Shown piece by piece: positions 1-32,000 of a DNA stretch of 32,000 bases; within the stretch, counting starts at the first letter, position 1, and each line of letters opens with the position of its first letter. The position numbers were made by a program, and so were the translations under genes. Below the pieces are notes generated by a model, which worked only from the letters and a program-made list of their open reading frames with translations, was not told the origin of the DNA and did no database searches. Origin of the DNA: Propionibacterium freudenreichii subsp. freudenreichii (GTDB taxonomy: Bacteria > Actinomycetota > Actinomycetes > Propionibacteriales > Propionibacteriaceae); contig NZ_CP010341.1 in NCBI RefSeq assembly GCF_000940845.1, positions 2,250,001 through 2,282,000 on the forward strand, in the 5' to 3' direction.

Positions 1-691
1 GGATCCATTCGCGGGTGGTGTGGATGTCGGCGCCGGTGGACAGGTCCATCACGGTGTCGGCGCCCCAGGTGGTGGCCCATGTGAGCTTGGCGACTTCCTC
101 GTCGATGGACGAGGTGGTGGCCGAATTGCCCATATTGGCGTTGATCTTCACCAGGAAGCGCGAGCCGATCACCATCGGCTCTGCCTCGGGATGGTTGACG
201 TTGAGCGGCATCACCGCACGGCCAGCCGCCAACTCGCTGCGCACCAACTCGGGATCGCAGTCCTCACGGGCGGCCGCGAAGGCCATCTCGGGAGTGATGA
301 TGCCGGCCCTGGCATAGGACATCTGGGTGATCGCCCCACCGTCGCGCGACCGCAGTGGCGTCTGTGTGCGCCCCTGCCATTCACGCGACGAGGCCCCGCG
401 CTTGGCGGCCCGGCGGCCGTCGTCGGCCAGATTTCTTCCACGTCCGGAATAGACGGTGGTATCGCCTCGGGCATCAATCCAAGGCTGGCGCATCGGTGGC
501 AGCCCCTGGGTGGAATCACAATCCGGACCCTGGGTGCAATAGTCGGTGAATGGTGCATTGGCGCCGCCGCCGGGGGTGTCCTGGAGCTTTATCTCCTGAT
601 AGGGGACCTCCAGCGTGAAATCTCCGAATTTCACGGCACGCGTGGCGCGGACGCGGTTGGCGGGAGCGTTGTTTGGTGTGGATGAATCCAT
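1..691 (-). CDS. thiC: Phosphomethylpyrimidine (HMP-P) synthase ThiC. N-terminal ~230 codons only; the 3' part lies beyond the window edge.
   Basis: Not in the ORF track because it runs off the window. My reverse-complement translation from the ATG (complement of 689-691) gives [14 protein letters not shown]...[54 protein letters not shown]. This is the conserved ThiC core. A TPP riboswitch lies directly upstream. Confidence 0.93.
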
Positions 692-701
692 GATGAGTCT
701 T

Positions 702-795
702 CTTTTCCCTTCGCCGGCATTACCCGGACAGGTGCAATCGGTGCTCGAGCAGACCAGCTCGATCTCAGCCCGTTCTGAGGGCGCCCGTGATGACG
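702..795 (-). promoter_or_regulatory. TPP (THI-box) riboswitch in the thiC leader
   Basis: The minus strand reads CACGGGCGCCCUCAGAACGGGCUGAGAUCGAGCUGGUCUGCUCGAGCACCGAUUGCACCUGUCCGGGUAAUGCCGGCGAAGGGAAAAG. It contains the CUGAGA and ACCUG..GGGUAAUGCCGGCGAAGGGA THI-box signatures. Its 3' end abuts the thiC start codon. Confidence 0.85.
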
Positions 796-1028
796 CGCCA
801 CACGCTACACCGGCCGGGCCCCGAGATGCGCATCCACAGCTGCCCATCCACCGCGGAGGGTCGGAATGTGGGATCACCTCGCGAGAGCCGGCCACGGGAC
901 GATACTCACAATGTTCACGTCACCATCGTCGCTGACGCCTGGTGGGGTGACAGATAAGGCGCCCCGAGGCCGTGCATCGTCTGCACCGCCACACCCGCGG
1001 GGCGAAATGCTCGACGGAAGGCACCCCC

Positions 1029-2708
1029 ATGCTGGCCCTGGACACGGCCTCAGCGATCCGGCTCGACCTGTCACCGGTCGATTACCTGATGCTGCTCATC
1101 TATTTCTCGACAGTGCTCATGATCGGTTTCGCCGCCCGCCGCAGGGTGCACTCGTCGATGGACTTCTTCCTGTCGGGACGCTCAATGCCGGCCTGGATCA
1201 CCGGGCTGGCGTTCGTCTCGGCGAACCTCGGCGCCACGGAGATCCTGGGCATGGCCGCGAACGGCGCCCAGATCGGCATGGCAACGCTGCACTACTACCT
1301 GATCGGCGCGGTACCGGCCATGGTGTTCCTCGGCTTGGTGATGATGCCGTTCTATTACGGTTCGAAGGTGCGCAGCGTGCCCGAGTTCATGTTGCGCCGC
1401 TTCGGCAAGGGCGCGCACCTGGTGAACTCCATCTCATTCGCCGCCTCGAATGTGCTGATCGCTGGTATCAACCTGTATGCGATGGCGCTGATCATCGAGG
1501 CCATGCTTGGCTGGCCCGAATGGCTGGCCGTGGTGATCTCGGCCCTGTTCGTGCTGATCTACATCGTGCTGGGCGGTCTGTCGTCGGCCATCTACAACGA
1601 GGTGATGCAGTTCTTCGTGATCATCGCCGCCCTGGTGCCGCTGACCGTCGTCGGCATGCACCGCGTGGGCGGATGGGGTGGCCTGACGCAGGCATTGGCC
1701 AACACCACCGGTGGCAAGCTCATGACACATGCATGGAAGGGCACCGGGATCGGTGATGTGACGAATCCGATCGGCGCGAACTGGCTGGCCATCGTCATGG
1801 GCCTGGGCTTCGTGCTGGCGTTCGGATACTGGACCACCAACTTCACCGAGGTGCAGCGTGCCTTCTCGGCCAAGAACATGTCGGCCGCACGACGCACCCC
1901 GCTGATCGGCGCCTTCCCGAAGCTGTTTATCCCCTTCATCGTGGTAATTCCCGGCATGATCGCGGCGGCCACCGTGGGCAATCTGTTCGCTGACGGCACG
2001 ATCACCTACAACGAAGCCATCCCCAAGTTGATGCAGATGTACCTTCCGCAGGGTGTGCTCGGCGTGGCGGTCACCGGCATGATGGCGTCGTTCATGGCCG
2101 GCATGGCCGCCAATGTTTCGAGCTTCAACACGGTATTCACCTATGATATCTGGGAACGCTATATCAAGCCGAACATGCCTGATCGATATTATTTGAGCGC
2201 TGGCCGAGTGGTCACCACGGTGGGCGTATTGATTGGTGTGGGAACTGCATTCCTGGCCGCCCAATTCGGCAACATCATGACGTATATGCAAACGCTCTTC
2301 TCCTTCTTCAATGCGCCGCTGTTCGCAGTGTTCATCGTGGGCATCTTCTGGAAGCGGGCGAGTCCGGCCGGCGGCCTGTGGGGATACATCGCGGGCATCA
2401 TCGCCCCGATGGTGGTGTGGATCGGATACCTGAACCATTGGTCGTGGTTCGACTACGCCACCGGTACCGCCGAGACCTTGTACGGGGCCATCTGGTCGTT
2501 CGTCACCGCCGTGGTGGTGACGGTGGCCGTCTCGGTGGTCACCAAGCCGAAGCCGATCGCCCAGCTCGACGGGCTGGTGCGCGGTGTGGGCATCATCAAC
2601 CTGAAGGCCGACAACCACGCCGGCGACGATGCCTGGTACCGCTCGCCGGCAGTGCTCGGCTTCACGGCCCTTGTGCTGTGCGTGCTCCTCTACATCCCGT
2701 TCGTGTGA
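1029..2708 (+). CDS. Sodium:solute symporter family (SSF, SGLT-like) transporter; substrate unknown
   Basis: Track ORF 972..2708. I prefer the start at M20 (ATG 1029), which is preceded by GGAAGG. The 559-aa product is polytopic and hydrophobic. The motif FFLSGRSMPAWITGLAFVSANLGATEILGMAANG...VPEFMLRRFG is typical of SSF/SGLT permeases. Confidence 0.85.
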   Translation: MLALDTASAIRLDLSPVDYLMLLIYFSTVLMIGFAARRRVHSSMDFFLSGRSMPAWITGLAFVSANLGATEILGMAANGAQIGMATLHYYLIGAVPAMVFLGLVMMPFYYGSKVRSVPEFMLRRFGKGAHLVNSISFAASNVLIAGINLYAMALIIEAMLGWPEWLAVVISALFVLIYIVLGGLSSAIYNEVMQFFVIIAALVPLTVVGMHRVGGWGGLTQALANTTGGKLMTHAWKGTGIGDVTNPIGANWLAIVMGLGFVLAFGYWTTNFTEVQRAFSAKNMSAARRTPLIGAFPKLFIPFIVVIPGMIAAATVGNLFADGTITYNEAIPKLMQMYLPQGVLGVAVTGMMASFMAGMAANVSSFNTVFTYDIWERYIKPNMPDRYYLSAGRVVTTVGVLIGVGTAFLAAQFGNIMTYMQTLFSFFNAPLFAVFIVGIFWKRASPAGGLWGYIAGIIAPMVVWIGYLNHWSWFDYATGTAETLYGAIWSFVTAVVVTVAVSVVTKPKPIAQLDGLVRGVGIINLKADNHAGDDAWYRSPAVLGFTALVLCVLLYIPFV

Positions 2709-2729
2709 TCCCCGGAAAGGTCATCTCCC

Positions 2730-3155
2730 ATGTCTGATACTGACAACAGCCGGGGCAGCTCGGCGAACAAGGAACCATGGACCGGCGCGCAGCCGGCCGA
2801 GCCGCTGACCACCGGTGACCTGCCTGCGGTGCAGCTGACCAAGGAAGAACGCGACGATGCCATCCGAGACACGCGACGCTTTGACCTGCGTCGCTTCCTG
2901 GGCGGGCTGTTCGTGGTCTACGGCGTGCTCGTCACCGGAATGGGCATTGCCCGCCCCGACGACGACAAGGCCCTCACCGGGGGCATCCCGATCAATCTGT
3001 ACACCGGCATCACGATGCTCATCGTGGGGCTGGCGTTCCTGCTGTGGGACCACCTTCGCCCCGTTCCGGAGGACGACATCCTGCACAGCGCCGAGAAGTC
3101 GAAGGCGCAGTCGCTTCAGGGTGAGGACTTGCCCGCCTCCGATACGGCGCGCTGA
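2730..3155 (+). CDS. Small membrane protein of unknown function (141 aa, 2 predicted TM segments), probably co-transcribed with the symporter
   Basis: The ORF has GAAAGG 7 nt upstream of the ATG and starts 21 nt after the symporter stop. Two hydrophobic segments are present (LGGLFVVYGVLVTGMGI and ITMLIVGLAFLLW). Codon bias is consistent with coding. Confidence 0.6.
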   Translation: MSDTDNSRGSSANKEPWTGAQPAEPLTTGDLPAVQLTKEERDDAIRDTRRFDLRRFLGGLFVVYGVLVTGMGIARPDDDKALTGGIPINLYTGITMLIVGLAFLLWDHLRPVPEDDILHSAEKSKAQSLQGEDLPASDTAR

Positions 3156-3179
3156 GAGCCATCAGGCCTCCATCAGGCG

Positions 3180-3221
3180 ATTCGGGGCGTCATCGCGGCC
3201 ATCCGCGGCGGCGCCCCGAAT
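3180..3221. terminator. GC-rich hairpin between convergent genes (candidate bidirectional terminator)
   Basis: Perfect 10-bp inverted repeat: ATTCGGGGCG (3180-3189) and CGCCCCGAAT (3212-3221). It lies between the stop at 3155 (+) and the stop at 3260 (-). There is no U-tract. Confidence 0.5.
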
Positions 3222-3259
3222 TCGTATGCGCCGCCCGCGCCAATGGACCGCGCCAATGG

Positions 3260-3937
3260 CTACGTCTGCGGTTCCACCCAGATGGTCCGCGCCAGCCGGG
3301 CCGAGATGGTGATCGGCTCGCGGCCGGGCAGCGACATCACCACATCGGCCGAATAGGGCTCACCCGGCAACCGGGTGAGTGAGGTGCCCAGGGTGATGTG
3401 CCTGTCGCTGAGGAAGCGCAGGAACTGCGGATCGGTGTCCTTCACCCGCGCCACCCGCGCCGCCACGCCGGGGGCGAGGTCGGTCAACCGGGTGGTTCCG
3501 GTGTCGGCCAAGGTGCCGTCGGCGGCCGGAATCGGATCACCGTGCGGATCATGGGTGGGATGGCCCAAGTGTGCGTCGATGCGGTCGACCAGCGTGTTCG
3601 ACACCGCATGTTCCAGCGCATCGGCCTCGCCATGCACCTCGTCCCACGGGTAGCCGAGCACGGCGGTGAGGAAGGTCTCCAGCAGGCGGTGGCGACGCAC
3701 CATGCCCACCGCCACCCGGCGTCCCTTGGGCGTCAGGTGGATGGCGCCGTAGCGCTCGTGGCGCACGGTGCCGGCCTCGTCGAGGCGCTTGACCATCTCC
3801 GAGACCGCCGAATTGCTCTGGTCGAGGGCCTTCGCCAGCCGGCTGACGGTCACCGGATCGTCGTCGTGCTCGCCGAGCCCCCAGATCACCTTCAGGCACT
3901 GTTCCTGCGCTGAGGTGGGATGGAAGTCGGTGGTCAC
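3260..3937 (-). CDS. DtxR/IdeR/MntR-family metal-dependent transcriptional repressor with a C-terminal SH3-like (FeoA-like) domain; probably Mn-responsive
   Basis: 225 aa. An HTH region is present (VTVSRLAKALDQSNSAVSEMVKRLDEAG). The dimerisation/metal-site block RRHRLLETFLTAVLGYPWDEVHGEADALEHAVS aligns to DtxR RKHRLAERLL...VHDEACRWEH. The gene is divergent from mntH. Confidence 0.9.
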   Translation of the reverse strand: MTTDFHPTSAQEQCLKVIWGLGEHDDDPVTVSRLAKALDQSNSAVSEMVKRLDEAGTVRHERYGAIHLTPKGRRVAVGMVRRHRLLETFLTAVLGYPWDEVHGEADALEHAVSNTLVDRIDAHLGHPTHDPHGDPIPAADGTLADTGTTRLTDLAPGVAARVARVKDTDPQFLRFLSDRHITLGTSLTRLPGEPYSADVVMSLPGREPITISARLARTIWVEPQT

Positions 3938-4158
3938 GGCGTCATTATGTCACGCCGCGAGTGAATTCTCCTGTGTGGGGAACTTGTGATTTCGGATACC
4001 CGAACTCTAGACTGAGGCCCAGTTGAACACTGGGTTCAGACGACCTTGGGTCGTCCGGACACCGGGTTCGGCGACGCCGCCTCCGCAACCGGGCCGACCC
4101 GGCGCAGGAGCATCCGGGCACGACCGGCAGTGGGGTTCGAGACAGTGGAAGACGACGA

Positions 4159-5574
4159 ATGTCGAGTGCGATGACCGAATCAGAAGAGCGTCCCGACCAG
4201 GCCCCCGAGCGAGGACGACCCAGCCGCATCCATGGCTTGGTGCGTCCCACCAACGGGCTGTCGCTGGAAGAGATCAACGGCACCATCAAGACGCCCCCGC
4301 CCGGCACCGGGTTCTGGCGTTCGCTGGCAAGCTTCTCGGGGCCCGGCGCCCTGGTGGCCGTCGGCTACATGGACCCCGGCAACTGGGTCACCTCCATCGG
4401 CGGCGGCTCCCAGTTCGGCTACGGGCTGTTGTCGGTGATCCTCATCTCGAGCCTGATCGCCATGCTGTTGCAGTACATGGCACTGAAGCTCGGCATCGTC
4501 ACCGGCATGGACCTGGCGCAGGCCACGCGCGCCCACGTCGGCAGGCGGCTGGGCATCGTGCTGTGGATCATCACCGAGCTGGCGATCATGGCCACCGACA
4601 TCGCCGAGGTGATCGGCGCGGCGATCGCCCTGCACCTGCTGTTCGGCATCAACATGATCGTCGGCGTGCTGCTCACCGTGCTCGACGTGTTCCTGCTGCT
4701 GTTCCTCATGCAGGTGGGCTTCCGCAAGATCGAAGCGATCGTGGCCACGCTGATCCTCACGATCATGATCGTGTTCATCTACGAGGTGTACCTGGCCGGG
4801 CCCAATATGCCCAAGGTCTTCGAAGGATTCATCCCCACCAGCGACATCCTGCGGCCCGCCGAACTCACCATGGCACTGGGCATCGTCGGCGCCACCGTGA
4901 TGCCCCACAACCTCTACCTGCACTCGGCCCTGGTGCAGTCGCGTGACTACGACCGTGCCGACGACGCGTCCAAGGCGCACGCGGTGAAGTTCGCCACCTG
5001 GGACTCGAATGTGCAGCTCAGTGCGGCATTCATCGTGAACTGCCTGCTGTTGCTGCTGGGTGCGGCGCTGTTCTTCGGCGCCACCCAGGACCTGTCCACG
5101 TTCGGCTCGCTGTATTCCGCGTTGAAGGACCCGACGCTGGCCGGCTCGATCGCCAGCCCGATCCTCAGCACCCTGTTCGCCGTCGCGCTGCTGGCGTCGG
5201 GCCAGAACTCCACCATCACCGGCACCCTGAGTGGCCAGGTGGTGATGGAGGGCTTCATCCGCATGCGCGTGCCGCTGTGGGTGCGACGCGTGATCACCCG
5301 GCTGATCGCGGTGATTCCGGTGGTGGCATTCACGATCATCTTCGGCGGCTCGGAGCACATGCTCGACGTGCTGCTGGTTGACACCCAGGTGTTCCTGTCG
5401 ATCGCGCTGCCGCTGTCGATGGTGCCGCTGGTGTGGTTCACCAGCTCGAAGCGCATCATGGGCAAGCGCTTTGCCAACCCCCGGTGGGTTGCGGTGCTGG
5501 GCTGGCTGGCCACCGGCGTGCTGACGATCCTCAACATCAACCTGGTGATCCAGACGGTGACCTCGCTGTTCTGA
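4159..5574 (+). CDS. mntH: Nramp-family divalent metal cation (Mn2+/Fe2+):H+ symporter
   Basis: 471-aa polytopic protein. The Nramp signature [31 protein letters not shown] and the motif [18 protein letters not shown] are both present. Confidence 0.92.
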
Positions 5575-5677
5575 GGGTTCGCGTTGGGTGGGGGCACCTG
5601 TCCGCCTGCATGCTGATCGCCGGACGGGACGTGTCCGGGCGCGCCGTCCCATGGTCACGACACGCCATTCGGTCGTT

Positions 5678-5725
5678 GGGTGGACAGTTGTGCGGCGTCA
5701 TTACCGCACAGGTGACCATTTAGTG
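5678..5725 (+). repeat. Palindromic intergenic repeat, copy A (core CAGTTGTGCGGCGTCATT)
   Basis: GGTGGACAGTTGTGCGGCGTCATTACCGCACAGGTGACCATTTAGTGG, about 100 nt after the mntH stop. The same core recurs at 21649, 21801 and 23611. Confidence 0.85.
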
Positions 5726-5782
5726 GCCGCTTCAGCCCAGGACGAGAAGATAGGGGCGGACAAGGGGCCGGCAACCGGTGGT

Positions 5783-6028
5783 TCAGGCGCCCTTGCGCGC
5801 CCCATGGATCGCGGCGGACAGCACTCCGGCGACGACCACGGCCATGAGCGCCGGGACGCCCTCGCCCTTCATGCGGAAGCCGCGGCGACGTCGATGCGTG
5901 CCAGGCTCAGGGGAAGTGCCACGCGCAGAAGAATGGGTGTCCTGCGGATCGGGTCCCGTCAGACCGGCTGGGTCGCCATGGGACCCGCCGGCTGCACGCT
6001 CGTGGACGCTGGGTTGCTGCTTGGCCAT
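5783..6028 (-). CDS. Hypothetical small protein (81 aa) with a C-terminal hydrophobic anchor; weakly supported
   Basis: Internal ATG of track ORF 5783..6103, preceded by GGGGGA. The C-terminus GVPALMAVVVAGVLSAAIHGARKGA looks like a TM segment plus a basic tail. The rest is low complexity, and I recognise no homology. Confidence 0.25.
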   Translation of the reverse strand: MAKQQPSVHERAAGGSHGDPAGLTGPDPQDTHSSARGTSPEPGTHRRRRGFRMKGEGVPALMAVVVAGVLSAAIHGARKGA

Positions 6029-6337
6029 CGTGTCCCCCGGATCATCGCGGTCAGTTCCCCGGCACCAGCTGGATGCCGCCGGCGCCGCGAGCAAGTACAG
6101 CACATCGGGCGCGCCGCATCGGGTACACGCTCACCGCAGCACACAGGCGCACCGCGCCATCTCGACCCACGCCGGCCCCATCACGCCGGTCCCATCGCAC
6201 AGGCACCTGCCATGCCTGACATCAGGACCGGGACCCGGCACCATCGGTCCCGGTCGGGGTCCCCACCCCGATTCCCGGGGACTCCTCCCAACCCAGATTT
6301 CCGGGGCGTCCCCACAGCCGGTCGGGCAACCGACTGT

Positions 6338-6500
6338 TAGCCTGTGAACGCCCACAGCTCGGGGAATCCGGTGCAATTCCGGAACTGACCCGCAACCGTG
6401 ACAGGGACGTCCCCGGGCCCTCACCCCGTGGCCGCCGCTGGAGCCGGAGTACCGATCCGTGGCAAACCGTCAGATATCCGTCGAGGTCCACGGACAGGTC
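6338..6500 (+). promoter_or_regulatory. Cobalamin (B12) riboswitch aptamer
   Basis: Core GGGGAAUCCGGUGCAAUUCCGGAACUGACCCGCAACCGUGA (6361-6401) matches the conserved GGGAA..GGUG.AA.UCC....CCCGCAAC.GU core. A B12-box-like GAGCCGGAGUACCGAUCC lies at 6441-6458. The element sits in the leader of the 6588 gene. Confidence 0.8.
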
Positions 6501-6587
6501 ACCGGCACCCCGTGCCCGGCCAGCGCGCGCACCTCACCGAGAGGTACGAGCCCATCGCCATCACGGGCTCGCCGAGAGGCACACGCG

Positions 6588-7424
6588 ATGCTCACCCGAA
6601 CCGGTTCCGCCCACGCGGCACGCACCCCCACCGACGCCATCGGCCCGGTCACCGACGCGGCCCGCACCGTGACCTCACGCAACGCCCCGATGCCACGCAG
6701 CACCACGGCCCCACGCAGCACAGGGGCGAGCACCGTCCACCGGACAGCCGCCGCACTCGTCGCGCTCGCCATGATGCTCCTCGGATTGGGCACCACCCTC
6801 CCCGCACGTGCCGACGGCGGCCACGCAACGCCCGCATCCACACCAGCACCCACCAGCATCGGCGACTGCCTCGGCTCGGGACGCGTCTGGCTGTTCGTCA
6901 GCTACCAGGACGCCGTCGTGTCGAACCAGTGCGTCGGCAACCCCTCATCGGGCACCGAGGCACTGGGCGTCGGCGGGGTCAGCGTGCGCAAGGGCAAGGG
7001 CGGACTCATCTGTTCGCTCGCCGACACGCCCGCCGGCTGCACCACCGGCAACCGCGACTACTGGACCTACTTCCACGCCACCGACGCCACCGGATGGGCC
7101 AGCTACGACTACTCGCAGCTCGGCGCCGATTCCTTCCAGCCAACTGCCGGGTCCATCGAGGCCTGGTGCTACACCCGCGATGCCGACTCTGACCAGTCCC
7201 ACTGCACGCCACCGGCGTTGCGTGTGACGCGCGCCGACGGTTCGGTGGCCAATCCGCAGGGGGCGACGCCGGCGGTCACCACCCTGGCATCGGTGTCATC
7301 GGGCGGACAGTCCCCCGTGGCGACGATCGCCGCGGGCGGCCTCGTGGTGGCGATGATCGGCGTCGCCGTGGTCGTGAGGCGACGTCGCGGCAAGCCCGCG
7401 CGGGCCCGTCGCCGAACCAGCTGA
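6588..7424 (+). CDS. Secreted protein anchored by a C-terminal TM segment, with a DUF4430-like (transcobalamin-like beta-grasp) domain; candidate surface cobalamin-binding protein
   Basis: Track ORF 6459..7424. Its first 43 codons overlap the riboswitch, so I start at ATG 6588, which has GAGAGG 8 nt upstream. A signal peptide is present (AAALVALAMMLLGLGTTLPARA|DG). The block TGTEALGVGG...GLICSLADTP...NRDYWTYFHATDATGWASYDYSQLGADSFQPTAGSIEAWCY resembles the DUF4430 pattern (YW.Y.vNg...ga....l..Gd.i.W.Y). The C-terminal anchor is IAAGGLVVAMIGVAVVVRRRRGK. Confidence 0.65.
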   Translation: MLTRTGSAHAARTPTDAIGPVTDAARTVTSRNAPMPRSTTAPRSTGASTVHRTAAALVALAMMLLGLGTTLPARADGGHATPASTPAPTSIGDCLGSGRVWLFVSYQDAVVSNQCVGNPSSGTEALGVGGVSVRKGKGGLICSLADTPAGCTTGNRDYWTYFHATDATGWASYDYSQLGADSFQPTAGSIEAWCYTRDADSDQSHCTPPALRVTRADGSVANPQGATPAVTTLASVSSGGQSPVATIAAGGLVVAMIGVAVVVRRRRGKPARARRRTS

Positions 7425-7445
7425 TCGCCGACTCCCGCGCCGGGG

Positions 7446-8309
7446 TCACCAGCTCCTGCGGGTCGGCTGTGTCGTCGGATTCGCCCCGTTGTCACCCTGT
7501 TGCTGGTTGGCGACCTGCGCCTCCTGCTCACGGCGCTGCAGCTGCTCCTGCTGGGTGGCCTCGTCGGGCGCGCTGGACGCGCTGGACTGCTGCAAGCGGT
7601 CGATCTTCGACTGCACGCGCTGCTCGGTCTGCTCCTGCTGACCCCGGGCGGTGCTTGCGTCGCCCTGGTCCTGCCCGGACGCACTCGACGAGGGTGCCGA
7701 CGACCCCGAGGGCTGCACGGATGGGCTGGCCGATGCCGGCGAGGACGACGCGGACGCCTGCGACGACCCCGACGGCTGTGCGCCGGACGAGGATCCCGGG
7801 CTGGGCTGCTGGGAACAGTTCAGCGCCACCACGATCTGCTTGGCCCGGTTCAGCGATTCCTGGGCCTGGTCGGTGTGGCCGCCGTCGCGCTGCATGTCGC
7901 CCAGCGCCTCCCACGACCACGCCAGGTTGAGCCCGACCATGCACTTGTCGGCCGGCGGGGCAAGCGTCAGGGCCTTCGAGAAATCAGTGCCGGCGGCCAC
8001 GAAGTCACCGAGCCGGTAGTCGGCCGTGCCAGCGTTGAAATGGCCGATCCAGGGGTTGAACGGGTTGAGCACCGTCGTGCGGGCAAAGCCCGAGCGCGCC
8101 GCGACATAGTCCTTGTGGTCGTAATGGTCCATGGCACGGGACTCGTCAACCATGAGCCCGCCGATGCGCAACGCCGCCAGGCCCAACACGACGACCACCA
8201 GCCAACACGCCACCACCAACGTCCGGCGGCGACGCCGGCCCTTCGGGGTGGGTCCGCCCTTCTGTGCAGTGCCAGTCCTTCGCGCAGTGCCACCCGTACG
8301 CGCGCTCAT
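7446..8309 (-). CDS. Membrane-anchored TPR-like protein with a Ser/Gln-rich tail (BatC/BatD-like, last gene of the MoxR-VWA operon)
   Basis: 287 aa with a basic N-terminus followed by a TM segment (LVVACWLVVVVLGLAAL). TPR-like repeats are present (FNAGTADYRLGDFVAAGTDFSKALTLAP). The start overlaps the upstream stop by 4 nt (ATGA at 8306-8309). Confidence 0.7.
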   Translation of the reverse strand: MSARTGGTARRTGTAQKGGPTPKGRRRRRTLVVACWLVVVVLGLAALRIGGLMVDESRAMDHYDHKDYVAARSGFARTTVLNPFNPWIGHFNAGTADYRLGDFVAAGTDFSKALTLAPPADKCMVGLNLAWSWEALGDMQRDGGHTDQAQESLNRAKQIVVALNCSQQPSPGSSSGAQPSGSSQASASSSPASASPSVQPSGSSAPSSSASGQDQGDASTARGQQEQTEQRVQSKIDRLQQSSASSAPDEATQQEQLQRREQEAQVANQQQGDNGANPTTQPTRRSW

Positions 8310-9313
8310 GCCCGCTCCCCCCGTCCAGCGTGAGGCCCGGGCGCGCGGTCCGCCATTTGCGCGCGCACCCGGCGGTAGCGACCCACCGCGCTCCAGGTCT
8401 CGACGCCCAACAGCCCGGCCAGCACCAACGCGAACACCCAGTAGACCTCCACGGTGCGTCCAGGTTCGGTGTGCGCGGCGGAGGCACTGGCCGCCAACCC
8501 CGTGGCGGGCAGCGGGCCTGGCGCGGTGCGATGGTCGTAGTGGCCGCCGGTCTGCGCCGCAATCGCCTGCAGGGTCGCCTCGTCGAGGTGCGAGACGGCC
8601 CGCGAGCCCTGATAGCTCACATAGTCGCCCGAGCCCGGGTAGATCTGCATCGGCGCCCCGGCACTGGTGCCATAGCCGAGCACGAGCGCATCATCCAGGT
8701 CGCCGGCCAGCGACGCGAAGGAGCGCGGAGGTTGGTCGATCGTCTGCTCCCCGTCGCCGCAGTAGACGAACAGTCGCTGCGCGCCGGGACGCTCGGCCCG
8801 GGACGCATCGAGCAGTTGCCGGGCCTGGTCGACGCCCACGGAGATGTCGCTCCCGGTGCCGCGCGGGTTCTCACGCCATCCGATCGCGGCGGCGTAGCTG
8901 GCCACCGCCTGGCCATCGGTGGTGAAGGGCACCTCCACGCGGGCGTCGTTGTCCATGGCGATCACCGCGAAGCGGGCACCCGGATGGTCGGAGACCAGCT
9001 GGGCCACGTCGGAGGCGACGCCCGCGATGCGCGGCTGGTTGCCGTCGTAGTCCTCGGCGCCCATGGACGTGGTGCGGTCGATGAGCACCACCACGTCGGC
9101 GCCCGCCGGGGCCGGCTTCGGCGGGCTGGTGCGCCCGATCACCGGGTGCACCCCGATGAGCACCACGAGCAGGCAGATCGCCAGGCGCACCCAGCGGTGG
9201 GCCACCCGGGCCTCCCGCGCAGGTGCCCCACGATCGGCGCGCACGAGCGCCACGGTGACGCCGGTCAGGGCCAGGCCGGCGACGATCACCCACCAGATCG
9301 GTTGGAAGCTCAT
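8306..9313 (-). CDS. von Willebrand factor A (VWA) domain membrane protein (BatB-like)
   Basis: I chose the start at MSFQPIWWVIVAGLALTG (ATG complement of 9311-9313), which overlaps the upstream stop as ATGA. The VWA/MIDAS region reads DVVVLIDRTTSMGAEDYDG...RFAVIAMDNDARVEVPFTTD...GTGSDISVG. A C-terminal TM segment is present. Confidence 0.8.
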   Translation of the reverse strand: MSFQPIWWVIVAGLALTGVTVALVRADRGAPAREARVAHRWVRLAICLLVVLIGVHPVIGRTSPPKPAPAGADVVVLIDRTTSMGAEDYDGNQPRIAGVASDVAQLVSDHPGARFAVIAMDNDARVEVPFTTDGQAVASYAAAIGWRENPRGTGSDISVGVDQARQLLDASRAERPGAQRLFVYCGDGEQTIDQPPRSFASLAGDLDDALVLGYGTSAGAPMQIYPGSGDYVSYQGSRAVSHLDEATLQAIAAQTGGHYDHRTAPGPLPATGLAASASAAHTEPGRTVEVYWVFALVLAGLLGVETWSAVGRYRRVRAQMADRAPGPHAGRGERA

Positions 9314-10320
9314 CGGCGTCCTCCCCGCGCACCGCGCGCGACCCCGGGACGGCGCACCTCGCTGATCGTCACGATCGCCAGCCCCAGGCACACCAGTCCG
9401 GCGCCGAATCCGGGCCGGTCGAACGACCTGTTGGTGGTGTGGGACAGGATCGCGGCACGCTGCTGCGCCTCGACCGCCTGGGCGATCACCTGGGTGTTGG
9501 CGGGTTGGCCGGCCTGCACGGTCAGCACCTCGCCGCCGGTGGTGTGGGCGGCGTTGCGCAGGGTGGTGAGTGCTTCCGCGTCGTCATTGTCGGGCGCCAC
9601 CACGAAGACCATCACCTGCTTGTCGCGGGCAGCTTCCGCGGCCTGCTGGATCGAGTAGATCGCATTGCCCGACACCAGTCCGTCGGTGGCGAGCACGATC
9701 GTGCGCGATCGCGGCTGGTCGAGTTGGTCGAAGCGCCGCACGCAGCTGGTGAGCCCGTCGCCCACCAGCGACGATCCGGAATCGCCGACGCGGGTGCCGG
9801 CAATGGGATTGCGCTCGAGGTCGGCCACCTGCCTGCCCGCGTCGGTCAGCCGGGCCTGCACGAAGCCGGCGTCGCTGGTCAGCGGGAACAGGGTGACCGC
9901 GCCCGAGTCGAAGGCGACCAGCCCGATGCGCTCGCTGTCGAGGCGTTGGCTGAGGCGCTGGTAGGTGTCGACGACCGGCACATCGATGCCCTCCATGGAC
10001 GGTGACACGTCCAGACAGAGCATCACATCGCGGTTGCGCATGAGTTCGTCGTCATTGGACACCCGGATCACCCGGGCGGCGAGCAACCCGGTGCCCAGTG
10101 CGGCCAGCGCCAGCCCGACCAGTCCGATGCGGGCCCAGCGCGCCCGGGCCGCCGCCAGTTGCCGGAAGCGCGGCAGGGCGCGCAGCCGTTCGGCGTGCGC
10201 AAGCCACAGGGCGCTCTCGTCCTGGCCGCGACGCCGTGAGCGCCCCAGCAGCCGCAGGAGGCCCACGCCGACCAGCGCCACCAGCACCGCGGCGCCGAGC
10301 CACCACCACATCACGCCCAT
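9310..10320 (-). CDS. VWA domain membrane protein (BatA-like)
   Basis: 336 aa with N-terminal TM segments. The VWA region reads RDVMLCLDVSPSMEGIDV...RIGLVAFDSGAVTLFPLTSD...SSLVGDGL...TIVLATDG. An alternative start at 10311 cannot be excluded. Confidence 0.85.
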   Translation of the reverse strand: MGVMWWWLGAAVLVALVGVGLLRLLGRSRRRGQDESALWLAHAERLRALPRFRQLAAARARWARIGLVGLALAALGTGLLAARVIRVSNDDELMRNRDVMLCLDVSPSMEGIDVPVVDTYQRLSQRLDSERIGLVAFDSGAVTLFPLTSDAGFVQARLTDAGRQVADLERNPIAGTRVGDSGSSLVGDGLTSCVRRFDQLDQPRSRTIVLATDGLVSGNAIYSIQQAAEAARDKQVMVFVVAPDNDDAEALTTLRNAAHTTGGEVLTVQAGQPANTQVIAQAVEAQQRAAILSHTTNRSFDRPGFGAGLVCLGLAIVTISEVRRPGVARGARGGRR

Positions 10321-10931
10321 TGCACGACCACCTCGCGCGCCTGGTGGATGGCCTCATCGGCGCCGGGGACCGTGGCCCGTTCGGGGGAGCTTGCCTGCTC
10401 ACGCGGAGTCCCACCGGTGGACGCGTCCTCCGACGGCATCGCCGGGCCGGGGGCCGAAAAGCTCGCGGCATAGCCGGACGCCACGAACTGCGCCGCCGGC
10501 TCCAGCGCCGGGTTGTCCAGGGCGGCCCGTTCCAGCTCGGCCAGGGTCTGGAAGTCAGCGTCGCCACCGCTGGCGATGCCGACGAAGCGGCGCACGATCG
10601 CCGACAGCTGCTGGTGCACGGCCCTGTCGTCCAGGGCACCGGCGCAGTAGTCGGTCTCCACGTGGTCGATCTGTTGCAGCGTCCGTGCGCGCAGCCTGTC
10701 CAGGCTGTCCGGGGTGCGTGACGCGTCCTCCCGGGCCCACCGGCGGGCCAGTCGGCGCAGTGCCCAGCCGCCGACGACGGCCACCACTGCCAGGGTGAGC
10801 GCCACCAGGTACAGCCATCCGCTGTGGCGCACCGGCGGATTGATGTCGAGCGGAAGCATCCGGACCAGGGCCGCCCGGGGGCCCACCACCGCCGGGTCGG
10901 CCAGCACCAGCAGCTCAGCGAGTGGATACAT
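10311..10931 (-). CDS. Membrane protein occupying the DUF4381-like position between the DUF58 and VWA genes
   Basis: 206 aa with one clear TM segment (WLYLVALTLAVVAVVGGWAL). It sits where Bat-type operons usually carry a small TM protein. The family assignment rests on context only. Confidence 0.5.
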   Translation of the reverse strand: MYPLAELLVLADPAVVGPRAALVRMLPLDINPPVRHSGWLYLVALTLAVVAVVGGWALRRLARRWAREDASRTPDSLDRLRARTLQQIDHVETDYCAGALDDRAVHQQLSAIVRRFVGIASGGDADFQTLAELERAALDNPALEPAAQFVASGYAASFSAPGPAMPSEDASTGGTPREQASSPERATVPGADEAIHQAREVVVQWA

Positions 10932-11976
10932 GGCGCATCCTCTCCAACACCGACAGCACCTGGGTGATCACCACGTCATCCGGGGAGATCTCGGCATGCG
11001 GCACGCCGATCTGCTCCAGCGCGCGGGCCCGTTCGGCGTGGCGACGTTCGGTCTGCCGGGCGAACTCGCGGGCCAGTACGGCGTCGTGCCCCACGAAGGA
11101 GGGCAACCCGAGGCCACTGTCGACGTCACGCAGTTCCCGACCGGCACGCGCCGCGGCTTCGGGATCGAGTTCACCGATCGCGATGTGCACCAGCTGGTGC
11201 TGCGCGGCGAGGCGTCGCATGGACGCCAGGGCGGCATGGCCCGGCATGACGTCGGCGGTGACCAGGAACATGACGGTGCGACGCCGGGTGGCGGCGATCA
11301 TCGTGCGCACCAGTTCGTCGAAGCGGGCCGGCGGCGACTCCGGCGTGCTCGATTCCTGCACGGCCACGAGCATGCGTTCCAGCTCGGTCTCGCGCAGCGT
11401 GGGGCGGGGGAGGAAGGGGCCATCGGCGCCCATCGACGCGATGCTGGCGTAGTCGCCGTGGCCCACCGCGAGCCATCCAAGCAGCCCGGCCACGGTGATG
11501 GCCACGTCAGCGACCGACTCGCTGACCATGGGCACAGGAGCGACCGACTCGCTGACCATGGGCACAGGAGCGACTGACTCGCTGGTCCCCGACCTCGTGG
11601 TGGCCTTCTCCCGGCTGTCGTTCCCGGGTGCGGCCACAGCGCGAGCCGACGCTCCGGTCCACGCGTGCGCCCCCTCCCCCGGCAGGCGGGTCGGGGCGAT
11701 GGCGGCCGTGCCGGCCATCTCGCGTCCGATGTCGACCACCACCATGATCGTGTGCTTGCGGTCGCCCACATAGCGCTTCACCAGCACCTCGTCGCCGCGC
11801 GCGGTGGCGTTCCAGTCGATGTCCTTCACGTCGTCACCGGGCACATAGGCGCGCAGGTCGGCGAAGTCGAGGCTGCGTCCGGCATGGATCGACGCGTAGG
11901 CGCCATCGAGCAGCCCGGCCACCCGGCGTTGGGCGGGGATGGTCAGGCTGGTCTTGATGCGGGTGAGCAGTGCCAT
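10915..11976 (-). CDS. DUF58 domain protein (MoxR-associated, VWA-like fold) with a low-complexity insertion
   Basis: I start at MALLTRIK (ATG complement of 11974-11976), 4 nt after the moxR stop. The DUF58 hallmark RSLDFADLRAYVPGDDVKDIDWNATARGDEVLVKRY is present. The longer track ORF (to 12228) overlaps the moxR C-terminus in another frame. Confidence 0.85.
   Translation of the reverse strand: MALLTRIKTSLTIPAQRRVAGLLDGAYASIHAGRSLDFADLRAYVPGDDVKDIDWNATARGDEVLVKRYVGDRKHTIMVVVDIGREMAGTAAIAPTRLPGEGAHAWTGASARAVAAPGNDSREKATTRSGTSESVAPVPMVSESVAPVPMVSESVADVAITVAGLLGWLAVGHGDYASIASMGADGPFLPRPTLRETELERMLVAVQESSTPESPPARFDELVRTMIAATRRRTVMFLVTADVMPGHAALASMRRLAAQHQLVHIAIGELDPEAAARAGRELRDVDSGLGLPSFVGHDAVLAREFARQTERRHAERARALEQIGVPHAEISPDDVVITQVLSVLERMRHVSTR
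11509..11585. repeat. 30-bp in-frame tandem repeat (2.5 copies) inside the DUF58 gene
   Basis: AGCGACCGACTCGCTGACCATGGGCACAGG occurs at 11509-11538 and 11539-11568, followed by a partial third copy. It encodes SESVAPVPMV SESVAPVPMV SESVA. Confidence 0.92.
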
Positions 11977-11980
11977 GGCG

Positions 11981-12218
11981 TCAGGGCGTGGGCACGGCGT
12001 CGAACACGGCGTCGATGATGGTCTCGGGGTGCACCTGCTCGGCGATCGCCTCGAAGGTGAGCACGATGCGGTGGCGCAGCACGGGATGGCGCATCGCCTT
12101 GATGTCCTCGGGCAGCACATGGTCGCGTCCGGCCAGCAGCGCACCGGCCTTGGCCGCCTCGAGGAAGGCCAGTGAGCCACGCGGGCTCGACCCGTAATCG
12201 ATATAGCGGGCGATATCC
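11981..12218 (-). pseudogene. MoxR-family AAA+ ATPase, C-terminal ~79 codons only; the 5' part has been removed at the ISL3 junction
   Basis: The translation PDIARYIDYGSSPRGSLAFLEAAKAGALLAGRDHVLPEDIKAMRHPVLRHRIVLTFEAIAEQVHPETIIDAVFDAVPTP is the conserved MoxR C-terminal lid. No Walker A/B region appears anywhere in the window. The homology stops exactly at the IS inverted repeat (12219). Confidence 0.85.
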
Positions 12219-13654
12219 GGCTCTTCACGATTGAGGGTGTAGTTGGGGTCTGAATCCTCCGGCCTCGAGGAGACTGCGGGCAATGTAGTTCGTCAGGTTT
12301 CGGAAGCCCAAGGCTGAGCCGCGCAGGTGTTCCAGTCGGCCATTGAGGGCTTCTGTCGGGCCGTTGGAGGTGTGGGGGCGCTCGAAGTAGGCCAGGACGT
12401 CTGTGGCGCGCCGCTTGAGGGTGCGCCCCAGGGTGATGATCTCAGCGAGGGCGGCGGGAACGCCGCGGCTGATGACCTCGATGACGTGGGCCAGCTGGGC
12501 TCGCCCGGCCTTGGGGTCGGGATCGCGGTAGGCGGCCACGATCTTCTGGTAGATGCCCCAGGTGGCTTCCACCCCGACGTGAGCGTCCTGGGCGAAGACG
12601 CCCTCCAGGCGGGTGCGTTGCTTGTCTGTGAGGAGATCCATCCCGGTGTGCAGGGTCTTGCGCACCCCGTACAGGGGATCCCCGGACCGGCCTCGATGTC
12701 CGGTGGTGTCTTGCTGGACGCGCTGGCGGCAGTGGTCCAGGGCATCGCCGGCGAGCTGGACGACGTGGAAGGGATCCATGACCTCCACCGCGTCGGGGAG
12801 TTCTTCCTTCGCTGCGGTCTTGAACCCGGTGAAGCCGTCCATGGCGACCACCTCAATCCGGTCGCGCCACGCAGGGTCTTGCTGGCTGAGCCACTCCTTG
12901 AAGGCCTTCTTGGAGCGGCCCTCCACCATGTCCAACAACCTGGCAGGACCCCTTCCCTCGCGCAGCGGGGTGAGGTCGATGATCACGGTGACGAACTTGT
13001 CGCCCCTGCGCGTGTGCCGCCACACGTGCTCGTCCACCCCGATCGTGGTCACACCCTCGAAGCGATGCTCATCGTTGATGAGGACCCTGCGTCCCTCCTC
13101 CAGGACGGAGGTGTTGGCGCAGTCCCAGGACACGCCCAGACCCTCAGCGACCCGGGCGACGGTGAGGTGTTGGACGACGATGCCCGCCACGGGCCCAACG
13201 CAGTCCGCCCCGGGACAGTTTCGAGCGCGGCTGGGCCGCCCCAGTGGTGTCCTGCCTCCACACACGCCCACACCCCGAACAGCGGTAGCGACGCACTCGC
13301 ACCACCAGTGTCACCGGTCTCCAGCCCGAGGGCTCGTGGGCGAGGCGACGGACCACGGTGTCGCGGGGGATCCCTTCGCACCCACACTCGCGACACCACC
13401 GGTCATCGTCCACCACCCGGCAGGCCACCTCGCAGCGATCCGGGAGGACTCTCTGGCCCACCACCACGAGGCCGAGGTCATCCAGGCGGGCGAACGTGGT
13501 CAGATCGGGGGCAGCAAAGGTAGCGTGGGACACGTCGGGGTCTTTCAGATGGGCAGCGTAGGAACTCCCATCATCGGAAGACCCCGACCCTCACACCCAC
13601 CCCGACACGCCAGCCAGACTCAACCCCCCGCTACACCCCGGATCGCGAAGAGCC
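12219..13654 (-). mobile_element. ISL3-family insertion sequence (1436 bp)
   Basis: Terminal inverted repeats are GGCTCTTCACGATTGAGGGTGTAG (12219->) and GGCTCTTCGCGATCCGGGGTGTAG (reverse complement, ending at 13654). The element encodes an ISL3 transposase. The flanking 8-mers differ (CGATATCC vs CGTTGAGT), so there is no target-site duplication. Confidence 0.9.
12225..13533 (-). pseudogene. ISL3-family transposase split by a 1-nt frameshift (or a sequencing error)
   Basis: The N-terminal ORF 13144..13533 carries the zinc-finger region (RWCRECGCEG...RRYRCSGCGRVWRQD). The C-terminal ORF 12225..13271 carries the DDE region (GVDEHVWRH...VAMDGFTGFK...HTSNGPTEALNGRLEHLRG). The frames join at the GGGCCC run at about 13191-13196. 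Confidence 0.85.
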
Positions 13655-13801
13655 CGTTGAGTGTCAGAGGCTCGTGGTAGCTACTAGAACGGGTTACGGT
13701 GCGAAGGGCGTAGCCATAGTCAGGTGTCGATCGGCGACAGGTCCGGTTTGGGCAGGTCTCTGGCGACGAGACCAGCGGAAGCTCAGAAGAAGGAGAAGTA
13801 G

Positions 13802-14974
13802 GTGTCCATGATTCAGCGGGCCGAGGACGGGCAGCCCGGCCGGCGCCGTAACCTTTCGGTGGTCGGGATCAGCGGTCTGGAAGAGTGGGAGAAGCACCTC
13901 GACCCGCCGAAGCGGCTGATCATCACCGGGGATGCCCGAGACACCGGCGTCGACGACAACTCGATCGATCTTGTCGTCACTTCACCGCCCTACTGGCGGA
14001 AACGTGACTACGGGCATCCCGATCAGATCGGTCAGGAGGCCACTCCGCAGGCATATGTCGAGTCGATGATGCAGTGCCTGGACGAGTGGAGGCGTGTGCT
14101 GCGCCCCACGGGGTCGGTCTTCCTGAACATCGGTGACACTTACCATCACCGATCCCTCATGGGTATCCCCGGCTTGGTTGAGTTCGGGGCTGTACAGCGC
14201 GGATGGCTGATCCGTAACCGCATCATCTGGACCAAGGACGGGGGGATGCCCGAGCCTGCGAGGAACCGGCTGGCCAACCGACACGAGTATGTGATCCACT
14301 TGGCGCTGAAACCGAACTATTACTACGATCTGCTCGGTTATTCGGAGGAGATGGGGAACGGTGCTAATCCGGGGGATGTGTGGCACATCAACCCCGAGCG
14401 CAACATGGGTCGCCATCTCGCGCCATTCCCGCAAGAGCTCGTCCGCAGGGCTGTGATGTTGGGCTGCCCTCCCCAAGTCTGCGCGACTTGCGGGAAGCCT
14501 CGGGTGCGGGTTGTGGAGCGCACCGACCAGCTCGACATGAGCCGGCCGCAGGCCAGACGTGCCGCCGAGCTCGCCAAAGAGCATGGCCTGACGGCTGAGC
14601 ACATTCGCGCTATCCAGGCGACCGGGGTCTCCGATGTGGGCAAGGCAACTAAGTTCCAGAGCGGCACCGGACGGAACTCCGTGAGGGTCCAACGGCTCGC
14701 GGCTGAGGCCAAAGCTGCCCTGGGCGGATACTTCCGGGAGTTCACCTTCGCCAAGAAGGAGACCGTGGGCTGGACAGACTGCGGCCATGGCACTCCCATT
14801 CGTGGGTGCGTCCTAGACCCGTTCGTGGGAACTGGGACAACACTGACCGCTGCCAACAACATGGGCTGTGACGCGATCGGTGTCGACCTGATGCCCGTCG
14901 CACCGGAACCAAGTCTTCATCCGGCGAGGAAGCACGGGCGCCGATCACGCGGAGATGAGCTCCCGGATCTGTGA
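13802..14974 (+). CDS. Beta-class N4-cytosine/N6-adenine DNA methyltransferase (N6_N4_Mtase family)
   Basis: 390 aa. Motif IV (DLVVTSPPYW) precedes motif I (VLDPFVGTGTT), which is the beta-class permutation. A Cys-containing insert (CATCGKP...WTDCGH) is a likely target-recognition region. AAGGAG lies 9 nt upstream of the GTG at 13802. The local GC content is lower. Confidence 0.9.
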   Translation: MSMIQRAEDGQPGRRRNLSVVGISGLEEWEKHLDPPKRLIITGDARDTGVDDNSIDLVVTSPPYWRKRDYGHPDQIGQEATPQAYVESMMQCLDEWRRVLRPTGSVFLNIGDTYHHRSLMGIPGLVEFGAVQRGWLIRNRIIWTKDGGMPEPARNRLANRHEYVIHLALKPNYYYDLLGYSEEMGNGANPGDVWHINPERNMGRHLAPFPQELVRRAVMLGCPPQVCATCGKPRVRVVERTDQLDMSRPQARRAAELAKEHGLTAEHIRAIQATGVSDVGKATKFQSGTGRNSVRVQRLAAEAKAALGGYFREFTFAKKETVGWTDCGHGTPIRGCVLDPFVGTGTTLTAANNMGCDAIGVDLMPVAPEPSLHPARKHGRRSRGDELPDL

Positions 14975-16345
14975 CGCCATCGTCTGCATCTCCTCGTCCA
15001 AGTCCTCCGCGTCGAGATCGACACGGTACTGAAGGGCGAGCGTCGTCCCGACACGCCCCTCCACGAAGAGACCCGGCTGGGATTCTTGTGTTCGGGGATG
15101 AATCGTCATGACCATGGGACTGCGGTAGCGATGGCCGTACGTCATCACCTGCTCGAGTTCTGAGCGCTCCATGTAGTCGTGTACCTTGGTGCATTTGACG
15201 TCTGCGATGAGCGGATATGTGCCGTCCTCGTGCTGGAAGACAATATCGGGCGTCATGTTCTCGGATCGCTTGGTGATAGGGATGGCCGAATCCGGTAGAC
15301 ATTCATGCTGCTTGTCGGTTAGTTCTTGGTAGATCATCTTGCGGCCGGGGTCCTTATTTCCGTCCAAGACTGCAAGGCCCGGCACATTTGCGAAGGCTTC
15401 TTGGAGAGAGAGGCGGACGAACTCTTCGAACAGGGCTTCCGTATTCACGAGGAGTGTCGACATGATGGGATTCCCGGGCCGGTCCTCGACGCGAGCGTCG
15501 CGAGAGTTGAGGGTGATGCCCCGGTCGGTGAGGATCGCGAAAGCCAGGTCGAGGGCTGGCCGGTAGTAGGCGCGGGGTTCTGGCAGCGGCGTGAGGCCGC
15601 GGACCTGTGGATCTTCCAGGAAGGAACGCCGGTCGGTGATCGGAACCTCTTTCAGAATCTGGAGCGCCGCGCCAGTACGGCGAATCCGCGTGCCGCGCTG
15701 CTCTTCGAACTGCGCGCTGTACTGCGCTTGCGCCGCGTACCTCTGGTGAAGAGCCAGCAGGGTTGCCTTCAAGCACCGGTTGGGTGGGTTGTCAATTGAA
15801 CGCTCGAACCAGGAAAACTGGGCATGATGGGTGATCCCGCGACTGGCGAATCGGAGCATGGTGTCTGTGGCGTCAAGGTGTCCGTGTAGGTATGAGCCGC
15901 TCTCCACTGTGCGGTGGTAGCGGCGCAGGAGCCCATTCGAGGTGATGATGTCGAATGCATCCAGTAACGCATCAGCCATCACATCCACGAGCCACTCGCC
16001 AGTGTCGTCTGACGGCTCGTAGCGGCGCAACGCCGGGATGGCGATCGGAGTGCGCCCGCACATGTTCACGATGTGGGTGAGGTTCCTGATGGGGAATCGT
16101 GGCCGGACCTGGAGAGTGATCCGCTCAGTCAGGGGAATGAGCCCAGAGCAACCCCTTGCTCTTAGCCGAAGATGCCCGTGCTTGAAGTCGATGACGACAT
16201 ACTTCTCCTGTATCCCGTCAATGATATTGAGGCGGCCGTCAGGCCCAAGTACCTCATCGGGGTCGATGTTGATCTCGTCGTACTCGTAGCAGGGGATGAT
16301 AATACGGCCGGGCTGATCCAGCCGAGGAACCGGGCTGATGGTCAT
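14945..16345 (-). CDS. McrC-like nuclease subunit (PD-(D/E)xK) of a McrBC-type system
   Basis: 466 aa. The C-terminal nuclease motif is TPDIVFQHEDGTYPLIADVKCTK (D...DxK). Size and layout are McrC-like. The start overlaps the McrB-like stop (ATGA, 16342-16345). Confidence 0.82.
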   Translation of the reverse strand: MTISPVPRLDQPGRIIIPCYEYDEINIDPDEVLGPDGRLNIIDGIQEKYVVIDFKHGHLRLRARGCSGLIPLTERITLQVRPRFPIRNLTHIVNMCGRTPIAIPALRRYEPSDDTGEWLVDVMADALLDAFDIITSNGLLRRYHRTVESGSYLHGHLDATDTMLRFASRGITHHAQFSWFERSIDNPPNRCLKATLLALHQRYAAQAQYSAQFEEQRGTRIRRTGAALQILKEVPITDRRSFLEDPQVRGLTPLPEPRAYYRPALDLAFAILTDRGITLNSRDARVEDRPGNPIMSTLLVNTEALFEEFVRLSLQEAFANVPGLAVLDGNKDPGRKMIYQELTDKQHECLPDSAIPITKRSENMTPDIVFQHEDGTYPLIADVKCTKVHDYMERSELEQVMTYGHRYRSPMVMTIHPRTQESQPGLFVEGRVGTTLALQYRVDLDAEDLDEEMQTMASQIRELISA

Positions 16346-17313
16346 GTCGCGTCGGATTCCGTCTGCGAGCCGCTAGCACCTCCAGCATCTGTCAGGCCGA
16401 CGACCTGGTTCCAGCCATTGACGATCTTGTCACGGGCTTGCTGGTCGTACTTGAATGCCCTGTCCACGTGGTACTGAAGCTGATACTCCCAGACGTTCCT
16501 GAGGGTCTCCGCATCCACTACGTCGGAGAAGTATGCATGCCCGATGGCGGCTGCCGGAGTCTGACGGGCCAACTTGTTGATATCCCAGAACCATGCCAGC
16601 AGTCTTCTTCGCATCGCATCGTCGTTGAAGTGGTTATTCTGGAGGATCGCGTCGAGAAGATCACGCCTTGGAGGCATGTTGATCTTCGCGAATCGCCTCT
16701 CGAAGGCGGCGTCCACCTCATCGACGCCACGGTCAAGCGGGTTCATCGTGGCGATAATGTCGATGTTTGGAGGTATCGAGGTCTTTTCCCCCGACGGGAG
16801 GGTGAACTCTTGGTCTCTCTTGGATCGCTCCACATATGTCAGGGCCTCGCCGAACACCCGGCCAACATCCGCACGGCTGAGTTCATCGATTACTAGCACA
16901 TAGGGATGTTTCCGGTCGGCCCTGGCCTTGTTTACGAGTTCGAGAAACACGCCAGGTCGAAGTTCGAACCCAGTGCCGTTCTTTTTGGGCCGGTAACCCT
17001 CCATGAAGTCCTCGAACTGGTACGAAGCATGGAACTGGATGTCGGCCCGCCTGGTGGTGTCGCCGGAGGTGAGGACATCGGCGGCCCGTCCGGCGAGCCA
17101 CGATTTCCCTGTTCCGGGAGGTCCGGTGAGGATCACTCCGCCGAATCGTGCCACGAGCCGGGTGATCTCCACGATTTGTGGATCGTCGGCCTCCAGAAGT
17201 GGGGCGTCGGGTGCGCTGGAACCGTGGGACTCGGAGGCGTGGTGCCGATAGCCGATGTCGAGGTCGTCGGCGCTCAGCGACCTCACATCCCTCACTAGGT
17301 CCACATCAGTCAT
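16342..17313 (-). CDS. McrB-like AAA+ GTPase subunit lacking an N-terminal DNA-binding domain
   Basis: Walker A is LTGPPGTGKS. The McrB signature is VLVIDELSRADVGRVFGEALTYVE, and IIATMNPLDRGVDEVDAAFERRFAKI is also present. Only about 55 residues precede Walker A. I chose the start at ATG 17313, which overlaps the upstream gene end by 8 nt; 17325 is an alternative. Confidence 0.88.
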   Translation of the reverse strand: MTDVDLVRDVRSLSADDLDIGYRHHASESHGSSAPDAPLLEADDPQIVEITRLVARFGGVILTGPPGTGKSWLAGRAADVLTSGDTTRRADIQFHASYQFEDFMEGYRPKKNGTGFELRPGVFLELVNKARADRKHPYVLVIDELSRADVGRVFGEALTYVERSKRDQEFTLPSGEKTSIPPNIDIIATMNPLDRGVDEVDAAFERRFAKINMPPRRDLLDAILQNNHFNDDAMRRRLLAWFWDINKLARQTPAAAIGHAYFSDVVDAETLRNVWEYQLQYHVDRAFKYDQQARDKIVNGWNQVVGLTDAGGASGSQTESDAT

Positions 17314-18031
17314 CAGGCTCACCATCTCCACTGTCAGCGTCCGATACCTCTTCCGGCTGCGTGAACGGCTCAAACCACGTCGCCGGCGGCGAATCAGGTG
17401 CCGCGTCATCGAACAGGATGCCGAAGTCGGCTCCTTGGTCGAAAGCGAACTCGTGCTTGAATGCCGAGATCAGCTCGCTGAGGCCACCATCACCGGCGAA
17501 CACGAACCCGTCGTTACGCAGATAGAACGCAGCGAGGGCCCATGCGGGCACTCGCTTCCCGTACAGCAGCTTCGCGAGCGCCTGAGTCGCGTGGTCAACG
17601 GGAAGCACGTACTTTCCATCATCGACCATGAATCCTGCAGTGGTGCGAATCGAGCTGGGCGCGTAACTGCCGGCGAGGTTCTTGTTGTACCAGTAGCCGC
17701 TTTCGCTCTTCTTCTTCGTGGAGGAGAATGGTCGGTAGTTCGGCTTGTTCGGCGGCCCGCCGGGCATGTCGAGGAGACGGGCCACCTCGTGCCAGTCCGG
17801 CCGGACTTCTTCCCCTGGATTCATCGAGGCGGCGAGTCGGCGAACCTCGAGATAGGCCGGGAACAGCTCGTGGATGCGCCGCTCCTTCAGCGTGGTGATG
17901 CCGTCCTTGACGACGGGAATGGCCACCACGTGCATCGTCGGGACATTGGGATCGGGCACTGCTTCTGCTGACCTCTGATGCTCATCGCCTGTCGGCAGTT
18001 CTTCCTCCGAGACGCTCACCTTTGGCACCAT
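17306..18031 (-). CDS. Hypothetical 241-aa protein, first gene of the McrBC-like operon; candidate detached DNA-recognition subunit
   Basis: The ORF has island-type codon usage and an acidic C-terminal tail (EEVSDADSGDGEPDD). It is translationally coupled to the McrB-like gene. I recognise no family from the sequence. Confidence 0.65.
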   Translation of the reverse strand: MVPKVSVSEEELPTGDEHQRSAEAVPDPNVPTMHVVAIPVVKDGITTLKERRIHELFPAYLEVRRLAASMNPGEEVRPDWHEVARLLDMPGGPPNKPNYRPFSSTKKKSESGYWYNKNLAGSYAPSSIRTTAGFMVDDGKYVLPVDHATQALAKLLYGKRVPAWALAAFYLRNDGFVFAGDGGLSELISAFKHEFAFDQGADFGILFDDAAPDSPPATWFEPFTQPEEVSDADSGDGEPDD

Positions 18032-18151
18032 ACCGAACGACCTCGGGCGGTATGGCGTTCACGCCACCTTTTTCCATCATCCCTGCCACCCTTGGACCAC
18101 CGGGGCAGGGGTGTGGGCGACAGGGACGGCGTGTGGTGTGGGACCCTCGGG

Positions 18152-18498
18152 ATGAGAGAGGACCTAGATGTAGTTGGTCATGACGTTGTCGACGCCGGTG
18201 TGGAGGCGTGAGGCCGGGGGCTGCTCCATTTGCAGTGTTCGATGACCACGAGGCGTTCCCCACGTTGGCGGCGAAGGCCGCCCGTCTGGCGTTCGGTGTC
18301 GCGGAGGCCCAGGCGTTCGAGGACGGCAACAAGCGGTTGGCTCTGGAGTCGGCCCTGCTGTTCTTGGAGATCAACGGAGCAGTGCTCGACATGAGTCAGG
18401 ACCATGCCGCACACCTCATATGGTCGGTGGCGACAAAAGACGTCAGTCTGGATCAACTGATCATCGAGTTCAGTTCCTGCATCACGATCGGCGCTTGA
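18152..18498 (+). pseudogene. Doc (death-on-curing, Fic-fold) toxin homologue. It is frameshifted, its catalytic His is replaced by Gln, and its stop codon is supplied by the IS3 end.
   Basis: The 18208..18498 product aligns to P1 Doc (AQAFEDGNKRLALESALLFLEINGAVLD vs GHIFNDANKRTALNSALLFLRRNGVQVFD). The N-terminal part MREDLDVVGHDVVDAG is in another frame (18152-18211). The frame change lies at about 18195-18207. Confidence 0.72.
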
Positions 18499-18556
18499 CC
18501 CCTGATCTTGGACACGCTGATTCCAGCACGGCGCTGGGGAAGCGAGAATTCAAGGG

Positions 18557-18886
18557 ATGGCAAGGAAGAACTACACGGACGAGTTCCGGCAGCGGGCGGT
18601 GGACTTGTACGAGTCCACGCCCGGCGGGACGTTGAAGGGCATCGCAGCGGACCTGGGTATCTCCCGCGGCGCGCTGCGGGAGTGGGTCGAGAAGCATGGC
18701 TCGGGCACGACGACCGCCGACAGCATGTCGCCGCCCACGTCGGGTCGGTCAGAGTCCCAGGCAGCGCGGATCGCGCGGCTCGAGGCCGAGCTGGCCCAGT
18801 CGAGGGCGGAGAAGCTGAAGCTCGAGACGGAGCGGGACATCCTCCGTCAGGCGGCGAAGTATTTCGCCGGGGAGACGAACTGGTGA
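18557..18886 (+). CDS. IS3-family transposase OrfA (HTH)
   Basis: MARKNYTDEFRQRAVDLYESTPGGTLKGIAADLGISRGALREWVEKHG followed by a leucine-zipper-like tail. This is typical of IS3 OrfA. Confidence 0.9.
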   Translation: MARKNYTDEFRQRAVDLYESTPGGTLKGIAADLGISRGALREWVEKHGSGTTTADSMSPPTSGRSESQAARIARLEAELAQSRAEKLKLETERDILRQAAKYFAGETNW

Positions 18887-19803
18887 ACCGCTTCCAGTTC
18901 GTCGAGGACCACAAGGACGCCTACGGCGTGAAGCGGTTGTGCGAGGTCATCGAGATCGCGAGGTCGTCGTTCTACGCCTGGCTCGCGGCGGCCCCGGGAC
19001 GGGCGGCGAGAGCGGCCGAGGACGCGGCCCTCGCCGCGCGGATCCGGGTGCTGCAGGACCCCGCCCAGGGCGGCGACCGCGCCTACGGGGCACCGCGGAT
19101 CACCGCCGACCTCAACGACGGCGTCACCGCTGCCGAGCGGGTGAACCACAAGCGGGTCGCCCGGGTGATGCGCGCGCATCAGCTCGCGGGGATCCGGCTA
19201 CGCCGGCGGGTGAAGACCACGATCCCGGACCAGTCCGGACGCCGCTTCCCCGACCTGATCGGGAGGGATTTCTCCATCGGCGAGCCGAACCGCCGGTATG
19301 TCGGCGATATCACCTACCTTCCCATCGCCGACGGGTCGAACCTGTACCTCGCGACCTGCATCGACCTCGGCTCCCGGAAGCTCGCGGGTTGGCAGATCGC
19401 AGACCACATGCGCACCGAACTCGTCGAGGATGCACTCCGCGCCGCGGCCCGCGACCGCGGGACGCTGGCCGGCGCGATCTTCCACAGCGACCACGGCAGC
19501 GTCTACACCTCGAAGGCCTACGCAACCCTCTGCGAGCACCTGGGCGTGACCCAGTCCATGGGTGCGGTGGGCACGAGCGCCGACAACTCCCTTGCGGAGA
19601 GCGTCAACGCGACGCTCAAACGCGAGCTCCTCGAAGGCGCTTCAGCGTTCCCCGACCAGGCCACCGCCTACCGGGCCGTGTTCCGGTGGGCGAACCGCTA
19701 CAACACCCGACGGCGCCACTCCGCGATCGGCCACATCAGCCCGAGCACCTACGAAGCCGCCTACGCGGCGACCGCGTCCGCTACCCTCACGGAAGCGGCA
19801 TAA
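18883..19803 (+). CDS. IS3-family transposase OrfB (DDE/rve integrase core), probably expressed as an OrfAB fusion by -1 frameshifting
   Basis: The frame is -1 relative to orfA and open across the overlap. The DDE region reads YVGDITYLPI...HSDHGSVYTS...ADNSLAESVNATLKRE. A GTG at 18883 is in frame. Confidence 0.9.
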   Translation: MNRFQFVEDHKDAYGVKRLCEVIEIARSSFYAWLAAAPGRAARAAEDAALAARIRVLQDPAQGGDRAYGAPRITADLNDGVTAAERVNHKRVARVMRAHQLAGIRLRRRVKTTIPDQSGRRFPDLIGRDFSIGEPNRRYVGDITYLPIADGSNLYLATCIDLGSRKLAGWQIADHMRTELVEDALRAAARDRGTLAGAIFHSDHGSVYTSKAYATLCEHLGVTQSMGAVGTSADNSLAESVNATLKRELLEGASAFPDQATAYRAVFRWANRYNTRRRHSAIGHISPSTYEAAYAATASATLTEAA

Positions 19804-19907
19804 CCCCGAACCGACACCGTGTCCACGATCGCGGGTCAAGGCCCCGCTACCCTCACGGAAGCGGCATAACCGAACCGACACCGTGTCCACGATCGCGGGT
19901 CAAGGCC
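19778..19907 (+). repeat. Tandem duplication (66 + 64 bp) of the IS3 right end
   Basis: 19778-19843 and 19844-19907 are identical except for a CC indel. Each copy contains the last orfB codons, the TAA stop, the IRR and 5 flanking nt (AGGCC). Confidence 0.92.
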
Positions 19908-19956
19908 CGAGATCCAGCTGCACGGAACGCTCCCCTCACCGATCACCCTGTGGTCG

Positions 19957-20379
19957 ATGCAGCATCGCAGCGTGTGGCAGATACTGAAATCGGGCAAGGT
20001 CTACCGGCCACGCGAGGAACACTGTTGGCCCGCCGTGGAGGAGGGACCCACCGCCGCCCCCCAAGACCTGCGTGCGCAATTTGCCCGCGCCTATGACTGG
20101 ATGGCCGAACGGATCGACCACCGCGATCCCCGTCCCGACCCCTCGCTGCGTTGGCCGGTGTGGGCCTACTGGTCGCTGGGCCCGTCCGGGATGGGCAAGC
20201 CCGACCTGCGGAGCCTGCGGCAGCTCGAACCCGGCGTCATGCTCGAATTGCGCGTGGACGCAGCGCGGGTCCTCCTGTCCGACATGGACGGCTGGCATGG
20301 TCCCTTGAACGACTCGTTCTGGGGGCCCGGGGAGCCACCCTTCGACGAGGACCGCCCGACCAGTTCCCTGAGCCATTGA
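19957..20379 (+). CDS. DUF3841-like protein
   Basis: 140 aa. The block PVWAYWSL...VMLELRVDAARVLLSDMDGWHGPLN resembles the DUF3841 pattern as I recall it. The frame stays open upstream (..ITLWSMQ), so the true 5' end is uncertain. Confidence 0.55.
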   Translation: MQHRSVWQILKSGKVYRPREEHCWPAVEEGPTAAPQDLRAQFARAYDWMAERIDHRDPRPDPSLRWPVWAYWSLGPSGMGKPDLRSLRQLEPGVMLELRVDAARVLLSDMDGWHGPLNDSFWGPGEPPFDEDRPTSSLSH

Positions 20380-20484
20380 TCGCACGGTGCTCCCTTTGTA
20401 CGAGCACCCGGCCGACAGGTCGGGCGGCCAGGCTCTCCCCGAGGGGGATATCCCCAAGGCGTTGCCCGATGAGAAGATGCCGCC

Positions 20485-21585
20485 ATGGGCTTTTCAATGA
20501 GGATGAGCAAGGGCGTGCGGGTGCGGGCCTCCAGTCGCGGCCTTCGGGTCAGCGTTGGCCCACGGGCTGCGCGCGTCCATTTCGGCACGGGCCGCGCCGG
20601 CATCTCGACCGGCGCCGGACCATTGACGGTCTACGCGCCGCTCGGCGGCGGCGGGCGCGGCACCTCGACCTCGTCGGCATCGCGCCAGCTGCGGGGAGCC
20701 ACGAATGGCCTGCAGGGGTCATCGAAGGCTGAGCAGATCCGCGCGCTTGCCGAAGCGATCCAGAAGATCCTGTCCCTGCACCGCGAAGACTTCACCGTGG
20801 CCACCCACCCGCAGATTCCCCGGCCCGCCGTCCCGTCAGCCGACACCTTGGCGCAGAAGTACGAGACACAGGTCGTCTCGCAGTTCAACATCCTGCAACG
20901 ACGCCAGCGACGCGAGGCCCGGGCGCAGATTCCCCAGCTGGTCGAGACGGAGCGCCAGCAGCTCATCGCGCAAGCCGAGGCGGACCGCCAGGAACTGCAG
21001 CAGGCGTGGGACAGCTTCTGGACCGGATTGGTGGCCAATGATCCCGCGACGGTGATGGCCGCCCTGGGGGCAGCGTTCGAGGACAATGAGGCAGCTGCGG
21101 CCGCCGTGGGCGTCCACGGGGACGAGTTGTCCCTGACGGTCGAAGTGCCCGGCATCGACGTCGTGCCGACCCGCATGCCCGGCACGACCGCCGCAGGGAA
21201 CCCGTCGTTGAAGAAGGCCACCAAGACCGAGCTCAATGACCTCTACCTGTTGATGGTCAGCGGCTATGTGTTGGTGACCGTCAAGGAGGCCCTCGCCACG
21301 GCCCCGGCGATCGGGAGCGTGCACATCGTCGCGTTCCGCCAGACGCGGCCCGACGCCTACGGGCATGTGTCCGCCGAGGCGGTGCTGGCCGCGTCGTTCA
21401 CGCGTGGCTCGCTGACCGGCATCCAGTGGCAGACCGCCAACGCGATCCAGATCCTCAACGATGCGTCCACGGAACTGGTGTGCATCCAGCAGGGCGCCGC
21501 CCGTGAACTGAAGCCGATTGACCCCGGAGCCAATCCCGAGATTGCCGAGTTGCTTGCTGCGGTCGACGTCGAGACGAACTCGTAG
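20485..21585 (+). CDS. DUF4236 domain-containing protein
   Basis: The N-terminus MGFSMRMSKGVRVRASSRGLRVSVGPRAARVHFGTGRAG matches the DUF4236 repeat-like motif. It is followed by a coiled-coil-like Q/R/E region and an alpha/beta C-terminal domain. Confidence 0.7.
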   Translation: MGFSMRMSKGVRVRASSRGLRVSVGPRAARVHFGTGRAGISTGAGPLTVYAPLGGGGRGTSTSSASRQLRGATNGLQGSSKAEQIRALAEAIQKILSLHREDFTVATHPQIPRPAVPSADTLAQKYETQVVSQFNILQRRQRREARAQIPQLVETERQQLIAQAEADRQELQQAWDSFWTGLVANDPATVMAALGAAFEDNEAAAAAVGVHGDELSLTVEVPGIDVVPTRMPGTTAAGNPSLKKATKTELNDLYLLMVSGYVLVTVKEALATAPAIGSVHIVAFRQTRPDAYGHVSAEAVLAASFTRGSLTGIQWQTANAIQILNDASTELVCIQQGAARELKPIDPGANPEIAELLAAVDVETNS

Positions 21586-21648
21586 GCCGCTGCGGGGTCC
21601 TGCGCATCGGGTGGCCCCGGAGAGATCGCCCTGCCCGGGTGCCAGGAC

Positions 21649-21733
21649 CCACTGAATGGTCAACTGTGCGGCAATGACGCCGCACAACTGTCCACTTAGT
21701 CGATGTTTCGCGCCTGGACGACGACCTCGGCGG
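21649..21733 (-). repeat. Palindromic intergenic repeat, copy B (extended 85-nt unit)
   Basis: CCACTGAATGGTCAACTGTGCGGCAATGACGCCGCACAACTGTCCACTTAGTCGATGTTTCGCGCCTGGACGACGACCTCGGCGG. The core is the reverse complement of copy A. Confidence 0.88.
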
Positions 21734-21800
21734 GATCCACGTCCGGGCCGCATCCGCGCTGCACCCGGGCCCCGGATCAGGCTCCCGAGGCCCTGATCGT

Positions 21801-21885
21801 CCACTAAATGGTCAACTGTGCGGCAATGACGCCGCACAACTGCCCACTGAGTCGATGTTTCACGCCTGGACGACGACCTCGGCGG
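21801..21885 (-). repeat. Palindromic intergenic repeat, copy C (direct repeat of copy B, 152 bp downstream)
   Basis: CCACTAAATGGTCAACTGTGCGGCAATGACGCCGCACAACTGCCCACTGAGTCGATGTTTCACGCCTGGACGACGACCTCGGCGG. It differs from copy B at 4 of 85 positions. Confidence 0.88.
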
Positions 21886-22062
21886 TGCCCCGCCCCCAGC
21901 CGCACCGAGCCACCAGCCACCCCACCCCGCAAGGCCCATCACGCCGGTAGGGAAATCGTTCACCACCCACGGCATTTCGCGGAAATTCTCCAATGGTTGG
22001 CGGTAACGTGTGTGTCGTAGTCGCGTTAACCCACACATCCTCTGCCCAAGGAGGACCCGACG

Positions 22063-23570
22063 ATGACCACCCACGACAACAACTCAACAGCGTCCACAAT
22101 TCCGGAAAAGCCAACGAAGACGCCGCCCCTTGCGCCGGTGCGCGTCAAGATATTCTTTGATTGGAAACGCGCACTCATCCCGGTGATTATCGGTCTGGGA
22201 ATGCTCCTCATCCCCACTCCGGGCGGCCTCGAGCCGCGCGCCTGGCACATGCTGGCCCTGTTCGTGGCCACGATCGTCGCCATCATCGCCAAGGTGATGC
22301 CGATGGGCGCGGTCTGCCTGGTGGCGCGACCATCTCGGGGCTGTTCGGGCTCACCCCGGTGGTGCCCGGCAAGGGCGACGTCGGCATGCTCTCCGGCTTC
22401 GCCAACTCCACCATCTGGCTCATCGGCATCGCCATGCTGCTCTCCCGGGCCGTGATCAAGACCGGTCTGGGACGACGCGTCGCGCTGTTCTTCATCTCCG
22501 TGTTCGGCAAGAAGATGATCGGCGTCGCCTACGGATTCGCGCTCGCCGACCTCGTGTTGGGGCCCGGAATCCCCTCGGCATCTGCCCGCGGCGGCGGCAT
22601 CATGTACCCCATCATGCAGTCGGTGGCGACCGCCTACGGGTCCGAACCCGGGCCGACGGCCCGCAAGGCAGGATCGTTCCTGGCCATCGCCATCTCGCAG
22701 ATCGACACCATCGTCTGCGCCATGTTCCTCACCGCCATGGCCGGCAACCCGATCATGGCCTCGCTGGCCGGCGACCTGGGCGTGCACATGAGTTGGACGT
22801 CGTGGTTCGTCGGCGCGATCGTGCCGGGCCTGGTGGCACTCATCGCACTTCCCTATTTCCTCTACAAGATCTATCCGCCGGAAATCAAGGACTCCCCCGA
22901 AATCGCGGCCTTCGCCCGCGGTGATCTCAAGGACATGGGCCCGATGTCACGCGCCGAAAAGGTGCTGACGGCCGATTTCGTATTGCTCCTGCTGCTGTGG
23001 ATCGTCGGCGATATGGCATTCGGAATCAATGCCACCGTGTCGGCATTCATCGGCCTGGCGATTTTGATGGTCACCTCCATCATGACCTGGGAGGACATCA
23101 TCAAGGAGAAGGCCGCCTGGAACACCATCTTCTGGTTCGCCGTGCTGGTGATGATGGCCGGCGCGCTCAACACCTACGGCGTCGTGGGGTGGATCGCCAA
23201 GGGCATCGCCCGCGGCGTGGGCGGCATCGGCTGGCACATGGGCCTGGTAGTGCTGATCCTCGTGTTCTTCTACACCCGCTATTTCTTCGCCTCGGCGGTC
23301 GCCCACATCTCCGCGATGTACGCGGCCTTCCTGGCCACGGCGCTTGCCCTCGGGGCGCCGCCCATGCTCGCGGCCATGTCGCTGGCCTATACGGCCCTGC
23401 TCAGCATGGGGCTCACCCAGTACTCCGGCGGCCCCGGCCCGGCCCTGTTCGGCTCGGGCTACAACTCCACCGGACGCTGGTGGGGCGTCAGCTTCCTGTG
23501 CTCCATCCCCTCGCTGCTCATCTGGTTCGTGGTCGGCGGCGCATGGTTCAAGGTGATCGGCTGGTGGTGA
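22063..23570 (+). pseudogene. DASS-family (SLC13-like) anion:cation symporter with one frameshift near codon 87 (pseudogene or sequencing error)
   Basis: AAGGAGG lies upstream of ATG 22063. The N-terminal 86 aa are in frame 1 (..AKVMPMGAVCLV). The rest follows track ORF 22161..23570 (..TISGLFGLTPVV...SARGGGIMYPI...LTQYSGGPGPALFGSGY). Restoring one G at CTGGTGGCGCG (22318-22328) joins the frames. Confidence 0.8.
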
Positions 23571-23610
23571 CCGGCCCCCGGTGACCGACCCCGCCGGCGG
23601 ACGAACATCG

Positions 23611-23660
23611 CCACAGTGGGCAGTTGTGCGGCGTCATTCCCGCACAACTGCCCACCCAGT
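23611..23660 (+). repeat. Palindromic intergenic repeat, copy D; perfect 14-bp stem between convergent genes (probable terminator)
   Basis: GGGCAGTTGTGCGG (23618-23631) and CCGCACAACTGCCC (23640-23653) pair around the 8-nt loop CGTCATTC. The hairpin lies between the DASS stop (23570) and the ribH stop (23727). Confidence 0.88.
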
Positions 23661-23726
23661 GCCGCTAATGGCTCCGACCGGGAAAGTCCGGTCGCTCACC
23701 CGTCATGTCCCGCGAGGCCGCAGCCC

Positions 23727-24194
23727 TCACAACTCGCGCAGCGCCAACACCGTCGCGATCGCGGCCTCAGCGGCCTGGGCACCCTTGTCCTCGGTGGATC
23801 CGGGCAGTCCGGCACGCGCCAGCGCCTGGGCCTCGTCGTCGCAGGTGAGCACGCCGAAGCCCACCGGCACGCGCGTCTGCAGGGCCACCTCGGTGAGCCC
23901 CGACGTCGCCGCCTGGCACACATAGTCGAAGTGTGGCGTGCCCCCGCGAATCACCACGCCGAGCGCCACCACGGCGTCGGCGCCTGCCGAGGCCGCCTTC
24001 ATCGCGGCCACCGGCAACTCGAACGAACCGGGCACCCGCACCACCTGCGGGTCCGCCACCCCCGCCGCCGCCAACGCCCGCAACGCGCCGCCCAGCAGGC
24101 CCTCCATCACCGTGGTGTGCCAGCTGGCCGCCACCACGACGATGCGCATGCCACTTCCATCCACCGACAACGCCGGTGCGCCAACCCCACTCAT
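23727..24194 (-). CDS. ribH: 6,7-dimethyl-8-ribityllumazine synthase
   Basis: Start at MSGVGAP (ATG complement of 24192-24194) with AAGGAGG upstream. [18 protein letters not shown]...[10 protein letters not shown]...[20 protein letters not shown] is the lumazine synthase core. Confidence 0.92.
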
Positions 24195-25660
24195 GAGGCC
24201 CTCCTTTCTGAGACCGGGCTCCCGCCCGCATGCCTCTCTGAGACCGGGCCTTGGCCCGCATGCCTTCCCAAGACCGGGCCATCGCCCGCGTCCACCACAC
24301 CCAGCATCGACTCCACGTCCATCAGGTGGCCCATCTTGGCCACCTTCGTGCGCAGGTAGTCGATGTTCTGCGCCGTGACGCCCACCACCAGCGGCACCAC
24401 CTGATCGACGCCGATCCCCTGGCCGGCAAGCGCCTGCACCTTGTCGGGATTGTTCGTGAGCAGGCGCACCTGCCGCACGCCCAGGTCGCGCAGGATCGCC
24501 GCCGCGGCACCGTATTCGCGCAGGTCGGGATCCCAACCACGCGCCACATTCGCCTCCACCGTGTCGGCGCCGCCCTCCTGCAGGGCATAGGCGGCGATCT
24601 TCTCCGCCAGCCCGATGCCGCGCCCCTCATGGCCGCCCAGGTAGACCAGCACGCCGCCCTGCGCCGCGATGAGTTCCAGCGCACGATCAAGCTGTGCCCC
24701 GCAGTCGCACTTGCGCGACCCGAAGACGTCGCCGGTCACGCACTCGGAATGCACCCGCACCAGCGGCGCCCCCTGCTGTGGCACGGTCTGTTGCAACGCG
24801 CCCTGCACCGGCTGCTGGGACGCGCCCTGTGCCGTCTGCTGTGGCGCCCTCTGCTGCGACGTTCCCCGCGCCGGCCCATCCAGCGCCTCGGCGACGGCGC
24901 CCGCGCTCAGCGCCAGGTGTTCGGCACCGGTGCGCAGGTCGCGATAGGCCACCACGGTGAAGTCACCATGGCGCGTGGGCAGGTGCGCCTGCGCCACCCG
25001 CGTCACCCGATCGGGGTTCCACTCCCCCACCGCACGCGGCGACGAGAACGGCGCAGCGCCCCGGGCGTCCAACTCGGCAATCAGCGCCTCGATGGTCACC
25101 AGCACCAGGCCCTGTTCAGCGGCGAACGGCTCGGCATCGGCCATCCGCATCATCGAACCGTCGTCGTGCACCAGCTCCGAGATCACGCCCACCGGCGCCA
25201 ATCCGGCCAGCGCGCACAACTCCACCGATGCCTCGGTGTGCCCGCCGCGCTCGCGCACCCCGCCGGCCACCGCACGCAGCGGCAACATGTGCCCCGGACG
25301 CACCAGGTCGGCCGGCGTCGCGGCCGGATCGGCCAGCACGTTCGCGGTGCGTGACCGGTCATGACCCGAAATCCCCGTGGTCACACCGGACGCAGCGTCC
25401 ACGCTCAACGTGTACGCAGTGTGCAGTGTGTCCTGGGAGCGCGGCACCATCAGCGGAAGCCCCAGGTGATCGGCACGCTCACCGGTCATCGGCGCACACA
25501 GATATCCGGACGTGTGGCGCACCATCCACCCCACCGTCGCGGGCGTCGCCAGCTCGGCCGACAACACCGCGTCCACCTCGTTCTCGCGGCTCTGCGAGTC
25601 GGCCACCAGCACCGGCCGGCCGGCACGCAACTGCTCCAGCGCCTCAGCGATCGTGTTCAT
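24191..25660 (-). CDS. ribBA: Bifunctional 3,4-dihydroxy-2-butanone-4-phosphate synthase / GTP cyclohydrolase II
   Basis: The RibB half contains [15 protein letters not shown] and GHTEASVEL. The RibA half contains [21 protein letters not shown] and HEGRGIGL. An unusual Q-rich linker and a repeat-containing C-terminal tail are also present. Confidence 0.93.
24208..24297 (-). repeat. Three tandem 30-bp in-frame repeats in the 3' tail of ribBA
   Basis: Plus-strand units are CTGAGACCGGGCTCCCGCCCGCATGCCTCT, CTGAGACCGGGCCTTGGCCCGCATGCCTTC and CCAAGACCGGGCCATCGCCCGCGTCCACCA. They encode ..[28 protein letters not shown]. Confidence 0.85.
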
Positions 25661-26319
25661 GCCTGCACCCCTGCTTCCTGCAACGCGCCCGCGGCGACCC
25701 CGTCGGCCACCGAACCCACCAGGCCGGCCGCCTGCAACTGGCGCTCCACATAGCGCGCCACCGGATCGACCTCGATATTCACCACATCGCCCACCTCAAG
25801 CCCGCCCAGGGTGGTCATCCGCAGGGTCTCGGGGATCAGCGCGACCCCCAGCGACGCCGGCCCCACGTGGGTGACGGTCAGCGAGACCCCGTCGAGCGCC
25901 ACCGCCCCCTTCTCGGCGATGAGCGGACCCAGCGCATCGGGCACCCCGAACTCCAGCTCCACCCAGCCGTCGGCGTCGGTGCGCTCGAGCAGCGTCGCCA
26001 GGCCGTCGACATGCCCCTGCACCTGGTGGCCGTCCAGACGCGCGTCGGCACGCATTGCCCGCTCAAGGTTCACCTGCGAGCCCTGCGACAACCGCCCCAG
26101 GGACGTGCGACGCAGCGTCTCGGGCATCAGGTCGACCACGAAGCTGTCGTCGCCGGGCAGGTCGACCACGGTGAGGCAGGTGCCGTTGACCGCGATCGAG
26201 CAGCCGGGCGTGGCGTCGCTGACGGCCAGTGGCCCGCGGATCGCGAGCCGGGCACCGCCTCCCTCGGCGGGTGCGCTGGTGTCGATGGTGCCGATCTCTT
26301 CGATGATTCCGGTGAACAT
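25657..26319 (-). CDS. ribE: Riboflavin synthase (alpha chain)
   Basis: Start at [12 protein letters not shown] (ATG complement of 26317-26319). Duplicated lumazine-binding repeats are present ([11 protein letters not shown] and [11 protein letters not shown]). Confidence 0.92.
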
Positions 26320-26408
26320 GGTGATCCTGTCTGTGTGAGCGAAACTGTTGGTGGTTGAAAACGGGATGGGTCGAGAACTTGCGGTTGACAAGGGCTTATG
26401 ACGCCGAC

Positions 26409-27653
26409 TCAGCCCGGTGGACGCGGACGGGCGACCACCAGCAGGTCGTCCCCCAGCCGGTGCACGTCAACGATGTGGAAGCGCAGCGCCGAGGTGATGG
26501 TGCTGATGCCCAGACCCGATACCGCCTGGGCGCCGGCACCCAGCAGGGCCGGGGCGATGTAGGCGTGCAGTTCGTCGGCCAGGCCGGCGGCCAGGAATGC
26601 CGACGCGATGGTGGGTCCGCCCTCGATGAGCACCTCGCGGACGCCGCGCGAGGACAATTCGCGCAACACCTCGGCGGGGTCATGGGTGCGCAATGCCAGC
26701 AGGGCACCGCCGGGACCGCGCACCGCAGCGTCGTCGGGAACCGGGCGGGTACCCATCACCACGCGCAGGGGTTGGTGGTCGGCCAGCGAGCCATCGGGCA
26801 GCCGGGCGGTGAGTGCCGGATCGTCGGCCAGCAGCGTGCCGGTGCCCACCACGATCGCGCCCACCCGGGCGCGCGTCCCGTGGGCGTGGTCGCGGGCGGC
26901 GGGGCCGGTGATCCAGCGGCTGGTGCCGTCGGCAGCGGCGACCCGGCCGTCGAGGGTGGCTGCCATCTTCACGAGCACCTGCGGACGCGCCCCCACCTCG
27001 CCGGGCAGCGGCGCCACCTGGCGGGCCAGCCAGTCGCCGAGGGCCTCGCGGCCGGACGCCTCCGCCACGCCGCCGATCACCTCGACGCCGCGTTCGCGCA
27101 ACACCTGGGTGCCGCCCGCTGCCACCGGGTTGGGGTCGGGCACCGAGAAGACCACCCGGGTGATCCCGGCGTCGGCCAGGGCCACGGCGCAGGGGCCGGT
27201 GCGTCCCCAGTGGGCGCACGGCTCCAGCGAGACCACGGCGGTGGCGCCGCGCACATCGCTCCCCGCTGCTCGCGCGGCCGCCAGTGCGGCGGCCTCCGCA
27301 TGGGCGGTGCCGGCGCCGCGATGCCAGCCCTCGGCGATCACCCCGCCATCGGGGGCCAGCAGGACGCAACCGACGCGCGGATTCGGGTCGTCGGCCGGCC
27401 CGCGGGCCGACAGTTCGAAGGCCCGACGCAGCGCCGCCAGTTCGCGGGGCAGTACCCGGCTGTCGGGCAGCGCCCGTTCGGTGGAGAGGGCCCATTCGGT
27501 GGAGAGTTCGCCGTCGTCGGGCAGGCCGGGGCCCGACGCCGCGACGCGATCAGGTCCTGCACCAAAAGGGGACGATGCCGGGGTGAACGGCGACTGTGCG
27601 CTACGGCGCACGCCGGCGCGTCCACTGCCATTGCCGGGACGATGAGCGCCCAT
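26409..27653 (-). CDS. ribD: Bifunctional diaminohydroxyphosphoribosylaminopyrimidine deaminase / 5-amino-6-(5-phosphoribosylamino)uracil reductase
   Basis: The deaminase zinc motifs HAEAAAL and SLEPCAHWGRTGPC are present, followed by a C-terminal reductase domain. I chose the start at ATG 27653 (GGGAGGG 5 nt upstream). The track start at 27743 would leave only about 30 nt after the riboswitch aptamer and has no SD. The start remains uncertain. Confidence 0.85.
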   Translation of the reverse strand: MGAHRPGNGSGRAGVRRSAQSPFTPASSPFGAGPDRVAASGPGLPDDGELSTEWALSTERALPDSRVLPRELAALRRAFELSARGPADDPNPRVGCVLLAPDGGVIAEGWHRGAGTAHAEAAALAAARAAGSDVRGATAVVSLEPCAHWGRTGPCAVALADAGITRVVFSVPDPNPVAAGGTQVLRERGVEVIGGVAEASGREALGDWLARQVAPLPGEVGARPQVLVKMAATLDGRVAAADGTSRWITGPAARDHAHGTRARVGAIVVGTGTLLADDPALTARLPDGSLADHQPLRVVMGTRPVPDDAAVRGPGGALLALRTHDPAEVLRELSSRGVREVLIEGGPTIASAFLAAGLADELHAYIAPALLGAGAQAVSGLGISTITSALRFHIVDVHRLGDDLLVVARPRPPG

Positions 27654-27774
27654 GAAGCCCTCCCAAGGACAGGCCTCGGGGCTTGTTGTGCAACCACCCA
27701 GGAAGGGGCGCACCCAACGCCGGATGCGCCTGCAGCCCACCAATGGACCGCCCGACGCCTCGCGGCGTCACGTG

Positions 27775-27905
27775 AACTTCTCCCATCCGGACTTTCACCG
27801 TCGGTCCTGGAGTTTCACCAGATCAACCGTCGCCCTGCTTGCGCAGCGTGACGGGTCGTGGACTATCACCACCGGTTCGGAATTACACCGACCCCGAAGC
27901 ACGTG
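27775..27905 (-). promoter_or_regulatory. FMN riboswitch (RFN element) leader of the rib operon
   Basis: The minus strand reads CUUCGGGGUCGGUGUAAUUCCGAACCGGUGGUGAUAGUCCACGACCCG...GGUUGAUCUGGUGAAACUCCAGGACCGACGGUGAAAGUCCGGAUGGGAGAAG. This is the canonical RFN core. Confidence 0.9.
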
Positions 27906-28053
27906 TTTGCTTATTGCCCCAGACGTTAGCACCCCGCCCGGACGCCGGCGCAAGCAACCGTCCGACGATCCCCACATGGGCTCGCGCGCGGGAGGTCGTC
28001 GATGGCCCAGTCCTGCCTGCGGGCCGCTGCGTCGACGGCGATAGCGTTGCCGC

Positions 28054-28413
28054 ATGGCGCTCTTCGGGATCGGCAGGAAACACCACGGCCAACGGCACTA
28101 TGCGGCCAGGCCTGCCGACACCTTCGCCGCCGTCCTCGCGGCCACCGCACGCGACGACAGTGGCTTCACGCAGAAGGACCACGACGCCGCGCACCATGTG
28201 GTGGAGCTCACCTCGAAGGGCAGCCGACTCACCTACGGCGACCGGTTCACCGTCAGCTTCGCCCCCGCCACGGGCGGCACCCTGGTGAAGGTGGAGGGCG
28301 CAGGTGCCACCGAATTCGCCGCCACCAGCTCCGCCCGCATGCAGAAGGAGTTCGACCGCCTGTTCAGCGAGGTCTACGCCGAGCTGCGCCGCGACAAGAA
28401 GTTCATCGGCTGA
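28054..28413 (+). CDS. Hypothetical protein (119 aa)
   Basis: Clean ORF with host-like codon bias and a non-repetitive sequence. I recognise no family. Confidence 0.5.
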   Translation: MALFGIGRKHHGQRHYAARPADTFAAVLAATARDDSGFTQKDHDAAHHVVELTSKGSRLTYGDRFTVSFAPATGGTLVKVEGAGATEFAATSSARMQKEFDRLFSEVYAELRRDKKFIG

Positions 28414-28470
28414 GCGTCGCGCCACCGCTCGCCGGGTACCGACGCACGGCCCCCGACTAGGCTGAATGCC

Positions 28471-28953
28471 ATGGGCGACAACACAGAAGACCGGTCCGTC
28501 GACGCGTCGGCAAGCCCGACGAACGCATCCGCGTCGACGCCCGATGCGGGCAACTACCGCGACCTGCCAGATGACCTCCCGCCGGCTGATCTGGTGGCGC
28601 TCAACGATCCCTCCGGCACGCCCTCGACGCTCGCCTTCCGCATGATCGCCCTGGCCGGCGAAGCACGCAGCCTGGCCATGCGCGCCATCGCCGCGGCCGA
28701 GAGCGGCGGCTTCGTCGACGCCGAATCGCTCATCGAGCAGGCCCATGGCAGCTATGACCGCGCCCACCAAGTGCAGAAGGCCCTCACCGAGGCGCACCGA
28801 CGCGACATTCAGCCCGCCGTCGACCTGCTCTTGGTGCACGCCCACGACCACCTGGTGATGGCGCAGATGGCGCTGGACAACGCCGAGATCATCACCCGCC
28901 TGTACCGCCGCATCACCGCCCTGGAAGCCGAGCCGCGCCTGACGCGCGAGTGA
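28471..28953 (+). CDS. PTS lactose/cellobiose-family EIIA domain protein with an N-terminal extension
   Basis: FRMIALAGEARSLAMRAIAAAESGGFVDAESLIEQAHGSYDRAHQVQKALTE...LLLVHAHDHLVMAQMA matches the three-helix EIIA(Lac/Cel) pattern, including the HAxDHLM motif. Confidence 0.75.
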   Translation: MGDNTEDRSVDASASPTNASASTPDAGNYRDLPDDLPPADLVALNDPSGTPSTLAFRMIALAGEARSLAMRAIAAAESGGFVDAESLIEQAHGSYDRAHQVQKALTEAHRRDIQPAVDLLLVHAHDHLVMAQMALDNAEIITRLYRRITALEAEPRLTRE

Positions 28954-29023
28954 GCCGGATCGCCGGGCAGCTGAGCCGATCACGGCGCGATCGTCGTCGA
29001 GCATTTCCGCATACGCTGGAAGG

Positions 29024-30979
29024 GTGTCCACGCACAGGAAGCCCGGCACCCCGGCGTCCCCGGATGGCGCCCGGGGCCAACAGCCCGACCATCCCCGTTT
29101 CATCCGGCCGGCCCCCGACGACCCTGTCCAACGCGCCGCGCTCCTGCGCCGACTGATGCCGCTGGGCGTCAACGGCACCTACATCGACGCCGCCGGCCGG
29201 GAGATCCGCGTGCCCACCGCCACCCTCGAACTGGTCAGTGCCGCCTTCGAGGACTCACTGCCCCGCGGCATCGGTCCGGCGCTGGTGTGCACGCCGGGGC
29301 GCTACCACCCCGAGCTGTTCGGCACGCTCGTGCCCGAGGACGGCGGCCCGGTGCAGGCCCACGGCATCGTCGACGCGCCGGGCTATCACGTGCTGTACAC
29401 CGTGAGGGGCGTCCGACGGCTGGTCATCGCCACCCCCGAGCACTTGCGTGAACCGCAACGCTCATGGGGCTGGCAGGTGCAGCTCTATGCCGCCCGCTCC
29501 CGCGATTCATGGGGCATCGGCGACTTCCGCGACCTCGGCCAGATCTGTCGCATCGCCGCCCAGCAGGGCGCCCAGTGCGTGCAGGTGTCGCCGGTGCATG
29601 CCATCGCGCCGGTCTCCCATCCCAAGGACTCGCCCTATTCGCCGGCGAGCCGCCATTTCCTCAACCTGCTGCACATCGCACCCGGCTTCGCGCCGGGGGC
29701 GGAGCGGGTGAACCTGTCCGACCTGTCGGCACGGGGGCGCGCCCTCAACGATGAGCGGCTGATCGACCGCACCGCCGTGTGGGCCCTCAAGCGGGAGGCG
29801 CTGGAACGCATCTGGCAGGCGGTGCGCGACGAGCCCAACATCGAGTTCCGTGAGTTCCGCCGCCACCGCGGACGGGCACTCACCCGGTTCGCCACCTGGT
29901 CGGCCATCGCCGAGGACCTCGACAGCCCCGACTGGCCCGACTGGCCCACCGAACTGCACAACCCCGAGGGCGTCGACGTGGCCCGCTACGCCCACGAACA
30001 TGCCGACCGCGTGAATTTCTTCAGCTGGTGCCAGTGGGTGGCCGACTGGCAATACGGACGCGCCTGCACCGAGGGCGTCGATGTGATTGCTGACCTGGCA
30101 GTGGGCTTCGATCGCGGCAGTGAGGATGCCTGGGCCTTCCATGGCCAGCTGTGCTTCGACTTCGAGATCGGTGCCCCACCCGACGAGCACAATCAGGACG
30201 GCCAGCGCTGGGGACTTCCTCCGTTCAGCCCGCAGATGGAGGAACGCACCGACTTCGCCGCCTTCCGTGACATGGTGGCCCGCGGCCTGGCCCACACCCA
30301 CGCGCTGCGCATCGACCACGTGATGCAGCTGTGGCGGCTGTTCTGGATTCCCCGCGACGCCGACCCCGCCGATGGTGCCTATGTGCACTATCCGGTGCAT
30401 GCGCTGCTCGCGATCCTGCGCCTGGAGGCGATGCGCACCAACGCCTGGATCGTCGGTGAGGACATGGGTACGGTGGCTCCCGGAATGCGCGAGACGATGC
30501 ACGGCATCGGCATGCTGTCGAACTGTTCGGCGGTGCGCACGCCCATCGCGGACTTCCCCGAGTTGGCGCTGGGGACGTCGTCCACGCACGACCAGGTGAC
30601 GATCGCCGGGCTGCTCACCGGCGCCGATGCCGCCGAACTGCGACGCATCGGCAAGCGTTCCGACTGGGCGCAGATCGAGCGCAGCCGCCGCAAGCTGGCC
30701 GAGATGGCCCATATTGACCCCGCCAAGCCGGCGCACCGCATCAGCAACGCCGACATCCATGCCGCCGTGGTGGCGCGCTACCGGTTGCTGGCCCAGTCGC
30801 CCAGCCGCGTGGTGCTTGCCAGCCTCGACGACGCCGCCGCGGTGCGCGAGCGTCCCAATGTGCCCGGCACCATTGACGAATACCCCAACTGGCGTCTTGC
30901 GCTGCCCGAACCCATCGACACCCTGTTGAACGCCCCCCTCGCCCGCGATGTGGTAGCGGTGATGCGCGAGACGCGATGA
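29024..30979 (+). CDS. malQ: 4-alpha-glucanotransferase (amylomaltase, GH77)
   Basis: WGWQVQLYAARSRDSWGIGDFRDLGQI...SPVHA...DSPYSPASRHFLN and IDHVMQLWRLFWIP...VGEDMGTV are GH77 catalytic-region motifs. The GTG start at 29024 is uncertain. Confidence 0.9.
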   Translation: MSTHRKPGTPASPDGARGQQPDHPRFIRPAPDDPVQRAALLRRLMPLGVNGTYIDAAGREIRVPTATLELVSAAFEDSLPRGIGPALVCTPGRYHPELFGTLVPEDGGPVQAHGIVDAPGYHVLYTVRGVRRLVIATPEHLREPQRSWGWQVQLYAARSRDSWGIGDFRDLGQICRIAAQQGAQCVQVSPVHAIAPVSHPKDSPYSPASRHFLNLLHIAPGFAPGAERVNLSDLSARGRALNDERLIDRTAVWALKREALERIWQAVRDEPNIEFREFRRHRGRALTRFATWSAIAEDLDSPDWPDWPTELHNPEGVDVARYAHEHADRVNFFSWCQWVADWQYGRACTEGVDVIADLAVGFDRGSEDAWAFHGQLCFDFEIGAPPDEHNQDGQRWGLPPFSPQMEERTDFAAFRDMVARGLAHTHALRIDHVMQLWRLFWIPRDADPADGAYVHYPVHALLAILRLEAMRTNAWIVGEDMGTVAPGMRETMHGIGMLSNCSAVRTPIADFPELALGTSSTHDQVTIAGLLTGADAAELRRIGKRSDWAQIERSRRKLAEMAHIDPAKPAHRISNADIHAAVVARYRLLAQSPSRVVLASLDDAAAVRERPNVPGTIDEYPNWRLALPEPIDTLLNAPLARDVVAVMRETR

Positions 30980-30993
30980 GGGTTGGGGATAGG

Positions 30994-31047
30994 CCACTAA
31001 GTGGATGGTCTTGGCGATTAGACGCATCCAAACCATCCACTTAGTGG
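30994..31047. repeat. Perfect 16-bp-arm hairpin after malQ (probable terminator); its termini resemble the CCACTAAxTGG ends of the repeat family
   Basis: CCACTAAGTGGATGGT (30994-31009) and ACCATCCACTTAGTGG (31032-31047) pair. An inner TTGG/CCAA pairing is also present. The hairpin starts 15 nt after the malQ stop. Confidence 0.85.
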
Positions 31048-31111
31048 TCTGAATCATCCACAGGTCCACCGCCCTCCGACAATCCGAACGATCCGCAACC
31101 ACACTGGGGGC

Positions 31112-32000
31112 ATGAAGAAGCGCATCGAACCCGGCACCGACCTGCTCGTGCTTGCTGCCCGTCAGGGCGGTTGCCTCACGTGGACCCAGTGCGCAGCTCA
31201 CGGGCTCACTCGGTCCGCCATCAATCGCCTGTTGGCAGCCTCTTGGACGCGCACGGCGAGCGGCATCTACTGCATCCACCCACCGGATTAGCATGGACGG
31301 GGCTGCTCGCGGTTGGGCCCGGGGCAGTTGTCGGCTCCCACGCAGCGGCTTTCCTGGACGGGTTGATCGCGCAGACACCCCAAGACGTCGTCATATGGTC
31401 CCCTGTCCGGAGCTTTCGTAAAGCACCCCATTCTGTGACGTTCCGCCGAGGGAACCGCCGTGGGCACGGATCCCCACCGCGGACCTGGCCTGAGGAGAGC
31501 GCACTTGATGCGGCCAAGGACTGCGACGCAGATGGGTACGTCGCACTCATTGCCGCTGCGCTCAGCTCCGGACGGGTCAATTCGACGCAGCTACTGGACG
31601 CGGCCCGGGCGCGTTCGCGGCAAAGGCACCGTCAGCTGATCCTCGACATGTGCATGACATTGCCGGGCGTCGAAAGCGCGCTTGAAAGCCGCTACGTCCG
31701 CAACGTCGTCAGGGATCACGGGCTGCCCGAAGGCGAGCGTCAGGTGTGGTTGGGACGCACGCGGGTCGATTGCCTGATTCCCGAATACGGCCTCATCATC
31801 GAACTCGATGGCCGCGCCCACCATGAGCACCGACGCTTCCGTGACATGGGCCGCGATAATGCCAACCTCGTCGACCGCGGGCTCGTGACCCTGCGCTACG
31901 GCTGGCACGACGTGGCAACACGCCCTTGCAGCGTCGCCCGGCAGTTGGCATCGATCCTGCACCGAAGGGGGTGGGACGGCAGCCCCCGCCCCTGTAAGCG
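31112..32000 (+). pseudogene. AbiEi-like N-terminal / DUF559 (Vsr-like endonuclease fold) family protein, interrupted by a 1-nt frameshift; runs to the window edge
   Basis: My translation from ATG 31112 gives MKKRIEPGTDLLVLAARQGGCLTWTQCAAHGLTRSAINRLLAASWTRTASGIYCIHPPD*, with the stop at 31289. It continues in the -1 frame from 31294: WTGLLAVGPGAVVGSHAAAFLDGL...RVDCLIPEYGLIIELDGRAHHEHRRFRDMGRDNANLVDRGLVTLRYGWHDV. This layout is typical of DUF559 proteins. Confidence 0.7.

Follow-up and report, generated by a model that had tools for sequence, protein, structure and literature searches.

The window, meaning the whole 32,000-nt stretch of DNA that was analysed, carries a restriction operon on the minus strand, in which an R1-type gene is followed by a McrB-like gene (R2) and a McrC-like gene (R3). 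A DNA methyltransferase (MTase) gene converges on R3 from the plus strand. The features are, by coordinates and strand:

13802 to 14974, plus strand: beta-class N4/N6 DNA methyltransferase, 390 aa (PF01555, E=5e-37)
14945 to 16345, minus strand: R3, McrC-like PD-(D/E)xK nuclease, 466 aa (PF10117 McrBC, E=1.1e-14)
16342 to 17313, minus strand: R2, McrB-type AAA+ protein, 323 aa (AAA_5, McrB models, McrB structures)
17306 to 17313, minus strand: ATGACTGA stop/start overlap of the R1-type gene and the McrB-like gene (direct sequence reading)
17306 to 18031, minus strand: R1-type candidate target-recognition subunit, 241 aa (ORF list and translation)
18041 to 18044, minus strand: GAGG, Shine-Dalgarno-like, 9 nt before the start codon (ATG at 18031)

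The R1-type ORF, the first gene of the restriction operon, begins with an ATG at 18031-18029 and is annotated by NCBI in a 237-aa version. No sigma-70-like promoter was found upstream of the operon in a consensus scan, the consensus being ill-suited to high-GC actinobacteria. At the 3' end of the ORF, the plus strand reads tcagtcat at 17306-17313, that is, ATGACTGA on the coding strand, where the TGA of the R1-type ORF overlaps the ATG of the McrB-like gene. This direct reading agrees with the first-pass annotation, which had the 241-aa ORF end within the sequence holding the McrB-like start and had described an acidic tail and a globular stretch, both found in the translation. The overlap couples the translation of the R1-type gene to that of the McrB-like gene. 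A homologue search gave 67 clusters with E-values down to 1e-158, and an exhaustive profile search extended the family to 342 clusters in bacteria and haloarchaea. Because of these clusters and the strongly conserved motifs, we judge the ORF to be a genuine gene and not a chance ORF.

R2 contains an AAA_5 domain at residues 59-208 (Pfam, E=8.6e-20). Residues 58-219 match the equivalog model for E. coli McrB (NCBIfam, E=4.6e-33, below the model cutoff and over the core only), and R2 also matches the McrB structures from E. coli and T. gammatolerans (E=3e-33, AAA+ core only). Its motifs comprise the Walker A GPPGTGKS followed by W, the Walker B VIDE, the McrB signature MNPLDR, and the ERRF arginines. 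The Walker A motif begins about 63 residues from the N-terminus, too near to it for a DNA-binding domain to fit in between; the earlier description of a McrB-like protein lacking such a domain is borne out by this position and by the start of AAA_5 at residue 59. The start of R3 overlaps the end of R2 by 4 bp, and its translation shows a PD...DVK motif and a weak McrC match (NCBIfam). The convergent MTase gene overlaps R3 at the 3' ends by 30 bp. Its product corresponds over the full length to the PADLOC MTase_II model PDLC03316 (E=1.6e-289) and has SPPY, of the N4-cytosine type, as motif IV. Neither the McrC-like gene nor the convergent MTase figured as a neighbour in the first-pass annotation.

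Family and predicted fold of the R1-type protein

The R1-type family is conserved and without annotation, is found mainly in Actinomycetota rather than in Bacillota, and has a median length of 215 aa. In the window protein, the conserved core spans approximately residues 33-215, preceded by 32 N-terminal residues that are variable and modelled with low confidence, and followed by an acidic C-terminal tail. Residues H54, Y60, K96, R100, N116, N118, G121, S122, S127, R129, H147, and R172 are conserved in the family. Among 206 members, many conserved positions are R, K, N, S, or H, D202 is the sole conserved acidic residue, and no PD-(D/E)xK, HNH, GIY-YIG, or PLD pattern is conserved. We rejected a nuclease function for the R1-type protein, since a catalytic motif is conserved nowhere in the family. 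A 2H-phosphoesterase, suggested by a Foldseek match to CNPase (E=5) and an HxT motif, was likewise discarded, the match being insignificant and the HxT motif single.

Searches of Pfam, PADLOC, NCBIfam, PHROGs, and PDB sequences gave no match to the R1-type protein; Pfam at E<=5 detected no domain in it or in 43 relatives, and a phage collection contained no homologue. The AF2 model (pLDDT 88.6, pTM 0.81) shows a single core of about 190 aa, built from ten helices and three strands, all of them short, for which Foldseek found no match (best E=3.1 in the PDB and 2.7 in BFVD). HTH, wHTH, B3, PUA, and SRA folds were not detected by Pfam or Foldseek, and neither sequence nor structure matched SRA-like/DUF3578, YTH, EVE/PUA, ASCH, or B3 domains. 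Judged from the predicted model, the fold looks new. The first-pass annotation had found no known reader fold that fits the globular region and had suggested a possible new reader domain. The lack of a match in Pfam and Foldseek, to known families and folds alike, agrees with both statements; the framing of the domain as a methyl-reader (SRA, YTH, EVE) most likely does not hold, the MTase having been overlooked.

With a pI of 4.8 (the median for the cores of the family is 5.3), the R1-type protein is acidic as a whole, and its positive charge is confined to the N-terminal two-thirds. Such overall acidity is unusual for a DNA binder.

Conserved neighbourhoods, fusions and exchanged effectors

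R1-type homologues lie directly upstream of an NTPase/nuclease pair in 31 of the 34 genome loci, and all complete related loci include a methyltransferase. R1-McrB-McrC with an MTase of the same clade as that of the window occurs in 24 of the 34 loci, and two further loci have a C5-MTase instead. An MTase 49-81% identical to the window enzyme adjoins R1-type homologues in 30 of the 34 and also in L035-L042. The four-gene module is conserved across phyla. The linkage of homologues to McrB/McrC, which the first-pass annotation had named as a check, is thereby found nearly always, either with McrB/McrC or with an equivalent NTPase-nuclease pair. It is probable, in our view, that the R1-type protein recognises the target for an NTP-driven restriction enzyme of three components, and that this enzyme and its protective N4-cytosine MTase make up a restriction-modification (R-M) system of the LlaI/BsuMI class of 'non-canonical McrBC' systems.

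Type II restriction endonucleases typically are orphan-like, adjoin an MTase, and escape Pfam, and the R1-type protein might be the Type II restriction endonuclease of the MTase, with McrB/McrC alongside as a Type IV system that is either independent or auxiliary. This would fit the several loci in which the MTase lies directly upstream of the R1-type homologue, as well as L032 and L035, where an MTase and an R1-type homologue occur with no obvious NTPase. However, an IS disrupts L032, and the homologue in L035/L036 is partnered by a deaminase-like protein instead. The absence of a nuclease pattern in the family, with D202 alone as a conserved acidic residue, and the functional coupling to the motor indicated by the ATGACTGA overlap with McrB and by recurrent N-terminal fusions to NTPases make such an endonuclease very improbable.

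The fusions speak indirectly for an R1 that binds DNA and R2. Proteins in which the R1-type domain is fused ahead of a McrB-type AAA_5 module make up at least 11 independent clusters at 50% identity, fusions to AAA_21 make up three clusters, and a fusion to a deaminase-like domain makes up one; such fusions recur in independent assemblies. The fusion P0104 is located in an operon with McrC and a convergent MTase, as in the window. Its match is collinear and in a single frame, and its linker conserves the N-terminal ~55 residues of the window McrB. The Rosetta-stone argument proposed in the first-pass annotation is supported by these McrB AAA_5 fusions and by the location of P0104 in the same type of operon.

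A transcriptional controller, analogous to a C protein and timing restriction against methylation, would suit a gene that comes first in a restriction operon, and the LlaI operon includes a controller gene according to a preprint (bioRxiv 10.64898/2026.08.31.748284). Such a role is nevertheless highly unlikely for the R1-type protein, because no HTH or regulator domain is found in any of 43 members, because its length exceeds 200 aa (241 aa in the window) compared with about 80 aa for C proteins, and because N-terminal fusions to effectors are unexpected for a transcription factor.

The effectors themselves are exchanged. The MTase and R1 are retained with AAA_5 and RE_LlaJI as the effector pair in L028, with AAA+ and DUF2357/PDDEXK_7 in L024, and with an AAA_21 ABC-ATPase and DUF4276 in L026, L027, and L033, and the R1-type homologue has a deaminase-like partner in L035/L036. 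Several kinds of effector enzyme share the R1-type domain.

The R1-type protein might instead be an accessory that does not read DNA, such as an adaptor, an assembly factor, or an allosteric regulator, with recognition residing in R3 or in the N-terminal ~55 residues of R2. Examples would be an autoinhibitor that is acidic and resembles a DNA mimic, or an inhibitor or activator that makes the effector respond to the state of the methyltransferase. The overall acidic charge and acidic tail, together with the failure to find a known DNA-binding fold, are compatible with such an accessory, and the strict pairing of R1 with the MTase could equally mean a protein-protein link. On the other hand, the R1-type domain is fused at the McrB N-terminus, in the exact place of canonical DNA-reader domains, and it serves unrelated effectors (McrBC, ABC/DUF4276, deaminase-like), which is how a targeting module behaves; a regulator of a single motor would transfer less readily between effectors. 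A cluster of conserved R/K/N/S/H residues also lies within the net-positive region, and McrC is described in the same preprint as lacking stable DNA binding alone (bioRxiv 10.64898/2026.08.31.748284). We therefore regard an accessory role as unlikely, and a target-recognition subunit as the probable function.

Comparison with known McrBC-type and related systems

The preprint describes LlaI (from Lactococcus lactis pTR2030) and BsuMI (from Bacillus subtilis) as 'non-canonical' McrBC-type R-M systems composed of R1, R2, R3, and one or more methyltransferases, in which R1, a protein of its own, binds both DNA and R2; LlaI.R1 is presented there as the only structurally characterised detached reader, with a target sequence that is not known, and BsuMI.R1 as having a known target but resisting modelling (bioRxiv 10.64898/2026.08.31.748284). 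The window has the same order, in which a separate upstream R1 is followed by a reader-less McrB-like R2 and, directly downstream, by a McrC-like PD-(D/E)xK R3, and it also has an MTase and conserved catalytic motifs in R2. LlaI.R1 has a basic DNA face and an acidic R2 face, and the charge polarity of the window R1 is comparable. LlaI and BsuMI are site-specific rather than modification-dependent, and the same is predicted for the window system. The first-pass annotation had proposed a split version of the usual McrB fusion; the split layout stands, but not its novelty, because LlaI and BsuMI already have three genes, R1/R2/R3, plus methyltransferase.

There are also differences from these systems. 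LlaI.R1 and BsuMI.R1 are both 331 aa long, compared with 241 aa for the window R1, and the published description sets LlaI.R1 apart as a two-domain protein with an ERCC4-like seven-stranded sheet, whereas the window R1 has a single core of ~190 aa. BsuMI has two methyltransferases, and the window has a single beta-class enzyme of the N4C type. The target in the LlaI/BsuMI comparison is CTCGARB, in contrast to the likely TCGWCGA of the window, and the LlaI/BsuMI R1 proteins are from Bacillota, whereas the window R1 family is mainly from Actinomycetota.

Canonical Type IV McrBC systems (E. coli, T. gammatolerans) share with the window the homologous McrB AAA+ core with its NxxD signature loop and the McrC partner encoded in tandem by an overlapping gene. 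Canonical McrB, however, has a fused N-terminal reader of modified bases (SRA-like, YTH), has no cognate methyltransferase, and cuts modified DNA, whereas the window has a separate reader of a different fold, an MTase, and a target predicted to be unmodified. LlaJI is also an R-M system derived from McrBC and directed at a specific unmodified sequence. Its R1 is McrB-like with a fused B3-like site-specific domain, its R2 is McrC-like, and it has two MTases. Fusions such as P0104 share this two-gene layout, and L028 pairs an R1-type homologue with a nuclease of the RE_LlaJI family; the window reader, unlike that of LlaJI, is a separate polypeptide with no B3 or other Pfam match. Further comparisons are nucleases of the OLD family or of an ABC-ATPase with Toprim (DUF4276), and CglI and NgoAVII, Type II enzymes that depend on NTP and have the NTPase as a separate subunit. 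In L026, L027, and L033, and in the fusions P0175, P0202, and P0176, the R1-type domain and the MTase are combined with an AAA_21 ABC-ATPase and DUF4276, giving an NTPase and nuclease effector that a separate or fused reader would direct, an arrangement absent from the window. Taken together, the split architecture is already known, and the reader matches no known family or fold in the sequence and structure searches.

Probable target sequence, proposed mechanism and implications

An m4C modification at TCGWCGA has been reported for P. freudenreichii DSM 20271 as a Type II motif without an assigned gene. The plasmid pMHR1-1 of Haloprofundus sp. MHR1 encodes an MTase that is 57% identical to that of the window and adjoins an R1 homologue, and REBASE lists M.HspMHR1I as TCGWCGA, m4C. 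From this correlation in two distant hosts, the window MTase is the probable m4C-TCGWCGA methylase, and the R1-type protein probably reads unmethylated TCGWCGA. PfrJS12II (CTCGAG), from a plasmid-like element of JS12, was dropped as the identity of the window system, since a megablast of the module against PLSDB gave no match and the motif evidence favours TCGWCGA.

Avoidance of TCGWCGA was not seen in the P. freudenreichii phages G4 (20 sites, 22.3 expected) and Anatole (17 sites, 21.3 expected), a weak negative given that the listed host of both is TL110 and the motif is reported for TL19, not for TL110. Within the 32,000-nt window there are 17 sites compared with about 7 in shuffles, an excess that reflects codon bias. 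Between 13957 and 18898 there are none, compared with about 2.6 expected, which is not significant.

We infer that R1 binds DNA, that methylation affects this binding, that TCGWCGA is the target, and which surfaces of R1 and R2 touch; the mechanism might proceed as follows. The MTase would mark host DNA, most likely with m4C at TCGWCGA, and R1 would bind TCGWCGA when it is unmethylated, making contact through the conserved Arg/Lys/Asn/Ser/His-rich, net-positive N-terminal two-thirds. The acidic C-terminal part and tail of R1 would dock on the R2 hexamer where canonical McrB has its DNA-binding domain fused at the N-terminus. R3 would stimulate NTP hydrolysis and translocation and would cut the DNA. 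Since the adjacent MTase reverses the logic of a methyl-reader, unmethylated sites are the most likely target of the system. The detached specificity subunit for a reader-less McrB, as the first-pass annotation had envisaged it, is supported as far as computation allows.

A wider proposal, which we put forward tentatively, is that the R1-type domain might be an undescribed, portable reader fold that is sequence-specific and methylation-sensitive (TCGWCGA, m4C-blocked), and that the pair of reader and MTase might direct at least four unrelated effectors: McrB/McrC, AAA+/DUF2357-PD-(D/E)xK, ABC-ATPase/DUF4276 (OLD-like), and a haloarchaeal cytidine-deaminase-like protein. To our knowledge, an MTase-linked, reader-directed ATPase/DUF4276 pair has not been described. 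If the proposal is true, the haloarchaeal deaminase-like variant would be an R-M-like system in which foreign DNA is edited and not cut.

The R1-type family would add a third detached McrBC reader, one that is small, confidently modelled, and apparently of a new fold. With a plausible 7-bp target, blocking by m4C, and natural split and fused forms, it would make docking and methylation discrimination testable. It would represent modular R-M specificity, in which one pair of reader and methyltransferase works with McrBC, OLD-like, and deaminase-like effectors, and would give a candidate function to more than 300 clusters of 'hypothetical protein'. For P. freudenreichii, the system would explain the unassigned Type II motif of the type strain and would be relevant to the transformation of this industrial species.

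The restriction module and its known counterparts

The first-pass annotation had proposed a 241-aa ORF (R1) as a possible detached specificity subunit for an McrB-like protein without a DNA-binding domain. We confirmed this ORF at its coordinates and found it in a four-gene module, two genes of which, the methyltransferase (MTase) and the McrC-like nuclease, were absent from that annotation.

Genes of the module (window positions)
17306-18031, minus: R1 ORF, 241 aa (ORF translation)
16342-17313, minus: McrB-type AAA+ protein (R2), 323 aa; AAA_5, McrB equivalog and structure matches
14945-16345, minus: McrC-like PD-(D/E)xK nuclease (R3), PF10117; overlaps the McrB gene by 4 bp
13802-14974, plus, convergent: beta-class N4/N6 DNA methyltransferase, PF01555, PADLOC PDLC03316

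The plus strand reads tcagtcat at 17306-17313 (coding strand ATGACTGA), so that the TGA stop of R1 overlaps the ATG of the McrB-like gene, as had been noted; a GAGG stands 9 nt 5' of the R1 ATG at 18031. Because only about 60 residues precede its Walker A motif, the McrB-like protein indeed lacks a reader domain. AAA_5 covers residues 59-208 of 323 (Pfam), and the match to the E. coli McrB equivalog model is confined to the AAA+ core (residues 58-219). The protein matches the McrB structures of E. coli (E=3e-33) and T. gammatolerans (E=7e-29), and its catalytic motifs, read from the translation, are all intact: Walker A GPPGTGKS with an aromatic W, Walker B VIDE, the MNPLDR signature loop and the ERRF arginines. 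The MTase, with an N4-cytosine type motif IV (SPPY), matches the REBASE-derived Type II model PDLC03316 of PADLOC over its full length (E=1.6e-289).

The 3' ends of the MTase and McrC-like genes overlap by 30 bp (14945-14974), and in most actinobacterial loci the two convergent genes likewise abut, at distances from a few bp to some tens of bp; the overlap could permit antisense or transcriptional-interference control of modification versus restriction. The module has IS elements on both sides and a truncated doc gene next to it.

Flanking features (window positions)
12225-13271, minus: IS204/IS1001/ISL3-like transposase ORF, left of the module (read from translation)
18208-18498, plus: Fic/Doc (death-on-curing toxin) ORF, 96 aa, matching the C-terminal half of the family only
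18557-19803, plus: IS3-type orfA/orfB pair, right of the module (read from translation)

The transposase-like ORFs suggest that the four genes might lie in an IS-bounded mobile island. The Fic/Doc ORF, which abuts the 5' end of the restriction operon, is a 5'-truncated remnant, since an in-frame stop codon lies upstream.

The split architecture itself is not a novelty, being already known from LlaI and BsuMI. A 2026 preprint (bioRxiv 10.64898/2026.08.31.748284) describes both as 'non-canonical' McrBC systems with a separate DNA-binding R1, an McrB-like R2 without a fused DNA-binding domain, an McrC-like R3 and methyltransferases; targeting is site-specific (CTCGARB for BsuMI), and LlaI.R1 binds DNA by a basic face and R2 by an acidic face. 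The window system has all the architectural features of this class.

The R1 family and its fold

R1 had no match in Pfam, PADLOC, NCBIfam, PHROGs or PDB sequences, and a separate Pfam scan of each of 43 relatives (E<=5) showed no recurring weak match. A word-indexed search found 67 homologue clusters, mainly from Actinomycetota and every one named 'hypothetical', and 342 clusters (50% identity; median length 215 aa) came out of an exhaustive profile search; the family is well conserved despite lacking database domain matches. The AlphaFold2 model (43-sequence alignment) is confident (pLDDT 88.6, pTM 0.81) and shows a single compact core (about 190 aa; ten short helices and three short strands) between disordered termini. 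Foldseek returned nothing significant (best E=3.1 in PDB and 2.7 in BFVD), in line with the earlier failure to assign a known reader fold. By their published descriptions, LlaI.R1 and BsuMI.R1 (331 aa each), the former a two-domain protein with an ERCC4-like seven-stranded sheet, appear to differ from this mostly helical core.

Conserved polar residues among 206 members are H54, Y60, K96, R100, N116, N118, G121, S122, Y123, S127, R129, H147 and R172; D202 is the sole conserved acidic residue, and no PD-(D/E)xK, HNH, GIY-YIG or PLD pattern was found among these members. Charge is polarised family-wide, with residues 33-135 net positive, 176-215 strongly negative (mean -6.4) and acidic C-terminal tails. 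In three clusters, P0166 (461 aa), P0082 (330 aa) and P0122 (329 aa), the R1 domain follows an N-terminal extension of 85-270 aa without Pfam match; P0166 is possibly a fusion of another kind, and in the other two the start codon may be mis-called.

Fusions and exchangeable effectors

As had been suggested, we searched for R1 homologues fused to McrB GTPases. Among the best 150 profile matches, at least 11 clusters carry the R1 domain at the N-terminus of an McrB-type AAA_5 protein, and the fusions listed below are not artefacts, since they recur in independent assemblies. P0104 is present on nine contigs; at three places (L037-L039) the fusion is followed by McrC and a convergent N6_N4 MTase 72% identical to that of the window. 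Its linker keeps the ~55 N-terminal residues of the window McrB ('..IGY....SAPDAP..DP.I.E..GPPGT.KS'). Judged by gene order, this operon is the window system with its first two genes fused.

R1 domain fusions (clusters at 50% identity)
AAA_5: P0089, P0091, P0104, P0112, P0133, P0153, P0167, P0187, P0114, P0126, P0208
AAA_21/SMC_N ABC-ATPase: P0175, P0202, P0176 (3 clusters)
Deaminase-like domain: P0205 (1 cluster)

Scanning one genome per species gave 34 loci with an R1 homologue.

Neighbourhoods of R1 homologues (local coordinates)
24 of 34 loci: McrB-like, McrC-like and window-clade MTase (56-81% identity), convergent after McrC or immediately upstream
L016 6190-7491 and L010 3824-5458 (actinobacterial): McrB-like, McrC-like and C5-cytosine MTase (PF00145)
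L028: MTase, AAA_5 and RE_LlaJI-family nuclease
L024: MTase, divergent AAA+ and DUF2357/PDDEXK_7
L026 6916-10527, L033 6683-10328 and L027 217-2745: MTase, AAA_21/SMC_N ABC-ATPase and DUF4276
L017, L031, L032: contig end, gene fragment or IS insertion

At L016 and L010 a C5-cytosine enzyme stands in place of the N4/N6 type; the protective methylase is apparently swappable. The ABC-ATPase and DUF4276 genes, an OLD-like split ATPase and Toprim-type pair, occur in Longimicrobiaceae and Geobacteraceae; the ABC-ATPase fusions, with the reader at the ATPase N-terminus, occur in other lineages. On gene content, the varied effectors mark the methyltransferase and the R1 protein as the invariant pair, with the NTPase/nuclease or other effector interchangeable.

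Several R1 homologues look degraded: two segments separated by a frameshift (L034 8001-8524), fragments only (L031 6640-8129), a truncated match (L014 8001-8414) or IS transposase genes directly after the reader (L032 1355-1924). Such loci would be expected if costly R-M modules often decay, or from MAG assembly errors. About 4.5 kb downstream of the module, a Frankiaceae MAG has another McrB-like AAA+ match (L022 14141-14653), and a single island may there hold two McrB-type systems.

On two haloarchaeal megaplasmids, the MTase and R1 homologue precede a protein of ~157 aa, and a metagenomic fusion directly following an N6_N4 MTase mirrors this layout.

Deaminase-like variants (local coordinates)
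L036 5998-7069, Salarchaeum plasmid: MTase, reader, deaminase-like protein
L035 5998-7060, Haloprofundus pMHR1-1: MTase, reader, ~157-aa protein
L040 3681-6197, metagenome: reader-deaminase-like fusion P0205

The Salarchaeum protein weakly matches the cytidine deaminase family; the domain, split or fused, gives Pfam E=2e-4 and 3e-6 and keeps the H...CxxC zinc pattern, with HxxE in place of HxE. NTPase and nuclease genes are absent from these operons, which may amount to an R-M-like system that uses a deaminase-like effector. Upstream hypotheticals of 685 and 247 aa are conserved between L036 and L040.

Probable target and mechanism

The window belongs to Propionibacterium freudenreichii. In the PacBio methylome of P. 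freudenreichii DSM 20271T, the only motifs were a Type I m6A motif and TCGWCGA modified at the fifth base (probably m4C), which that study assigned to an unidentified Type II system; strain TL19 has the same m4C motif. M.HspMHR1I of Haloprofundus sp. MHR1 is independently listed as TCGWCGA, m4C (REBASE data tabulated in PMC11033074), and the pMHR1-1 MTase, immediately followed by an R1 homologue, is 57% identical to the window enzyme (E=4e-120). Together with the SPPY motif, these data point to TCGWCGA as the target of the MTase clade. From this correlation across two hosts, we infer that the R1-linked MTases write m4C at TCGWCGA and that the R1 reader would recognise the site when unmethylated.

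In the mechanism best supported by these comparisons, the MTase would protect host TCGWCGA sites via m4C, R1 would bind unmethylated sites by its conserved, positively charged N-terminal part and dock by its acidic C-terminal part onto the R2 hexamer, and R3 would stimulate NTP hydrolysis and cleave. R1 could otherwise be an adaptor or regulator that reads no DNA, a cryptic nuclease of Type II or a C-protein analogue; all three agree less well with the fusions, with the swapping of effectors and with the lack of catalytic or HTH motifs in R1. Fusions and gene context thus support R1 as a detached specificity subunit, for which DNA binding, methylation sensitivity and contact with R2 are predicted by comparison. 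The MTase-linked module predicts an R-M polarity, in which methylation blocks the attack instead of being required for it. Apparently new are the R1 reader family with its fold, the tentative TCGWCGA target, and the way the reader is re-used with effectors of OLD-like and deaminase-like type.
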